Assembly (NCBI GenBank): GCA_963755025.1
Contig: CAVWIH010000014.1
Location: 192,001-256,000, forward strand
Source: an uncultured Actinomycetes bacterium
Lineage (GTDB): Bacteria; Actinomycetota; Thermoleophilia; UBA2241
Length of the DNA stretch: 64,000 nt
Direction: 5' to 3'
This document shows positions 1 to 64,000 of the stretch, one piece after another. The stretch's first letter is position 1, and the number at the start of each line of letters is the position of its first letter. The notes beneath the pieces were generated by a model, which was not told the origin of the DNA, did not search any database, and was given only the letters and a program-made list of their open reading frames with translations. Both the position numbers and the translations under genes were made by a program.

Positions 1-52
1 GGCGGCCGGCGTCGCGGCGGCCGGCGTCGCGGCGGCCGGCGTCGCCGCGGCC
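1..52. repeat. 15-bp tandem repeat (about 3 copies) encoding ATPAA in the GT87 tail
   Basis: ggcggccggcgtcgc repeated from position 1. Confidence 0.8.
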
Positions 53-1344
53 AGGGCCGGCGCCTCGGCGCCGGCAGGCGAGGCCCCGACAGCGAGCGCC
101 GGCACCGGCTCGAGCGGCAGATACCAGCGCATGAGCGCGATGATGGCGACGGCCGCACCAAGCACGTTCAGCAGGTCGAGCACGCGCACGTCGAAGATAC
201 GGCTGCAGAGCAGCGCCGCAGCCACCCCCATGGTCACCACCGCGGCCGGATGGCCCTCGGGCGGGCGCGCCGTGAGCACGAGCGCGAGCGGCACCAGCGT
301 CCACACGTAGGCCATCTGCCAGGCGAGCGGCGAGAAGAACAGCATGAACAGCACGGCCAGCAGCAGCACGGCGTAGCGCTCGCGGCGCTGCTGGTCGCCT
401 GAGTCGGCACCGAACGGTGCCCGCCGCCGATTGCGGCTCGCCACGTAGGCCAGGAAGAGCAGCGCGCAGTAGCCCAGCGCCGAGGCCGCCTTGAGCACCA
501 ACGGGTACTGCCACCAGAAGCGCAGCACCGTCTGGTTGAAGCGCGAGGGGTCGGAGACCGCGATCGAGGGCAGGGTCGTGAACAGGAACACGCGGTACAG
601 ACCGACGTGCACCCAGGCAAGCGACGCCGCTCCCAGGACGGCGCCGCAGAGCAGCGCCTTGAGCGCCAGCCGCCAGTCGCGGAAGTAGACGACCATCACG
701 GCGAGCAGCAGCACGGGCGTCACCTTGGTGGCGATGGCGATGGCGAGCAGCGCCGCCGACGGCCACCCCCGCCAGCGCGGATAGAGCAGAAACCCGGAGA
801 TGGCAAAGGCCGACGCGACCAGGTCGGCCTGCCCGTTGTGCACGTGGTAGATGAACGGATACGAAGCCATGGTGAGCAGCACGGTGACGCCCAGCACCTC
901 GAGCCGGCGCCCCGGCGTCACCCACAGAGCGACTGCCACAAGCAGCGCGAAGGCACTGAGCGTGATGGCCAGCCAGGCGCGGCGCGCGTCGTCGTAGCTG
1001 TAGTGGGCGAGCACGCCGTAGACCGGCAGGAAGGTCGGCGGGTAGATGTAGCCCGAGATCTGGGGCGTGTCGAAGCGCGGGTAGACGATGGCGCCGGTGA
1101 CGCCCGGGTGGTTGGTGTAGGGGTCGAGGCCCAGGTTCCAGTTGTGGCCGCCGGCGTAGTACTGGAAGAAGTCGTAGTTGGGCACATGCACGATCGGGTC
1201 GACGTCGTTGAAGGCGTTCGAGACGATCTCGACCCAGTAGCTCGCGGCGATCGCCGTGGCGAGCAGCACGAGCAGCACGGCGATCGTGCGCCGTGACGGC
1301 CAGGCGCCGGTCGTGCCGGACGAGACTGCGGGCGGGCGGTCCAT
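1..1344 (-). CDS. Glycosyltransferase family 87-like (GT-C fold) membrane protein; 3' end runs off the window
   Basis: Not in the ORF track. My translation from ATG 1344: MDRPPAVSSG...IAVLLVLLATAIAASYW...NYDFFQYYAGG...LDPY...GYIYPPTFLPVYG, followed by multiple TM segments. DF..YY, DPY and YPP are typical of GT87/DUF2029. Confidence 0.75.
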   Translation of the reverse strand, partial: MDRPPAVSSGTTGAWPSRRTIAVLLVLLATAIAASYWVEIVSNAFNDVDPIVHVPNYDFFQYYAGGHNWNLGLDPYTNHPGVTGAIVYPRFDTPQISGYIYPPTFLPVYGVLAHYSYDDARRAWLAITLSAFALLVAVALWVTPGRRLEVLGVTVLLTMASYPFIYHVHNGQADLVASAFAISGFLLYPRWRGWPSAALLAIAIATKVTPVLLLAVMVVYFRDWRLALKALLCGAVLGAASLAWVHVGLYRVFLFTTLPSIAVSDPSRFNQTVLRFWWQYPLVLKAASALGYCALLFLAYVASRNRRRAPFGADSGDQQRRERYAVLLLAVLFMLFFSPLAWQMAYVWTLVPLALVLTARPPEGHPAAVVTMGVAAALLCSRIFDVRVLDLLNVLGAAVAIIALMRWYLPLEPVPALAVGASPAGAEAPALAAATPAAATPAAATPAA

Positions 1345-1503
1345 GAGGCCCAGTATATCGACCGCCCGGGGCCGCGGCTTGAAGCGCACCGCGGCGGCCG
1401 CTCCTGAACGCCATCGTTTTTCGCGCGGCCCGCGCGGGCAGAACCGCTCGGGCGACCGACCGCGGCAGCTCGAGCGGCAGAGAACGAAGAGAAGGAGACG
1501 ACG

Positions 1504-1875
1504 ATGGCCAACTCGATCGTATGGGCCGACATCCCGGTGCTCGACCTGGAACGTGCCCGCAGGTTCTACGGTGCGATCCTGCAGGAAGAGGTCAAGCTGG
1601 CCCCGGGCATGGAGGGTATCGCCCTGCTGCCCGGCGAGATGGGCGAGGTGAGCGCCGACCTGGCGGTCGGCGGGAACGTCAAGCCGAGCACAGACGGCGC
1701 CACCGTCTACATCGACTGCAAGGGCGACATCGAGGGCGCGGTCGCGCGCGCGGTAGCGGCGGGCGGCGAGGTCATCATGCCGCCGAGCGACATGGGCGAG
1801 GTGGTCGGCACGATCGCCTTTCTCAAGGACACCGAGGGCAACCGCATAGGGCTGCACGTGCCGCCCAAGATGTAG
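1504..1875 (+). CDS. VOC/glyoxalase family protein
   Basis: VWADIPVLDLERARRFYG...FLKDTEGNRIGLH; RBS AAGGAG. Confidence 0.9.
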   Translation: MANSIVWADIPVLDLERARRFYGAILQEEVKLAPGMEGIALLPGEMGEVSADLAVGGNVKPSTDGATVYIDCKGDIEGAVARAVAAGGEVIMPPSDMGEVVGTIAFLKDTEGNRIGLHVPPKM

Positions 1876-1908
1876 AAGCCCGCGACGGGTGGTTCGAGCG
1901 CGGGTGAC

Positions 1909-2637
1909 TCAGGTAGCCGGAACAGGCTCCCAGACGCGCATCCAGTTGATGGTGAACACCGGCGACGCCGGCACGCTGCGGTCGATCGAGCCCTGAGCGA
2001 GCACGCGCTCACCGACGGTCAGGTCGGCCAGCGTGAGCACGACGGGCTTGCCCGCGACCCAGGTGAAGATGCGGGCGGTCGGGGCGACCACGAAGGTCGT
2101 CTTCACGCCGATGACGTCCCAGAGGCCGCGCGTCACGAGCAGCGGGCGAGCGACGATCGTGCCGCCGGTCAGGTCGATCGACTTGACGGGGCCGCGGAAG
2201 GCGAACCACTTGATCTGGTTCGGGTTGAGCACGTGAGTGGCCACGACGCGATTGGCGGTGAAGACGGGCTGGGCGGGCACGGTCAGGTCGATCGCGCCGG
2301 TCACACGCACGTGGTCGCCGAGACGGATGTCGCTCATGGTGATCGCCTTGAAGAGGCGGCCGTGGGGCTTCAGGAGCTGCGTCTTGGGCGTGACCACGAC
2401 GGTCAGGTCGTCGCCCAGGTAGGGCGCGACGCCGATCGAAGCGAGCGTCACGCGCACGACCAGGCGGCCGTTGGTGGCGTCGACGGCGTCGACTTTACCG
2501 GCCGCGGTGAACGACTTGGCCGGGGTCCACCACGAGATGTGGTTCTCCGCTACTACGCCGGTCGTCGCGAAGGCGGCCGGGACGAAGCAAGCAAGCGCCA
2601 CGACCATGACGGCCAGCACGAGCAGTGCTTTCTTCAT
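1909..2637 (-). CDS. Secreted protein with two repeated OB-like domains (DUF5666-like)
   Basis: RBS GAGGAGGAG, then signal peptide MKKALLVLAVMVVALACFVPAAFA; two internal repeats (G.V..VD...G.L.V ... .T..D...G..V...G.ID..VPA.PVFT). Confidence 0.7.
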   Translation of the reverse strand: MKKALLVLAVMVVALACFVPAAFATTGVVAENHISWWTPAKSFTAAGKVDAVDATNGRLVVRVTLASIGVAPYLGDDLTVVVTPKTQLLKPHGRLFKAITMSDIRLGDHVRVTGAIDLTVPAQPVFTANRVVATHVLNPNQIKWFAFRGPVKSIDLTGGTIVARPLLVTRGLWDVIGVKTTFVVAPTARIFTWVAGKPVVLTLADLTVGERVLAQGSIDRSVPASPVFTINWMRVWEPVPAT

Positions 2638-2691
2638 GTTCTCCTCCTCAAGGTCAAAAGTCTCGCTGCGGGGACAGCCTCTGCACCATGG

Positions 2692-2781
2692 AACGTCGGC
2701 GTCGCGGCGAACCCTAGCGGCCGGTGGCGGCCCCGCGACAAAGACCCGGAGTGGTGCTAGGGTTCTGCCAGTCCAGGCGTT
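2692..2781. promoter_or_regulatory. Back-to-back putative ECF sigma promoters, GCTAGGGTTC-N12/13-CGTT
   Basis: + strand: GCTAGGGTTC 2756-2765 and CGTT 2778-2781. - strand: GCTAGGGTTC 2718-2709 and CGTT 2695-2692. Confidence 0.65.
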
Positions 2782-2787
2782 AAGACG

Positions 2788-4104
2788 ATGGGCAGCCAGG
2801 AACGATTCGGGGGCGCAGTGGGCATGTCGGTGGGTCAGGGTCCGGTCACGGGCGAGCAGAGGTCGCCCGGTCTCGAACCGAGCGACGAACGGCTCGTCGC
2901 CGACCTGCGACGCCATGCTCCCGACTCGCTGGCGCGCCTGCACGGTCTCTACGCGGTCGGCATCTACAACCTCGCGCTGCGCATGGTCCACCAGCGCCAG
3001 GACGCCGAGGACATCACCCACGACGTGCTCATCCGCGCCTACGAGCGCCTGCCGCGCGACTGCGAGGTACGGCTGCGCCCCTGGCTGTACCGCATCACCC
3101 TGAACCGCTGCTACGACCATCTGCGCACCGCCGCCCGCCGCCGGCCGGCCGACGTGGCCGGTCAGACCGGCCAGCCCCCCGAGCTGCCCGCCGTGGGCGA
3201 CCCGTTCGAGCAATCCGAGCTCAGCGCCCTGTTCGAGCGCACGCTCGAGACGCTGACGGCGCGCCAGCAGACGGCCCTGCTGCTCAAAGACGTCCACGGC
3301 TTCTCCACCGCCGAGCTCGCCGCCACGCTCAACGTCACGCCGGGCTCGGCCGAGGTGCTGCTGGCTCGCGCCCGCAACTCGTTCCGCGCGCGCTTTGCCG
3401 ACATCTCCGGCGTCGAAGCCCGCTCAATGCCGGCCTGGATCGGAGCCGGCCTGGTGCTGCCGCTGGTCGCGCTGCCCAAGGCGCTGCTCGTGCCCCCGGC
3501 GCCGCCGGTGCTCGCCCTGCACCCTCTGCCCGACCTCTTGGGTCACGCCGGCTTCGGCGCCGGCTACGCTGCGCCGGTCGGAGTGGCCGGCGGCAGCGTG
3601 GGCTCGGCGATCGCCAACTCGGCGGCCGTCAAGCTCGTCGCCGTGCTCGCCGCCGCCGCCACCATGACCGCCGGCGTGAGCGACATGGCGCGCCGCACCC
3701 ACCTGCCGGTGCGCCCGTCGCGGGTCGCCGCGGCGCGCACCGCGAACCCCGTCGCGCAGCACACCGTCACGGCCTCGACGGTCGGCGGCGCCACACCCGC
3801 CGCGCACTCCTCACCGCGCGCCACCTTCGCCGTCGCCGGCCTCGGAACGACGGCTTCGGCGTCGCCGTCACCGTCGCCGAGCGGCAGCGCCTCGCCGTCG
3901 GCCACTCCTTCACCGTCGCCCACCGACACCCGCCTGGGCGACGCGCCCCCCACGGCCACGCCCACGGCGTCGCCGAGCCCGACGCCCACACCCTCGCCGA
4001 GCGCCAGCGACAGCGCGACGCCCTCCCCCACGCCGAGCGCCGCGCCGAGCGCCGCGCCGAGCACGGGCGACTCGCCCAGCCCGACGCCGTCACCCACGAT
4101 CTGA
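2788..4104 (+). CDS. ECF sigma-70 factor with a C-terminal hydrophobic segment and Ser/Pro/Thr-rich tail
   Basis: Region 2 DAEDITHDVLIRAY...PWLYRITLNRCYDHLR; region 4 LTARQQTALLLKDVHGFSTAELAATLNVTPGSAEVLLARARNSFR; extension of about 230 aa. Confidence 0.9.
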   Translation: MGSQERFGGAVGMSVGQGPVTGEQRSPGLEPSDERLVADLRRHAPDSLARLHGLYAVGIYNLALRMVHQRQDAEDITHDVLIRAYERLPRDCEVRLRPWLYRITLNRCYDHLRTAARRRPADVAGQTGQPPELPAVGDPFEQSELSALFERTLETLTARQQTALLLKDVHGFSTAELAATLNVTPGSAEVLLARARNSFRARFADISGVEARSMPAWIGAGLVLPLVALPKALLVPPAPPVLALHPLPDLLGHAGFGAGYAAPVGVAGGSVGSAIANSAAVKLVAVLAAAATMTAGVSDMARRTHLPVRPSRVAAARTANPVAQHTVTASTVGGATPAAHSSPRATFAVAGLGTTASASPSPSPSGSASPSATPSPSPTDTRLGDAPPTATPTASPSPTPTPSPSASDSATPSPTPSAAPSAAPSTGDSPSPTPSPTI

Positions 4105-4218
4105 CGGCCGCCCCGCGGCGCCGTTACCGGCTCCGGCGGGGCGGGAATACGGGGCCGTGACCATCCCCTCAAGCGCCGCCGCCCGACCGCGTCCGCGGCG
4201 CGCCACCGAAGGAGCCTC

Positions 4219-5202
<984 letters not shown>

Positions 5203-5224
5203 GCGACTCGGCCGCGGCGCCTGC

Positions 5225-6037
5225 TCAGTCGGCCGAAAGCCCCGCGAAGAACCCGAGCAGCCGCGCCCAGGCGTCGCGCGCCGCGGCGACGTGATACGAC
5301 GGCCGCGTGTCGTTGAAGAAGGCGTGCGGCGCGTCGTCGTACACGTGAGGCTCGTAGTGCTTGCCGGCGGCGCGCATGGCTTGCGCAAAGGCCGGCACCG
5401 CGTCGGTGATGCGGGGGTCGTTGCCGCCGTAGAAACCGATCACCGGGCAAGCCACCTGCGCGATCAGGGCGGCCGGCGTGGCTTCGCCGTAGAAGATGGC
5501 CGCACCGGCCAGCGCCGGCTCGTCCGCTGCCAGGCGGGCCGCGAGGCCGCCGCCCATGCACCAGCCGACGGCGGCCACGCGTCCGTCGCAGCCGGGGTCG
5601 TCGCGTAGCACGACGAACGCGTCGCGCAGGAGCGCGACGAGCGCGTCGCGGTCGCGCGGTGCGAACAGCGCGCCCAGGGTCTCCCCGACGGCGGCGCCCT
5701 CGTCGGGCGGCAGGCTGGCGAGCGCCTCGCGGCGCGCCGCGCCGTCCCACCAGGTCCCCACCGGCAGCGAGTTCAGGAACGCCTTGGCGGCGGCCACCCG
5801 CTCGGGCTGGAGCGCCGCCGGCCGGCCACCGAGCGCGTAGAGATCGGGTGCCAGGGCGCTGTAGCCCGCCGTGGCAACGCGCGCCACGAGGTCCTCGATG
5901 TGCTCGTCGACGCCCCAGATCTCCTGGATGAGCAGCACGCCGGGCAGGGGGTCGTCCGTGGCCGCCGGACGCGCGCCAAAGGCCGGGCATGGTTGCGCGC
6001 CGCTCGTGAAGTCGCGCCAGCCGCTGTCGAGTCGCAT
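5225..6037 (-). CDS. Dienelactone hydrolase family protein
   Basis: IQEIWGV, GWCMGG nucleophile elbow, GGNDP, HAFFND. Confidence 0.92.
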   Translation of the reverse strand: MRLDSGWRDFTSGAQPCPAFGARPAATDDPLPGVLLIQEIWGVDEHIEDLVARVATAGYSALAPDLYALGGRPAALQPERVAAAKAFLNSLPVGTWWDGAARREALASLPPDEGAAVGETLGALFAPRDRDALVALLRDAFVVLRDDPGCDGRVAAVGWCMGGGLAARLAADEPALAGAAIFYGEATPAALIAQVACPVIGFYGGNDPRITDAVPAFAQAMRAAGKHYEPHVYDDAPHAFFNDTRPSYHVAAARDAWARLLGFFAGLSAD

Positions 6038-6202
6038 GATGTCCCTCCGCTTTGCAGGTTGCGGCGCAGCCTACACCGGCCCTTCGGCGCGAGCGGCCGT
6101 TGTCGGGCGACAGGCGCGGCCCGGCGTGATGTACTTGGCCACGAACCGGAGGTCTGTGCCGACCGACGGGCGTCCGCACAACGCCACGGCAAAGGAGCCC
6201 AC

Positions 6203-6625
6203 ATGCCGACCGAGCTTGTCATCAACGCCGAGTACCAGGGCGGCATGAGAGTGGCCGCCGGCGACGGCGACCACACGGTCACCATGGACTACCCGCTCGA
6301 GGCCGGCCAGACGGTCGCCGGCCTGACGCCGCTCAAGCTGCTCCTGGCCAGCCTGGCCGGCTGTATCGGCAACACCGTGCCCATGCTGCTCGCCAAGCGC
6401 GGCCAGCCGGTGCGCGCCCTCGAGGTCAAGGTCACGGGCCACCGCCGCGACGAGCACCCGAGCGTGTTCACGAGCATCGACGTCGAGTTCGTGCTGCACG
6501 GCGACGGCCTCGATCCTGAGGTAGTCGAGCACTGCATCACGCTGGCCGACGAGAAGCTCTGTCCCGTCTGGGCGATGATCCGCCCCGCGACGCCGATCGC
6601 CACCAGCTTCCGCATCGAGGACTAG
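6203..6625 (+). CDS. OsmC/Ohr family protein
   Basis: RBS AAGGAG; TPLKLLLASLAGC ... EKLCPV (two conserved Cys). Confidence 0.9.
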   Translation: MPTELVINAEYQGGMRVAAGDGDHTVTMDYPLEAGQTVAGLTPLKLLLASLAGCIGNTVPMLLAKRGQPVRALEVKVTGHRRDEHPSVFTSIDVEFVLHGDGLDPEVVEHCITLADEKLCPVWAMIRPATPIATSFRIED

Positions 6626-6717
6626 GCGCCCGACGGGCCGGTGAGGCGGCCGGCGCCAAGACCGGGCGCCGGCGAGCAGCCGACGTCGCACGCGACACGC
6701 CGGCTGCTCGCACAGGC

Positions 6718-8817
6718 CTAAGCCTGAGCGGCGACGGGCTCCTCGGCGAGCTCGGCGAGCTTCTTCTTGAGCGTCTCGTAGAACATGCTGAGCGGGAACT
6801 CGTCGTCGAGCACGCGGTCGATCCAGGGGCGCGTGTCGGCCTCGTCCGAGTAGACCCGGGTCTCGCGCTGCCACTGCGAGCCGACGTTCGGCCGCACGAA
6901 ACGCGCCACCAGGTCGTGCGCGGCGATCCAGTAGGAGACCTTGCTCAGGTCGATGCCGTCGCGGTAGAGCTCATCGAGCAACGCCTTGAGCTCGGCCACG
7001 GCGTCGTCGACGTGCTCCCAGTCGATCAGCAACCGGTTGTCGGTCCAGCGCACGATGCCGCCGCGATGCAGGTAGGCGAACAGGAGCTGACCGCCCAGGC
7101 CGTCGTAGTTGCGCACACGGTTGCCGGTGATCGGAAAGCGCAGGATGCGGTCGAAGAGCACCCCGTACCGCACGTAGCGCGCAAACGGGAAACCCTCTCG
7201 CGCGAGCTCGCCGACCGTCTCGTAGGTGGCCAGGTCGACGCGCAGCTCCTCGAGCGAGTACATCCAGTAGGGCAGGCGCTGGCGGATCATGAACGGGTCG
7301 AAGGGCAGGTCGCCGTGGCTGTGCCAGCGGTCGTGGATCATGTCCCAGAGGATGTAGACGTCGCGCGAGAGGTCGCCGCTGGCCACGAGGGCGGCGGCGT
7401 CGGGCGGCAGATCGATGCGCAGGGCCTCGGCGGCGCGCTGCGTAGAGCGCTGAAAGCGCGCCGACTCGCGGTCGCAGAAGATGCCGCCGAAGTTGTTGGT
7501 CGGCCGCTCCGCCACGCTGACCGTCTCGGGGAACAGCACTGCGCACTCGCCGTCGTAGCCCGCCGTGTGGTCGACCAGCTGCACCGGCACGAACTTCGCG
7601 TTGTCGAAGCCGCCGCGCTCGAGGCGGTCGATGAACTCGGGCCACGGGGTGCGCACGATGAGCGCCTCGAAGCGCGTGTCGGGCGAGCCGTTGGGCGTGT
7701 ACATGGGGAACACGACCAGGTGTTCGATGCCGTCGGCCCTCGACAGCTCCGGGCGAAAGACCGCCAGCGAGGGGCCGAAGTCGGGCTTGCCGAAGCCCTC
7801 GTCGGCCCAGCGGCGCAGGTCGAGCACGACCTGGGCGAGGTAGTCGCGCTGGTGGGGAAAGTGGTGGCCCAGCTCGCCGATGGCCGCGGTCATGGCGGCG
7901 ACGCGGGCGCCGGCCTCGGCGCCGTCGCGGCGCCCGAGGTCGATCTCGCCCTTGGGCTCCTGCAAGGCGCGCAGCGCGTCGGTCTCGTCGCGCAGGCGCT
8001 CCCAGGCCGGGTCGCCGGCCGCCGACGACACGATCGCCTCGGGCTCGGCGCGAAAGGCCGGCAGGGCGACCCAGTAGAGGCAGTTGAGCCACAGGCGCTG
8101 GTGATCGAGCACGCCCAGGGCGTCGTCGCCGAACAGGTCCGAGTCGGCGGTCACGACCACCCGGCCCTCGCCGTAGCGCACCGCGGCGAGCAGACCGGCG
8201 CGCGGCGGGTAGGCATCGTCGCCGGCGCGCAGCACGATGGCGCCCTCGCGCTCGGCGCGCAGCGCGCCAGCGCGGTAGAAGCAGACGGTGCGCACGAGGT
8301 GCAGCAGGCTCGTCTCGTCGGCGTTCTCGTCGGGCTCGCCGAACACCCAGGTCGGGGCGCCGTTGTTGCGCACGTAGTCCTCGACCGTGCGGCTGTCGAG
8401 GGCCAGGCCAAAGCGCTCCAGCAGCTCGCTCAGGTTGGCGCCGTACTTGTCCTCTTCGGTCTCGCCCAGCACGACCAGGCCGCCGCCGTCGGCGACGAAG
8501 GCGGCGACCGCCTCGATCTCGGGGACCGACAGGACGGGGGAACCGCCCACGGTGCGCTCCCAGCGCGCGTCGGAGGGGTGGGCGATGACCAGCACGTCGA
8601 CGCCGCTCAAGGCGTCGGCCGACAGCGGTCCCGCCGCCAGCGTCGCGACGTCGAAGTCGCGCTCGGCGAGCGCCGCGGCGGCGAGCGCGTACGACGACCC
8701 CGCGGGGTGCTCAGGCTGGATCGCCGCGGCGACGTCTGGCCGCACGCTCCAGGCCTCACCGTGTGACTCATCGAACAGCACGCGCGCGACCTTGCGCTGG
8801 CGCAACGAATACGGCAT
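6718..8817 (-). CDS. GIFT/DUF4350-like N-terminal domain fused to a DUF6421-like domain
   Basis: N-terminal RVLFDESHGE...GEGRVVVTADSDLF; C-terminal FPMYTPNG, GGIFCDRE, WDMIHDRWHSHGDLPFDPFMI, LEELRVDL, RVRNYDGLGGQLLF; RBS AAGGAGG before ATG 8817. Confidence 0.75.
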   Translation of the reverse strand: MPYSLRQRKVARVLFDESHGEAWSVRPDVAAAIQPEHPAGSSYALAAAALAERDFDVATLAAGPLSADALSGVDVLVIAHPSDARWERTVGGSPVLSVPEIEAVAAFVADGGGLVVLGETEEDKYGANLSELLERFGLALDSRTVEDYVRNNGAPTWVFGEPDENADETSLLHLVRTVCFYRAGALRAEREGAIVLRAGDDAYPPRAGLLAAVRYGEGRVVVTADSDLFGDDALGVLDHQRLWLNCLYWVALPAFRAEPEAIVSSAAGDPAWERLRDETDALRALQEPKGEIDLGRRDGAEAGARVAAMTAAIGELGHHFPHQRDYLAQVVLDLRRWADEGFGKPDFGPSLAVFRPELSRADGIEHLVVFPMYTPNGSPDTRFEALIVRTPWPEFIDRLERGGFDNAKFVPVQLVDHTAGYDGECAVLFPETVSVAERPTNNFGGIFCDRESARFQRSTQRAAEALRIDLPPDAAALVASGDLSRDVYILWDMIHDRWHSHGDLPFDPFMIRQRLPYWMYSLEELRVDLATYETVGELAREGFPFARYVRYGVLFDRILRFPITGNRVRNYDGLGGQLLFAYLHRGGIVRWTDNRLLIDWEHVDDAVAELKALLDELYRDGIDLSKVSYWIAAHDLVARFVRPNVGSQWQRETRVYSDEADTRPWIDRVLDDEFPLSMFYETLKKKLAELAEEPVAAQA

Positions 8818-9003
8818 CGGGAGCCTCCTTGCTGCCGGCCGGCCGCGGCGCGTGCCGGACCATGATCGTCGACCCTTCAGGATTGTCCCAGCGCGGCGAG
8901 CCCCCAAAACCAGCGGCGCGGCGGCGAGATTTGAGTTTCGGGCCGGCCCCGCCGACAATCACAAGCAGGAGTCCGTCGCGACCACGCCCACCGGAGGGTC
9001 CCC

Positions 9004-10828
9004 TTGAGACGCTCACTGCACCCGCTTCGCGCCCTCGGTCTGTGCGCCGTCATCGCCGTGGCCGGCGTGGCGGCGTGGGCCGCCCCGGCGGCCCACGCCG
9101 CCACCGCCGCCGGCCACGTGGGCCCGCTCAACCCGGCCTTCGTGGCCTATCAGCATGCGCTTCGCGCCATGAGCCCGAACGCGACCCTCAAGGGCCTCGC
9201 GCCGTCGTCGGTCGACCCGCGACCGTGGGCCGACGCCGCCTTGGCGCTGGGGCCGCTGGCCCTGGTCGTCCTACGACCCTACCTACGACCTGCGGACACT
9301 CGGCAGGGTGACCGCTGATCCGCGACCAGGACCCACTTAAGCATCTGCTGGGTCTTCGCCAGCCTGGGATCGCTCGAGTCGTCACTTCTGCCCTCCGACA
9401 CCGAAGACTTCAGCGAAGACAACTTGGCGCTTGCAGCCGCCAACGATTTCGGCACCGGCCTCTATCGGCCGCGGCAACTTCTACATGACGACCGCCGAGC
9501 TCGCGCGCTGGAACGGCCCCGTCGACCAGTCAGTCCGAACCATACGGCGACGGATATCGTTCGTCTCGGGCCTGCCGGCGCTCGCGCACGTTCAGAACGT
9601 CCTCTTCCTGCCCGACCGCACGGGTTACACCGGCGACGCCAACGACACCATCAAGTGGGCGGTCGAGAACTACGGCGCCGTCTACACCGGGCATGTACGC
9701 CGACCCCGGCATGAGACATCGAAGCGCTCCTCCTACTTACAACACGCGACCACGCCTACTACTACAACGGTCACGGCGGGCGCCGACCACGCCGTCGACA
9801 TCGTCGGCTGGGACGACGACTACGCTCCGACGAACTTCAGCGCCGACGACCGCCAGCCGACAACGGCGCCTTCATCGTGCGCAACAGCTGGGTCGTCGGC
9901 CAACGGCGACTGGTCGGCGAGCATAGCGGCTATTTCTATGTCTCCTACGATGACGTGCAGATCGGCAACGGGCATGGCCGTGTTTACCGGCGAGTCCACC
10001 GCACGATTACGCGCAGAACCTCGGCTACGACACGATCGGCCTCACCAATGACTACGGGTTCACTGACGGGCAGGGGAACCCCAGTGACACGGCCTGGATG
10101 GCAGCCGGCTTCACACTGAAGGGCGACAGCCCAATCGAGGCGGCCTCGTTTTACGCCCAAAGCCCTGAACACCGACTATGACATCTATGTGGCATCCAAC
10201 CTCGACGACAAGTCCACCTGGTCGGAGCTTGCCTCGGGCACCATCGCCGTGCCCGGCTACCGCACCATCCCGTTCCCAGCGCAGTCGCAGCCGATCGAGA
10301 AGGCGGCCGAGCGTTTCTTCTTGGTCGTCCATCTGACGACCCCTGACTACCGACTATCCCATCCCGCTCGAAGACGACCAGACCTACCCATCGAGCAAGG
10401 CCACGTCTGCTGCGGGCGACAGTTTCGTTAGCGCTGACGGGTCGGCCGGTGGCTGGGGTGACATTGGCGCGGAGGGAGCCGACGTATGCCTAAAGCTCTT
10501 CGCCGGCACCGCGACACCCGACCCCTTCAAGCCCGTCACGAGGGCGCTCGCCGCCGTCACCGTGAAGCGCGGCGCTTATGCGACCCTGCGCTACCGGGTG
10601 AACGATCAGACCACCGGCGACAAAGAGAAGGTCACGATCAAGCTGCGCACCATGTCGGGGCGCTGCGTGAAGACGCTGGCCCTGGGCTGGCGGGCGGCCA
10701 ACGCCTCGCTCACCTACAAGTTCCGCTGCCTGCTGCCGCGCGCCGCCTATCGCTACTGCGTCTACGCCACCGACCGCTGGGGCAACGCGCAGACCTCGGT
10801 CGGCCGCGCGTCGCTGACCGTCAGGTAG
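9004..10828 (+). pseudogene. Secreted C1A (papain-like) cysteine peptidase with a lectin-like domain; many frameshifts (pseudogene or assembly errors)
   Basis: Pieces in different frames: signal peptide, GPLNPAF, YDLRTLGRVT, RDQ...CWVFASLGSLES (catalytic Q/C), FSEDNL, IKWAVENYGAV, DHAVDIVGWDDDY (H), FIVRNSW (N), GYFYVSY, GYRTIP, and C-terminal TVKRG.ATLRYRVND. Confidence 0.85.
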
Positions 10829-10900
10829 CGCAGCGGGCAAGACGACTTGCGGCGTTGCGCCACTCGCGCCCGCCGCGGTGCGTCGCGACGGCCCCACGAA

Positions 10901-10950
10901 AAAACAAGGCGGGGGCGGCTCCCTCTTTGGGGAGCCGCCCCCGCCTCTTT
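10901..10950. terminator. Bidirectional intrinsic terminator between convergent genes
   Basis: 17-bp stem aggcgggggcggctccc (10907-10923) / gggagccgcccccgcct (10930-10946), flanked by A-rich and T-rich sequence. Confidence 0.85.
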
Positions 10951-10998
10951 CAAAGGGTCGCCGGCCCGCTCGCCCCGCTCAGGCCAAACGCGTCACTC

Positions 10999-11196
10999 TC
11001 ACTGCGGAGCGGTGCTCGGCGCGTGCGTGCAGCCGGTGTGCGGCGCCGGCGTGCGAGTGGCCGCCGTCGTCGGGACCGAGGTGGTCGTCGATGCCGATGT
11101 CCTGGCCCCGTTGCTGCCGAACGCGGTCGGCACGAGCCAGACGGCCAGAGCCAGGACCACGACGGCGAGCATGACGGTGAGTACTCTCTTGGACAT
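10999..11196 (-). CDS. Small secreted or membrane-anchored Thr-rich protein (65 aa)
   Basis: RBS AAGGAGGG; MSKRVLTVMLAVVVLALAVWLVPTAFG signal-like N-terminus; followed by the terminator. Confidence 0.65.
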   Translation of the reverse strand: MSKRVLTVMLAVVVLALAVWLVPTAFGSNGARTSASTTTSVPTTAATRTPAPHTGCTHAPSTAPQ

Positions 11197-11483
11197 GAGT
11201 CCCTCCTTGCTTACAGTGCTGGTCGCCTTCTTCCCCCGGCGTGCCACTCCCACCGCTCCGCCGCATTAAGAGATGTTCACCAGACTGTGAGGCCGCTGCG
11301 GACTTGCTGGGCGTGCGCTTGGGAACCCACGCGCGGCGCGGCGCGGCGAGCCCGACGAAGTCACCGCGCCCGGCGGCGGCGCGGACCGTGTACACTGAGA
11401 GCGAGCCGCGGCGGCGCCGCCGCGCCGCCGCGGCTCGCTTCTCCTGCACGTCCACCCGAAACGCCGACAGAGAGCCTTTTGCC

Positions 11484-13519
11484 ATGCATGCCCCAGCCAA
11501 CATCCGCAACCTCGCCATCATCGCCCACATCGACCACGGCAAGACCACGCTGATCGACGCCATCTTCCGCGCCGCCCGCGTGTTTCGCGAGAACGCCCAC
11601 GTCGAGGAGCGCGTCATGGACAGCAACGACCTCGAGCGCGAGCGCGGCATCACGATCCGCAGCAAACACTGCACGGTGGAGTGGCAGGACTACCTCATCA
11701 ACATCATCGACACCCCCGGTCACGCCGACTTCAGCGGCGAGGTCGAACGGGTGCTCAGCATGGTCGACTCGGTGCTCCTGCTGGTCGACGCCAACGAAGG
11801 CCCCATGCCCCAGACCCGCTACGTGCTCATGCGCGCGCTACGCCTGGGACTGCGACCCATCGTCATCGTCAACAAGGCCGACCGGCCCAACGCCGACCCG
11901 TCGGGCGCGCTCGACGCCACGTTCGACCTGTTCGTCGAGCTGGGCGCCGCCAACGAGCAGCTCGACTTTCCCGTGCTCTACGGCTCGGGCCTCGAGGGCT
12001 GGATCGTCAACGACATCGAGGAGTACCGCCGCGAGGAGCGCGACCGCGAAGCGCACCTGGCCGACGGCGGCACGCTTTCGCCGGCCATGCGCGCCGAGCT
12101 CGCCGCGCGCGGCATGCGCGACCTGTTCGAGACCATCGTGGCCTCGGTGCCGGCCCCCAAGGTCGACCTCGACGCGCCGTTCCTCATGCAGGTCAGCACG
12201 CTGGCCTGGAGCGACTACATCGGGCGCATCGGCTGTGGCCGCGTGCTGCGGGGCCGCCTGGCCGTCGGCGACGAGCTGCGCCGCATAGAGACGCGCCACA
12301 CCGCCGACCCGGCCAGCCCCGACGCGACCGCGTCCGCAACGCCGGCCGCGTCGGCGGCCCGCGCCGCGTCATCGCTCGCGGCGCCCGGCGCGCCGCTCGA
12401 AGAAGAAGCCTGGGAGGTCGTCGGCGACCAGACCGCGCGCGTCACCCACCTGTGGGTCACCCACGGCCTCGAGAACCGCGAGATCCAGGACATCAACGCC
12501 GGCGACATCGTCTGGCTGGCCGGCCCCGACGAGATCGCCATCGGCGACACGCTGGCCGCGCCCGAGCTCGAACCCGCCGCCGTCGCCCTGCCGCCGCTCG
12601 AGATCGAAGAGCCGACCGTCAGCATGTTCTTCCTGGTCAACAACGGTCCCTTCGCCGGCGAAGACGGCCGCGCTGCGACCCTGCGCCAGATCAAGGACCG
12701 CCTGCAGCGCGAGCTGCGCGTCAACGTCGCGCTGCGCGTCGAAGACCTGGGGCGCCCCGACGGCGTCAAGGTCTCGGGCGCGGCGAGCTGCACCTCGCCA
12801 TCCTCATCGAGGAGATGCGCCGCGAGGGCATGGAGCTGTGCGTCTCCAAGCCCGAGGTGATCACCCGACGCGACGCGCGCGGCCACCTGCAGGAGCCCCT
12901 CGAGGAGCTCGTCATCGACGTGCCCGGCGAGTACCAGGGCACCGTGATCCAGGCGCTCAGCCTGCGCAAGGGCGAGCTCACCGGCATGCACGCCAGCCTC
13001 ACCGGCTTGGTGCGCCTCGAGTTCACCATCACCACGCGCGGCCTGATCGGCTACCGCAACGAGTTCCTCACCGAGACCCGCGGCCTGGGCGTCATGAGCT
13101 CGCGCTTCGTGGGCTACGGCCCCTGGGCCGGCGACCTGCCGGGCCGCGACCGCGGCTCGCTCGTGAGCCAGGCCGACGGCGAAGCCGCCGGCTACTCGCT
13201 CGAGAACCTGCAACAGCGGGCCACCATGTTCGTGGGCCCCATGGCGCGCGTCTACGAAGGCATGATCGTGGGCGAGAACTCGCGCGGCGACGACATGCTC
13301 TGCAACCCCACCAAGCGCAAGGCGCTGGGCAACTACCGCCAGTCCACCAAAGAGATCGACACCGGCCTCAAGGTGGTCCGCGTGCTCACCCTCGAAAGCG
13401 CCCTCGAGTGGATCGCCGACGACGAGCTCGTCGAGGTCACGCCCCAGTCGGTGCGGGTGCGCAAGCATATCCTGAGCTCCGAGGAGCGCAAGAAGGCCGC
13501 CAAGCGCGTCGCGGGGTAG
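11484..13519 (+). CDS. typA: Translational GTPase TypA/BipA; one frameshift near 12778
   Basis: [42 protein letters not shown]; continues in another frame at [18 protein letters not shown]...RGLIGYR...DDELVEVTP. Confidence 0.93.
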
Positions 13520-13526
13520 CCAGCCG

Positions 13527-13578
13527 GCAGTCGCCCGGTAGCAGTCGCCCGGTAGCAGTCGCCGGGTAGCAGTCTCCC
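13527..13578. repeat. 14-bp tandem repeat (about 3.7 copies), intergenic
   Basis: gcagtcgcccggta twice, then gcagtcgccgggta and gcagtctccc. Confidence 0.85.
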
Positions 13579-13615
13579 GCCCCATCCTCCCCGGAGAGAC
13601 CGCTGGCCGGCCCCG

Positions 13616-13984
13616 TCAGCCGCAGGCGCAGCTCGGGCCGCGGTCGTGGCGATGCAGCTCCTCGACCGCTCCGGTAAAGGCGGCGAGCCCCTCCGAGAAG
13701 CGCCCCCAGTCGAGCGCATAGTAGGTGCGGGCGCCTTCGCCCCGCGAGCACAGCAGGCCGGCGTCGCGCAGCACCGCCAGGTGGTGCGAGACGAGCGGCT
13801 GGCTCATGCCCAGGTGCGCCGTGATCTCGCAGACGCAGCGCTCGCCCCCCAGCAACTGCTCCACGATGGCCGCCCGGGTCGGGCTGGCGAGCGCCTTGAA
13901 CTGGGGCACGAACCCGGTCAGCGGCGTGGCTGCACCGGCCAGTACACCGTCACGGCGCTCCTGCGTCGGTCGTTCGCTCCTCAC
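13616..13984 (-). CDS. arsR: ArsR/SmtB arsenic-responsive repressor (start uncertain)
   Basis: [16 protein letters not shown] metal site, [18 protein letters not shown]; C-terminal CAC; GTGA overlap with the acr3 stop. Confidence 0.88.
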
Positions 13985-15082
13985 GTCGCCTCCCCACCGA
14001 GCGGCGCCGCCGCGGGCGTCGCAAAGAACCGCCGCCGCAGCAGCAGCGCCACGTTGACCAGGCCGATCATGACCGGCACCTCGACCAGCGGCCCGACGAC
14101 GGCGGCGAACGCCACGCCCGAACCTATGCCGAAGACCGCCACCGACACGGCGATGGCCAGCTCGAAGTTGTTGCTGGCCGCCGTGAACGACAGCGTCGCA
14201 GTCTTTGGATAGTCGGCGCCGATGCGTGTGGCCCAGGTAAAAGCTCACCAGGAACATCACGACGAAGTAGATCAGCAGCGGCACCGCGACCCTGACCACG
14301 TCGAGCGGCAGCCGCACGATCACGTCGCCCTTGTAGCTGAACATCACGAAGATGGTGAACAGCAGCGCCACCAGGGTGAGCGGGCTGGTGCGCGGAATGA
14401 ACACCTGCTCGTACCAGTCGCGGCCCTTCACCTTGAGGCCGACGTAGCGCGTCGCCATGCCGGCCAGGAAAGGGATGCCGAGATAGACGAACACGCTGCG
14501 CGCCATCTGGCCGATCGAGATGTCGACCGCGGCGCCGCGCAGGCCGAACAGCGGCGGCAGCCTGGTCACGAACACCCAGGCGAAGAGGCTGTAGAACAGC
14601 ACCTGGAAGACGCTGTTGAAGGCGACAAGGCCGGCGGCGTACTCGGTGTCGCCCGCGGCAAGCTGGTTCCAGACGAGCACCATGGCGATGCAGCGCGCCA
14701 GGCCGATCAGGATGACGCCGACCATGAGCTGCGGATAGTCGTGCAGAAAGACGATCGCCAGGAAGAACATGAGCACGGGGCCGATCACCCAGTTCTGCAC
14801 CAGCGACAGGCCGAGGACGCGGTAGTCGCGAAACACGTCGCCCAGCTCCTCGTAGCGCACCTTGGCGAGCGGCGGATACATCATCACGATGAGCCCGACG
14901 GCGATCGGCAGGTTGGTGGCGCCGACCTGGAAGTGCCCCCAGAACTACTTGATCTGCGGCGCCGCCCAACCCACCCCCACGCCGACCATCATGGCCAGAA
15001 AGATCCAGGCGGTCAGGTAGCGGTCGAGGAACGAGAGGCGCTTCCTTGCCACCGATGCCACCGATGCCGCCGCCATCGCCAT
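13981..15082 (-). pseudogene. acr3: ACR3 arsenite efflux transporter; in-frame TAG at 14945-14947 and a frameshift near 14230 (possibly assembly errors)
   Basis: [49 protein letters not shown]; in the shifted frame [15 protein letters not shown] and GPLVEVPV. Confidence 0.9.
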
Positions 15083-15129
15083 GCCGCGCCTGCTCCTTCG
15101 TCCGAGACCCTCAACGGTGCCGTGGCTTG

Positions 15130-15171
15130 ATTGTCACATATACTTCTGTTTATGGTCAACTTCTGTTTATG
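15130..15171 (-). promoter_or_regulatory. acr3-arsR promoter with duplicated putative ArsR operator
   Basis: - strand: TTGACC-N18-GACAAT with a TG extension. The 13-bp direct repeat acttctgtttatg occurs at 15142-15154 and 15159-15171; the region is AT-rich. Confidence 0.65.
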
Positions 15172-15293
15172 CATTTGGCGCACTCACCGTCTTCTGACCG
15201 GGGGCGGGTAGGGTGTGTGCCAAGCCGGACGGAAGGAGGCGGTCGTGATCAGGCCCAGGATGTGGGACACACTCGCCGGGCGGTGAACGGGCG

Positions 15294-16067
15294 ATGAAGA
15301 GGCTGACGATGAGCAGTCCGCTCGCCGTGTTCTCGGACGTGCACGGCAATCTGCCGGGCCTCGAGGCGATCCTCGCCGACATCGCGAGCCGCGGCGCCAC
15401 GAGCGTTCTCTGCCTGGGCGACCTGGTGGGCTATGGCCCGTTCCCCAACGAGGTCGCCGCGCTGGTGCGCGACCGCGGCATCCCGACCGTCATGGGCAAC
15501 TACGACCAGGGCATCGGCTTTGCCACCGGCGACTGCGGCTGCGTCTACAAGACCGACGAGCAGCGCGCCGAGGGCGCCGCGTCGCTCGCCTGGACCGAGC
15601 AGGCCGCGAGCCCCGAGACCCGCGACTATCTGCGCACCCTCGAAGACCGCTTCGTGATCGAGACGCCGGCCGGCGAGCTGCTCGCCGTGCACGGCAGCCC
15701 GCGGCGCATCAACGAGTACCTCTTCGCCGATCGCCCCGATTCGTCGCTCGCGCGCATCGCCGCAGCCGAACCCTACCGCGCCATCGTCTTCGGGCACACC
15801 CACCTGCCCTACGCGCGCGAGAGCGGCGGCACGACCTTCGTGAATGTGGGCAGCGCCGGACGGCCCAAGGACGGCGACTGGCGGGTCTGCTACGCGCTGA
15901 TCGACCTCCGGCCGGCGGGCGCCGGCGGTCTCGCCGTCGAGTTCGTGCGCCTCGCCTTCGACTACGAGCGCCTCGCCGCGGCGCTGGCGCGCACGACGCT
16001 GACGACGACCTTCGACGGGCCCCCCGCCACGGCCGCGGAGACCTCTGCCGCGGTCGACGTTCGCTAG
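15294..16067 (+). CDS. Calcineurin-like metallophosphoesterase (ars-cluster associated)
   Basis: SDVHGN, LGDLVGYG, GNYD, DCGC, HGSPR, GHTH, NVGSAGRPKDGD. Confidence 0.9.
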   Translation: MKRLTMSSPLAVFSDVHGNLPGLEAILADIASRGATSVLCLGDLVGYGPFPNEVAALVRDRGIPTVMGNYDQGIGFATGDCGCVYKTDEQRAEGAASLAWTEQAASPETRDYLRTLEDRFVIETPAGELLAVHGSPRRINEYLFADRPDSSLARIAAAEPYRAIVFGHTHLPYARESGGTTFVNVGSAGRPKDGDWRVCYALIDLRPAGAGGLAVEFVRLAFDYERLAAALARTTLTTTFDGPPATAAETSAAVDVR

Positions 16068-16143
16068 CGCCGCCGCCAGCACCGCCGGGCAGCACGGGGG
16101 AGTCGCCGGTCGGCGCCGCGTGCGGAGCGCCCCGGCCTTGCGC

Positions 16144-18147
16144 TTACGAAGCCTCGTCGATGGCGGCGGCGAACTGGGCGTTGTACAGGTCGTAATAGAA
16201 GCCGTGCAGCTCCAGCAGCTCCTCGTGGCTGCCCTGCTCGACGATGTGGCCGTGGTCCATGCAGAGGATGATGTCGGCGCCGCGGATCGTCGACAGCCGG
16301 TGGGCGATGACAAAGCTCGTGCGGTCCCTCATGAGCTCGTTCATGGCCTGTTGGATCAGCACCTCTGTGCGCGTATCGACCGAGCTCGTGGCCTCGTCGA
16401 GGATGAGGATGTCGGGGTCGGCCAGGAACGCCCGCGCGATCGTCAGCAGCTGTTTCTCGCCTTACGACACCGACGTCGCGCTCTCGTCGAGCACCGTGTC
16501 GTAGCCGTGCGGTAGCGTCCGCACAAAGTGGTCGACCCGAGCCGCCTTGGCCGCGGCCAGCAGGCGCTCCTCGGTCGCGCCGTCGCGCCCGTAGTTGATG
16601 TTGTCGCGCACGGTGCCGCTGAACAGCCAGGTGTCCTGGAGCACCATGCCGAACATGCGGCGCAGGTCGCTACGTGACATCTGCCGCGTATCGACGCCGT
16701 CGAGCTTGATGCGTCCGACGTCGATCTCGTAGAAGCGCAGCAACAGGTTAACCAGGGTGGTCTTGCCCGCCCCGGTGGGCCCGACGATGGCCACCGTCTG
16801 GCCGGGCGCGACGTCGAGGTGGAGGTCGCCGATCAGCGGCTGGTCGGCGACGTAGCGGAACGAGACGTCCTCGAAGGTGATGTGGCCGCTCGCGTTCTCG
16901 AGCCTGACGGGGACGGCGGGGTCGGGCTCTTCCTCGGTCTCGTCGAGCAGTTCGAAGACGCGCTCCGACGACGCCGCGGTCGACTGCAGGACGTTCACGA
17001 TGCTGGCCACCTGGGTGATCGGCTGGGTGAACTGCCGCGAGTACTGGAAGAAGGCCTGCACGTCGCCGAGCGAAAGCGTGCCGCTGGCCACCTTGATGCC
17101 GCCGATGACGGCGATGGAGACGTAGTTCAGGTTGCTCACGAACATCATGACCGGCTGGATGATGCCCGAGATGAACTGCGCCCCGAAGCTCGCCCGGTAG
17201 AGGCCCTCGTTGCGCTCGTCGAACTGGTCGATGGCCTCATCCTGGTGGCCGAAGACCTTGACGACGTTGTGGCCGGTGAACATCTCCTCGACGTGGCCGC
17301 CCACGTCGCCGGTGCGCTTCCATTGCACGGCGAACAGCTTCTGCGACCGGCGCGCGATCACGATCGTGATCGCGAATGAGATCGGCACGACGATCACGGA
17401 GATCACCGCCAGCAACGGGCTGATCGAGAACATCATGATGAGCACGCCGACAATGGTGAGCACCGACGTGATGAGCGTGGTGATCGACTGCTGCAGCGAC
17501 TGCGCAATGTTGTCGAGGTCGTTCGTGAGGCGGGACAGCACGTCGCCGTGCGGATGGTCGTCGAAGTAACGCAGCGGCAGGCGCCCCAGCTTCTCGTCGG
17601 CGGCGCGCCGCAGCCGATAGACCGTGCGCTGCGCTATCCCCACCGTGAGGAACTGCCGGCCCCAGCCGAACACCGCGCTCGCCAGATAGATGCCGACGGC
17701 CAGCAGCAGCGTCAGTTCGAGCGCGTGGAAGTCGATCCCGTGGCCGGGGTGCAGGTTCATGCCCTGCATCATGTCGGCGTAGCGCCCCTGACCATGTGCC
17801 CGCGCGTACGCGACCGCTTGGGCCTTCGTCGTCCCGGCAGGGATCCGTTTGGAAAACACGCCGTCGAAGATGATGTTGGTGGCGTGGCCCAGCACGCGCG
17901 GTCCGATGACCACAAAGACGACGCTCACGACGCCGAGTACCACCATGCCGCCGAGGCGCAGTCTCTCCGGGCGCATCGTCTTGACGAGACGGCGCATCGT
18001 GCCCCAGAAGTCGCGCGCTTTCTCTGTTGGCGTGACGAGGGCTTGGCCCGGCCCGCCGGGCCCGCCCCGGCGCTGTCCCGGTCCCAAGCCCCGGCCCGCC
18101 GGCGCCGACGTGCCGCTGTCGTTGCCGTTTGTACGTTCGTCGCTCAC
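16144..18147 (-). CDS. Heterodimeric multidrug-type ABC exporter subunit B; in-frame TAA at 16462-16464
   Basis: TM domain, Walker A GPTGAGKT. Reading continues in frame past TAA: [31 protein letters not shown]...IAHRLST. Confidence 0.9.
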
Positions 18148-20015
18148 TGTTCCTCGTCTCTCGATGACGACGGGAGCTCGCCTGCGAAAGCGTCGGGCGG
18201 GGTCGGCGCCACGGGCGCCACCACTTCGTCGCCGGTGGGCGCCCCACCGGCGCCGGCGAGGTCCTCGTCGATCTGGTCGGCGAAGCCCTCGAGTGCTCCG
18301 GTCCCGAGCTGCGAAGTGACGATCTCACGGTAGGTCTCGCAGGACTGCAGCAGCTCATCGTGCGTGCCGAGGCCGACGACGCCGCCGTCTTCGAGCACGA
18401 CGATCTGCTGGGCGTTCATGATGGTTCCGACGCGCTGGGCGACCACGATAGTGGTGGCCTGGGCGGTCTCGCGCCGCAGCGCGGCGCGCAGGTCGGCGTC
18501 GGTCTTCACGTCGACCGCCGAGAAGCTGTCGTCGAAGATGTAGATGCAGGCTTTCTTTGCGAGGGCCCTGGCGATGGCCAGACGCTGGCGCTGGCCGCCC
18601 GACACGCTGGCCCCAGCCTGGGCGACCTGCGTCTCGAGCCTCTCCGGCATCTCGCTCACGAACTCGATCGCCTGAGCGACGTCGAGCAGGTGCCACAGCT
18701 CGTCGTCGGTCGCGTCGGGCCGCCCGTAGCGCAGGTTGTCGGCGACGCTGCCGCTGAATAGGAAGGCCGACTGCGGGACCAACCCGATCCGCTGCCACAG
18801 GTCCTGCGGCTCGTACTCGCGCACGTCGACGCCGTCGACAAGCACCGCGCCCCCGGTGACGTCGTACAGGCGCGGGACGAGGTTGATGAGGGTCGACTTG
18901 CCGCTGCCCGTGCCGCCCACGATGGCGGTCATCTGGCCAGGCGCCGCGGTGAAGGAGATGTGCGACAGAACGGGTTGCTCGGCGCCGGGGTAGCGGAACT
19001 CGACGTCGCGGAACTCGACGATGCCCATCGCCTGCGTGCCGGTGACCGGCTGCTCGGGCGCGGCCACCGAGGGCCTGACGTCGAGCACAGCCTGGATGCG
19101 CTCGCCGGCGGCGGCGGCGCGCGGCACCATGACGAACATGATGGTCGCCATGATCACGGAGAACAGGATCAGGTAGGTGTACTGCAGGAACGCTTGCAGG
19201 TCGCCGATCGCCATGCCGTGGTACTGGATCTGCCTGCCGCCGAGCCAGACCAGAACGACCGTCGTGAGCTGCATGATCAGCATGATCACCGGAAACATCA
19301 CGGCGAACATGCGGTTGACCCGCAGGGCCGTGTCGGTGAGGTCGACATTGGCATCGTTGAAGCGCCGCTCCTCGTACTTCGTGCGATCGAAGGCGCGGAT
19401 CACGCGCACGCCCGACAGGACCTCGCGGCTGACCTGGTTGACCCGGTCGATCTTGCCCTGCATCGAGCGGAACAGCGGCAGGGCGCGCACCACGATGCTG
19501 GCGAGGAAGACGCCCATGACGACGACCGCGGCGACGATGACGCCCGAGAGCGGCACGTTGAGGCGCACCGCCATGATGATGCCGCCGACGGCCATGAAGG
19601 GCGCCACCAGCACGACGTTGAACAGCATCAGCACCACCTGCTGGACCTGGTAGACGTCGTTGGTGTCGCGGGTGATGAGTGAGGCGGTGCCGAATTGGTT
19701 GAGCTCGGCGAGCGAGAAGCTTTCGACCTTGCGGAATAGCAGGCCGCGCACGTCGCGGCCGAAGGCCATGGCCGTCCGGGAGCCAAAGTACACACCGGCG
19801 ATCGTGGCGACGACGAGCACCGCGCTTAAGATCAGCATGACGGCGCCCATGCGCTCGATGTAGTGCACGTCGCCCGTGGTCACGCCGTGCGTGATGATGT
19901 CGCCGTTGATCGTGGGCAGCGACAGGTTCGTGATCGCCTGCACGAGCAGGAGCGCAAAGATGATGAGGATGCTCCAGCGGTAGGGCGCGAGCCGTTCGCG
20001 AAGCAGCCTGCTCAC
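18144..20015 (-). CDS. Heterodimeric multidrug-type ABC exporter subunit A (degenerate site)
   Basis: GGTGSGKST, VSGGQRQRL, IFDDSFSA (D replaces catalytic E), VAQR (Q replaces H). Confidence 0.93.
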   Translation of the reverse strand: MSRLLRERLAPYRWSILIIFALLLVQAITNLSLPTINGDIITHGVTTGDVHYIERMGAVMLILSAVLVVATIAGVYFGSRTAMAFGRDVRGLLFRKVESFSLAELNQFGTASLITRDTNDVYQVQQVVLMLFNVVLVAPFMAVGGIIMAVRLNVPLSGVIVAAVVVMGVFLASIVVRALPLFRSMQGKIDRVNQVSREVLSGVRVIRAFDRTKYEERRFNDANVDLTDTALRVNRMFAVMFPVIMLIMQLTTVVLVWLGGRQIQYHGMAIGDLQAFLQYTYLILFSVIMATIMFVMVPRAAAAGERIQAVLDVRPSVAAPEQPVTGTQAMGIVEFRDVEFRYPGAEQPVLSHISFTAAPGQMTAIVGGTGSGKSTLINLVPRLYDVTGGAVLVDGVDVREYEPQDLWQRIGLVPQSAFLFSGSVADNLRYGRPDATDDELWHLLDVAQAIEFVSEMPERLETQVAQAGASVSGGQRQRLAIARALAKKACIYIFDDSFSAVDVKTDADLRAALRRETAQATTIVVAQRVGTIMNAQQIVVLEDGGVVGLGTHDELLQSCETYREIVTSQLGTGALEGFADQIDEDLAGAGGAPTGDEVVAPVAPTPPDAFAGELPSSSRDEEQ

Positions 20016-20581
20016 GCCGGTACCCGCGAGGCGTGCGCCGAGGGCCGGTCCCCGTCCGCGGTCTGTGCGGCGCCGCCGTGCGGCGCGCGCTGCGCGTCGA
20101 GCGCCGCGGAGATGCTGACGGTGAAGGCGTTGAGCAGGCGCTCGAGCTCGGCGCGATCGGCTTCGGGCAGGGTGCCGATCGTCTCGTTGATGGTGGCCGC
20201 CGACACGGCCCGCAGGCCGGTCTCGAGCTCTCGTCCCGCGCTCGTCAGGTGCACGCGAGTCAGGCGCTGGTCGGTCTGGTCGGGGCGGCGCTCGATCGCG
20301 CCGGCCTTCTCCATGGCCTGCAGCATCTTGCTCACGGTGGGCCGCGACAGGCGCAGCGCCTCGGCCAGGTCGCGCTGCGTGATGCCGTCGTTGGCCGACA
20401 GCAGGCGCAGGCAGATGGCCTGACCGGGGTGGGTGTCGCGTTCGGAGAGCGTCGCGATCATGAGCTGGCGGTGCAGACGCAGCGCGTTCAAGAAGGCGCG
20501 AAAGACCCGTACGGACAGCTCATCGACGCCCTCGAGCTCGTCGAGCGACAGCTTGAACGCAGCGTGTGCCGCCTTGTCCAC
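20012..20581 (-). CDS. MarR family transcriptional regulator
   Basis: GITQRDLAEALRLSRPTVSKMLQAMEKAGAIERRPDQTDQR...LTSAG; RBS GGGAGG before GTG 20581. Confidence 0.92.
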   Translation of the reverse strand: MDKAAHAAFKLSLDELEGVDELSVRVFRAFLNALRLHRQLMIATLSERDTHPGQAICLRLLSANDGITQRDLAEALRLSRPTVSKMLQAMEKAGAIERRPDQTDQRLTRVHLTSAGRELETGLRAVSAATINETIGTLPEADRAELERLLNAFTVSISAALDAQRAPHGGAAQTADGDRPSAHASRVPA

Positions 20582-20624
20582 GATGGACCTCCCCAGAGAC
20601 TTCGACTCCGACTTCCGCAGCAAA

Positions 20625-20655
20625 CGTTAGCATACTAACGATTAGCACACAAACC
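20625..20655. promoter_or_regulatory. Putative MarR operator
   Basis: Palindrome CGTTAG-CATA-CTAACG (20625-20640) with a degenerate adjacent copy, just upstream of marR. Confidence 0.65.
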
Positions 20656-20780
20656 GTCTCCCGGAACGGTCGGCCGCAGAGCGTAGCCCCACCACTCAGA
20701 CCCGCGTCGCCCGGACCCCGACCGGCCGCCTCGCCGGCTACCCGGCGGCAACGTCATTGCCCTCCCGACGCCACGGGTAT

Positions 20781-20903
20781 CAGGCCAACGGCGCCTGCCG
20801 TGGGCGAGCAGGCCGACGGCGCAAGGTGGGCGAGCAGGCCAACGGCGCATGCCGTGGGCGAGCAGGCCGGCGACGCATGCCGTGGGCGAGCCGGCCGGCG
20901 GCG
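20781..20903. repeat. About 28-bp tandem repeat (about 4.5 copies), intergenic
   Basis: Unit caggccaacggcgcatgccgtgggcgag at 20781, 20809 (26 bp), 20835, 20863 and a partial copy at 20891. Confidence 0.85.
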
Positions 20904-20929
20904 TGGCGGCAACGAGCAAGGAGGCCACG

Positions 20930-21697
20930 ATGACCCTGACAGGCAAGGCGGCGATCGTCACGGGCGGCGACAGCGGCATCGGCCACGCGATCAGCGTCGC
21001 GCTCGGCAAGGCCGGCGCCGCGGTCACCGTCAACTACCACAAGAACGAGGCGGCGGCGGCGGCCACCGTGCAGGAGATCGAGCGGGCCGGCGGACACGCC
21101 CAGTCGTTGCAGGGCGACGTCTCGGCCGTAGCCGACATGCAGCGCTTAGTCGACGAGACGGTCAAGGCGTACGGCCACCTCGACGTGCTGGTCAATAACG
21201 CCGGCATGGAGACGCGCACCTCGGTGCTCGACACCACCGAGCGCGAGTTCGACCTCGTGATCGCGATCGACTTGAAGAGCGCCTTCTTCGGCGTGCAGTG
21301 CGCCGCCCGGCAGATGATCAAGCAGGGCGGCGGCGGCCACATCGTCAACATCTCCTCGATCCACGAGGACTGGCCCATGCCCGGCAACGCCGCCTACTGC
21401 TGCGCCAAGGGCGGCGTCCGCATGCTCACGCGCACGGCCGGCGTCGAGCTCGCCCCGCACGGCATCCTCGTGGCGGGCGTGGCGCCGGGCGCCGTGAACA
21501 CGCCGATCGACGCCGCCACCTTCGCCGACCCGGCCATGAACAAGAAGCTGCACGAAGCCATTCCCCTGGGCCGGGTCGCCCAGCCCGAGGAGATCGCCGC
21601 GCTCGTCGCCTGGCTGGCCTCCGACGAAGCGTCGTACGGCACGGCCACCACCTACGTGCTCGACGGCGGCATGATGCAGGCCAGCGTGGGGCTCTGA
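20930..21697 (+). CDS. Short-chain dehydrogenase (glucose 1-dehydrogenase-like)
   Basis: TGGDSGIG, LVNNAG, ISSIHE, YCCAK (YxxxK); RBS AAGGAGG. Confidence 0.92.
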   Translation: MTLTGKAAIVTGGDSGIGHAISVALGKAGAAVTVNYHKNEAAAAATVQEIERAGGHAQSLQGDVSAVADMQRLVDETVKAYGHLDVLVNNAGMETRTSVLDTTEREFDLVIAIDLKSAFFGVQCAARQMIKQGGGGHIVNISSIHEDWPMPGNAAYCCAKGGVRMLTRTAGVELAPHGILVAGVAPGAVNTPIDAATFADPAMNKKLHEAIPLGRVAQPEEIAALVAWLASDEASYGTATTYVLDGGMMQASVGL

Positions 21698-21702
21698 GGG
21701 CC

Positions 21703-23040
21703 ATGAAGCAGCGCGTGCTCGTGCTCGGCGGCGGCTTCGGCGGCGTGGCCGCCGCCCGCCATCTCAGCGACCCCAGGGCCGCCGGCCGCGACGGCGCGGC
21801 CGACGTCGAGGTCCGACTGGTCAACCGCTCGAACTTCCTCACCTACACGCCGTTCCTGGCCGACGTCGCCGGCGGCACCATCGCCGTGGTGCACGCCGTG
21901 CCGCCGCTGCGCGCCATGGCTCCCGCCGCTCACAGCGAGGTGGCCGAGGTCGAGAGCATCGACGTGGCCGCCCAGCGCGTCGCGGTGCGGCTGCCCGACG
22001 GCCGCGCCGAGAGCCGCGAGTTCGACTACCTGGTGATCGCCCTCGGCGCCACCACGAGCTACCGCCACGGCAAGGGCGCCGCCGAGTTCGGCCTGCCACT
22101 TTACGACGTGGCCGACGCCTACCTGCTGCGCAACCGCGTGCTCGAGATGCTCGAACTGGCTTCGGTCAGCCGCGACCCGGCGCTGCGCCGCGAGCTGCTC
22201 ACCTTCGTGTTCTGCGGCGGCGGCTTTTCGGGCATAGAGGGCGCCGCCGCCGTCGAAGACCTGGTCCACGAAGCGCTGCGCTTTTACCCGTCCCTCGGGC
22301 CCGACGAGCCGCGCTTCATCCTGGCGCCGCACGGCGACCGGCTGCTCGCCCAGATCGACGAGCGCCTCGGCACGTACGTGCTCGAGCGCCTGCGGCGGCG
22401 CGGCGTCGACGTGCGGCTCGGCGTCGGGGTCGAGGCGCTCACGGCGCGCTCCGCCACCCTGAGCACCGGCGAGACCGTGCCCACCCGTACCGTCCTCTGG
22501 GCCGCCGGCATCGAGGTCAACCCCCTGCTGCGCAGCGTCGACCTGCCCAAGGATGCCCACGGCGCCCTGCAGGTGGGTCGTAACCTGCAGGTCGCCGGCC
22601 ACGACAACGTCTTCGCCCTGGGCGATTGCGCGGCGGTGCCCGCCGCGCAGCCCGGCTCGTTCTACGCGGCCACCGCCCAGAACGCCGAGCGCGAGGGCCG
22701 GGTCGTGGCCGCCAACATCGCGGCGCTGCTGCACGGCCGGCCGGCGCAGCGCACCTTCGACTACGCCCCGATCGGCAGCCTCGCCAGCCTCGGCCACCGC
22801 GAGGCCGTCGCCCAGCTCAAGGGCGTCAAGCTCGCGGGAGTCGGCGCCTGGTTCCTGTGGCGGGGCGTCTACCTCGGCAAGCTGCCGCGCTTCTCGCGCA
22901 AGCTCCAGGTGGCGCTCGACTGGGCGGGCGACCTGGTCAGCCCGGCCGAGATCACCTACCTGCCGATGGGCGCCTTCGCCGCGGCGCGCGCCCGCGACAA
23001 CGAGCGCCGCGACGAGCGCGACGTGGCCCAGGCGTCGTAG
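21703..23040 (+). CDS. ndh: Type II NADH:quinone oxidoreductase family flavoprotein
   Basis: VLGGGFGG, DYLVIALGA, GGGFSGIE, LWAAG, VFALGD, ATAQNA, GSLASLG, WRGVYL. Confidence 0.85.
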   Translation: MKQRVLVLGGGFGGVAAARHLSDPRAAGRDGAADVEVRLVNRSNFLTYTPFLADVAGGTIAVVHAVPPLRAMAPAAHSEVAEVESIDVAAQRVAVRLPDGRAESREFDYLVIALGATTSYRHGKGAAEFGLPLYDVADAYLLRNRVLEMLELASVSRDPALRRELLTFVFCGGGFSGIEGAAAVEDLVHEALRFYPSLGPDEPRFILAPHGDRLLAQIDERLGTYVLERLRRRGVDVRLGVGVEALTARSATLSTGETVPTRTVLWAAGIEVNPLLRSVDLPKDAHGALQVGRNLQVAGHDNVFALGDCAAVPAAQPGSFYAATAQNAEREGRVVAANIAALLHGRPAQRTFDYAPIGSLASLGHREAVAQLKGVKLAGVGAWFLWRGVYLGKLPRFSRKLQVALDWAGDLVSPAEITYLPMGAFAAARARDNERRDERDVAQAS

Positions 23041-23317
23041 CGGGGCCGCCGAAGAGGGCGGTCACCCGCGGGTCGCCGCCGGCTGTGGGCCGCCGCGGCG
23101 CGAGCGCCCACGGCGCGGCCACCGAGGGGGCTGTGGCACGCCGCGGAAGTTTTTCAGTCCAACGGCGTAAAAACGTTGAACCGATGGAGCCCGGGGCCAT
23201 ATCATCGCCTTCGTGAGGGCGCGGGCACGTCTCGCCGCCTTGCCCAGATACGGATGAGCGCGCGGGTCCCAACACTCCTCGCGCGTGGCCGCGGTGTTCA
23301 ACAGGGGGAGTGCGCAG

Positions 23318-24736
23318 ATGAGGAGCTCGGTGGTCGTGGGTGTCTCGCAACTCGATCTTGCTCGTCTGCAGTTCGCGGCGACGAGCATCTACCACTTCTT
23401 GTTCGTCCCGGTCACGATCGGCCTGGCGTTCCTGGTCGCCATCCTGCAGACGCTCTGGCACCGCCGCGGCGACGAAGACTACCTGCGACTCACGCGCTTC
23501 TTCGGCACCCTGCTGCTGATCAACGTGGCGGTGGGCGTGGTCACCGGCCTCGTGCAAGAGTTCCAGTTCGGCATGGCCTGGTCGTCGTACTCGCGCTTTG
23601 TCGGCGACGTCTTCGGCGCGCCCCTCGCCATCGAAGGCCTGGCCGCTTTCTTCCTCGAATCGACCTTCCTCGGCCTCTGGCTGTTCGGCTGGGGCCGCCT
23701 GCCCAAGGGCGTGCACCTGGCCACCATCTGGCTGGTCGCCCTGGGCACCGTCCTGTCGGCGGCCTTCATCATGGCCGCCAACTCCTGGATGCAGCACCCC
23801 GTGGGCTACAAGATCGACCCGGTCTCGGGGCGCGCCCAGCTCACCAGCATCTGGGCGGTGCTCGTGAACCCGCTGTTCCTGTGGGCCTACGCGCACGTGC
23901 TGCTGGCCGCCGCCGTCACCGGCGCCGGCCTCATGCTCGCCGTGTCGGCGTGGCACCTGCTGCGCCGCTCCGACCACCACATCTTCCACAAGACCGCGCG
24001 CGTCGCCCTCGTCGTGCTCGTGCCGGCCGCCCTGCTCGTGATGCTCGTGGGCAGCGAGCTCGGCGTCTCGGGCGACCACTACCAGCCCATGAAGATCGCC
24101 GCCGGCGAGGCGCTCTGGAACACCTCCCAGCCGGCATCGTTCACGCTCTTCCAGATCGGCGGTTACACCGTCGGCGACCAGAAGCCGAGCTTCGCCATCA
24201 AGATCCCCCACCTGCTCTCGGTGCTGGCGACCAACTCCTGGAACGGCAAGGTCGTGGGCATGAACCAGGTCGACGCCTTGCAGCAGGCCAAGTACGGGGC
24301 GGGCGACTACAGACCCAACGTCTTCGTCGCGTTCTGGTCTATCCGCATCATGGCGTACCTCGCCGGTCTCATCTTCCTGCTCTCGCTGTGGGGGCTGTGG
24401 CTCATGCGCCGCAAGAAGCTCGAGGCCTCGCCCTGGTTCTGCCGCATCGCCATCTGGGCGGTGATCGTGCCCTTCGTCATGAGCACGGCCGGCTGGATGC
24501 TCACCGAGAACGGCCGCCAGCCCTGGATCGTCCAGGGCCTGCAGCTCACCAAGAACGGCGTCTCACCGTCGGTGAGCGCCACCACCATCGGCATCAGCCT
24601 GGCGATCTTCGTGCTGCTCTACGGCGCCATGGCGATCGTCGACGCCGTGCTCATGATCAGGTACGCGCGCAAGCCCCTCGGGCCGCTGCCCGAGCTCGAC
24701 GAGCGCGCCGTTCCCGTCCCCGCGATGACGTACTAA
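23318..24736 (+). CDS. cydA: Cytochrome bd quinol oxidase subunit I
   Basis: LARLQFA...YHFLFVP, QEFQFG, EGLAAFFLESTF, ANSWMQHP, QPMKIAAGE, TENGRQPW. Confidence 0.97.
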   Translation: MRSSVVVGVSQLDLARLQFAATSIYHFLFVPVTIGLAFLVAILQTLWHRRGDEDYLRLTRFFGTLLLINVAVGVVTGLVQEFQFGMAWSSYSRFVGDVFGAPLAIEGLAAFFLESTFLGLWLFGWGRLPKGVHLATIWLVALGTVLSAAFIMAANSWMQHPVGYKIDPVSGRAQLTSIWAVLVNPLFLWAYAHVLLAAAVTGAGLMLAVSAWHLLRRSDHHIFHKTARVALVVLVPAALLVMLVGSELGVSGDHYQPMKIAAGEALWNTSQPASFTLFQIGGYTVGDQKPSFAIKIPHLLSVLATNSWNGKVVGMNQVDALQQAKYGAGDYRPNVFVAFWSIRIMAYLAGLIFLLSLWGLWLMRRKKLEASPWFCRIAIWAVIVPFVMSTAGWMLTENGRQPWIVQGLQLTKNGVSPSVSATTIGISLAIFVLLYGAMAIVDAVLMIRYARKPLGPLPELDERAVPVPAMTY

Positions 24737-24748
24737 AGGAGGCCGGCC

Positions 24749-25807
24749 ATGTCCCTTGCGATACTCTGGTTCATAGTGCTCGCGCTTCTGTGGTGCGGCT
24801 TTCTCTTTCTCGAAGGGTTCGATTACGGCGTCGGCATGCTGCACTACTTCGTCGGCCGCGACGACGACGAACGGCGCGTGGCGATCAACTCGATCGGCCC
24901 CGTGTGGGACGGCAACGAGGTCTGGCTGATCGTAGCCGGAGCCGGCATGTTCGCCGCCTTCCCCGAGTGGTACGCCACCATGTTCTCGGGCTTCTACCTG
25001 GCGCTCGCCGTGGTGCTCGTGGCGCTCATCATCCGCGGCGTCTCGTTCGAGTTCCGCGGGCAGGGGCAAGGCGCCGCCTGGCGGCGCACCTGGGACGCCA
25101 CCCTCACCGTGGGCAGCTTCCTCATTCCCGTGCTCGTCGGCTGCGCCCTGGGCAACCTGCTGCGCGGCGTGCCGATCGACGCCCACCACGAGTACACCGG
25201 CAGCTTCTTCACGCTGCTCAACCCCTACTCCCTGTTCGTCGGCATCACCGTGCTGCTGCTCTGCCTGGCCCACGGCGCCTCGTTCCTGACGCTCAAGACG
25301 AGTGGCCCCGTGCACGACCGCGCCGAGCACCTGGGCGGCTTTCTTTCGCCGCTCGCCGCGCTCGCGGTCCTGGGCTTCACCGTCTGGACGGTCGCCCTGG
25401 TGCATCACGCCGCACGCGCGCCCGTGCCGGTCGTGGCGGTGCTCGCCATGCTGGCGGCGACCTGGTTCGTGCGCTCGCACCGCGACGGCTGGGCCTTCAT
25501 CGCCACCGCCGTCGCCATGCTGGCCACGGTGGCGACTATCTTCGTGTTCCTCTATCCGCACGTGATGGTGTCGAGCACGGCGGCCGTCAACAGCCTGACG
25601 GTGAGCAACGCCTCGTCGTCGTCGTACACCCTGAAGGTCATGACGGTGGTCACCGCGATCTTCTTCCCCCTCGTGCTGATCTATCAGGGCTGGACCTTCT
25701 ACGTGTTCCGTCGGCGCATCAGCGTCGCCGACGTGCAGGGCAACGGCTCGGGCGGTCAGGCCCCGGCCGCCGCGACCCCCGCCGCGGGAGCGACAGGGGG
25801 TCGCTGA
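24749..25807 (+). CDS. cydB: Cytochrome bd quinol oxidase subunit II
   Basis: LEGFDYGVG, IGPVWDGNEVWLI, FAAFPEWYA, RGVSFEFR. Confidence 0.97.
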   Translation: MSLAILWFIVLALLWCGFLFLEGFDYGVGMLHYFVGRDDDERRVAINSIGPVWDGNEVWLIVAGAGMFAAFPEWYATMFSGFYLALAVVLVALIIRGVSFEFRGQGQGAAWRRTWDATLTVGSFLIPVLVGCALGNLLRGVPIDAHHEYTGSFFTLLNPYSLFVGITVLLLCLAHGASFLTLKTSGPVHDRAEHLGGFLSPLAALAVLGFTVWTVALVHHAARAPVPVVAVLAMLAATWFVRSHRDGWAFIATAVAMLATVATIFVFLYPHVMVSSTAAVNSLTVSNASSSSYTLKVMTVVTAIFFPLVLIYQGWTFYVFRRRISVADVQGNGSGGQAPAAATPAAGATGGR

Positions 25808-25813
25808 CCCGCT

Positions 25814-27583
25814 GTGAGGACGCTCGACCCGCGGCTGCTGCGCACGGCGCGCGGGGCGCGCACGGCGCTCGCCGCCGACGTCGCCCTGGGGCTGCTCGCC
25901 ACCGTGGCGCTGCTCGCCCAGGCGACGCTGTTCGCCTACGCCGTCTCGCAGGCCTTTGCCGGCCGCGGCCTCGGCGCGGTCGCCGGGGCGCTCGTCGCCC
26001 TGGCCGCCCTCGCCGTCGCGCGCGGCCTGCTGGCGGGCGCCTTCGAGGCGACCGGGCGCCGCGCCGCCGCGCGCGTCATGTCGCAGTTGCGACTCGAGCT
26101 CGTGCGGCGGCGCACCCACGACGCCCCCACAGCGGCCGACGGCGCCGAGTCGGGCGAGGTGGCGACGGCCGCCGTGCAGGGCGTCGACGCGCTCGAGACC
26201 TACTTCGCGCGCTACCTCCCGCAGCTCGTGCTGGCCGTGCTCGTGCCCCTGGCGGTGCTCGCCTGGACCGTCGCGGTCGACCCCTTCTCGGCCCTGATCA
26301 TGGCCCTCACGCTGCCCCTGATCCCGGTCTTCATGTGGCTCATCGGGCGCTACACCGAACGCCGCACGCGCGCCCGCTGGAACGCCCTCGCCCGTCTCTC
26401 GAACCACTTTCTCGACGTCATGCGCGGCCTCACCACGCTGCGCGCCTTCAACCGCGGCGAGGCCCAGACCGAGCGCATCGCCGCCGTCGGCGAGGAGTAT
26501 CGGGGCACCACCATGCAGACGCTGCGGGTCGCCTTTGTGTCGGGCGCCGTGCTCGACCTGGCCGCCACCCTGGCCACCGCGCTCGTGGCGGTCACGCTGG
26601 GGCTGCGGCTGGTCGACGGCACCGTGACCTTGCGCGCCGCGCTCACCGTGCTGCTCCTCACCCCCGAGCTCTACGTGCCGCTGCGCGCGCTGGCGCTGCA
26701 GTTCCACGCGAGCGCCGACGGCCTGGCCGCCGCCGAGCGCATCCTCGACCTGATCGACGCGCCCGGCGCGGCGCCCGCCGGAGCGGCGGCCGCGCCCCTC
26801 GCCTGGCAAACGCTGCGCCTCGACGGTGTCAGCCTCGCCAACCCGGGACGCCCCGGGCAGGTCCTCGACGACGTCGCCTTCGAGCTGCGCCGCGGCGAGA
26901 TCTGCGCCCTGGTGGGCCGCAGCGGCGCCGGCAAGACCACGGTGGCCGCCCTGCTGCTCGGCTTGCGCCGCCCCGACACGGGGCGCGTGACGGTCGACGG
27001 CGTCGACCTTGCCGGGCTCGACGCCGCCGCCTGGCGCCGCCAGGTGTCGTGGGTGCCGCAGCGGCCCACGCTGTTCCACGGCAGCGTGGCCTACAACATC
27101 GCCCTGGGCCTCGACGGCCTGACAGCAGACCAGGTCGAGCGGGCCGCGCGCCTGGCCGGCGCCGACGAGTTCGTGCGCGAGTTGCCGCACGGCTACGACA
27201 CGACGATCGGTGAAGGCGGGCGCAGCCTGTCGGCCGGCGAGACGCGGCGCGTCGCCCTGGCGCGTGCGCTGGTGCGCGACGCACCCCTGCTGATCCTCGA
27301 CGAACCGACGGCCGACTTAGACGCCGAGAGCGCCGCCGTGGTCACGGCGGCCATCGGCGAGGCGCGCGAGGGCCGGGCGGTGCTCGTCATCGAGCACCGC
27401 CCGGCCCTCGCGCGCCTCGCCGACCGCGTGGTACGCCTGCGCGACGGCAAGACGGTCACGGAGACGGCCGGCGCCGACAGCGCAGGGACTCGTCCGGGAA
27501 CCGGCGCCCCCGGCGACACGACGGCCCCCGGCGCCGCCGGCGCCTCGGCGCCGGTCATCGCACCGGGCGCGGCGCCGGCATGA
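25814..27583 (+). CDS. cydD: CydD ABC transporter subunit
   Basis: YFARYLPQ, LPLIPVFMWLIG, PELYVPLR...QFHAS, GRSGAGKT, LSAGE; follows cydB. Confidence 0.93.
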   Translation: MRTLDPRLLRTARGARTALAADVALGLLATVALLAQATLFAYAVSQAFAGRGLGAVAGALVALAALAVARGLLAGAFEATGRRAAARVMSQLRLELVRRRTHDAPTAADGAESGEVATAAVQGVDALETYFARYLPQLVLAVLVPLAVLAWTVAVDPFSALIMALTLPLIPVFMWLIGRYTERRTRARWNALARLSNHFLDVMRGLTTLRAFNRGEAQTERIAAVGEEYRGTTMQTLRVAFVSGAVLDLAATLATALVAVTLGLRLVDGTVTLRAALTVLLLTPELYVPLRALALQFHASADGLAAAERILDLIDAPGAAPAGAAAAPLAWQTLRLDGVSLANPGRPGQVLDDVAFELRRGEICALVGRSGAGKTTVAALLLGLRRPDTGRVTVDGVDLAGLDAAAWRRQVSWVPQRPTLFHGSVAYNIALGLDGLTADQVERAARLAGADEFVRELPHGYDTTIGEGGRSLSAGETRRVALARALVRDAPLLILDEPTADLDAESAAVVTAAIGEAREGRAVLVIEHRPALARLADRVVRLRDGKTVTETAGADSAGTRPGTGAPGDTTAPGAAGASAPVIAPGAAPA

Positions 27584-29280
27584 AGACGCTCCTCGCCCTG
27601 CTGCGCGCCGCCCGGCCGCCGCGCGCCCGGGTCGCCGCCTCGGTCGTGCTCGGCATGACGTCGGTGCTGTCGGGGGTCGGGCTCATCGCCTTCGCCGGCT
27701 ACCTGATCAGCCGCGCGGCCGAGCGCCCGCCGGTGCTCTCGCTGGGCGTCGTCATCGTGGCCGTGCGCTGCTTCGGCCTCGCGCGCCCGCTGTCGCGCTA
27801 CTTCGAGCGCCTCACCTCGCACGACCTCGCCTTTCGCGTGCTGGCGCGCCTGCGCGTGAGCTTCTTCGCCAGGCTCGAACCGCTCGTGCCGGCCCGCCTC
27901 GAGGGCTACCGCAGGGGCGACCTGCTCACCCGCATGGTGGGCGACGTCGACGCCCTGCAGAACCTCTTTCTGCGCGGTCTGACGCCGCCGCTCGTCGCCC
28001 TGCTGTCCGGCGCCGCCTCGGTCGCGGTCTGCGCCGCCTACCTGCCGAACGCCGCGCTGGTGCTGGCCGGCGGCCTGCTGGCCGGAGGCGTCGTCGTACC
28101 CGTCGTCGCGGCGTACGCCGGACGGCGCTCGGGCGCCCGCCAGGCGAGCGCCCGCGCCGAGCTCACGGTCGAGCTCGTCGAACTGCTGCGCGGCGCCCCC
28201 GAGCTCGTGGTGCTGGGCGCCGACCGCGCCGCCCTCGAGCGCGTCGCGGCGCTCGACGCCGAGCTCACCGGACTGGCTCGCGCCGAGGCTCTGGCGAACG
28301 GCCTGGTCGAGGGCCTCGCCGTGGCCGTCGCCGGCCTGACCGTCGCCGGGGTGCTCGCCGTGTGCATCGCGGCGACCGCCGCCGGAGCCCTCGACCGCGT
28401 GCTGGTGGCCACGCTCGCCTTGCTGGCGATGGCCTCGTTCGAGGCGGTGGCGCCGCTGCCCTCGGCCGCTCTACGCCTGCAGGCCACGCTCAACTCGGGC
28501 CGGCGCCTGCTGGCTCTGGCCGACCGCGAGCCGGCCGTGACCGACCCCGCGGGGCCCGCCGCCCTGCCGGCCGGCTCGCAGCTCGCCCTCGACGACGTCG
28601 GCTTTGCCTACGGCGACGACGAGAGCTGGGACCTTCGCGGCCTCGACCTGCACCTGGCTCCCGGACGGCGCGTGGCGCTGGTCGGTCCCTCGGGCGCCGG
28701 CAAGAGCACCATCGCCGCCCTGCTGGTGCGCTTTCTCGACCCCGACGCCGGCCGCCTCACGCTGGCCGACCGCGACCTGCGCGACCTGCGCCAGCACGAC
28801 GTGCGCTCGCGCGTCACGCTCGACTCGCACGACGCCTACCTGTTCTCGACGACCATCCGCGAGAACGTGCGCCTGGCGCGACCCGGCGCGAGCGACGCCG
28901 AGATCGAGGGGGCGCTCGCCCAGGCCCGGGTCTGGGACTGGGTGCGGTCGTTGCCCGACGGCATGGACACCTTCGTCGGCGAAGAGGGCGCCGCCGTCTC
29001 GGGCGGCGAACGGCGGCGCATCGCCCTGGCGCGTACCTTCCTCGCCGGAGCGCCGGTGATCGTCCTCGACGAACCGACCGGCCACCTCGATCCCGAGACG
29101 GCCGAAGCCCTGATCGGCGACGCGCTGAGCGCCGCCGACACGCGCTCGGTCGTGCTCATCACGCACCGCCCCGAGGGGCTCGACCTCGTCGACGAGGTGC
29201 TCACGCTGCGCCGAGGGCGTATCGTCGACGTACGGCCGGTGCGGCGCCCGGCGGCGGCGCGCCTGCCGGCGCCGGTCTGA
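27580..29280 (+). CDS. cydC: CydC ABC transporter subunit
   Basis: GYLISRAA, VRCFGLAR...RYFERLTSHD, GDLLTRMVGDVD, GPSGAGKST, VSGGERRR. Confidence 0.93.
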   Translation: MKTLLALLRAARPPRARVAASVVLGMTSVLSGVGLIAFAGYLISRAAERPPVLSLGVVIVAVRCFGLARPLSRYFERLTSHDLAFRVLARLRVSFFARLEPLVPARLEGYRRGDLLTRMVGDVDALQNLFLRGLTPPLVALLSGAASVAVCAAYLPNAALVLAGGLLAGGVVVPVVAAYAGRRSGARQASARAELTVELVELLRGAPELVVLGADRAALERVAALDAELTGLARAEALANGLVEGLAVAVAGLTVAGVLAVCIAATAAGALDRVLVATLALLAMASFEAVAPLPSAALRLQATLNSGRRLLALADREPAVTDPAGPAALPAGSQLALDDVGFAYGDDESWDLRGLDLHLAPGRRVALVGPSGAGKSTIAALLVRFLDPDAGRLTLADRDLRDLRQHDVRSRVTLDSHDAYLFSTTIRENVRLARPGASDAEIEGALAQARVWDWVRSLPDGMDTFVGEEGAAVSGGERRRIALARTFLAGAPVIVLDEPTGHLDPETAEALIGDALSAADTRSVVLITHRPEGLDLVDEVLTLRRGRIVDVRPVRRPAAARLPAPV

Positions 29281-29389
29281 CCGGCCCGCAGCGCAAGCGC
29301 GCGCGTGCCGGCGAGGCCCGGCGCGGCGCGCCGGCGCGCGTGCCGGCGGCGTCCGGCGGGCAACAGCGAGACTCGACCAAGGAGGACGG

Positions 29390-29899
29390 ATGGACCTGTT
29401 CGAAGCGATCGGCGCGCGCTACAGCGTGCGCGGCTACACGGGCGACCCGATCGACGACGCCACACTCACACAGGTGCTCGAAGCGGCGCGCCGGGCCCCG
29501 ACGGCCTCCAATCGCCAGCCGTTTCGCTTGATCGTGGTGCACACCCGCGGCCGCGAGGACGAGCTGCTGCGCATCTACGGCCGGCCGTGGTTCGTGCAGG
29601 CGCCCCTTGTGCTGGCCATGGTCGCGGTGCCGGCCGAAGCCTGGCGGCGCTCCGACGACAAGCTCTACGACGAGGTCGACGCCACCATCGCCATGGACCA
29701 CCTCGTGCTCGCCGCGACCGCCCTCGGCCTGGGCACCTGCTGGATCGCGGCCTTCGACCCGGCGGCGGCGCGCGCGGTGCTGGGCCTGCCCGACGACGTC
29801 GAGCCGCTCGCCTTCACGCCCCTCGGGTTTCCCGACAAGCCCTCCGCGAACACCCCACGACGGCCCCTCGCAGAGATCGTCAAGTACGAGCGCTGGTGA
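29390..29899 (+). CDS. Nitroreductase family protein
   Basis: RYSVRGY, APTASNRQP, LAATALGLGTCWI. Confidence 0.92.
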   Translation: MDLFEAIGARYSVRGYTGDPIDDATLTQVLEAARRAPTASNRQPFRLIVVHTRGREDELLRIYGRPWFVQAPLVLAMVAVPAEAWRRSDDKLYDEVDATIAMDHLVLAATALGLGTCWIAAFDPAAARAVLGLPDDVEPLAFTPLGFPDKPSANTPRRPLAEIVKYERW

Positions 29900-29956
29900 G
29901 CGAGCGGTGAGCGTCGCCCGAACGCCCGTCGGCCCAGCCGCCCGACCGCTGCCGCC

Positions 29957-30442
29957 GTGCCGCCCGTGAGCCCCGACGACCTCTGGAAGCTGCCGCCTGC
30001 GGCCAAGGTCTACGAGGCGTTCAGCGCCGTCACCGACGGCCGCGTACACCTGGGCGAGCCCGGGCGGGCCGAGGTCGTCTCGTCGGGGGGCGACCGGCGC
30101 TACGCGGTGGAGTGGTCCGACGACCTCGCCACCATCGGCGCCAACGACAACGCCTCGTACTGGCAGGGCTACCTCGGTTACCCCGCGCTGGCGGCGCTGC
30201 TCGCCGTCGGGGCGCTGCACGCCGACGCGGCCGTCGTCGCCCTGTTCGCCGGCGTGCCGTGGCACGACCTGAACGCGCGCTTCAAGCGCGACTACGAGGC
30301 GGCCGTCGACAGCGTGCTGACAGAGCTCGAGCGCGAGGGCGCCGACCGCGCGGCGATCGTCGCCGAGGTGGCCGGCGTGCTCGAGCAGCTCGCGGCGCTG
30401 GGCCTGCGCAGAGCGCCCCGCCGGCGCCGTCCGCCGCGCTAG
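29957..30442 (+). CDS. Conserved-looking hypothetical protein
   Basis: GC3-biased ORF; KVYEAFSAVTDGRV, NDNASYWQGYLGYP. Confidence 0.7.
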   Translation: MPPVSPDDLWKLPPAAKVYEAFSAVTDGRVHLGEPGRAEVVSSGGDRRYAVEWSDDLATIGANDNASYWQGYLGYPALAALLAVGALHADAAVVALFAGVPWHDLNARFKRDYEAAVDSVLTELEREGADRAAIVAEVAGVLEQLAALGLRRAPRRRRPPR

Positions 30443-30540
30443 CTAGTCGCCGCCGTCGCGCGCCGCACCGGCGAACGCGCGGCCGGCGCGCCACCGCCCC
30501 CCGCGCGCCGGCCGGCGACGGCGCCGCCCCTCGCGCGCCG

Positions 30541-31353
30541 CTAGACCAGGATGTCCTTGCGGCGGAACAGGTACCAGGCCACGGCCATGAAGCCGGCGAT
30601 GTAGGCGGCGAACGTGATCAACCCGGTGACGATCGGGTGCCACGAGATCGGCTGGCTGAGCAGGCCCTGCCAAGCGTCCATGTGGCTCGTGAACAGGTAG
30701 GGCTTCATGAAGTCGAAGTAGCTGAACGCGCCGAGGATGTTCATGACGATGAACACGACGAGCGCCCCGATCGCCGCCGTGAGGCTCGAATTGGTGAGGG
30801 TGGCGAACAGCAGCGCGAGCGACAGGATGCAGATCACGCTGACCAGCACGTAGAGGAACGACAGGAGCGTCAGCCACAGGCCGTGGGTCACGCTCACCGT
30901 CTGGCCCGAGAGCAGGGCGGGGGCGTGCAGCCCGAACGCCAGGGCGCCGCCGATCAGGCCGCCGACGAACACCAGCACCAGACCGATGATGACGTAGATG
31001 ATGGCGATGCCCCATTTCGAGGCGAGCACGCCGCCGCGGCTGATGGAGTGCATGAGCCAGGTCTTGATCGTGCCCGTCTCGGCTTCGCCGGCGAGCTGGT
31101 AGGCGCCGACCATCGAGGCCAGCAACGGCAGCAGAAAGCCGGTCAGCAGGAAGATCGCGGCGACCGGCATGAACAGGCCTTCGTGCTTGGCCAGCGAGAT
31201 CAGGCCGCCGGGGCCGTCGCCCCTGCGGTGGTTGTTGCGGTTCAGGTAGAGGGCCAGCGAGATGAGCAGGGGCACGGCCAGCAGGCCGGCCCAGCCCACG
31301 TAGCTGCGCTTCTGGTGGATCAGCTTGGTGAACTCGCGCCGCAGGAGCATCAT
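30541..31353 (-). CDS. ABC-2 type transporter permease
   Basis: About six TM segments; AGEAETGTIKTWLMHSISRGGVLASK. Confidence 0.88.
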   Translation of the reverse strand: MMLLRREFTKLIHQKRSYVGWAGLLAVPLLISLALYLNRNNHRRGDGPGGLISLAKHEGLFMPVAAIFLLTGFLLPLLASMVGAYQLAGEAETGTIKTWLMHSISRGGVLASKWGIAIIYVIIGLVLVFVGGLIGGALAFGLHAPALLSGQTVSVTHGLWLTLLSFLYVLVSVICILSLALLFATLTNSSLTAAIGALVVFIVMNILGAFSYFDFMKPYLFTSHMDAWQGLLSQPISWHPIVTGLITFAAYIAGFMAVAWYLFRRKDILV

Positions 31354-32352
31354 TTCGCACCTCCCGAGACGCCGACCGCCCCGCCGGTATCGACATCGGA
31401 GCTCTGCGTGAGCCCCAGGAAGAAGTCTTCGAGACCCTGTTCGCGCGCCGGGATGACGGCGTCGACGCCGACGCCCGCCGCGACCAGACCGGCGACCATG
31501 CCGCGCACCGCGCCGTCGTCCGCCTGCACGATCAGATACTCCTCGTCGCGCGCGACGTTCTGGGCGCCCACCAGGGCGGCCACCACGTCGCGCGCCTTGT
31601 CCTGGTCGGCGGTGAGCAGCTTCACCGAAGAGTGCTCGGGGTGCAGCTCGCTCACGGGACCTTCGATCACGACCTTGCCCCTGTTGATGATCACCGCGCG
31701 GTTGCAGACCTGCTCGACCTCGTGGAGCAGGTGCGACGAGAGGAACACGGTGGTGCCGCGGTCACCCAGCTCGCGCACCAGCTCGCGCACGTCCTTCATG
31801 CCCTGCGGGTCGAGGCCGCTCGTGGGCTCGTCGAGAATGACGAGCTCGGGTGCGTTGATGAGCGCGTTGGCGATGCCCAGGCGCTGCTTCATGCCGTGCG
31901 AGTAGTCGCCGACCTTGGAGTCGGCGCGCTCGCGCAGGCCGACGATGTCGAGCACCTCGGCGATGCGCTCCTCGTCGACTGAGCCGTTCAGGCCGCCCAT
32001 GAGGCGCAGGTTGCGCCGCGCGCTCATGTTGCCGTAGAAGGCCGGCACCTCGACGAAGCCGCCGATGTGCTTGAGCGCCTCTATCTTGTCGCGCGGCACC
32101 TGGTGGTCGATCACCGTGGCGTAGCCGCTCGTCGGGTAGATCAGCCCCACGATCATGCGGATCGTGGTCGGTCTTGCCGGCGCCGTTGGGGCCCAGAAAG
32201 CCGAAGACGTCGCCGCGGCGCACGGTGAGGTCGAGATGGTCGACGGCCAGCTTGCCGCCGAAGCTCTTGGTCAGGCCGTAGGTGGCCAGCACGACCGGCG
32301 CGGCGCCCGCCGGCGTGGCGAGCCCGTCGGCGCGCTCCTGGGTCAAGGTCAT
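31350..32352 (-). CDS. ABC transporter ATP-binding protein; frameshift near 32170
   Basis: [11 protein letters not shown] / TTIRMIVGL split by one extra base; [25 protein letters not shown]. Confidence 0.9.
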
Positions 32353-32454
32353 CTTCGATGGTCCTCTCGTTGCTTTCCGTCTGAACGCGTCGCAGAAAGA
32401 CGTCGCGGCGACCGCGCACGGCGCGCCCACGAACAGCACGATACCCGAGCCGTC

Positions 32455-32471
32455 ATAAGGCCGGCGTAAAC
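32455..32471 (-). promoter_or_regulatory. Putative OmpR-type direct-repeat box upstream of the ABC ATPase gene
   Basis: - strand GTTTAC-N5-CCTTAT, then 11 nt and TATCGT. Confidence 0.5.
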
Positions 32472-32480
32472 GGCGCCCCT

Positions 32481-34695
32481 TTAGACTTGCGGAGCCTCGA
32501 CCGGTGCGGCCGCGGGGTCCTCGAGCTCGACGGCAGGCTCGGCGTCGTCGGGCTCGTCGGGCTCGACCGAGAGGTGCGGCAGCCAGCGGTCGAGCCACGA
32601 CGGCAGCCACCAGTTGCGGCGCCCGAAGAGGTGCATCGGCCGACGGCACGAGCACGGTACGTATGACCAGGGCGTCGAGGAAGACCGCCGCGGCGAGGCC
32701 TATGCCGAACTCGGCGATGATGCGCTGCCCACCCAGCACGAACGCCAGGAAGACGCAGATCATGATGGCCGCGGCGGCGGTGATGACGCGCCCGGTAGTC
32801 GCCTGCCCGATCGTCACCGCGCGCTCGTTGTCGCCGGTGTGCACCCACTCTTCGTGCATGCGGCTCACCAGAAAGACCTGGTAGTCCATCGACAGGCCAA
32901 AGAGGATGGCCAGCATGATCACCGGCAGGAACGCTTCGACCGGCCCCGGCTTGCCCAGGCCCAGGAGCTTCGCCCCCCAGCCCCACTGGAAGAAGATGAC
33001 GAGCACGCCGAACGACGCGCCCGCGGCCAGCAGGTTCATGACGGCCGCGGTGGCCGGCACGAGCAGGCAGCGGAAGGCCACCAGCAGCAGCAGGAACCCG
33101 AGCCCCACGATCACCGTGATGAAGAGCGGCATCTTCGAGCTGATGATGCTGGCGAAGTCGTCGAAGATCGCGGTGCTGCCGCCGACGTAGACGTGCAGCG
33201 TGGTGCCCGCTTCGACGGGCGGTATGACGTCGTTGCGCAGGTGCTTGATCAGCTGCGACGTCCTGACGTCTTGCGGCGCCGTCGTGGGGAACACCTCGAC
33301 CACCATCACCTTGGCGCCGGGCTTGCCGGGCAGGGGCGCCACCGCGGCGACGCCCGGCATGGTGGAGAGGGTCTTTTCGAGGCGCCCGAGGGCCGCCTGG
33401 TCGCTGGATGAGCCGGTCTGGGCCACCAGCACCAGCGGGCCGTTGAAGCCCGGCCCGAACCCCGACGCGAGCATGTCGTAAGCCTTGCGCGCCGTCGTGC
33501 CGGCCTTGTCGTTGCCGGCGTCGGACAGGCCGAGGCGCAGCGAAAAGTAGGGGACGGCCAGCAGGCACAGCACCGCCGCCGCCGCGACCAGCAGCACGAC
33601 CGGGCGGCGCGCCACGAAGCGCGACCAGCGCGCCCAGAAGCCGATGCTGTGGCTGTCGCGCGCGCCGTGATCGTCTAAGTGCTGGCGCTCGCGGCGGCTC
33701 AGCACGCGCACGCCCATGAAGCCGAACAGCGCCGGCAACAGGGTCATGGCGGCGGCCATCGCCACGAGCACGGTGCCGGCCGAGGTGATGCTCAGGCCGT
33801 TCAGGAACGCCATGTGCAGCACGAGCAGGCCGAGCAGGGCGATGCACACGGTGCCGCCGGCGAACATCACGGCGCGCCCGGCCGTGTTCAGGGCGCGCAC
33901 CGTGGCGTCTTCGGGCGACAGGCCGGCCTTGAGGCCCTCCCGGTAGCGGGTGACGATGAAGAGCGCGTAGTCGATGCCGACGCCCAGGCCGATCAGGGCG
34001 GCCAGGGTGGGGGCGATGACGGCGACGCTCGCCACGTGGCTGAACAGGCCGATCCCGAAGATCGCCGTGCCGAGCGCCACGATGGCCGTGATGAGCGGCA
34101 GCGCCATGCCCAGCAGCGAGCCGAAGGCGATGAGGATGATGATGCCGGCGGCGACCACGCCGATCGCCTCGCTGTTGGAAGGCGGCGTCATGGTGGCCTG
34201 CTCGATGGCCTGGCCGCCGATCGCCACCTCGAGGCCCGGCTTGCCGGCCGCCTTGGTGAGGGCGATGACGTGCTCGACGTCGGGTTTGGGCAGCTGGTTG
34301 GCGAGCTTCGTGAAGAGCACCGCGGCGAAGGCGGTCTTGCCGTCGCGGCTGATCTGGGCGGCGCCCGCGGGCGAGTAGGGGCTGACGACCGCCGCGACCG
34401 ACTTCGACTTGGCGACCAGCTGCAGCAGGGCGCTGATGCGGGTGCGCACGGCCGGCGCGTCGATCGAGCCGCTCGACACGTGCCAGACGATCGAGTCGGA
34501 GTCGCCGGACTGTTTGGGCAGAGCGACGCTCAGCAGGTTGAGCGCCTTGGCGGACTGCGTGCCGGGCAGCGCGAAGTTGTTCGAGTAGGCGTTGCCCACG
34601 GTACGATCGACGCCGACCACCGTCGCCAGGATGACGATCCAGGCGATCACGACGATGAGGCGATGCCGGTAGCACCAGCGGGCGAACGAGGCCAT
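32481..34695 (-). CDS. MMPL/RND family transporter; frameshift near 32640
   Basis: [50 protein letters not shown]; shifted C-terminus [20 protein letters not shown] ending at TAA 32481-32483. Confidence 0.93.
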
Positions 34696-34770
34696 AGTCA
34701 ACTCCTGCTGTTGGTGGGTCTGGGTGGGCGGATAGGTTTACGACGGCAAGGCACCATACCATTATCGGCG

Positions 34771-34835
34771 GTAAGGTCGCCGTAAAGGAGTTTGGGCCCG
34801 GCAGTTGCGGCCGGCAGGCCTTACGCGCCCCTTAC
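34771..34835. promoter_or_regulatory. Two divergent OmpR-type direct-repeat boxes (CCTTAC-N5-CCTTAC)
   Basis: - strand CTTTAC-N5-CCTTAC (34787-34771) facing mmpL; + strand CCTTAC-N5-CCTTAC (34819-34835) facing the response regulator. Confidence 0.65.
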
Positions 34836-34911
34836 GGGCCGTCGGCGAGAATGGCCTGAGACGTGGCAAGCGGCCCGGCGAAGCGCCGGCCGCCGCCGGC
34901 AAGGAGCGCCC

Positions 34912-35565
34912 GTGCGCGTGCTGATCATCGAAGACGAAGAGGCGCTGGCGTCGGCGATCGCCCGCGGCCTGCGGCGCGAGGGCATGGCGGTCGACGTGGC
35001 GCTCGACGGCGCCGGCGGCCTCGAGAAGGCGCTCATCAACGCCTACGACGTCGTCGTGCTCGACCGCAACCTGCCGGGACTGCACGGCGACGAGGTCTGC
35101 CGGCGCCTGGCCGCGGCCCCGTCCCAGGCGCGCATCCTCATGCTCACCGCGGCTCGCGGCCTGCACGACAAGGTCGCCGGCCTCAACCTCGGCGCCGACG
35201 ACTACCTCGGCAAGCCGTTCGCCTTTGAGGAGCTCGTCGCCCGGCTGCACGCCCTCTCGCGGCGCACGGGGCCGCCGCGCCCGCCGGTGCTGCATCGCCG
35301 CGACCTCGAGCTCGACCCCGCCAGCCGGCGCGCCTGGCGCCGGCGCCGCGAGCTCGAGCTCACCAACAAGGAGTTCGGCGTGCTCGAGGCGCTCCTCGCG
35401 GCCGATGGCGCGGTCGTGTCCGGCGAGGAGCTGCTCGAGAAGGTCTGGGACGAGAACACCGATCCGTTCTCGAACGTGGTGCGCGTCACGATCATGACGC
35501 TGCGCAAGAAGCTCGGCGAGCCGCCCCTCATAGAGACCCTCGCGGGCGCGGGGTATCGGCTGTGA
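34912..35565 (+). CDS. OmpR/PhoB family response regulator (CutR-like)
   Basis: VLIIEDE, VVLDRNLPG, MLTA, GADDYLGKPF, LTNKEF, LRKKLG...GAGY. Confidence 0.95.
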   Translation: MRVLIIEDEEALASAIARGLRREGMAVDVALDGAGGLEKALINAYDVVVLDRNLPGLHGDEVCRRLAAAPSQARILMLTAARGLHDKVAGLNLGADDYLGKPFAFEELVARLHALSRRTGPPRPPVLHRRDLELDPASRRAWRRRRELELTNKEFGVLEALLAADGAVVSGEELLEKVWDENTDPFSNVVRVTIMTLRKKLGEPPLIETLAGAGYRL

Positions 35566-35593
35566 GGCGACGCCCAGGCCCCGGCGCTGCGCC

Positions 35594-36847
35594 GTGGCGG
35601 CTACTGCTCGCGGCACGCCGGCCGTGAGGCGACGGACCATCAGCCTGCGCCTGCGGCTCACCCTGTCGTACGGCGGCGTGTTCTTCGCGGTCGGCTTTCT
35701 GCTCGTGGCCGTGAGCTACGTGCTCATCCGCCAAGTGCTCGTGCACAACCCCGGCGAGTTCCTGGGCCGTGTCGCCGAGCATCTCGGCCTGTCGCCTGCC
35801 TTTCTCGCCTCGCGCATGCCCTCGCCGTCGGGCGGGCAGGAGACCGTGGCGGCCTTCATGCGCACCGTCCAGGACCAGGTCGTGTCGCAGCTGTCTCACG
35901 GCCTCACCTTCGTGTCGTTCATCGCCCTGGCCGTCGCCGCGATGCTCTCGGTGGCCCTGGGCTGGCTGATCGCCGGCCGCATGCTGCGCCCTCTGCAGGA
36001 GATCGCCGTGGCCGCCCGGCGCGCGTCGGCGAGCACCCTGCACGAGCGCATCGCCATGCAGGGCCCGAGCGACGAGCTGCGCGAGCTGGCCGACACCTTC
36101 GACGGCATGCTGGCGCGGCTCGAGGCGGCCTTCGAAGCGCAGCGCGACTTCGTCGCCAACGCCTCGCACGAGCTGCGCACGCCGCTCGCCATCATGCGCA
36201 CCGAGGTCGACGTCACCCTGGCCGACTCCCGGGCAAGCGGGGCCGAGCTGCGCCGCATGGCCGAGACGGTGCGCAGCGCGGTGGCGCGCAGCGAAGACGT
36301 CATCGACCGGCTCCTGGTGCTGGCCGAGAGCGAGCAGCTCACCGACACGCACGCGGTCGCTCTCGACGAGCTCACCGCCGTCGTGATCGCCCGCCGCACG
36401 CCGGCCGCGCGGGCGCGAGGACTGTCGTTTGCCGCCGACCTGGGGCCCGCCCCGGTGCGCGGCGACGCCGCCCTGCTCGAACGCCTCGTCGACAACCTGA
36501 TCGACAACGCGGTGCGCTACGCGAGCGCCGACAGCGTCGTCACCATCGCCGTGGGCGCCGACCCCGGCGGCGTGACGCTGCGCGTCGCCAACTCAGGCGA
36601 GGTGATCGCGCCCGACGAGCTCTCCCACCTCTTCGAGCGCTTCTACCGGCGTGGCACGTCGCGCAGCCGCAACGACGGCGGCGCCGGGCTGGGCCTGGCG
36701 ATCGTCGCGGCGGTGGCCGAAGCCCACGGCGGGACGGCGACGGCCGCGGGGCCGGGCGGCGGCGGCCTCACCGTCACGGTCACGCTGCCCGCGGCGGCAA
36801 GACCTGCGCCCACGGCGGCCGGAGCAGGGACTGCCTCAGGTAACTGA
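35594..36847 (+). CDS. HAMP sensor histidine kinase
   Basis: Two TM segments, HAMP, FVANASHELRTPL, NLIDNAVRY, FERFYR, GAGLGLAI. Confidence 0.95.
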   Translation: MAATARGTPAVRRRTISLRLRLTLSYGGVFFAVGFLLVAVSYVLIRQVLVHNPGEFLGRVAEHLGLSPAFLASRMPSPSGGQETVAAFMRTVQDQVVSQLSHGLTFVSFIALAVAAMLSVALGWLIAGRMLRPLQEIAVAARRASASTLHERIAMQGPSDELRELADTFDGMLARLEAAFEAQRDFVANASHELRTPLAIMRTEVDVTLADSRASGAELRRMAETVRSAVARSEDVIDRLLVLAESEQLTDTHAVALDELTAVVIARRTPAARARGLSFAADLGPAPVRGDAALLERLVDNLIDNAVRYASADSVVTIAVGADPGGVTLRVANSGEVIAPDELSHLFERFYRRGTSRSRNDGGAGLGLAIVAAVAEAHGGTATAAGPGGGGLTVTVTLPAAARPAPTAAGAGTASGN

Positions 36848-36854
36848 TTTCATA

Positions 36855-36891
36855 GGCAACCATCGTGAGTATGATAGTTGCCGACGCAACT
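36855..36891. promoter_or_regulatory. Palindromic putative repressor operator (MarR-like) upstream of the DUF5996-dioxygenase pair
   Basis: AGTTGC-CGAC-GCAACT (36876-36891); GGCAACCATC...GATAGTTGCC. Confidence 0.55.
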
Positions 36892-36945
36892 TGGGTAGAA
36901 CCATGGCGAGCAGTCGGTTCAAACGAGACCCCAAGGAGGCCCCCC

Positions 36946-37878
36946 ATGGCCGCACCTTCCGATACCTGGCCCGAGCTTCGCTACGACCAGTTCAAAGACA
37001 CCAGAGACACCCTCCACATGTACGCGCAGATCGTGGGCAAGCTGCGCCTGATGTTCACGCCGCCGCTCTCCCAGTGGGCCCATTCGCCGCTGCGACTCAG
37101 CGTCGACGGCCTGGCGACCGGCCCGCTCTGGGTGGGCGACGGCGTGCTGTCCGCCGACCTCGACCTCGTACGCCACGAAGCGCGCTTCGAGCGCAGCGAC
37201 GGTCGCCGCGTCGCCGTGCCGCTCGGCCGGGGCACCGTCGCCGACTTCTTCGGCGCCGTGCGCGGCGCCCTCGACGAGCTCGGTGTCGAGGCGACGTTCA
37301 ACACGATGCCGCAGGAGATCCCCGACCCGATCGCCTTCGACAAGGACACTACGCACGGCGCCTACGACCCGGAGCAGGCCAACCGCCTGTATCAGGCCTT
37401 CATCCGCATAGGCTCCGTCTACGAGCAGGCGCAGAGCGGCTACTGGGGCAAGCAGACGCCCGTGAGCCTCTACTGGGGCGGCTTCGACTTGGCCTTCACG
37501 CGCTACTCGGGCCGCCCGCTGCAGGCTCCCGAGGGCCTGCCGCAGATCATGACGGGCTCGCTCGACGCCGAGCTCTCCAACATCAGCTTCTACCCCGTCT
37601 TCGGGCCCGAGTCGCGACCGACGTTCCTGGCCGCCGGCTTTCCGCCGCCGCAGGGCATGGCGTCGGCCCGCGTGAGCCCCGCGCAGGCGCGCTACACCGA
37701 GGTGCCGGGCATGGGCGGCATGTTCGCGCTCGCCTACGACGACGTGCGCACCGCGCCCGACCCGCGCGCCGCCCTGCTCGAGTTCTGCCACAGCAGCTAC
37801 GAGGCCATCGCCACGCTCGGCGGCTGGGACCGCGAGCTGCTCGAGCGCAGGCCACCCAGCGTACGCAAGGCAGCCTAG
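36946..37878 (+). CDS. DUF5996 family protein
   Basis: WPEL...DTLHMYAQIVGKLRL, GKQTPVSLYWGGFDLAFTRYSGR, EFCHSSYE...LGGWD. Confidence 0.8.
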   Translation: MAAPSDTWPELRYDQFKDTRDTLHMYAQIVGKLRLMFTPPLSQWAHSPLRLSVDGLATGPLWVGDGVLSADLDLVRHEARFERSDGRRVAVPLGRGTVADFFGAVRGALDELGVEATFNTMPQEIPDPIAFDKDTTHGAYDPEQANRLYQAFIRIGSVYEQAQSGYWGKQTPVSLYWGGFDLAFTRYSGRPLQAPEGLPQIMTGSLDAELSNISFYPVFGPESRPTFLAAGFPPPQGMASARVSPAQARYTEVPGMGGMFALAYDDVRTAPDPRAALLEFCHSSYEAIATLGGWDRELLERRPPSVRKAA

Positions 37879-37908
37879 CCGCTCTCGCACGCCGGCCACC
37901 CAGAGACC

Positions 37909-38787
37909 ATGGAGGGACAGATCGTGGACGAGGAACTGAAACCGGCCGCACCGGCGCCGACGGCCGACCTGGCCGCGGCCGCGGCGGCGGTCGCGCGGCG
38001 CGCCGGCGAGGCCCAGGTAGAGGGCCGCATGCCGGCCATCTACCTGGGGCACGGCGCGCCGCCCCTGGTCGACGACGCCCTCTGGGTGGCCGAGCTTGCC
38101 GCCTGGGCAGGCGCCCTGCCGCGCCCGACGGCCATCCTCATGGTCTCGGCGCACTGGGAGGCCGCGCCCATCACCCTGGGACCGACCGACGACGGCGTGC
38201 CGCTCGTCTACGATTTCTACGGCTTTCCCGAGCGCTACTACGAGGCGCGCTACCCGGCGCCGGCGGCGCCCGCCCTGGCCGCCCGGGTACGCGCCCTGCT
38301 GGGCGACGGACCCGTCGCCCAGCACCCGGCCCGCGGCCTCGACCACGGCGCCTACGTGCCGCTGCTCGTCATGTATCCGCAGGCCGACGTGCCGGTGCTG
38401 CAGGTCTCGCTGCCCACGCTCGAGCCGCACCGCCTGCTCGCGCTCGGCGCCCGTCTCGCGCCGCTGCGCGACGAAGGCGTGCTGCTGATCGGCAGCGGCT
38501 TTCTCACGCACGGCCTGCCGTTCCTGCGCGACTTTCGCACCGACGCGCCGCCGCCGGCCTGGTCGAGCGAGTTCGACGCCTGGGCGGCCGCGGCGCTGGC
38601 GGCCGGCGACCTCGACGCGCTGGCCGGGTTTCGCGAGGCGCCGGGCGGGCGCTACGCGCACCCCAGCGTCGAGCACTTCGTGCCGCTGTTCGTCACGCTC
38701 GGGGCCGGCGGCGCCGCGACGGCTCCCGCCACGCCCATCGAGGGCTACTACCTGGGCCTCTCGAAGCGCTCCGTGCAGATCGCCTGA
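37909..38787 (+). CDS. DODA-type (LigB family) extradiol ring-cleavage dioxygenase
   Basis: YLGHGAP, VSAHWE, YDFYGFP, RGLDHGAYVPL, GSGFLTH, AHPSVEHFVPL. Confidence 0.92.
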   Translation: MEGQIVDEELKPAAPAPTADLAAAAAAVARRAGEAQVEGRMPAIYLGHGAPPLVDDALWVAELAAWAGALPRPTAILMVSAHWEAAPITLGPTDDGVPLVYDFYGFPERYYEARYPAPAAPALAARVRALLGDGPVAQHPARGLDHGAYVPLLVMYPQADVPVLQVSLPTLEPHRLLALGARLAPLRDEGVLLIGSGFLTHGLPFLRDFRTDAPPPAWSSEFDAWAAAALAAGDLDALAGFREAPGGRYAHPSVEHFVPLFVTLGAGGAATAPATPIEGYYLGLSKRSVQIA

Positions 38788-38845
38788 GCGCTCGGCCCGA
38801 CTCGGTCGCGCGCCCGGCGCCGCCGATCGACTGCGTCGTCGCCGC

Positions 38846-39164
38846 TCAGGCGCGCGTGACCACGTCGCGCGCCTGGTCGCGCTCCTCGCGGCAGGCGGAG
38901 CACACGCCGAAGACCTCGACGGCGTGACTCACGTCGCTGTAGCCCAGCGACGCCGCCACGTGGTCGGCCCACTCCGAGAGCTCGGGGCACTCGGTCTCGG
39001 CGCTGCGCCCGCAGAGCCGGCAGACGATGTGGTGGTGGTGGTGGTGGGCGTCGCTCGCGCAGTAGCGGTAGCGCACGTCGCCTTCGGCCTGGCGCGCGGC
39101 CGCCCGTCTGGCTCGTGGCGCCGGCCCGCGGCCGGCCCCCGTGTGAGTGATGCAGTAGGTGCAT
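38846..39164 (-). pseudogene. Fur/Zur family regulator with the DNA-binding domain missing and a frame break
   Basis: C-terminal YRYCASDAHHHHHHIVCRLCG...HAVEVFGVCSAC is intact. N-terminal MHLLHHSHGGRPRAGATSQ is in another frame, with no winged helix between them. Confidence 0.8.
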
Positions 39165-39169
39165 GGCGA

Positions 39170-39188
39170 AATGATAACCGTTTTCAGC
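39170..39188. promoter_or_regulatory. Zur/Fur-type box overlapping the -10 of a leaderless promoter
   Basis: TGATAA-CCG-TTTTCA (39172-39186) resembles the actinobacterial Zur box TGAAAA-N3-TTTTCA. On the - strand TATCAT lies 6 nt before the ATG. Confidence 0.7.
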
Positions 39189-39332
39189 AACCGCGACACA
39201 TCGTCCCCTCGGGCCGCGACACGACCGGGCGGCGTGAGAACGCCATGGCCCGGGAAGATTCGGCGAGCCGTTCCCGCGTGACGCGGGATCTGCCGGCGGG
39301 TGCACCTGCCGTGCAGCAAAGGGAGTGTGACC

Positions 39333-40118
39333 ATGCCAGTCGCGATTAGGGCGATCGGGGCGCCGTCCATCGGCGAGGCGCGCGCCGAGCTGCTGGCCTT
39401 CACCGTCGGCCTGCTGGTGACCTTTCTCGCGGTGCGCGTGAACACGCGCCTGATCAGGGCGAAGGTCTCGTGGTGGTTCCACGACATCACCCCCGGCGGC
39501 ACCCACATCCACCACATGGTCTTCGGGGTGATCATCATGGTGGCCGCGGGCCTCACCACGTTCGGCCTCGGCCCGGCGGGTCTGACCCTGCAGATCCTCG
39601 CCTTCATCTTCGGCGCCGGGACGGCGCTCACCCTCGACGAGTTCGCGCTCATCCTGCACCTGCAAGACGTCTACTGGCTCGAAGAGGGCCGCGTGTCGGT
39701 CGACGCGGTCGTCGTCGTGACCGCCGCCGGCGCGCTGTCGTTGCTGGTCGGCCCGCCGCTCGTAGGCTCCGACGTGGGCCGCTCTTCGCTCTGGTCGCTC
39801 ACCATCCTGGTGATCGTCAACCTGGGCTGCGCCGTGATCGCCGTCGCCAAAGGCAAGCTCTGGACCGGGTTCATCGGCGTCTGGGTGCCCTTCGTCGCCT
39901 GGATCGGGGCCGTGCGGCTGGCGCGCCCCACCTCGCCGTGGGCGCGCAAGCGCTACGCGAGCCGTCCCCACAAGCTGGCCCGCGCCCAGGCCCGCGAGGA
40001 CCGGCGACACGGCCGCCCGAGCAGGTTCAGGGACTGGTCGTACGACCTGATCGCCGGCAGGCCGTCGCTGCCGCCGGTCGGCGCCGACTCCAAGGAGCGC
40101 CGCGACCGGGAGGACTGA
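39333..40118 (+). CDS. Conserved actinobacterial integral membrane protein (HIHH motif)
   Basis: GGTHIHHMVFG, LTLDEFALILHLQDVYW..EGR.SVDA, AVRLARP.SPWA; about 6 TM segments. Confidence 0.8.
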   Translation: MPVAIRAIGAPSIGEARAELLAFTVGLLVTFLAVRVNTRLIRAKVSWWFHDITPGGTHIHHMVFGVIIMVAAGLTTFGLGPAGLTLQILAFIFGAGTALTLDEFALILHLQDVYWLEEGRVSVDAVVVVTAAGALSLLVGPPLVGSDVGRSSLWSLTILVIVNLGCAVIAVAKGKLWTGFIGVWVPFVAWIGAVRLARPTSPWARKRYASRPHKLARAQAREDRRHGRPSRFRDWSYDLIAGRPSLPPVGADSKERRDRED

Positions 40119-40130
40119 GCCCCGGGTGCT

Positions 40131-40898
40131 TTAGGCCAGGCCCTGGGCTTCGAGCCAGGCGATGCTGGCGAGCGCGGGGGGTTCGTCGAGGTGCTCGAGG
40201 ATCACCGTGGCGCCGGCGGCGCGGGCCACCGCCAGCACGGGAGCCGCTTCGACCACGCCCTCGCCCAGCGGGCGGTGCGGGTCGTCGGTGTCGGTCGGCC
40301 CGAAGTTGCTGTGCAGGTGCACGTGCGCGAGGCGCGCCTGAGGATCGGTGAGAAAGGCGTCGAGCGTGCCGCTGATGGCCGCGTGGCCGCAGTCGAGCAC
40401 GAAGCCGAGCTCGCCGAGCTCGAGATCGCCGGGCGCCGTGAAATGCGATGAACCCACGCCCGGCATGTTCTCCATGGCGATGGGCACGCCGAGCTCGCGC
40501 TGCAGGTCGGCCAGGTCGGCGATGGTGCGTTGCAGCGCGTCGACGGCCGCCTGGTCGCGCGGCCCCGGCGGCTCGATGTAGTCGGGGTGAGCGACGTAGA
40601 GCAGCGCGCCGATCTCGGCGGCGGCCTCGATGTGGCGGCGGTGCAGCGCCACCGCCTGCCGGCGCACCGCTTCGTCGGGGCTGCCGGGCTGGATGTCGAA
40701 GCCGTAGGGGCCGTGCACGGTGAGGCGCAGGCCGCTCTCGACGGCGTCGCGGCGATTGCGCGGCGAGAGCACCGTGTGCATGCCGAACGAGTCGATCTCG
40801 ACGAGGCTGGTGAGCGGCGCGAGGCGCTCGAACAGCTCGACGAGCGGCAGCTCGGGGCAGATCTGGCTCGGCAGGCCGATGTCGGGCGGAAGACCCAT
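40131..40898 (-). CDS. Sugar phosphate isomerase/epimerase (AP endonuclease 2-type TIM barrel)
   Basis: TVHGP, VAHP, MENMP, LDCGHA, HVHLHSN, DPH, ILEH. Confidence 0.85.
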   Translation of the reverse strand: MGLPPDIGLPSQICPELPLVELFERLAPLTSLVEIDSFGMHTVLSPRNRRDAVESGLRLTVHGPYGFDIQPGSPDEAVRRQAVALHRRHIEAAAEIGALLYVAHPDYIEPPGPRDQAAVDALQRTIADLADLQRELGVPIAMENMPGVGSSHFTAPGDLELGELGFVLDCGHAAISGTLDAFLTDPQARLAHVHLHSNFGPTDTDDPHRPLGEGVVEAAPVLAVARAAGATVILEHLDEPPALASIAWLEAQGLA

Positions 40899-41048
40899 GA
40901 GCAAAGCATAGCCGCCGGCAACGGTCGCCGTCACGCCGGACTGGACCCGCGAACCTTGGTTGCCGGGCCCTCCCAGGGAGTCTCGCCTGTTCCCCGTTCA
41001 GCGCCGGCGGCGCAGACTGGCCGTCGGCAGCCTCGATCTGCAGGGCCG

Positions 41049-41098
41049 GCCGGCAAAGAGGGCGGGTGGCCTAGTGGCCACCCGCCCTCTTTGCCGGC
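41049..41098. terminator. Perfect 23-bp hairpin, probable terminator of the pilin operon
   Basis: gccggcaaagagggcgggtggcc-tagt-ggccacccgccctctttgccggc. Confidence 0.8.
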
Positions 41099-41132
41099 GA
41101 CCAGAGCGCGCCGCAGCGATGTACCCCCAGCG

Positions 41133-43025
41133 TCAGGTTCCCGCCAGCTCCTGCCAGGTGCCCGGAACCGGCTGGATCGTGGTCGACAGGATGCTGTTGA
41201 GCCCGATGTTGTTGATCACCGTCGGGTTGTAGCAGATGCTGGAGTTGTTCGACAGCGTGAGATCCGTTCCGCTGTCGCCACCGCCCGAGGGGCAACCTTC
41301 GAGGACGGCGCCTACTACATTGGGGTGCGTGCCGTCATTGCCGAGAGGCGTGCCCGACGGCGCGTTGGCGCTGTGCGAGTAGCCGTGACCGTCGGTCGTC
41401 GCGTATCCCGAGATGCAGCACTCGGCCTCGAACAGGATCATCAGACCGTAGTACGTGCCTTGGCTGTCCCAGCAGCAGGTGTTGTTGTAGAGACCGTCGT
41501 TGTCGCACTGCATGAAGTAGACCATCGGGCTTGCCATCGTGCCGAAGTTGACATAGCCGTTCGAGTGGGTCTGCTCCGTAGTGGCCAGGACCTTGCACAT
41601 GACGGTCGAGGCCTGCGAGGTCGACTCGTAGGGTCCTGAGAAGTTGACGGCGACGTCGCCGGTGCCGGCGTCGCCATCGATCCAGACGTCGCCGAGATTC
41701 AGGTAGGTCGGGCCGCTGCTGCCGTCGTAGTCGGTGTTGTCGGCGGTGTCGCCATCGACCATGAGGATCTTGGCGAACAGCGGGCCGGCCACGGTGGGGC
41801 TCGCCATGATCGTGCCGTTTGCGGTCGTGGTCGTGGGCGACGTCGTCGCGATCGTGACGAGAGGAGAGGTCTTGGTCGTGCCGCCCTTCCAGTTGATCGT
41901 GTGGGCACAGTAGAGCGGCCCGAACTGGTCGGTGATAGCCGTAGTGGCGCCGCTTACGATCAGGCAACCGGTAGGGCCGCCGGCGCTGTTGCCGCTCACG
42001 TAGGTCGATGTGGCGTTGAAGGTCACGTTACCCGATAGCGCGAGAGCGCCGTTCACGTACAGTTTCTGGAAGTTGTACGTGGTTCCGGCGGTGTTGAGCG
42101 TGAGCGTGGTGCTCGTGTTGTTGTACTCCAGGTCTGAGCTCGCCGTGTAGGTCTTCGTGGCGGAGTTGTAGGTCATGGCGGCAAGCAGCGCACTGGCGGT
42201 CGTGTAAGTGTGTCCCGACCCGGGGCTCAGGTCGAACAGCGACGAGATGTTGTTCTGGCAGGTCTGGGCTTCGGTCATCAGCGCGGCCTGGTGGGCCTGG
42301 TCGAAGTAGTCGCTGAGCATACCCACGCCGCCACTCGTTTTGGTGAAGGTGTGGCCGGTGGTGGTGACCGAACCATTCACCTGCAGGCCGACCGACTGTG
42401 TCTGGGTGCCATCTGCCGGCGCCGCGAGTGTCGCGCTGCTGTCGGAGGTGAAGTTCCCCCCACACTCGATCGTCGTGGCGTAGGGGGAGCCCGACGTGTC
42501 GGGGGTGCCGTCGCCGTTCACGTAGTAGATGTTGCTCGTACCGGTCAGCGTCATGTTGGTATCGGTCCAGGCCGCCGAGAAGGGGATCACCGACAACGAC
42601 TTCTTCGACTGCACAAGCTCGCGCACGGTCGTCGTGCGGCCCTGGTAAGTGGTGGTGGTCTGCACCCACACCTCACCGTCGCCGTTGGAGTCCCAGTTGA
42701 CGCCGTAGTTGACGGGCGTCAGGTTGTCGTAGACCTGGTAGGTCACGGTCGGCGCGCCGGAGATCGTGCTGTAGTCGGCGCTCATCTCGGTCGCGTTCGT
42801 GAACGGCGTCGTCAGCCAGCTGTTGTCGTTCTCGACGCCCACGACGGCGCTGTTGAGCGCTGCCTCGGCGTACGACTCCGAAGTCTTGCTGGACCGCTCC
42901 CTGGCCGTGTTCCACTGCTGGTTTGTCAGCAGCATCACCAGGGCCGCGGCAAGGATCGCCAGGGCGGCCGTGATGCCGATGAGCAAGATCAGCCCGAATC
43001 CTTCCTCTCTTTTGCGACCCGGCAT
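41133..43025 (-). CDS. PilX-like minor pilin/adhesin with a large Thr/Ser-rich C-terminal domain
   Basis: REEG/FGLILLIGITAALAIL (no Glu5), YAEAALNSA; C-terminal W.E (GTWQEL); RBS GAGGGAG. Confidence 0.8.
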   Translation of the reverse strand: MPGRKREEGFGLILLIGITAALAILAAALVMLLTNQQWNTARERSSKTSESYAEAALNSAVVGVENDNSWLTTPFTNATEMSADYSTISGAPTVTYQVYDNLTPVNYGVNWDSNGDGEVWVQTTTTYQGRTTTVRELVQSKKSLSVIPFSAAWTDTNMTLTGTSNIYYVNGDGTPDTSGSPYATTIECGGNFTSDSSATLAAPADGTQTQSVGLQVNGSVTTTGHTFTKTSGGVGMLSDYFDQAHQAALMTEAQTCQNNISSLFDLSPGSGHTYTTASALLAAMTYNSATKTYTASSDLEYNNTSTTLTLNTAGTTYNFQKLYVNGALALSGNVTFNATSTYVSGNSAGGPTGCLIVSGATTAITDQFGPLYCAHTINWKGGTTKTSPLVTIATTSPTTTTANGTIMASPTVAGPLFAKILMVDGDTADNTDYDGSSGPTYLNLGDVWIDGDAGTGDVAVNFSGPYESTSQASTVMCKVLATTEQTHSNGYVNFGTMASPMVYFMQCDNDGLYNNTCCWDSQGTYYGLMILFEAECCISGYATTDGHGYSHSANAPSGTPLGNDGTHPNVVGAVLEGCPSGGGDSGTDLTLSNNSSICYNPTVINNIGLNSILSTTIQPVPGTWQELAGT

Positions 43026-43035
43026 CGCTGCTCCC

Positions 43036-43755
43036 TCAGTTCGCGCTCGCGTTACGCGGACGTATCGTCGAAACGAGATCGACGTACGTCGGCTTGCTGA
43101 GCAGGTTTGTGTCAAGAACGACTTCGATGTTCACCGCGACACACTTGGACGCGGTGGCGCTGGTGATGCTACTGGCCGTACTGTACGTGCCGTTTGTGTC
43201 AAAGACGTAGCTGAAGATCGGCCGGTTGACAGCCGTCGCGCTGTTCACGACGTTCGTGGCCAGCGTCATGACCTGATCGCCGGTATCGAACACGCCATCG
43301 TGGTTTGTGTCGTGGATCATCATCAGCTTCTTCTGAGACTGCGCTCCGGAGGTGTCGAGGTAGATCGAGGTCAGCACCGATTGGGCTTGGCCGCCAGCGC
43401 CACTCTGTGCGGCAGCGCTTGGGTTGTTGTACGGCGTATAGAACGTGCAGTCGTAACTGTCGTTCACGTAAGGGCTGGAGAGGGTGGAGCAAAAGGGGCT
43501 CGCCGTGCTGGATGCGCAGGGCTGAGCGTCGCGAAGTTCGCTCGAGACGCGGTCGAGCGCGTCTCGGCCCGCGGCCGCGGCCTGGTTCTTCTGCTCGGAG
43601 AAGTCGGCAGAGCGCTGCAGGGAGATCCAGGTGCCCACCAGCATGGTGCTCACGATCCCCATGATGAACATCGCGACGACGAGCTCGACGAGCGTGAAGC
43701 CGGCCTGGCGCCGACCGTGCCGGCCGGGCGCACTCGACCTGCCGCGCCCGCTCAC
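43036..43755 (-). CDS. PilW-like type IV minor pilin
   Basis: RRQAG/FTLVELVVAMFIMGIV; ALDRVSSELRDA; C-terminal IRPRN. Confidence 0.85.
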   Translation of the reverse strand: MSGRGRSSAPGRHGRRQAGFTLVELVVAMFIMGIVSTMLVGTWISLQRSADFSEQKNQAAAAGRDALDRVSSELRDAQPCASSTASPFCSTLSSPYVNDSYDCTFYTPYNNPSAAAQSGAGGQAQSVLTSIYLDTSGAQSQKKLMMIHDTNHDGVFDTGDQVMTLATNVVNSATAVNRPIFSYVFDTNGTYSTASSITSATASKCVAVNIEVVLDTNLLSKPTYVDLVSTIRPRNASAN

Positions 43756-44530
43756 GATCCACCGGGGTTCGTGTCGAACTTGACCCAGCCGTTGCTCAGC
43801 ATATGGAAGTTGGGGGTGTAGAGCGCCCCGGACCAGTCGACGCTGTTGCAATAGACGGTGTACATGTAGTTCATGCCGCCGGGCAGATTGGTCCAGGTGC
43901 AGGTCGTGGCGGAAGCGCTGGGCACCTGCTTGAGCGGCGTGGCGGTCGTCGCGACATTAGGCGTCGGGCTGGTGTTCACGTAGACGACGTAGACGCCTGC
44001 CGAGCTCACCTCGGTGTAGTTCTTGAACGCGACCGTCAGCGAATAGGGCCCGTTTCCACCCGTGGGGCCGGACGTCGAGGACGTCACGATTGGATTGGGG
44101 TTCTGGATCGTGGTCTTGACACTGGTGGTGAAGCCATCGTTGGGCCTGGTGACCGACACCGTGACGTTCTTGTACGGAGCGTTCGCACTATCATCTGAAA
44201 CAGTCGTGCTGATGTTGTACGGCTGGCCCCCGGCGGGAGGCGTGTAGGTGGTGCTGATCAGGGAGGGGTTCCAGGAGCTCGAGTTTAGGTTGGCGTTTGT
44301 GATGTTGGCGTAGCTCGAGGGGCTCGCGGCCAGCACGCGTATCTTCTCCAACTGAGCCTGAGCGATGTTGGTGGCGATGACGCGACGGGAGTTGGTCGAC
44401 GTGCCCTTGAGCACGCCGACGAACATGGGCGTCATGGCCAGGAAGATGATCCCGGCAAGGAGCACGGTCACCAGCAACTCGACCAGGCTGAAACCGTCGT
44501 TTAAGCACCGAGATGTCTTAGGGCGTGCAT
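43752..44530 (-). CDS. PilV-like type IV minor pilin; one-base frameshift in the leader near 44502
   Basis: NDG/FSLVELLVTVLLAGII; ATNIAQAQLEKIR. The ATG at 44530 is one base out of frame with the prepilin motif. Confidence 0.82.
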
Positions 44531-44693
44531 GGCTTGATCAACCCCCCATCCTGACGGGCTTGCAGGGCCCACAGCTGTCGCGACAGTCGTCATGGCGCAG
44601 TCGTTCGTCAACCAGTCGGCACGTTGCGCGCGACACTTTAGCGTCGTTCCCGAGAAGGTCTGGTGGGTGAGTCGAGTGCCTGGCGGACAACGT

Positions 44694-44835
44694 GGCTGAC
44701 TCCTGTGGCGCCTCGTCACGGCGAGTCGCTGTCGGCGATTCCCTTCCGGGCTTCTGTGCAGTGAATGCGCCGGGCAGGGAGTCTGTGACAGGTTTCTCTT
44801 GCCGGGGCCGTGACGAAGCGCAGATTTGTGTAGCC
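44694..44835 (+). ncRNA. Candidate multi-stem structured RNA (unassigned)
   Basis: Closing stem 44709-44722/44807-44820 encloses hairpins at 44723-44741, 44756-44770 and about 44773-44803, with G-U pairs mostly favouring the + strand. Confidence 0.25.
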
Positions 44836-44977
44836 GCACCTGGCGACGGAGCACGGGGCGCAAGCGGACGCAGGCTCCGCGCACGAGTGCGGGCCGTGCG
44901 GTCAGCGTAGTCTCACCGTCTCTGCCGGTCCGATCCGGCTGGCGGCGCCAAGGGCGCCGCAACCGGGCGCGCCTGTT

Positions 44978-47245
44978 TCAGGCCCACCGTTTGACGGCGG
45001 CGTCGGAGAGGCGGTCGGCGGCCTCGTTCAAGCGCAGGCCGACCACGTCGAGGCGGCGCAGCAGCTCGCGGCACTTGACGACCTCCATGGTGAGCTTGCC
45101 GCGGAACAGGCGGCCGAGCTCGATGTCGTAGAGGCGGCGGATCTCGCCGGCCGACTCCTTCGATGCCAACGCGGTCTTCACGTCTTTGGGGTCGTTGGCG
45201 ATGGCCTGCACCGCGAGCTGCAGATCGGCGATGCCGCCGGCCGTGGCGTCGAGCAGGCCCAGATACGACGTGGCCGCCTTGATCTCGTAGAGGTCCCACT
45301 CGCGAATGAAGTCGCGCAGGTTGTCGAGCACGTCGTCGATCGAGCGCGACAGGCGAAAGAGGTCTTCGCGGTCGATGGGCGCCACCAGCACGCCCGACAG
45401 GCGCGCCACGAGCTCGCCGCGCATGGTGTCGCCGCGCCGTTCCACGGCCGCCATGCGCTCGTGGGCCGTGACGCCGTCGATCGTGCCGCCGGCCACCGCG
45501 CGCGCCACGCCGCAGGCGTTGGTGGCCTCGGTGAGCTGCGCTTCGAGCGCCGACACGACCGCCAGGCGGCTGTGCAGGCAGTCCTGCACGGCCTCGTTGA
45601 CGGTCAGGAAGAAGTGGTCTTCGCCGAGCAGCTCGGTAAGGCCGCTGCGCCGGAAGACGTCGAGCACGAGCGAGCCGACGCGGGCGAAGACCAGGTCGCG
45701 GCCGCTGTCGCGCAAGTTATGGGCCAGGCGCACCAGCGTCTCGGCCGCGGTCACGTCGAGGTCGGTGGTCGACTCCATGTTCCACACCACGACGCGCGGC
45801 TTGGGCCGCGTGTCGCTCAGCAGCTGGTTGAGGCGGTCGACGGCGAAGCCCGCGTTGGCGAAGAAGAGCTGGCCGTCGAGGCGAAAGATGAGCAGGCCGG
45901 GAAAGGTCTCGTTCTCGGGGTGGCGGGCGGTGTCGCTGTAGGTCGTAGCGTCGGGCACGCGGCCCAGCTCGGCGGCGTGCGGGCGGCTCGTGCGGTAGAT
46001 CAGCACGGCCAGCGAGAGCCCCACGGCGATGCCCAGGCCGGGCAGCACACCCAGGGCCAGCACACCCACGAGGGCGGCCAGCGCGGGCACGGCGTCGACG
46101 GCGCGCACGCCGGCAAAGCGCCACAGGGCCTTCACGTCGATCAGGCCCCAGACGGCGCGCACCACGACGGCGCCGAGGATGGCTTCGGGCAGGTCGTGTC
46201 CGACCCGGGTGACCGTGAACACCGCGGCGACCATGACGGCGGCGCCGATCAGGCCGGCGAGCTGGGTGCGGGCGCCGGCGGTGTCGTTCAACGCCGACCC
46301 CGACAGGCCGCCGCTCACCACGATGCCGCCGAAGGCTCCCGAGCCGATGTTCGCCAGGCCCAGGGCGACCAGCTCCTGGTTGGAGTCGATCTCGTAGCTG
46401 TGCCGCACGGCGAACGTGCGGGCGCCGGACAGGGCCTCGGCGTAGACCACGATGGCGATGCCGGCGGCGCTGGGCAGCAGGCCGAGGGCGTCGGACAGGT
46501 GGACGTCGGGCAGATGGGGCAGCGGCAGACCGCTCGGGATGGTGCCCACCATGGCGACCCCGTGGGCGCTCAGGTGAAAGACCGCCGCGGCGACGATGCC
46601 GAGCACAAGGACGGCGAGCGCCGCCGGCACCCTGGGCCAGCGCCGCAAGACGAACAGCAGCGTCAAGGCCACGGCGCTCACCAGCGCCGTCACCAGGCTC
46701 GCGCCGCTCAGGTGGGTGAGGTCTGCCCAGACCGGCCTGAAGAAGTTGGCGTAGCTCGGCACGTGCAGCCCCAGGAGCTTGGGCACCTGGCGGGCGATGA
46801 TGGTGAGCGCGAGGCCGGTGACGTAGCCCGTGACCACCGGGCGCGACAGGAACGCCGAGATGAACCCCAGCCGCGCGATGCCGGCGAGGAGGCTGAACGA
46901 GCCGACGAGCACGGCCACCATGGCCACCAGGGCGGTCGCCTGGGCGGGGCTGGTGGCGCCGTGGGCGGCCACCACCGCCGCGGTCATGATGGCGGCGGTC
47001 GAGGTAGGCGAACAGGCGAGCTGGCGCGAGGTGCCGAAGACCGCGTAGATGACGAGGGCGGCCAGGGTCGCGTACAGGCCGGCCTGGGGCGGCACGCCGG
47101 CGATCTGCGCGTAGGCCATGCACTCGGGCAGCAGCAGGCCGATCACGGTGAGGGCGGCGACGGCATCGTAGCGCAGCCAGCGCCGCTGATACCCGGCGGT
47201 CCACTGTGTGATCGGCAGCAGGCGGTGCAGCCGCGCGTACCGCAC
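44978..47245 (-). CDS. SulP/SLC26 anion transporter-STAS fused to a DUF47 (PhoU-like) domain; start uncertain
   Basis: MAYAQIAGVPPQAGLYA, NQELVALGLANI, STAS FRLDGQLFFAN...DLDVTA, then in frame ERRGD...PIDREDLFRLSRSIDDVLD. Confidence 0.9.
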   Translation of the reverse strand: MRYARLHRLLPITQWTAGYQRRWLRYDAVAALTVIGLLLPECMAYAQIAGVPPQAGLYATLAALVIYAVFGTSRQLACSPTSTAAIMTAAVVAAHGATSPAQATALVAMVAVLVGSFSLLAGIARLGFISAFLSRPVVTGYVTGLALTIIARQVPKLLGLHVPSYANFFRPVWADLTHLSGASLVTALVSAVALTLLFVLRRWPRVPAALAVLVLGIVAAAVFHLSAHGVAMVGTIPSGLPLPHLPDVHLSDALGLLPSAAGIAIVVYAEALSGARTFAVRHSYEIDSNQELVALGLANIGSGAFGGIVVSGGLSGSALNDTAGARTQLAGLIGAAVMVAAVFTVTRVGHDLPEAILGAVVVRAVWGLIDVKALWRFAGVRAVDAVPALAALVGVLALGVLPGLGIAVGLSLAVLIYRTSRPHAAELGRVPDATTYSDTARHPENETFPGLLIFRLDGQLFFANAGFAVDRLNQLLSDTRPKPRVVVWNMESTTDLDVTAAETLVRLAHNLRDSGRDLVFARVGSLVLDVFRRSGLTELLGEDHFFLTVNEAVQDCLHSRLAVVSALEAQLTEATNACGVARAVAGGTIDGVTAHERMAAVERRGDTMRGELVARLSGVLVAPIDREDLFRLSRSIDDVLDNLRDFIREWDLYEIKAATSYLGLLDATAGGIADLQLAVQAIANDPKDVKTALASKESAGEIRRLYDIELGRLFRGKLTMEVVKCRELLRRLDVVGLRLNEAADRLSDAAVKRWA

Positions 47246-47542
47246 CGCGTGGGGCGGCCCGCCCTGCTGAGACTCCTGCGGCCGTGTAGCCGAGCTAGAA
47301 GCGCTCACTCGCCCTGATCTTCCGTTCGCTGCCGTCCTGCTTATGATAGAGCGGGAGCGCCGCGAGGCGTAGCCCCCCAAGACAGAAGAACGAACGATCG
47401 CGCGCTTACAGCGACCCTGTAGCGAGACCCGCGACGATGGTCTTGAGCGCGCGGAGCCTGCGCGCCGACGGGGCGAGGGGGCGCCCCGCCCCTCGCCGCC
47501 CCGCCCCTCGCCGCGTCACCCGACGTCAGCCAAGCCGGCGGC

Positions 47543-47938
47543 TTACATCTGCGGCGGCTTGTGCACGCCTATGCGGTTGCCCTCCGAGTCGATGAACGCG
47601 CCGATCGTGCCCACCATCTGTCCCATATCGGTGGCGGGCATGTCGATGCGGCCGCCTGCGTCGGCGGCGCGCTGCAGCATGCCTTCGGGGTCGTCGTGGC
47701 TGTTCAGGTAGATCGTGGGGCCTTCTGCGCTGGGCTTGCGGTCTGTGACGACCATCAGGTCGAAGGCGACCGGGAACTGTGGCTGACCGTCCTGCGAGTC
47801 GGCCTCCGGCGCCGGCAGGCCGATACCGTCCATGCCCTCGACGGTGACGAACGGATGCTGCAGCACGGCGCCGTAGAACTTCATGGCGCGATCCAGATCG
47901 CTGACCGGGATGTCGGCCCAAACCACCATGTTCTCCAC
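47543..47938 (-). CDS. VOC/glyoxalase family protein (paralog of 1504-1875)
   Basis: VVWADIPVSDLDRAMKFYG...FIDSEGNRIGVHKPPQM; RBS GGAGGG. Confidence 0.9.
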   Translation of the reverse strand: MENMVVWADIPVSDLDRAMKFYGAVLQHPFVTVEGMDGIGLPAPEADSQDGQPQFPVAFDLMVVTDRKPSAEGPTIYLNSHDDPEGMLQRAADAGGRIDMPATDMGQMVGTIGAFIDSEGNRIGVHKPPQM

Positions 47939-48094
47939 CGGTGTCCCTCCTGCCTCGAGGTGCGGAAAAAGAGGGAGGCAGCCCGACGAGAGCGGTCCGC
48001 TGTCGAACGTCCTTCCCTGCGAGACTGCCGCCACAGGCAGCTTGCCCCTTCGGGCGGCGTCTCTATGCCGCTGGCGATGCCGCCGACCCGTCGG

Positions 48095-48166
48095 GGCGCC
48101 GCGAGCGCTCCGGGCGCCGCGAGCGCGCCGGGCGTCGCGAGCGCTCCGGGCGCCGCCAGCGTGCCG
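48095..48166. repeat. 18-bp tandem repeat, 4 copies, intergenic
   Basis: ggcgccgcgagcgctccg with small variations. Confidence 0.8.
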
Positions 48167-48201
48167 CGAAGCGGCCGCCGCGCTGCGTTGCGGCCGCCCC
48201 C

Positions 48202-49883
48202 CTACACGCGCGGCAGGATCGTCGTCGTCTTGGAGTCGATACCCGTCGCGCCCGAGGGGAACTCGGGGTTCTCGGCGGCGTCCTGCACGATCCCCTGGCC
48301 GTCGTAGGCGCGCACCGCGAAGACGTGCACGCCCTCGCTGAACGGCCACTCGTAGCGCCAGATCACCCAGGTCAGGCCCGACAGCGGCGCACGCAGCTCC
48401 GCCGCCTGCCACGGGCCCTGGTCGACCCTCACCTCGACCTTCGAGATGCCGCGGTCGCCGGCGTGGGCGATGCCGCCCACCGGCACGAAGACGGCGCCGC
48501 CACGCTGCACGAGGTCCTCGGTCGCCACCGTGTCGACGACCGAGGTGGTGCGCATGCGGGCCACCGCGTCCCAGCCGCGCCGCACCCAGTACCCCTGTGT
48601 GGCGTCGGCCGCGAGCACGATGTCGGTGATCCACTTGGGCTGCTTCATGCCGTAGCGACCGGGCCGGTAGATGCGCAGCGGAAAGCCGTGCTCGGCCGGC
48701 AGCGGCTGGCCGTTCCAGGAATGAGCCAACACGATGCGCGGGTCGGCGCGCACGTCGGCGAGCTCGACCACCTCGTCGAAGCCGTCCTTGGCCAGCAGGT
48801 GGACGTAGGCGGCCGCCGGTCGCGGGGCCGCGTCGGCGAGCACGTCGCGCAGCGGCGGGCCGCTCCACAGGGTGGTGCCGATCAGCGGTCCGCCCACCGG
48901 GTTGGAGATGCACGACAGGGTGATGAACTGGTCGCTCGCGCGATAGGCGGTCTTCAGCTGCGCGAGCGTCAGGCTCAGGGGCTGCGCCACCAGGCCGGCG
49001 ATGCGCAGCCGGTACGACGCACCGTTGATCGACGGCGGCGAGAAGTCGATGTCGACGCGGTAGTGGTCGGCGACGGCGGTGTACTCGGGCCGCGTGCCGG
49101 GGACCGGTTTCACGGGCGAATCAGCGTTGGGGAACGGGATCGGCGCCTTCACGATCGCCGGCACCGCCGGGCCGCCCTCGACGCTCAGCAACTCGGCGAC
49201 CTCGGCGCCGACGAAGACCACGGTGGCGACCAGGCCGCCGACCCTGACGAGAAAGCGGCGGCGGTCGAGCCGCGTCACGTCGTCGGCCGTGGGCGCCGGA
49301 GGAGCCTCCACGGCGGCGGGCGCCTCGACGGCGGCGGGCGCCTCCACAGCGGCGGGAGCCTCGACAGCGGCGGGAGCCGTGCGCAGGCAGGCGACGGCCA
49401 GGCCCCAGCCCCACAGCTGAAAGAGCCCCAGGATCCAGAGGGCGTGACAAAATCGGCGGCCGCGCCGGCCGGAGGCTGTTCGATGAAGGTGACGACGAGC
49501 GAGAAGAGGCCGATCACGGCGCCCACCGCGCGGCCGTAGCGCGACACGCGCAGCGGCTCGCGCGAGCGCACCACGCTGAAGAAGAGCAGGCCGACGAGGC
49601 AGCCGGCCACGAACAGGCCGCTGAGCGCCAGCGCCTCCTCGGCCGTCTTGGCCGTGTTCTTGATGTTCAAGCCGAGGTCGGTGAGGACCCGCAGCGTGGT
49701 CTCCAGACCGAAGATCACCAGGCGGCCCGGGAGCACCCGGATCAGCCACTCGAAGACGGTCAGACCGACCGACGGCAGGCTCAGCCGGCCGCCCAGCGCA
49801 AAGGCGCCCAGCAGCACCGCCGTGAGCAGCGCTCCCGCCGCGAGTCCGGTGAGCGCCCGGCCGATCCTGTGTGTGCGTTCCAC
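48202..49883 (-). CDS. Membrane-anchored sulfite oxidase family molybdopterin oxidoreductase; frameshift near 49446
   Basis: N-terminal TM segments, internal DRRRFL, ITLSCISNPVGG (Mo-binding Cys), WNGQPLPAEHGFPLR, PGRYGMKQPKW, GYWVRRGW, C-terminal Ig-like dimerisation domain. Confidence 0.9.
49301..49378. repeat. 18-bp coding repeat (APAAVE x4) in the oxidoreductase linker
   Basis: Translation TAPAAVEAPAAVEAPAAVEAPAAVEAPPAP. Confidence 0.85.
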
Positions 49884-50110
49884 CTGCGCCCCCCGCCCTC
49901 GTCCGGACGCTCGCGGTCGTGCCGCGCCAGTCCCGATGCCCTGGGTCGTGTCGCGCCCCTCGTCCGGACGCAGGAGTCGTGCCCCATCGTGCCGACGCAG
50001 GGGTTGTGCCCCCGCGTCGCGCCCCGCTAGCCGCGTTTTTGCGGCCAACGCGGGCGACGGCGCCGGGCCGGGGAATACCGCCGACGTCGCCCTAACCCGA
50101 GGAGGACTCG

Positions 50111-50491
50111 ATGCTCACCCACAGTCACGCGTTCAGCGGCTTCTCGTCGAACGACATCGCCAAGGCTCAGGAGTTCTACGCGACCACCCTGGGGATCGAG
50201 GTGACCGAGGCCAACGGCTTGCTCACCCTGCAGTTCGCGGGCGGCGCGCGGACCATCATCTACCCCAAGGCCGACCACGAGCCGGCGACGTTCACGGTGC
50301 TGAACTTCCCGGTCGACGACATCGACGCCGCCGTCGCCGAGCTCACCAGGGCCGGCGTGCGCTTCGAGCGCTACGAGGGCATGCCCCAGGAAGAGAGCGG
50401 CATCATGCGCCACTCAGCCACGCAGCCCGGCCCTTCGATCGCCTGGTTCAAAGACCCCGCCGGTAACATCCTGTCCGTGCTCGAGGACTAG
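50111..50491 (+). CDS. VOC/glyoxalase family protein
   Basis: [43 protein letters not shown]; RBS GGAGGA. Confidence 0.92.
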
Positions 50492-50652
50492 GCCGGCGCC
50501 CGCCGCCCGGGCGACGGCACCGCGGCGGAACGCGGCGGCGCGTTGCGGCGCTGCGTCGTCAGCCGCACCCCCGGGCGACGACGCCCGACGCCTGAGGTAG
50601 GCTGAGCGCCCAGCCAGAAGGCGCCGCGGCGGTGCCTCGAAGGGAGTCGCGC

Positions 50653-51696
50653 ATGAAGGCCTACCAGCTCGTCGAGTGGGCGAGACCGCCCGAGCTGCGC
50701 GACGTGCCGGTGCCCGAGCCGGGCCCCGGCGAGGTGCTGCTCAAGGTGGGCGGCTGCGGGGCCTGCCACACCGACCTGCACCTCATGGACCGGCCGATGC
50801 ACGACGACCCCTACGAGCGGCCGCCGTTCACCCTGGGGCACGAGAGCGCGGGCTGGGTGGCGGCGCTGGGCGCGGACGTGAGCGGCTGGCGGGTCGGCGA
50901 CCCGGCCGCCGTGTACGGCGCCTGGGGCTGCGGCCGCTGCGCGCCCTGCCTGCAGGGTCGCGAGATGCTCTGCGAACGCATCGCCGATGTCGGCTCGTGG
51001 GGCGGCGGCCTGGGTCGCGACGGCGGCATGGCCGAGTACCTGCTCGTGCCGAGCGCCAGGCTGCTGGTGCCGCTCGGCGGCCTCGATCCGCGCGACGCCG
51101 CCCCACTGACCGACGCGGCGCTCACGCCTTACCACGCCATCAAGTCGACCCTGCCGCTGCTCGGCCCCGACACGTGGGCGCTCGTCGTCGGCGTCGGCGG
51201 TCTCGGTCACCTGGCCGTCCAGTTGCTGCGCGCCGTCTCTCCGGCTCGCGTGGTCGCCGTCGACGTCGGGGCAGGCCGGCTCGCGCTGGCGCGCCGCAGC
51301 GGCGCCGAGGCGACGGTCGTGGCCGGCCCTTCGGCGGCAGCCGAGGTCCGCGAGCTCACCGACGGCCTCGGCGCGATGGTCGTGCTCGACTGCGTCGGCT
51401 CCGACCAGACCATGAGCCTCGCCGCGGCGGCGGCTCGCGCCGGCGGTGCGGTGCAGGTCATCGGTCTCGGCGGCGGCGCGCTGCACCTCAGCCTCGGCGT
51501 GCTGCCGTTCGACTGCAGCCTGACCATGCCCTACTGGGGCAGCCTCGGCGAGCTCGCCGAGGTGATCGCGCTGGCCGACGCCGGGGCCATCCACGCGCAC
51601 ACCGAGCGCTTCGCCTTGAGCGAGGTCGCCGAGGCCTATGCCCGGCTGCGGGCCGGCGCCGTGCAGGGCCGCGCGGTGATCACCCCGCACGGATAG
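50653..51696 (+). CDS. Zn-dependent NAD(P) alcohol dehydrogenase
   Basis: GACHTD, LGHE, CGRCAPC...C, DAALTPYHAI, GVGGLG. Confidence 0.95.
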   Translation: MKAYQLVEWARPPELRDVPVPEPGPGEVLLKVGGCGACHTDLHLMDRPMHDDPYERPPFTLGHESAGWVAALGADVSGWRVGDPAAVYGAWGCGRCAPCLQGREMLCERIADVGSWGGGLGRDGGMAEYLLVPSARLLVPLGGLDPRDAAPLTDAALTPYHAIKSTLPLLGPDTWALVVGVGGLGHLAVQLLRAVSPARVVAVDVGAGRLALARRSGAEATVVAGPSAAAEVRELTDGLGAMVVLDCVGSDQTMSLAAAAARAGGAVQVIGLGGGALHLSLGVLPFDCSLTMPYWGSLGELAEVIALADAGAIHAHTERFALSEVAEAYARLRAGAVQGRAVITPHG

Positions 51697-51783
51697 GGCC
51701 CGGCGCCGCGAGCGGCGCGCCTCGCTCAGCACGCTCGCGCTCCCGTCGCGCCGCCGGGCGCCCCTGCGAAGGGCGGCGGGCGC

Positions 51784-53458
51784 TCACTCGCCCTTCAGGT
51801 CGCGCCGCGCAAAGGCCGCGCCGCCGAGCGCGGCCGCGACGATGCCGATGGCGACCATGATGGCTGCGCTCTCCCAGTCGGGCGCGACCGCCGGAGCGGC
51901 CGCCATCTCGTGGAACAGCGAGGTGTCGAGCAGCCAGTGGCTGATCACGACCGTGCCGCCCAGCACCTCGATCAGCAGCGACCACGCCAGCACGACGTAC
52001 ACGGCGGCGCTCGCCGCGCGCGGCCGTACGCCCAGCACCAGCACGCCGATGCCCAGCAGGCAGAGCGCGGGGGCCGCCAGGTTGAGGCCGGCGGCGATCA
52101 TGGTCCCAAAGCCCACGCCGGCGTTCTGGCTGGCCGCGCCGAGCCAGGCGCAAACGCCGGCCAGCAGGCCGCCGGTGACCACCGCGGCGGCGGCCACCGC
52201 GACCCTGCCCGACAGCCACGCCCAGCGCGAGACGGGCCGCACGAGCAGGTGCTCGAGGCGCCCCTCGGCCTCTTCGGCGCGCGCGGCGCCCACCTGTCCG
52301 GCGGCGATCACGCCGACGAGCACCGCCATCATAAGGAAGGTCACCCCGAGATAGGCCGCGGCGCCCGTGCCGGGTGCGCCGAGGCGCGTGAAGGCCTGCT
52401 TGATGCCCGGCGAGCTCGTGATCGCCCCCTCGGCCGACGAGGCGACCACGCCGACCAGCAGACCGAAGGCGACGATCGCCACGCCCCAGCCCGCGAAGGC
52501 GCCGCGCACCAGGCGCAGGGCCAGGCCGAACGGCCCAAAGAGCAGGCGCGTGTGCGGCCGCGCGCTGCTGCGGTCGGGCAGGGTGGCGGCGCCGAGGTCG
52601 CGCCGGCCGGCCAGAACGACGGTCAGCCCGGCGAGCACCGCGACGAAGGCGGCGATGGGCAGCAGCGCCAGCGGGTGCGACCCGGTGAGCGGCCGCAGCT
52701 CCTCGATCCAGCCGAGGGGAGTCGCCCAGCGCAGCCAGTCGAGGCCCACTCCGGAGTCGGCCACCATGCGCAGCGCGTAGCTCGCCCCCAGGACGGCGCC
52801 GGCATAGGCGGCCGCCTGGCGGCGGGTGGCGGCGAGCTGCCCGGCGAGGGCGCCCACGGCGAGGAACATGACGGCGCTCGACACCAGGGCGAGCGCGAAG
52901 AACAGGGCGGCGCTCACTCCGATGCCGACCCTCGCCGACTCCCCGACGACCGCGATGATGAGCGCGGTCAGCACCCACAGCACGGCGGCGCCGGCGGCCA
53001 GGCCGGCGAGCGCCTGGGCGGCCGCCGCCCGGCGGGTCGTCTGGCCGGCCAGCAGCAGCTCCCAGCGTCCGGCGTCTTCTTCGCCGCGCAGCAACTTTGT
53101 GCCAGCCAGCAGTCCCCATGTCGCGCCAATCAGATTGACGAAGGCGAGGTACTTCCAGGCGGTGAAGCCGGCGACCGTCTGCAGCCCGTGGGCCGGCCCC
53201 ACGAGCGCGCTCAGGCCCACGTTCGAACCGAAGAGCTTCGTCAGGTGGGCGCGCTGCGCGGCCGTCTTGTAGCTCGACGCGTAGGTGTAGGCCCCCACCG
53301 CCACGTAGGCGCCGAAGACGTAGCCCCACAACACGGCGCCGCGCACGGCGCGCCGCGCCGTGCGCCGCGCGATCAGCGTGGCCGGCGCGCCGCCGGCCGA
53401 CGCCGGCGCCGGGGCGACGGTCGGCGCCGCCGCTCGCCACGACCGCGTCAGTCTGCAT
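51784..53458 (-). CDS. ABC-2 exporter permease with duplicated halves; probable frameshift near 53433
   Basis: RGEEDAGRWELLLAG and RAEEAEGRLEHLL, WATPLGW, RRDL twice. The ATG at 53458 is out of frame with the body. Confidence 0.85.
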
Positions 53459-54542
53459 GGCCCGGCCGGTCGCCCGTCGTTTCGCCGAGGGGCGCGCCCG
53501 GCCGGTCGCCCGTCGTTTCTCCCGCGCGCGGCGCGCCCGGCGCCGCGCCAGCCGTTTCTCCCGCGCGCGGCGCGCCCGGCGCCGCGCCACCCGCAGCCGG
53601 ATCGCCCGGCGCCGCGCCGCCCGGAGAGGGCCCGTCGGCGGGCGCGGCGCCCGCGGGCGCGCCCCCGCCGTAGTGCGCGAGGAACAGCTCCTCGAGCGAG
53701 GGCTCACGGCTGAGCAGCTCGTGGACACCCGCAGCAGCCAGCACCTTGAGCAGGGGCTCGACGCTGCCCCGCACCTGCAGGCGCACGACCCTGCCGTCGG
53801 GCTCGACCGCGCTCACGCCGGGCACTGCGGAGAGGTCGGGCGCGTCGCCGTCGAAGGTGGCTTCGACCGTGAGCGCCGCGAGGTGGCGCATCTGGGCCAG
53901 CGTGCCCATCTCGACCAGCACGCCTTCGCGCAGTATGCCCACGCGGTCGCACAGCGCTTCGACCTCGCTCAGGATATGCGACGACAGAAAGACCGTCTGG
54001 CCACGCTCTCGCGCCTCGCCGATGCAGTGGCGAAAGGCCTGCTCCATGAGCGGGTCGAGCCCGCTGGTGGGTTCGTCGAGCAGGAGCAAGTCGGGCCGGG
54101 TCATGAGGGCGCCGATCAGGATGAGCTTCTGGCGGTTGCCCTTGGAGTAGGCCCGCACCTTCTTGGAGGGATCGAGCTCGAAGCGCGCGATCAGCTCGTC
54201 GCGGTAGGCGGTATCGACCCGGCCCTGGATGCGGCCGAGCAGATGCAGGGTCTCGGCGCCGGTGAGCGAGGGCCACAGGTTGGCCTCGCCGGCCACGTAG
54301 GCGAGACGGCGGTGCGCCGCCACGGTCTGACGCTGACAGTCGAGGCCGAAGATCTCGGCGCGCCCTCTGGTCGGGCGGATGAGGCCGAGCAGCAGGCGGA
54401 TCGTCGTGGTCTTGCCGGCGCCGTTGGGGCCTAGACAGCCCACGACCTCGCCCTGGGCCAGCTCGAGGTCGAGGTCGCGCAACGCGTCGACCGCCCCGTA
54501 GCGCTTGGACAGGCCCTCTGTGCGGATGGCTGTCTCTCCCAC
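53448..54542 (-). CDS. ABC transporter ATP-binding protein with a repetitive C-terminal tail
   Basis: [42 protein letters not shown]. Confidence 0.93.
   Translation of the reverse strand: MGETAIRTEGLSKRYGAVDALRDLDLELAQGEVVGCLGPNGAGKTTTIRLLLGLIRPTRGRAEIFGLDCQRQTVAAHRRLAYVAGEANLWPSLTGAETLHLLGRIQGRVDTAYRDELIARFELDPSKKVRAYSKGNRQKLILIGALMTRPDLLLLDEPTSGLDPLMEQAFRHCIGEARERGQTVFLSSHILSEVEALCDRVGILREGVLVEMGTLAQMRHLAALTVEATFDGDAPDLSAVPGVSAVEPDGRVVRLQVRGSVEPLLKVLAAAGVHELLSREPSLEELFLAHYGGGAPAGAAPADGPSPGGAAPGDPAAGGAAPGAPRAGETAGAAPGAPRAGETTGDRPGAPLGETTGDRPGHAD
53460..53600. repeat. 36-39-bp coding repeats in the ABC ATPase tail
   Basis: PGAPRAGETAGAA / PGAPRAGETTGDR / PGAPLGETTGDR. Confidence 0.8.
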
Positions 54543-54615
54543 CGTGCTTACGTCCTTTCGCAGTAGCAGGTCACGCCGAAGACGTGTCTGCGAGCCGCCC
54601 GCGCGCACTCGGGAC

Positions 54616-55350
54616 TCACCGGCGCGCCGCCGGCAGCGCCCGCTCGGCGGGCGCCTGCAAGGCGGCGACCAGGGTCACCAGGTACTCCCGCAGCTCGGCG
54701 TAGTCGTACAGGCGCAGCGAGCCTTCGGCCGCGCCCAGGATGCGTTCGCAGGCAAGCTCGCTGGCGCGCGTGGCCTCGAGCAGGTCGTCGATGGTGGCCT
54801 CGCTCGCGGCCGGGGCGACCAGGCGCGGCATCATCCACTCGCCGAGCCCGGCCCACAGCCACATCACGGCCCGGCTGGCCCCGGCCGGGTCGCCGACGGC
54901 AAAGAGGCCCTCGGCCCGGCCCTGCGCCACGATCCGGGTGAAGAGCGGGTGGAACTCGGTGAGCGAATCCTGGAGCCGCAGCCGCAAGGCCTGGTTCTCG
55001 TCGCTGTAGAGCACGCGGGAGTAGCTCTCGGCGAGCTCCGGGTTGTCGCGCTTCCAGCCCCACAGCAGGGCGATCACGGCGCGCAGGCGCGCGACCGCGT
55101 CGCCGGGCGTGGCGGCGAGCGTGCGTTCCGCGGTGGCGAGCAGACCGCCGACCTGGCGTCGGCAGGCTTCGGCCAGCAGCTCGGCCTTGGAGTCGAAGTA
55201 GTGGTAGAAGGTGCCCTTGGCGACGCCCACGGCGTCGGTCACGTCTTGCACCGCGACCCGCTCGTAGCCGTCCGTGAGGAACAGGCGCAGGGCCGTGTCG
55301 AGCAGTTCGTTGCGGCGATCTGCGGCGCTTTTGACGACGCGAGTGCGCAT
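54616..55350 (-). CDS. TetR/AcrR family regulator
   Basis: RRNELLDTALRLFLTDGY...VGVAKGTFYHYFDSK. Confidence 0.95.
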   Translation of the reverse strand: MRTRVVKSAADRRNELLDTALRLFLTDGYERVAVQDVTDAVGVAKGTFYHYFDSKAELLAEACRRQVGGLLATAERTLAATPGDAVARLRAVIALLWGWKRDNPELAESYSRVLYSDENQALRLRLQDSLTEFHPLFTRIVAQGRAEGLFAVGDPAGASRAVMWLWAGLGEWMMPRLVAPAASEATIDDLLEATRASELACERILGAAEGSLRLYDYAELREYLVTLVAALQAPAERALPAARR

Positions 55351-55378
55351 GGCGGCGAGCCTCCGTGCCGGCGTAGAC

Positions 55379-55411
55379 GACTGGAGTCGGTCACCGACCG
55401 ACCGTCAGTCA
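55379..55411. promoter_or_regulatory. Putative TetR operator pair
   Basis: GACCGAC-C-GTCAGTC (55396-55410) and GACTG-GAGT-CGGTC (55379-55392), immediately upstream of tetR. Confidence 0.55.
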
Positions 55412-55628
55412 TTTTGCCACACGGCGGGCCGAATGCAACTACGAAACGGGCGCCTCGCCGACCGCGACGCGGTTCTTGCCGAGCCGCTTGGCGTTGGACC
55501 ACCCGCGGCGACCACGCGACGACCTCCGGAGCGCTCGTCACCTGGCGGCGACGTCCTCGTCTCTCCGGGCCGAGACCATCGCCTGCGCGACCCGGCGAGG
55601 GACGTGCGAAAGACCGCCCGCAGCGCGC

Positions 55629-57971
55629 TCAGCGACCGCGGCGCGACAGCCACGTCTCCTGCGACACGAGACGGTCGCGGAACGACAGCACGCGGTCGCG
55701 ACCGGCGCGCTTGGCCGCGTACATCGCCCAGTCCGCCTTGTCGAGCAGCTCGTCTTTGGCCGAGGCGTCGTCGGGGAACGTCGCGATGCCGATGCTCACG
55801 CTCAGCGGGCAGCCGCCCTGGGCGGACACCACCTCGGAGCGTATGCGCTCGGCCACGGTAAGGGCGCCTGCGGTGTCGGTGTCGACCAGCACGAGCACGA
55901 ACTCCTCGCCGCCGTAGCGCGCCGCCAGGTCGACCCGCCGGCTGCACGACTCGACGATGCGCGCGATGCGCGACAGGGCGGCATCGCCGGCCTTGTGCCC
56001 GTGGTCGTCGTTGTAGACCTTGAACTCGTCGCAATCGCAGAACAGCAGGCTCACCCGCGTCTCACGACGGCGGGCGCGCTCGAGCTCCTCTTCGAGGCGT
56101 TCGTGCAGGTAGCGGTGGTTGTAGAGGCCGGTGAGGCCGTCGGTGATGGCCTCGACCTCGGCGCGGCTGAAACGGATGGCGGCGGTCTGCAGCATGGCGG
56201 CCAGGGTGCGGGAGCGATCGGCTTCGAGCCGCTGACCGAGCGACTCGTGTGCCGGCGCGTCGACCGTGACCGCCCCCACGACGCTGCCGGCCGCGTCGCG
56301 CAGCGGCGCGATGCCGGAGACCCAGACGCCGAAGTCGTCGGCGTCCAGGATGTTGGAGTCCAGGCTTTCGCCGCGCAGCACGCGGGCGAGCTCGTCGTCG
56401 GGCAGCCAGGGGTCGCCCACGTGCGACGACTCGTGGTCGGTCTCGCCGGTGTCGAGCACGGTGATGCAGCCGTCGCCCACGAGCGCGTAGCTCGTGACGT
56501 AGCGCACCGGCGGGTGCTCGTCGCGCAGGCGGCGCAACGCGGCCACGGCCGCGCGGTAGCCTTCGCTCGCCTCGTCGGCGCGGCTGCGCCAGCGCCCGTG
56601 CTCGACCGGATCGATGAGCGCCACGGCGCGCCGGGCTAGGTCGGCCACGCGCGCGCGACGCTCCTGAAGGCGCTGCAGCGCGCGCAGGAAGACGGTGACC
56701 ATGCCGGGGTCGAACTGGACCCCCGCACAGCGCCGCAGCTCGGCGAGGCACTGGCCGTAGCTGAGCGCCGGGCGGTAGGGTCGCCGGCACGACATGGCGT
56801 CGTAGCAGTCGACCACACACATGGCGCGGGCGATCAGCGGGATCTCCTCGCCGGCGAGGCCGTCGGGGTAGCCGCCGCCGTCGAACCGTTCGTGGTGGTG
56901 ACGCACGCCCCTGACGAGCTCGTCGTCGAACATGGGACGCACGATCTCGGCACTAATGCCCGGGTGCTGGCGCATGAGCTCCCACTCTTCAGAGGTGAGC
57001 GGACCGCCCTTGAGCAGCACGCGGTCGGACACGCCGATCTTGCCGATGTCGTGGCAGAAGGCGACGTCCTGCACCGCCTGCAGGCGGTCGGTGGGCCAGC
57101 CCAGCTCGGTGCCCAGCATGGTCATGTAGGCGGCCACCCGGTTGGCGTGTCCCAGCGTGTAGTGGTCCTTGGCCGACAGCGCCGAGCTCAGCGCGCGCAG
57201 GTTGCCCAGGTGCAGGCTCTTGACCTCTTCGTAGAGCTCGACGTGCTCGAAGGCCAGGGCCACCAGGCGCCCGACGGCCTCGGCGGTGTCGATCTCCTCG
57301 GCGGTGAACTGCCGCTCGACGCGATCGAGCAGGTCGACCACGCCGACCACCTTGTCGCGCGCCACCAGGGGCAGCGACACGCAACTGCGTTCGCCGTAGC
57401 GCCGCATGGTCTCGCGGTCGGCCGGGCCCAGGCGCGGGTCGTCGAGGCTGGGGATGGTGACCGCGTGGCGCGCCCCGACGGCCAGACGGGCGCAGTTCCA
57501 GTCGGAGAGGCGCAGGCGCTGGCCCACCCAGTCGGCGTCGCAGACACCGTCGATGGTCGACGTCAGGCAGACGAGGTGCTCGTCGCCTTCGAGCCGGTAG
57601 ATGTCGCAATCGGGGATCTTGAGGACCGAGCTCAGACGCCGCGCGGCGGACTGCAGTATCTCGCCCAGGTCGAAGGTCGACGCCAGCTCGAGGCTCGTGT
57701 CGAGCACGAGCTGGTAACGCTCTTCGGCGCGCTGGCGCCGCGTGGCGTCGCCACGCTCGCGCCCTGTGGCGTCGGCGCGCTCGTGCGGGGAGGCCGCGCT
57801 CAGGTAGCGCCCCAAGTCGTCGGCCAGAAACCGGCGCTGGCCGCTCGGTGTGCGCCGGCAGGCGAGAGCGCCGGAGTCGGCCCACCGGCGCACGCTGGTA
57901 GCGCTGACGCCGAGCACATCGGCCGCCTGCTGCACCCGCAGCCATTGAGAGCCCGAACCGGTGGGTGTCAT
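55629..57971 (-). CDS. HTH-GAF-HD-GYP-sensor-GGDEF c-di-GMP signalling protein
   Basis: WLRVQQAADVLGVSATSVRRWADSGAL...RTPSGQRRF (MerR/Xis-type HTH); GAF SLPLVARDKVVGVV; HDIGKIG and HHERFDGGGYPDGL; DGLTGLYN, RRVD I-site, RYGGEEF. Confidence 0.92.
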   Translation of the reverse strand: MTPTGSGSQWLRVQQAADVLGVSATSVRRWADSGALACRRTPSGQRRFLADDLGRYLSAASPHERADATGRERGDATRRQRAEERYQLVLDTSLELASTFDLGEILQSAARRLSSVLKIPDCDIYRLEGDEHLVCLTSTIDGVCDADWVGQRLRLSDWNCARLAVGARHAVTIPSLDDPRLGPADRETMRRYGERSCVSLPLVARDKVVGVVDLLDRVERQFTAEEIDTAEAVGRLVALAFEHVELYEEVKSLHLGNLRALSSALSAKDHYTLGHANRVAAYMTMLGTELGWPTDRLQAVQDVAFCHDIGKIGVSDRVLLKGGPLTSEEWELMRQHPGISAEIVRPMFDDELVRGVRHHHERFDGGGYPDGLAGEEIPLIARAMCVVDCYDAMSCRRPYRPALSYGQCLAELRRCAGVQFDPGMVTVFLRALQRLQERRARVADLARRAVALIDPVEHGRWRSRADEASEGYRAAVAALRRLRDEHPPVRYVTSYALVGDGCITVLDTGETDHESSHVGDPWLPDDELARVLRGESLDSNILDADDFGVWVSGIAPLRDAAGSVVGAVTVDAPAHESLGQRLEADRSRTLAAMLQTAAIRFSRAEVEAITDGLTGLYNHRYLHERLEEELERARRRETRVSLLFCDCDEFKVYNDDHGHKAGDAALSRIARIVESCSRRVDLAARYGGEEFVLVLVDTDTAGALTVAERIRSEVVSAQGGCPLSVSIGIATFPDDASAKDELLDKADWAMYAAKRAGRDRVLSFRDRLVSQETWLSRRGR

Positions 57972-58112
57972 GAGAGTAGTATCGGTCGATTTCGGGGCTT
58001 TCTTGACCAGCTCTTCCACCGCGGCGAGCGCTCGCCGCATGCGCCGACCGCCTCGATGGCCCGGCGGGTCCGCTCCGGTCGCAGGCAGGACCGGCGCCTC
58101 GCCGCGATCGCG

Positions 58113-59273
58113 TCAGTGCATGCCGGTCGCCGCCTGCAGCAGCAGGCTGCTGATGCCGACCGTCGCCCACAGGATGGCGCCGAGCGCCAGCGGGCGCAGC
58201 CCGGCGCTGCGCAGGGCCAGGGGACGCGTGGCCAGCCCGATGCCGCTCAGCGCCATGGTGATCAGGAACAGCGACAGCGTCGACAGCGGCGAGTGGGCGC
58301 CGTGCGGCACGGCGCCCAGGCTGTTGAGCGCGGCCGCGACCAGGAACCCGACCAGGAACCAGGGTACGAGCTGCCAGACCCGCAGGCGGCCCACAGGGCG
58401 ATCGCCGCGGCGTGTGCCGGTGGCCGGCGCGGCGCCGGGGCCTGCGCTCGGAGCGCCGGCGGCCGCCGCGGCCTCGACCGCCGCATTCGCGGCGGCCTTC
58501 GTCTCGCGACGTCTGACCATGACGCTCAGGGCGATGGTGATGGGAATGATCATGAGCGTGCGCGTGAGCTTCACGACGACGGCATAGTCGCCCGCTGCGT
58601 GGCCGTAGGTGTAGGCCGCCGCGATCACCGAGCTCGTGTCGTTGATGGCCGTGCCCGACCACAGACCGAAGGCGTGTTGCGAGAGGCCGAGAAGGTGGCC
58701 CAGCGTCGGGTAGGTCAGCACCGCGATCACGTTGAAGGCGAAGATCGTGCTGATGGCGTACGCGACGTCGGCCTCGGCCGCGCCGATCACCGCCGTGGTG
58801 GCGGCGATCGCCGAGGCCCCGCAGATACCGGTGCCCACGCCGATCAGGGTGCGCAGGTCGCCGTCGATGCCCAGCAGACGCCCGACCCCCCAGGCGGCCA
58901 GCAAGGCGAGAGACAGCGTGCCCAGGAGCACGGGGAGCGACGACCAGCCGGTCTTGGCGATCTGGGCGAGCGAGAGGCCCGTGCCCAGTACGACGATGGC
59001 GAGCTGCAGCACGACGCGGCTGGCGAACGACACGCCGGGCTTCAGGGGCGCATCGAGACCGCGCTTGCGCACCACGACGCCGAGCCCGACGCCGAAGACG
59101 ATGCCGCAGACCGGGGCGCCGACGACGGGCACGAGGCGCCCCACGGCCGTCGCCACCGCGGCGATGGCCGCACACGCCAGCAAGCCCGGCGCCAGCGCCA
59201 GCCCGCGCCGGCTGGGCGGCGGGGGTGGGACGGGCCAGATCTCGAGGGCGTCGGGATCGATGACTGAGGTCAC
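58113..59273 (-). CDS. YeiH/putative sulfate exporter (PSE) family transporter
   Basis: LQLAIVVLG, LIGVGTGICGASAIAA, FGLWSGTAINDTSSV, VVVKLTRT, VPWFL.GF. Confidence 0.92.
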   Translation of the reverse strand: MTSVIDPDALEIWPVPPPPPSRRGLALAPGLLACAAIAAVATAVGRLVPVVGAPVCGIVFGVGLGVVVRKRGLDAPLKPGVSFASRVVLQLAIVVLGTGLSLAQIAKTGWSSLPVLLGTLSLALLAAWGVGRLLGIDGDLRTLIGVGTGICGASAIAATTAVIGAAEADVAYAISTIFAFNVIAVLTYPTLGHLLGLSQHAFGLWSGTAINDTSSVIAAAYTYGHAAGDYAVVVKLTRTLMIIPITIALSVMVRRRETKAAANAAVEAAAAAGAPSAGPGAAPATGTRRGDRPVGRLRVWQLVPWFLVGFLVAAALNSLGAVPHGAHSPLSTLSLFLITMALSGIGLATRPLALRSAGLRPLALGAILWATVGISSLLLQAATGMH

Positions 59274-59465
59274 GGCGACGGCTTTCCTTGGGCCGGCGTG
59301 CTCGCCGGCGAACGCCGTCGTCGGCAGGGCACGGATTTGCCCCGGCGCGGCCGCCTTGGCCTTACGTCGCCGGGCCTGTCGAGTCTACTCGCTCTCGCGG
59401 TCGGGCCTGCGTGTCGCGGCCCCAGGAGGTCGGTTCGTGAATGACAACGCCGGCGTTGGCCGAAG

Positions 59466-59481
59466 ATACCCATAGGGGTAT
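59466..59481. promoter_or_regulatory. CsoR/CstR/RcnR-family operator 1
   Basis: ATACCC-ATAG-GGGTAT palindrome with a G tract, 40 nt upstream of the ferredoxin ATG. Confidence 0.75.
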
Positions 59482-59521
59482 ATTGGTGGCCATCTTGGAG
59501 GCCGACCGCACGGAGTCCCGC

Positions 59522-59707
59522 ATGATCGTCGTCGACGACCGCTATTGTCCGCAGAACCACGCCTGTCCCGCCGTGGCCGCCTGTCCCGAAGGCGCCATGA
59601 CGCAGGACGGTGTCTCTGCCGCGCCGCGCATCGACCACGACCTCTGCACCGAGTGCGGGGTGTGCACGGGCCTCTGTCGCGTCTTTTCGCTGGTGCGCGA
59701 CGAATAG
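59522..59707 (+). CDS. Small 4Fe-4S ferredoxin-like protein (CPQNHxCP type)
   Basis: CPQNHACPAVAACP ... CTECGVCTGLC; RBS GGAG. Confidence 0.9.
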   Translation: MIVVDDRYCPQNHACPAVAACPEGAMTQDGVSAAPRIDHDLCTECGVCTGLCRVFSLVRDE

Positions 59708-59724
59708 GAGCGCGACCGCGCCCC
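59707..59724 (-). promoter_or_regulatory. Candidate bacterial SECIS hairpin
   Basis: GGGGCGC-GGUC-GCGCUCC beginning 14 nt after the UGA at 59740-59738. Confidence 0.5.
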
Positions 59725-59737
59725 GAGGTCAGCGACC

Positions 59738-59935
59738 TCAGCCGTAGCCGCCCGTCGGTACCGCACCACAGGTCGGCGCCGACAGAGGTCCGTTGCTGAG
59801 GAAGCTGCCCACCGTCTGGCGGACGTCGCTCGAGCCGCACTTGGGGCAGCGCTTCTGGCGGTCCTTGATCGCTCCGGCCGTCTCTACGACGAAGCCGTGG
59901 TCGCACGCCTTGCAGACCAGCTTGATAATCGCCAC
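59738..59935 (-). CDS. FmdB-like zinc-ribbon protein; would extend to 59729 if TGA encodes Sec
   Basis: RBS AGGAGG, GTG start; CKAC-N18-CPKC; tail SAPTCGAVPTGGYG, then TGA GGT CGC TGA. Confidence 0.88.
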   Translation of the reverse strand: MAIIKLVCKACDHGFVVETAGAIKDRQKRCPKCGSSDVRQTVGSFLSNGPLSAPTCGAVPTGGYG

Positions 59936-59961
59936 GGCATCCCTCCTGAGAATGACGTCAT

Positions 59962-59977
59962 ATACCCTAGGGGGTAT
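59962..59977. promoter_or_regulatory. CsoR/CstR/RcnR-family operator 2
   Basis: ATACCC-TAGG-GGGTAT, 26 nt upstream of the zinc-ribbon start. Confidence 0.75.
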
Positions 59978-60180
59978 CATAGTCCAAGGCGCCTTCGCCC
60001 TGCAACATCGCCCGCGCATCCGCGCGGGGCACAAGCGGCCGTCGGCGCCGGCGCGCCACGCACGGTGGCGCGCGCCGGCGCGCCACGTCACGGTGGCGCG
60101 CGATACCGCCGGGGTGTAGTCTCGCCCATCCAAAAGTCGACCGGCCCGCCAAACCGGGCCACCGAATCGGAGCGTGGGCC

Positions 60181-60507
60181 ATGAAGGGCACAGCAGACGT
60201 GCAGGCCGGCATCTGCGGGCACCACACGACCGTCGAGGCGCAGAGCGGCGATGCCCGTCGCGTGACGTTCACGATCGAGACGACCTGCGACAACATCGAG
60301 CGCTTCACGGCGCAGGTCGCGGCGGTCGTGCCCGTCGACGCCTACAAGGAGATCAACCCGAAGGCGTCGAGCGACGTGCTCGACTGCGGGCGCGAGGCCC
60401 ACATCTGCACCGACTGCATCGTGCCGGCGTCGGCGCTCAAGGCGTTGCGCATAGCGACCGGCCTGGCGCTGCCGGGCGACGCGGCCATCGCCATCGCCAA
60501 AGGCTGA
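60181..60507 (+). CDS. Cys-rich hypothetical protein (DUF6951-like)
   Basis: GICGH.T.V, IETTC..I, HICTDCIVP...KA....GLALP. Confidence 0.75.
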   Translation: MKGTADVQAGICGHHTTVEAQSGDARRVTFTIETTCDNIERFTAQVAAVVPVDAYKEINPKASSDVLDCGREAHICTDCIVPASALKALRIATGLALPGDAAIAIAKG

Positions 60508-60511
60508 CGCT

Positions 60512-61717
60512 TCAGGGCAGCTGCACCAGGCCGTTCTTCATCTTCGTCATGTAGTAGCGCTCGAAGCCCAGCTTGGCCCAATGCGACCAGGGCCCGGGGA
60601 TCATGATCTCGAACTTGCGCGGCTTGAAGACGCGGTCGAGGCCGATGATCATGCCCTGCGTGCCGGCGTCCATGATGCACAGCGGGCGGATGTCGCCGAA
60701 GGGCTTGACGATGGGCTCGGCCCCGGTGATGGCGGCGGCGATGTTGTGGGCCGTCACTTTGGCCATGACCTCGGCCATCCAGCCCGTCTTGGGCACGCCG
60801 GTCGGCACCTCGGTCGGGTGCGGCGGCTTGACCTGCACCGCGACCCCGGCGGCGTAGACATTGGCGAAGTCCAGATGCCGGTAGCCGTCGTCGACGGGCA
60901 CAAAGCCACGGGCGTCGCCGAGGCCGTCGGAGTCGAGGATGGCCTGCACGCCGGTGAACGGCGGAATGACGATGGCGTACTTGTGCTCGAGCACGCGCCC
61001 GTCGGACAGCGTGATGGCGCCCTTGCTCACGGCGCTCGTCGAGACGTTGGCGATCGCCTGCACGCCGAGCATCTTGAAGTAGCCCTTGAGCATGGCCTCG
61101 CCGCCGCGCATGCCGCCGATGCCGAAGTGGCCCAGGAAGGGCTCGGCGGTGAAGAAGGTGAGCGGCGCCTCGCGGCGGATCTTCGCCTGGCGCAACGCGC
61201 GGTCGATGTTGAAAGCCACCTCGTACTCGGCGCCGAAGCAGCTCGCCCCCTGGGTCGAGCCGATCACCACCGGACCGGGGTCCTGCACGAAGTCGAGCCA
61301 GGCCTTGGCGGCCTCCATGGCGTGGGGCAGGTTGCAGACCGACCAGGTGGTGCCGTCGGCCGGACCAAAGCCGGGCACGACGGCCCAGTCGTACTTGGGG
61401 CCGGTGGCGATCAGCAGGTAGTCGTAGCCGATCTCGCCCTGGTCTGTGATCACCTTGTTCTCGGCCGGCAGGATGCGCTCGGCCGTCGCGAGCGTGAAGT
61501 CGATGCCGCGGCGGCGCAGAGCCGGCTCGAGGGCGAAGCTGATCTGCCCGGGCTTGCGCCACCCGGGCACCACCCAGATGAGCGAGGGAATGAAGACGAA
61601 GCGCGGGTCGCGCGAGACGACGGTGACCTCGGCGCGGCCGTCGAGGTCGCGCTTGAGCTTGAAGGCGGCGCTCAGGCCGGCGAAGCTCCCCCCAAGGACG
61701 ACGATCCGTGGCGCCAT
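60512..61717 (-). CDS. sqr: Sulfide:quinone oxidoreductase
   Basis: VLGGSFAG, FIPSLIWV, YDYLLIATG, SVC, GASCFGAEYE, VPKTGWM, LCIMDAG, amphipathic C-terminus HWAKLGFERYY. Confidence 0.9.
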   Translation of the reverse strand: MAPRIVVLGGSFAGLSAAFKLKRDLDGRAEVTVVSRDPRFVFIPSLIWVVPGWRKPGQISFALEPALRRRGIDFTLATAERILPAENKVITDQGEIGYDYLLIATGPKYDWAVVPGFGPADGTTWSVCNLPHAMEAAKAWLDFVQDPGPVVIGSTQGASCFGAEYEVAFNIDRALRQAKIRREAPLTFFTAEPFLGHFGIGGMRGGEAMLKGYFKMLGVQAIANVSTSAVSKGAITLSDGRVLEHKYAIVIPPFTGVQAILDSDGLGDARGFVPVDDGYRHLDFANVYAAGVAVQVKPPHPTEVPTGVPKTGWMAEVMAKVTAHNIAAAITGAEPIVKPFGDIRPLCIMDAGTQGMIIGLDRVFKPRKFEIMIPGPWSHWAKLGFERYYMTKMKNGLVQLP

Positions 61718-61854
61718 GGCTACTCCCCTCGATCGCGATTCGACTGTGACAAATCGTGCGGGCGGTTCCTACCCGACAAGCCTCGCCGCCAGCCCTTTCG
61801 TATCATCACCCGAACGGCATGCCGGACGGTCGCGGGACCAGGTCGACCGCGGCC

Positions 61855-62061
61855 TCAGCCCTGCCTTGTCGTGTCGAAGCCCAGCGGACGGTAGAGCTGG
61901 CACGAGCCCGTTGCGGCCGTGAACAGGAGTACCGTGCCCACGAGGCCCGCACCGAGGCCCAGCGGCCTCCTGGCCTTCAGGCCGGCGGCGAGAGCGAGGA
62001 GGCCGGCGCCAAGGATCGCCCTTGCCATGCGGTCGACGGCGCCTTCGTTGCGAGGGAACAT
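61855..62061 (-). CDS. YgaP/DUF2892 membrane protein
   Basis: NEGAVDR..R..LG, TAATGSCQLYRPLGFDT. Confidence 0.9.
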   Translation of the reverse strand: MFPRNEGAVDRMARAILGAGLLALAAGLKARRPLGLGAGLVGTVLLFTAATGSCQLYRPLGFDTTRQG

Positions 62062-62067
62062 GACTGC

Positions 62068-62394
62068 CTACCTTTCCGGTTCGAGAGCCCGTGCGCGGAG
62101 CGTGAGCTCGCGCCCGAGGATCTCGTCGATCAAGGCGCAGGCTTGCGCCAGGCGTGGGTCGACGACGCCCCACGACACGCGGCCGCCCTCGCGGGTGCGC
62201 CGCACCAGCCCCTCGCGCTGCAGCACGGCGAGGTGCTGCGACACGTTGGGCCGGCTGACCCCCAGGAGCTCCGCGAGCTCGCTCGGCGTACGGGGGCCGT
62301 CGCACAGGTGGTGCATGAGCTCGTGGCGCGTGGGGTTGGCGAGGGCCGCGAACACGGCGGCGTGGATGGCGTAGCGTTGTCGTTCATCGTCCAT
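62068..62394 (-). CDS. ArsR/SmtB family regulator with two Cys
   Basis: VFAALANPTR, HLCDG, ELAELLGVSRPNVSQHLAVL, LAQAC. Confidence 0.92.
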   Translation of the reverse strand: MDDERQRYAIHAAVFAALANPTRHELMHHLCDGPRTPSELAELLGVSRPNVSQHLAVLQREGLVRRTREGGRVSWGVVDPRLAQACALIDEILGRELTLRARALEPER

Positions 62395-62403
62395 GACCGC
62401 GTT

Positions 62404-62437
62404 ATTGCCAAGTTTCGCAATCCTGCAACATGGCAAT
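62404..62437. promoter_or_regulatory. Putative ArsR operator between divergent arsR and osmC
   Basis: ATTGC-N8-GCAAT (62404-62421); outer inverted repeat ATTGCCA/TGGCAAT. Confidence 0.6.
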
Positions 62438-62484
62438 TCTTCTGGCAGTCAGGTCAGACAAGGCATGAAGAAAGGGCCCGAGTC

Positions 62485-62880
62485 ATGGATATGCAGATCT
62501 ACTTCCCCGGCGGCAAGCGCGTCTTCGCCGGTTACGGCGAGTTCACCGTCGAGACCGATCAACCCGCGCAGGGCGGAGGCGACGGTTCTGCTCCGGCTCC
62601 CTTCGATCTGTTCCTGGCCTCGATCGGCACCTGCGCCGGCATCTACGCGCTCGGCTTCATGCAACAGAGGGACCTCGACCCGACCGACGCAAAGATCACC
62701 ATGCGCACCCATCGCGATCCGGCAAGCGGGCTCGTCAGCAAGATCGATCTTGAGCTGCAGCTTCCGGCGGACTTCCCCGACAAGTACCGCGACGCCGTGG
62801 TCAACGCGATGAACCTCTGCACCGTCAAGAAGCACCTGCACCAGCCACCGGCCTTTGAGATCACCACGGTGGCCGGCTGA
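62485..62880 (+). CDS. OsmC family protein
   Basis: TDQP..GGG..SAPAPFDLFLASIGTCAG ... LCTVKKHL. Confidence 0.92.
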   Translation: MDMQIYFPGGKRVFAGYGEFTVETDQPAQGGGDGSAPAPFDLFLASIGTCAGIYALGFMQQRDLDPTDAKITMRTHRDPASGLVSKIDLELQLPADFPDKYRDAVVNAMNLCTVKKHLHQPPAFEITTVAG

Positions 62881-63464
62881 TGGCCGACGCCTTCGACCCC
62901 CAGCACGCGGGGCGCTTCGAAGACCCGGCCCGCCTCGCCGCCCTGCCGCAGGCCGCGGTCGTGTCGCTGCTGCGCCTTGGTGGCGGCGAGACAGTGGTCG
63001 ACTACGGGGCGGGTACCGGCACCTACACGATCGGCGTGGCCGAGGCCGTCCCCGACGGCCGCGTCATCGCCGTCGAGGCGTTACCGCGCCTGGCCGAGAT
63101 GCTGCGCGCCAAGCTCACCCCAGAGCTCATCGACCGACTCGAGGTCGTCGAGACCGACTCCAACTCCGTGCCGGCACCCGATGGAGTCGCCGACCGCGTC
63201 GTCATGATCGACGTACTGCACCATCTGTACGACCAGCCCGAAGCGCTTGCGGAGGTCACGCGGCTGCTGCGTCCTGGAGGCCTCTTTGTCGTCGTGGACT
63301 GGGGCGACCGCGAGAGGCCTGTGGGCCCACCGCTTGACCACGTACTGGGGCTGCTAGCCGCGGTGCGCGAGTTGGTCTCGGGCATGGGCCTCTACGAGAT
63401 CGAGGGGCACGAGCCGGGCACGCTACTGCCCTGCCATCTCGCCGTGGTAGCCGGCAAGGCCTGA
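62880..63464 (+). CDS. Class I SAM-dependent methyltransferase
   Basis: VVDYGAGTG, VIAVE, VLHH, LRPGG.FVVVDW, GPP; TGATG coupling to osmC. Confidence 0.9.
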   Translation: MADAFDPQHAGRFEDPARLAALPQAAVVSLLRLGGGETVVDYGAGTGTYTIGVAEAVPDGRVIAVEALPRLAEMLRAKLTPELIDRLEVVETDSNSVPAPDGVADRVVMIDVLHHLYDQPEALAEVTRLLRPGGLFVVVDWGDRERPVGPPLDHVLGLLAAVRELVSGMGLYEIEGHEPGTLLPCHLAVVAGKA

Positions 63465-63524
63465 GCAGCCCGGTCCTGCCGCCTTGGCCGAGCGCCCGTA
63501 GGCGGGCGGAAGACGTGATGAAGA

Positions 63525-63577
63525 ACGAGGGAGCCGCCGCGCCGCCCGGGTTCGAGGGGCGCGGCGACCTCCTCGTT
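63525..63577. terminator. Imperfect hairpin between convergent genes
   Basis: aacgagggagccgccgcgcc ... ggcgcggcgacctcctcgtt. Confidence 0.5.
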
Positions 63578-63588
63578 GCGCGGAGACC

Positions 63589-63999
63589 CTAGAGGACCTG
63601 AACGACGTCGGCTTCTTCGCAGCCCGCGATGTACTGGGCGATCCCGACGATGTCGTCGACGACGTCGACGAAGTCTTCGAGCGCGCCGGCGCCCCAGATC
63701 TTGCCCGCCGTGCCGCAACAGTGGATCTTGACCTTGCCCTCGGCCTTGAGGCTCCGCAGGTTGTCGAGCGGCGCGGGCACGCTGTTGTCGGCCATGCCGC
63801 TCAGCAGCTCCGCGTGAAGCTCCGGTCGATCGGCGTAGGCGCCGCCGCCGGCAACGTCCTTGCGAAAGGCGTAGGCGCCGCCGAGCAGCAGGTAGATGTC
63901 GACCTCCATATCGAGCGCCACGGCGCCGCCGGTGAGCGTGCTGGCGACGAGCAGCTTCTCGATGCTGCCGCTCGCCAGGCCGATGATCATCGAACTCAT
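63589..63999 (-). CDS. DsrE/DsrF/DrsH-like sulfur carrier protein (start at the window edge)
   Basis: SGSIEKL...GAVALDMEVDIY...G, VKIHCCGTA, VDDIVGIAQY. Confidence 0.85.
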   Translation of the reverse strand: MSSMIIGLASGSIEKLLVASTLTGGAVALDMEVDIYLLLGGAYAFRKDVAGGGAYADRPELHAELLSGMADNSVPAPLDNLRSLKAEGKVKIHCCGTAGKIWGAGALEDFVDVVDDIVGIAQYIAGCEEADVVQVL

Positions 64000-64000
64000 T

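Follow-up and report, generated by a model that had tools for sequence, protein, structure and literature searches.

The question raised by this locus is whether the first in-frame TGA of a small zinc-ribbon gene ends the protein or encodes selenocysteine (Sec). The gene lies on the minus strand of the window, which is the whole stretch of 64,000 nucleotides analysed here (contig CAVWIH010000014.1 of an uncultured Actinomycetes bacterium). The source genome is a draft that is 84% complete with 5% contamination, and it carries three copies of the gene. The initial annotation had described a 65-codon CxxC...CxxC protein that ends in TCGAVPTGGYG and is followed by TGA GGT CGC TGA, and all of these elements are indeed present. 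It had also proposed that the UGA is read as Sec with the help of an fdhF-like SECIS. This proposal is supported, as the Sec machinery, the conservation of the TGA, the covariation of the hairpin and the co-occurrence with selA all agree. The locus is thus very probably a real selenoprotein gene with a predicted Sec66 and a 68-residue FmdB-type product, whose arm function we infer. According to this reading, which was derived from sequence comparisons, the UGA would be decoded as Sec by SelB and tRNA-Sec, and the GGUC-loop hairpin in the 3' UTR, past the true stop, would recruit both of them. The product would be an FmdB-type zinc ribbon with the disordered C-terminal arm Cys56-x9-Sec66-Gly-Arg-COOH. 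The features of the locus are listed in Table 1.

Table 1. Features of the zinc-ribbon locus, numbered from the first letter of the window
Feature	Position	Strand	Remarks
Full predicted CDS of the zinc-ribbon selenoprotein	59732..59935	-	68 codons: GTG start, Sec codon 66, Gly67, Arg68
GTG start	59935-59933	-	Read from sequence
Shine-Dalgarno-like AGGAGG	59942..59947	-	6 nt ahead of the GTG; read from sequence
Putative Zn (or Fe) knuckles	59837..59914	-	Cys8 59914-59912, Cys11 59905-59903, Cys30 59848-59846, Cys33 59839-59837
Cys56 codon TGT	59768..59770	-	In the disordered tail, 10 residues ahead of Sec
UGA proposed as Sec66	59738..59740	-	TGA-only in homologous loci; Sec machinery in the genome
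Proposed true stop TGA	59729..59731	-	Two codons past Sec
SECIS-type hairpin	59707..59724	-	3' UTR; 7-bp stem GGGGCGC (59724-59718)/GCGCUCC (59713-59707), GGUC loop 59717-59714
7-Cys ferredoxin-like gene	59522..59707	+	61 aa from MIVV..., TAG stop; weak Pfam Fer4 matches

The zinc-ribbon protein contains the knuckle motifs CKAC (Cys8 and Cys11) and CPKC (Cys30 and Cys33), and its tail is laid out as C56-x9-(G-Y-G)-UGA-Gly-Arg-TGA. The protein matches Pfam PF09723 (29.7 bits, cut-off 34.4) and TIGR02605 (28.9 bits, cut-off 31.3) weakly, and the precomputed Pfam annotation assigns PF09723 to it and to 11 of the 13 other close relatives. In an alignment of 38 relatives (A2), no variation was seen at the four ligand cysteines, at Gln40 or in the Sec column. 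In the AlphaFold model, the core comprises residues 1-45, with block mean pLDDT values of 72-80 across residues 1-40, and the tail is disordered (pLDDT below 50 for residues 46-65). Foldseek returned only weak matches to generic zinc-ribbon modules, for instance the MCM N-terminal domain and HypA (best E = 0.014), and the best E-value of a PDB sequence search was only 0.18. Of 113 distinct tails, 96 have their closest upstream Cys 7-11 residues ahead of Sec, and the spacing is 10 in 69 of them. Moreover, no curated NCBIfam selenoprotein model matches the protein. That gene callers would halt at the TGA had been anticipated, and both NCBI records examined do end there.

The machinery for Sec insertion, for which the initial annotation had suggested a search, is present in the genome. 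A cluster on contig C28 encodes SelD (351.9 bits, with one in-frame TGA), SelA (517.7 bits) and SelB (330.1 bits), all three of which score above the curated cut-offs, and one tRNA-SeC with the anticodon tca was found on contig C24. Among 61 related genomes, at least 39 harbour TGA forms of the gene; 37 of these possess selA and the remaining two are 74% and 51% complete. Ten related genomes with a completeness of at least 96% lack a selA match; no TGA form was detected in them, and five of them carry homologues with Cys-rich tails instead.

The conservation of the codons around the TGA is best judged against the simplest alternative, according to which the first TGA is a real stop, the protein has 65 residues, and the hairpin is a terminator or an mRNA-stabilising stem common to this gene and the convergent ferredoxin-like gene. 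Public annotation, which ends at the TGA, agrees with this alternative, but we consider it very unlikely. TGA forms would not be expected to be confined to genomes that either have selA or are incomplete, and the first stop-like codon is TGA in all 30 loci of related genomes and in all 78 loci from genomes of other species, mostly titled Thermoleophilia, that were gathered with sub-alignment A3. By contrast, TGA accounts for 56.5% of the stops of 989 long ORFs in the genome and for 73% of the stops of neighbouring genes. TAA or TAG at this position would have counted against Sec, and neither occurs in the 30 and 78 homologous loci. A second in-frame stop follows one to two codons later in 29 of the 30 and in 77 of the 78 loci, whereas an equally close second stop is found for 1.8% of the long ORFs. 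Furthermore, a Gly or Ala codon is conserved past the supposed stop: 104 of 114 pattern-selected sequences have Gly (91) or Ala (13) there, and all four Gly codons are in use (GGC 74, GGG 6, GGA 6 and GGT 5). The second stop shows ordinary stop usage in these 114 sequences (TGA 98, TAG 11, TAA 5), and it is TAG or TAA in seven of the 77 loci having one. One deviant locus (L042, the same as L122) reads ...GFGGGF-TGA, with the hairpin just 14 nt off and without a second stop.

Ordinary metagenomic FmdB genes serve as a natural control, and they end in TAA, TAG or TGA without a close second stop. Among 43 metagenomic FmdB loci there are three Sec-type tails, which have a GC content of 42-57% and in which the TGA is again followed by one codon and then by TAA or TAG. 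The expectation that homologues have either TGA or Cys at the Sec position was borne out for TGA, but not for Cys: none of 134 short representatives has a Cys exactly at the Sec column (an ending of the type [FYW][GTS]-C-x0-3), which is unusual for selenoproteins. The Cys-rich tails of the Sec-free relatives can be aligned with the Sec tails only approximately and not column by column. The use of TGA as a genome-wide sense codon was also considered and rejected, since TGA is the commonest stop of the long ORFs.

The hairpin was found as described, with a stem that begins 14 nt past the first UGA and a GGUC loop that begins at +21. It is conserved and covaries across the relatives, on which the initial annotation had made its own reading depend: 97.6% of the cells are paired, three of the seven pairs show compensatory changes, and none of 500 shuffles reached the covariation score. 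The loop contains GU in all 78 loci; in 77 of them, the G of this GU is found at a distance of 20-27 nt from the UGA, mostly at 23-24. In the control set, a GU loop at positions 20-28 follows only seven of 220 neighbouring-gene stops. The upper stem (GCGC/GCGC) hardly varies among the members of the family, the third zinc-ribbon paralogue of the genome has a variant stem, and more distant subgroups use other stems with the GU loop at the same distance (GGGGCCC-GUUG-GGGCCCC, GAGACC-GUU-GGUCUC and UUGGCC-GGU-GGCCAA). The conservation of the TGA, the next Gly codon, the second stop and the GU-loop hairpin across relatives is beyond chance.

Several properties of the hairpin could also suit a real stop at the first TGA. 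GC-rich hairpins of some sort are common behind the stops of neighbouring genes (132 of 220), and the 81-nt stretch taken by itself has an ordinary folding energy (z = -0.89; 35 of 200 shuffles fold equally well). Moreover, the caution that the hairpin lies between convergent genes and might act as a terminator holds for the setting in the window. However, the hairpin lacks a T-run behind it, keeps a fixed distance between its loop and the UGA, and accompanies the zinc-ribbon gene in co-directional, convergent and divergent settings. It also stays with the gene where the downstream neighbour changes. The second hairpin noticed earlier, GAGGUC-GCU-GACCUC, which overlaps the UGA, does exist and is part of the minimum-energy fold; it is not retained in most relatives, in which the sequence reads UGAGGCUGA... 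at this place. The genome contains 38 copies of the 12-mer GCGCGGTCGCGC, compared with about 10.6 expected from base composition, and thus the core sequence alone is not diagnostic. That the hairpin is a generic genomic repeat was considered as well and not adopted; two of the 38 copies of the 12-mer are located behind a zinc-ribbon TGA. A search of positions 59400-60200 against Rfam with E-values up to 10 returned no family, save two chance-level matches at 60011-60028.

If the UGA is read as Sec, the gene context gives hints to the role of the arm. The cluster around the zinc-ribbon gene encodes an SQR-like flavoprotein, OsmC, DsrE-like proteins, a YgaP-like membrane protein, TusA and Hdr-like proteins, and the neighbours conserved across loci are genes for thiol and sulfur functions and for cytochrome c maturation. 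The ferredoxin-like gene is convergent with the zinc-ribbon gene in the window, where its stop abuts the hairpin; it is adjacent in nine of the 17 closest loci and extends at its end into the start codon of the zinc-ribbon gene in five loci, although these synteny counts come from related genomes and overstate independence. From the conserved Cys located 10 residues upstream of Sec, the disordered tail and the gene context, we infer a redox or sulfur-carrier role. Like a swinging arm, the mobile tail could take part in thiol/selenol redox exchange or carry sulfane sulfur, cycling via a Cys-Sec selenenylsulfide, and it would serve the ArsR-controlled sulfide/persulfide-handling cluster of the window. 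The 7-Cys ferredoxin-like neighbour would be the most likely redox partner. A complex prediction for this 61-aa protein and the 65-aa table-11 product gave a score of 0.02, which speaks neither for nor against binding. Contigs of one RNA run match positions 60446-60600 only, which are outside the zinc-ribbon gene.

A different function would follow if the gene encoded a Sec-containing precursor of a modified peptide, with the zinc ribbon as leader or recognition domain and a Gly/Ser/Cys/Sec-rich tail that is modified or cleaved. This idea is compatible with Sec insertion and contests the function alone. The tails are of low complexity and rich in Gly, Ser and Cys, and the description of TIGR02605 likens FmdB tails to bacteriocin precursors. 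Moreover, a Sec-containing "selenobacteriocin" family appears in Table 1 of PMC13188914. However, no radical-SAM or other maturase, protease or exporter is among the conserved neighbours, which belong to thiol, sulfur and cytochrome c maturation pathways instead, and a precursor function therefore has little probability in our view. Finally, that both TGAs encode Sec (U-x-x-U) and the protein runs on past 59729 would agree with the TGA-GGT-CGC-TGA of the window and with the motif "UxxU, 2 Sec" given for the FmdB family in the 2026 review PMC13188914, but it is extremely improbable. Seven of 77 loci and 16 of 114 sequences have TAG or TAA as their second stop, the position of this stop shifts by one codon, no frame or stop is conserved beyond it, and the frame of the window would have to stay open for more than 30 codons, across the hairpin and then antisense into the ferredoxin-like gene.

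The reading with a single Sec has implications beyond the window. The Sec reading, which is strongly supported, would reveal a widespread, mis-annotated zinc-ribbon selenoprotein subfamily in soil and peat Actinomycetota. Gene callers and the public records examined cut these proteins at the TGA, and thus their most likely reactive residue is missing from the databases. With clusters formed at 50% identity, 51 of the 150 best representatives have abrupt tail ends of the G[FY]G type; together with the three copies in the source genome, this indicates that at least these genes are missing from selenium use in Thermoleophilia as annotated in the records examined. Since the SECIS core hardly varies, it offers a simple handle for re-annotation. 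With Sec one to two residues from the C-terminus and the SECIS wholly past the stop, the genes would also represent a compact bacterial case of SelB recoding beside a termination codon. Judging from the gene contexts, the protein may be a small, mobile carrier with a selenol group that acts in sulfide/persulfide handling and in the thiol pathways of cytochrome c maturation, and the pairing with the ferredoxin-like gene makes this idea directly testable. More speculatively, and with a rather low probability, the proteins might be minimal "selenol-arm" carriers, a class that had gone unrecognised, in which a metal-binding anchor of about 45 residues bears a disordered Cys-x9-Sec-Gly-COOH arm that moves electrons or sulfane sulfur between dedicated partners. 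These partners might be the translationally coupled 7-Cys ferredoxin-like reductase in a sulfide-responsive ArsR operon and, for other paralogues, the CcdA/ResA-type thiol pathway of cytochrome c maturation. Such carriers might constitute a substantial unannotated share of the selenoproteins that Thermoleophilia of soil and peat make, and they might reach into low-GC lineages.

Several known systems resemble parts of the proposed selenoprotein. The SECIS of E. coli fdhF has an apical loop with GGUC, whose G-U lies about 23-24 nt from the U of the UGA, and it contains a bulged U and is located inside the coding region. The elements described here are similar, as 55 of the 78 loci have the G of the GU in their loop at position 23 or 24 (25 in the window). 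Unlike in fdhF, the whole element of the zinc-ribbon gene is situated in the 3' UTR. Mammalian thioredoxin reductase is a large flavoenzyme with a C-terminal Gly-Cys-Sec-Gly arm in which Cys is next to Sec, the penultimate residue. The analogy consists in a flexible C-terminal arm with Sec near the end, followed by Gly, and a Cys that would be able to form a selenenylsulfide. However, the Cys of the zinc-ribbon protein is 10 residues off and the arm sits on a 45-residue ribbon, and there is no homology between the two proteins.

C-terminal Sec is also known from the "star" selenoproteins KCU-star (NF033934) and UXX-star family 2 (NF041211), which are listed in Table 1 of PMC13188914. As in the window protein, their Sec is 0-2 residues from the C-terminus, and thus the SECIS must sit behind the real stop. 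The GxGU motif of UXX-star family 2 recurs in the window protein as well. However, the folds of the star selenoproteins and the zinc ribbon are unrelated, NF041211 being glutaredoxin-like. A search of the source genome with NF041211 gave its best matches on contigs C19 and C21 (32.9 bits, cut-off 100) and none at the zinc-ribbon loci. NF041210 was rejected as a model of UXX-star family 1, since it describes a histidine kinase.

A literature search for zinc-ribbon selenoproteins returned nothing relevant, and the "FmdB" of PMC11227280 was set aside, as it is a formylmethanofuran dehydrogenase and other than the zinc-ribbon FmdB family. A close counterpart is a selenoprotein designated "Putative regulatory protein, FmdB family", which was predicted from two GOS marine metagenome reads (Zhang and Gladyshev 2008; PMC2398784) and also appears in the reviews PMC9312934 and PMC13188914. 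Its motif varies between these publications, from CxxU (2008) and U/CxxU (2022) to UxxU with two Sec residues (2026), and no accession is given. The window protein shares with it the superfamily (COG2331/TIGR02605), the predicted Sec and the bacterial SECIS. The two may be distinct forms: the window protein has a single predicted Sec in a G[FY]G-U-G tail, one to two residues from the C-terminus and never in the CxxC knuckles, whereas the readable text on the GOS form gives the motif and not the location of Sec in the protein. In general, the window protein resembles the FmdB zinc ribbons (PF09723 Zn_ribbon_8, TIGR02605) in its N-terminal CxxC-x17/18-CxxC domain of about 40 residues and its low-complexity tail, and in Sec-free relatives the tail is rich in Cys, as in ...GGGGCCGGSCGCGG. 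It is set apart from this family by scores just under both curated cut-offs and by the C-x9-G[FY]G-Sec-Gly tail with the TGA and the SECIS.

Two CxxC knuckles, Cys8/Cys11 and Cys30/Cys33, are encoded in the 65-codon frame of the minus-strand zinc-ribbon gene, whose tail ends in ...PTCGAVPTGGYG and runs directly into a TGA and, two codons later, into a second one. It is very likely that the first UGA is recoded as selenocysteine (Sec66), as had been proposed in the initial annotation together with an fdhF-like SECIS. Part of the remaining doubt comes from the missing strict Cys counterpart and the draft state of the genome (3.37 Mb, 84% complete, 5% contamination). Read against the sequence, the coordinates and distances of the initial annotation were all correct and its observation is confirmed. 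A 551-nt contig of the DNA sequencing run X1 (window 59300-59819) spans the stretch from the tail, across the TGA and the second stop, to the hairpin, with a synonymous change at 59759 (Val59 GTA to GTG) as the sole substitution and an extra C after 59516; however, it is not independent support because X1 may be the source sample of the genome assembly.

The Sec machinery on which the proposal depends was found in full: selA, selB and selD are clustered on contig C28 of the same genome, and ARAGORN detected one tRNA-SeC on contig C24. The source organism is capable of making selenoproteins. SelD is a selenoprotein in its own right here, as its gene has a single TGA in frame at the customary ...SGU... 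position (...KSG-U-ASK...). The genetic code is standard, and 989 long ORFs of the genome end in TGA (559, 56.5%), TAG (34.2%) or TAA (9.3%).

Features of the zinc-ribbon gene and related loci (window positions unless a contig or locus is named; L151 is the locus C14:256001-272000)
Feature	Position	Strand	Remarks
AGGAGG box	59947-59942	-	precedes GTG of zinc-ribbon gene
Start codon GTG	59935	-	opens 65-codon frame up to first TGA
First TGA	59740-59738	-	directly after tail; then GGT, CGC
Second TGA	59731-59729	-	after GGT CGC
Hairpin	59724-59707	-	7-bp stem GGGGCGC/GCGCUCC, GGUC loop
Ferredoxin-like gene, mechanical ORF	59441-59707	+	88 aa
selD, selA, selB cluster	C28:111226-114945		351.9, 517.7, 330.1 bits, respectively
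Paralogue	C14:92544-92753	+	outside window; ...GGFT-U-GS-TGA; hairpin CGGGCG-CGUG-CGCCCG
Paralogue 2	C14:264107-264319 = L151:8107-8319	+	outside window; ...SPFG-U-G-TGA; hairpin GGCGC-GGUC-GCGCC
Tandem copies, example	L034:2076-2276		plus neighbouring copies
Tandem copies, example	G033:C3:331483-332243
Tandem copies, example	G031:C4:551511-552271
DsrE/DrsE_2	L151:62-595		Pfam
HdrB-like CCG-domain protein	L151:606-1583		Pfam
HdrC-like 4Fe-4S protein	L151:1580-1894		Pfam
Flavo-iron-sulfur protein	L151:3923-6850		Pfam; 975 aa
TusA	L151:7113-7415		Pfam
ArsR	L151:7488-7994		Pfam
Pyridine-nucleotide disulfide oxidoreductase	L151:9038-10366		Pfam

A six-frame search revealed zinc-ribbon homologues in 51 of 61 related genomes. 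The expectation that relatives keep TGA at this position was borne out: the G[FY]G-type tail is followed by TGA in 30 of 30 fetched loci, and TGA is the first stop-like codon in all 78 loci of a separate scan with one genome per species, most of which carry titles of Thermoleophilia or Actinomycetota MAGs. One or two codons further on, another in-frame stop is present in 29 of the 30 loci (TAG in two) and in 77 of the 78 (TAG or TAA in seven), against a background of 1.8% of the long ORFs of the source genome. Among 114 distinct tail-pattern sequences, the codon after TGA specifies Gly in 91 (GGC 74, GGG 6, GGA 6, GGT 5) and Ala in 13, a case of third-position variation with the amino acid conserved, and the final stops (TGA 98, TAG 11, TAA 5) reflect ordinary usage. 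The TGA and the downstream codons are conserved in the manner of coding sequence. The sole exception to the tail rule, at a Thermoleophilia MAG contig end (L042, the same locus as L122), reads ...SGFGGGF-TGA with a GGUC hairpin only 14 nt past the TGA and no further stop in the vicinity; its tail looks like a small duplication of GGCTTC, and the locus also has a regular copy of the gene (...NRFG-U-R-TGA). Among the 78 loci, a 3.4-kb contig titled 'Deltaproteobacteria bacterium' (L079), encodes a protein near-identical to the Thermoleophilia ones, and the title probably stems from a binning error and not from transfer.

The hairpin, whose end coincides with the stop codon of a convergent ferredoxin-like gene, appears to behave as a SECIS and not as a generic terminator. 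Covariation, which the initial annotation proposed to check, is evident in the 30-locus alignment: pairing is 97.6% over seven stem pairs. The three loop-proximal pairs are invariant, and compensatory changes (GC to AU, CG to GC) occur in three of the remaining four; none of 500 shuffles matched the observed covariation and slid registers collapse. In 26 of the 30 loci, the distance from the U of UGA to the start of the GGUC loop is 20-25 nt. Distant subgroups, low-GC metagenome contigs among them, have quite different stems (GGGGCCC-GUUG-GGGCCCC behind ...GFG-U-AH-stop; GACGACGC-GGUC-GCGUCGU; UUGGCC-GGU-GGCCAA and GAGACC-GUU-GGUCUC in the low-GC contigs), all of which retain the loop GU at the same distance. 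A simple hairpin finder detected a stem of at least 5 bp with a loop GU in 78 of 78 loci; in 77 of them the loop G falls within positions 20-27, including 55 that have it at 23 or 24. By comparison, 220 neighbouring-gene stops from the same loci gave 132 hairpins, 19 with a loop GU and 7 with a loop GU at positions 20-28. The E. coli fdhF SECIS has G23/U24 in its loop, the same G/U geometry. No T-run terminator was found at the hairpin in a consensus scan, and no Rfam family matched the region. Taken alone, the region does not fold significantly better than shuffled sequence (z = -0.89; 35 of 200 shuffles equally stable). Moreover, the 12-mer hairpin core has 38 copies in the genome versus about 10.6 expected from base composition; therefore, the core sequence alone is not diagnostic. 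The second small hairpin described over the UGA is real and present in the minimum-energy fold, and it is absent from most relatives.

The co-occurrence of the TGA form with selA is a consistent pattern rather than a statistic because kin are not independent: selA was found in 49 of the 61 related genomes, and TGA forms occur in at least 39, of which 37 have selA. The two TGA-form genomes without a selA match are 74% and 51% complete. No TGA form was detected in the 10 genomes of at least 96% completeness without a selA match, and five of these, all of family f2, encode Cys-rich-tail homologues with ordinary stops (e.g. ...SFGGGGCCGGACGGH). A metagenome scan with a low-GC family member served as a natural control and yielded 43 loci. 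Most of the complete loci are ordinary FmdB-type genes with TAA, TAG or TGA ends that lack another stop close by; the tail type ...TPKKS / ...TSRKS has one TGA end and one TAA end. Three of the 43 (L153 and L156 with 42% GC, L159 with 57% GC) possess Sec-type tails (...GGFFT-U-R-TAA and ...GVPR-U-K-TAG), in which TGA, one codon and TAA or TAG precede a GU-loop hairpin of their own. Since these tails lie outside the high-GC group, the subfamily is not confined to Thermoleophilia.

At the protein level, matches to Pfam Zn_ribbon_8 and NCBIfam TIGR02605 (FmdB family zinc ribbon) are just under the cut-offs, the selenoprotein-specific NCBIfam models did not match the protein, model NF041211 had no match at the zinc-ribbon loci, and PDB fold and sequence searches gave weak generic zinc-ribbon matches only. 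AlphaFold predicted the ribbon core with modest confidence (block mean pLDDT 72-80, residues 1-40) and a disordered tail (pLDDT <50, residues 46-65). Across 38 aligned relatives, the four knuckle Cys, Gln40 and the Sec column never vary. Going upstream from Sec, the first Cys lies at a distance of 7-11 residues in 96 of 113 tails, and in 69 the distance is exactly 10; the window protein has Cys56 and Sec66, and six of the 113 tails lack any Cys. Among the best 150 of 3372 matches, none of 134 short proteins has Cys in the Sec column, and 51 of the 150 show abrupt x[FYW][GTSR] ends, the hallmark of truncation at TGA.

The genome harbours three Sec-type paralogues, all on contig C14, of which the window covers 192001-256000. 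The copy at C14:92544 is flanked by a FAD_binding_4 gene and an epimerase/TPR-CcmH pair, and paralogue 2 is divergent from a second ArsR gene. In some genomes, two or three zinc-ribbon genes are in tandem, Sec-type mixed with stop-free copies. The window copy falls into a 17-locus group (L013-L029), whose members are typically linked to genes for an ArsR-type regulator (12/17), a YgaP-like membrane protein, OsmC and a methyltransferase. A 7-Cys ferredoxin-like gene is linked in 9 of the 17, and in five loci its end overlaps the zinc-ribbon start codon, a hint of translational coupling; in the window's genus the pair stays adjacent, in convergent or divergent orientation. The seven Cys of the ferredoxin-like protein (C-x5-C-x5-CP and CxxCxxCxxxC) are invariant. 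Its nine relatives share a start at a conserved M-I-x-V some 8 residues ahead of CPQNH, corresponding to window 59522 and 61 aa; the extra C after 59516, also present in contigs of run X3, is just upstream of this start. Genes for an SQR-like flavoprotein, DUF6951, YeiH and a DsrE-like protein are near the window copy, and the sulfur-handling island continues past the window's right end into L151. The divergent promoter region of the zinc-ribbon and DUF6951 genes (window 59960-59977 and 60045-60108) contains the AT-rich palindrome ATATACCCTAGGGGGTAT, some 25-43 nt ahead of the GTG, together with a direct repeat of CACGGTGGCGCGCG (two copies with 28 nt spacing) inside GC-rich palindromes; all are candidate operator sites, perhaps of the nearby ArsR. 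A widespread third group (78 loci) is divergent from genes for CcdA/DsbD_TM (59), a TlpA/ResA-like redoxin (55) and a FAD_binding_4 protein (47), with one representative per neighbour cluster scanned and an ORF caller that may take antisense ORFs; epimerase and TPR/CcmH-type genes are downstream, with NiFe hydrogenase genes in some loci. Because every one of these contexts relates to the chemistry of thiols, sulfur or cytochrome c maturation, the tail is proposed to be a mobile Cys/Sec arm that would serve as a redox or sulfur carrier; this function and the ferredoxin-like partner are hypotheses.

The zinc-ribbon genes can be filed as a C-terminal-Sec subfamily of the FmdB zinc-ribbon family that is large, coherent and unannotated and has its SECIS in the 3' UTR. 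Two NCBI records of 66- and 70-residue members, named 'FmdB family zinc ribbon protein' and 'zinc ribbon domain-containing protein', contain no residue past the TGA. The names given by JGI include 'putative FmdB family regulatory protein', 'hypothetical protein', 'ferredoxin', 'Fe-S-cluster-containing hydrogenase component 2' and 'rRNA maturation endonuclease Nob1'. A literature search combining zinc ribbon and selenoprotein returned nothing relevant. The C-terminal-Sec proteins KCU-star, UXX-star, HgcB and SaoC, tabulated in the accessible part of a later review (PMC13188914), have folds unrelated to the zinc ribbon. The accessible text of the GOS study of 2008 lists a selenoprotein 'Putative regulatory protein, FmdB family' with 2 reads, 807 Cys homologues and a CxxU motif (PMC2398784), which excerpts of later reviews give as U/CxxU (PMC9312934) or, without an accession, as 'UxxU, 2 Sec' (PMC13188914). 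As far as these excerpts go, the GOS protein may be the same C-terminal form misread, because TGA-GGT-CGC-TGA of the window could also be written as UxxU, or equally a form with Sec in the knuckle.
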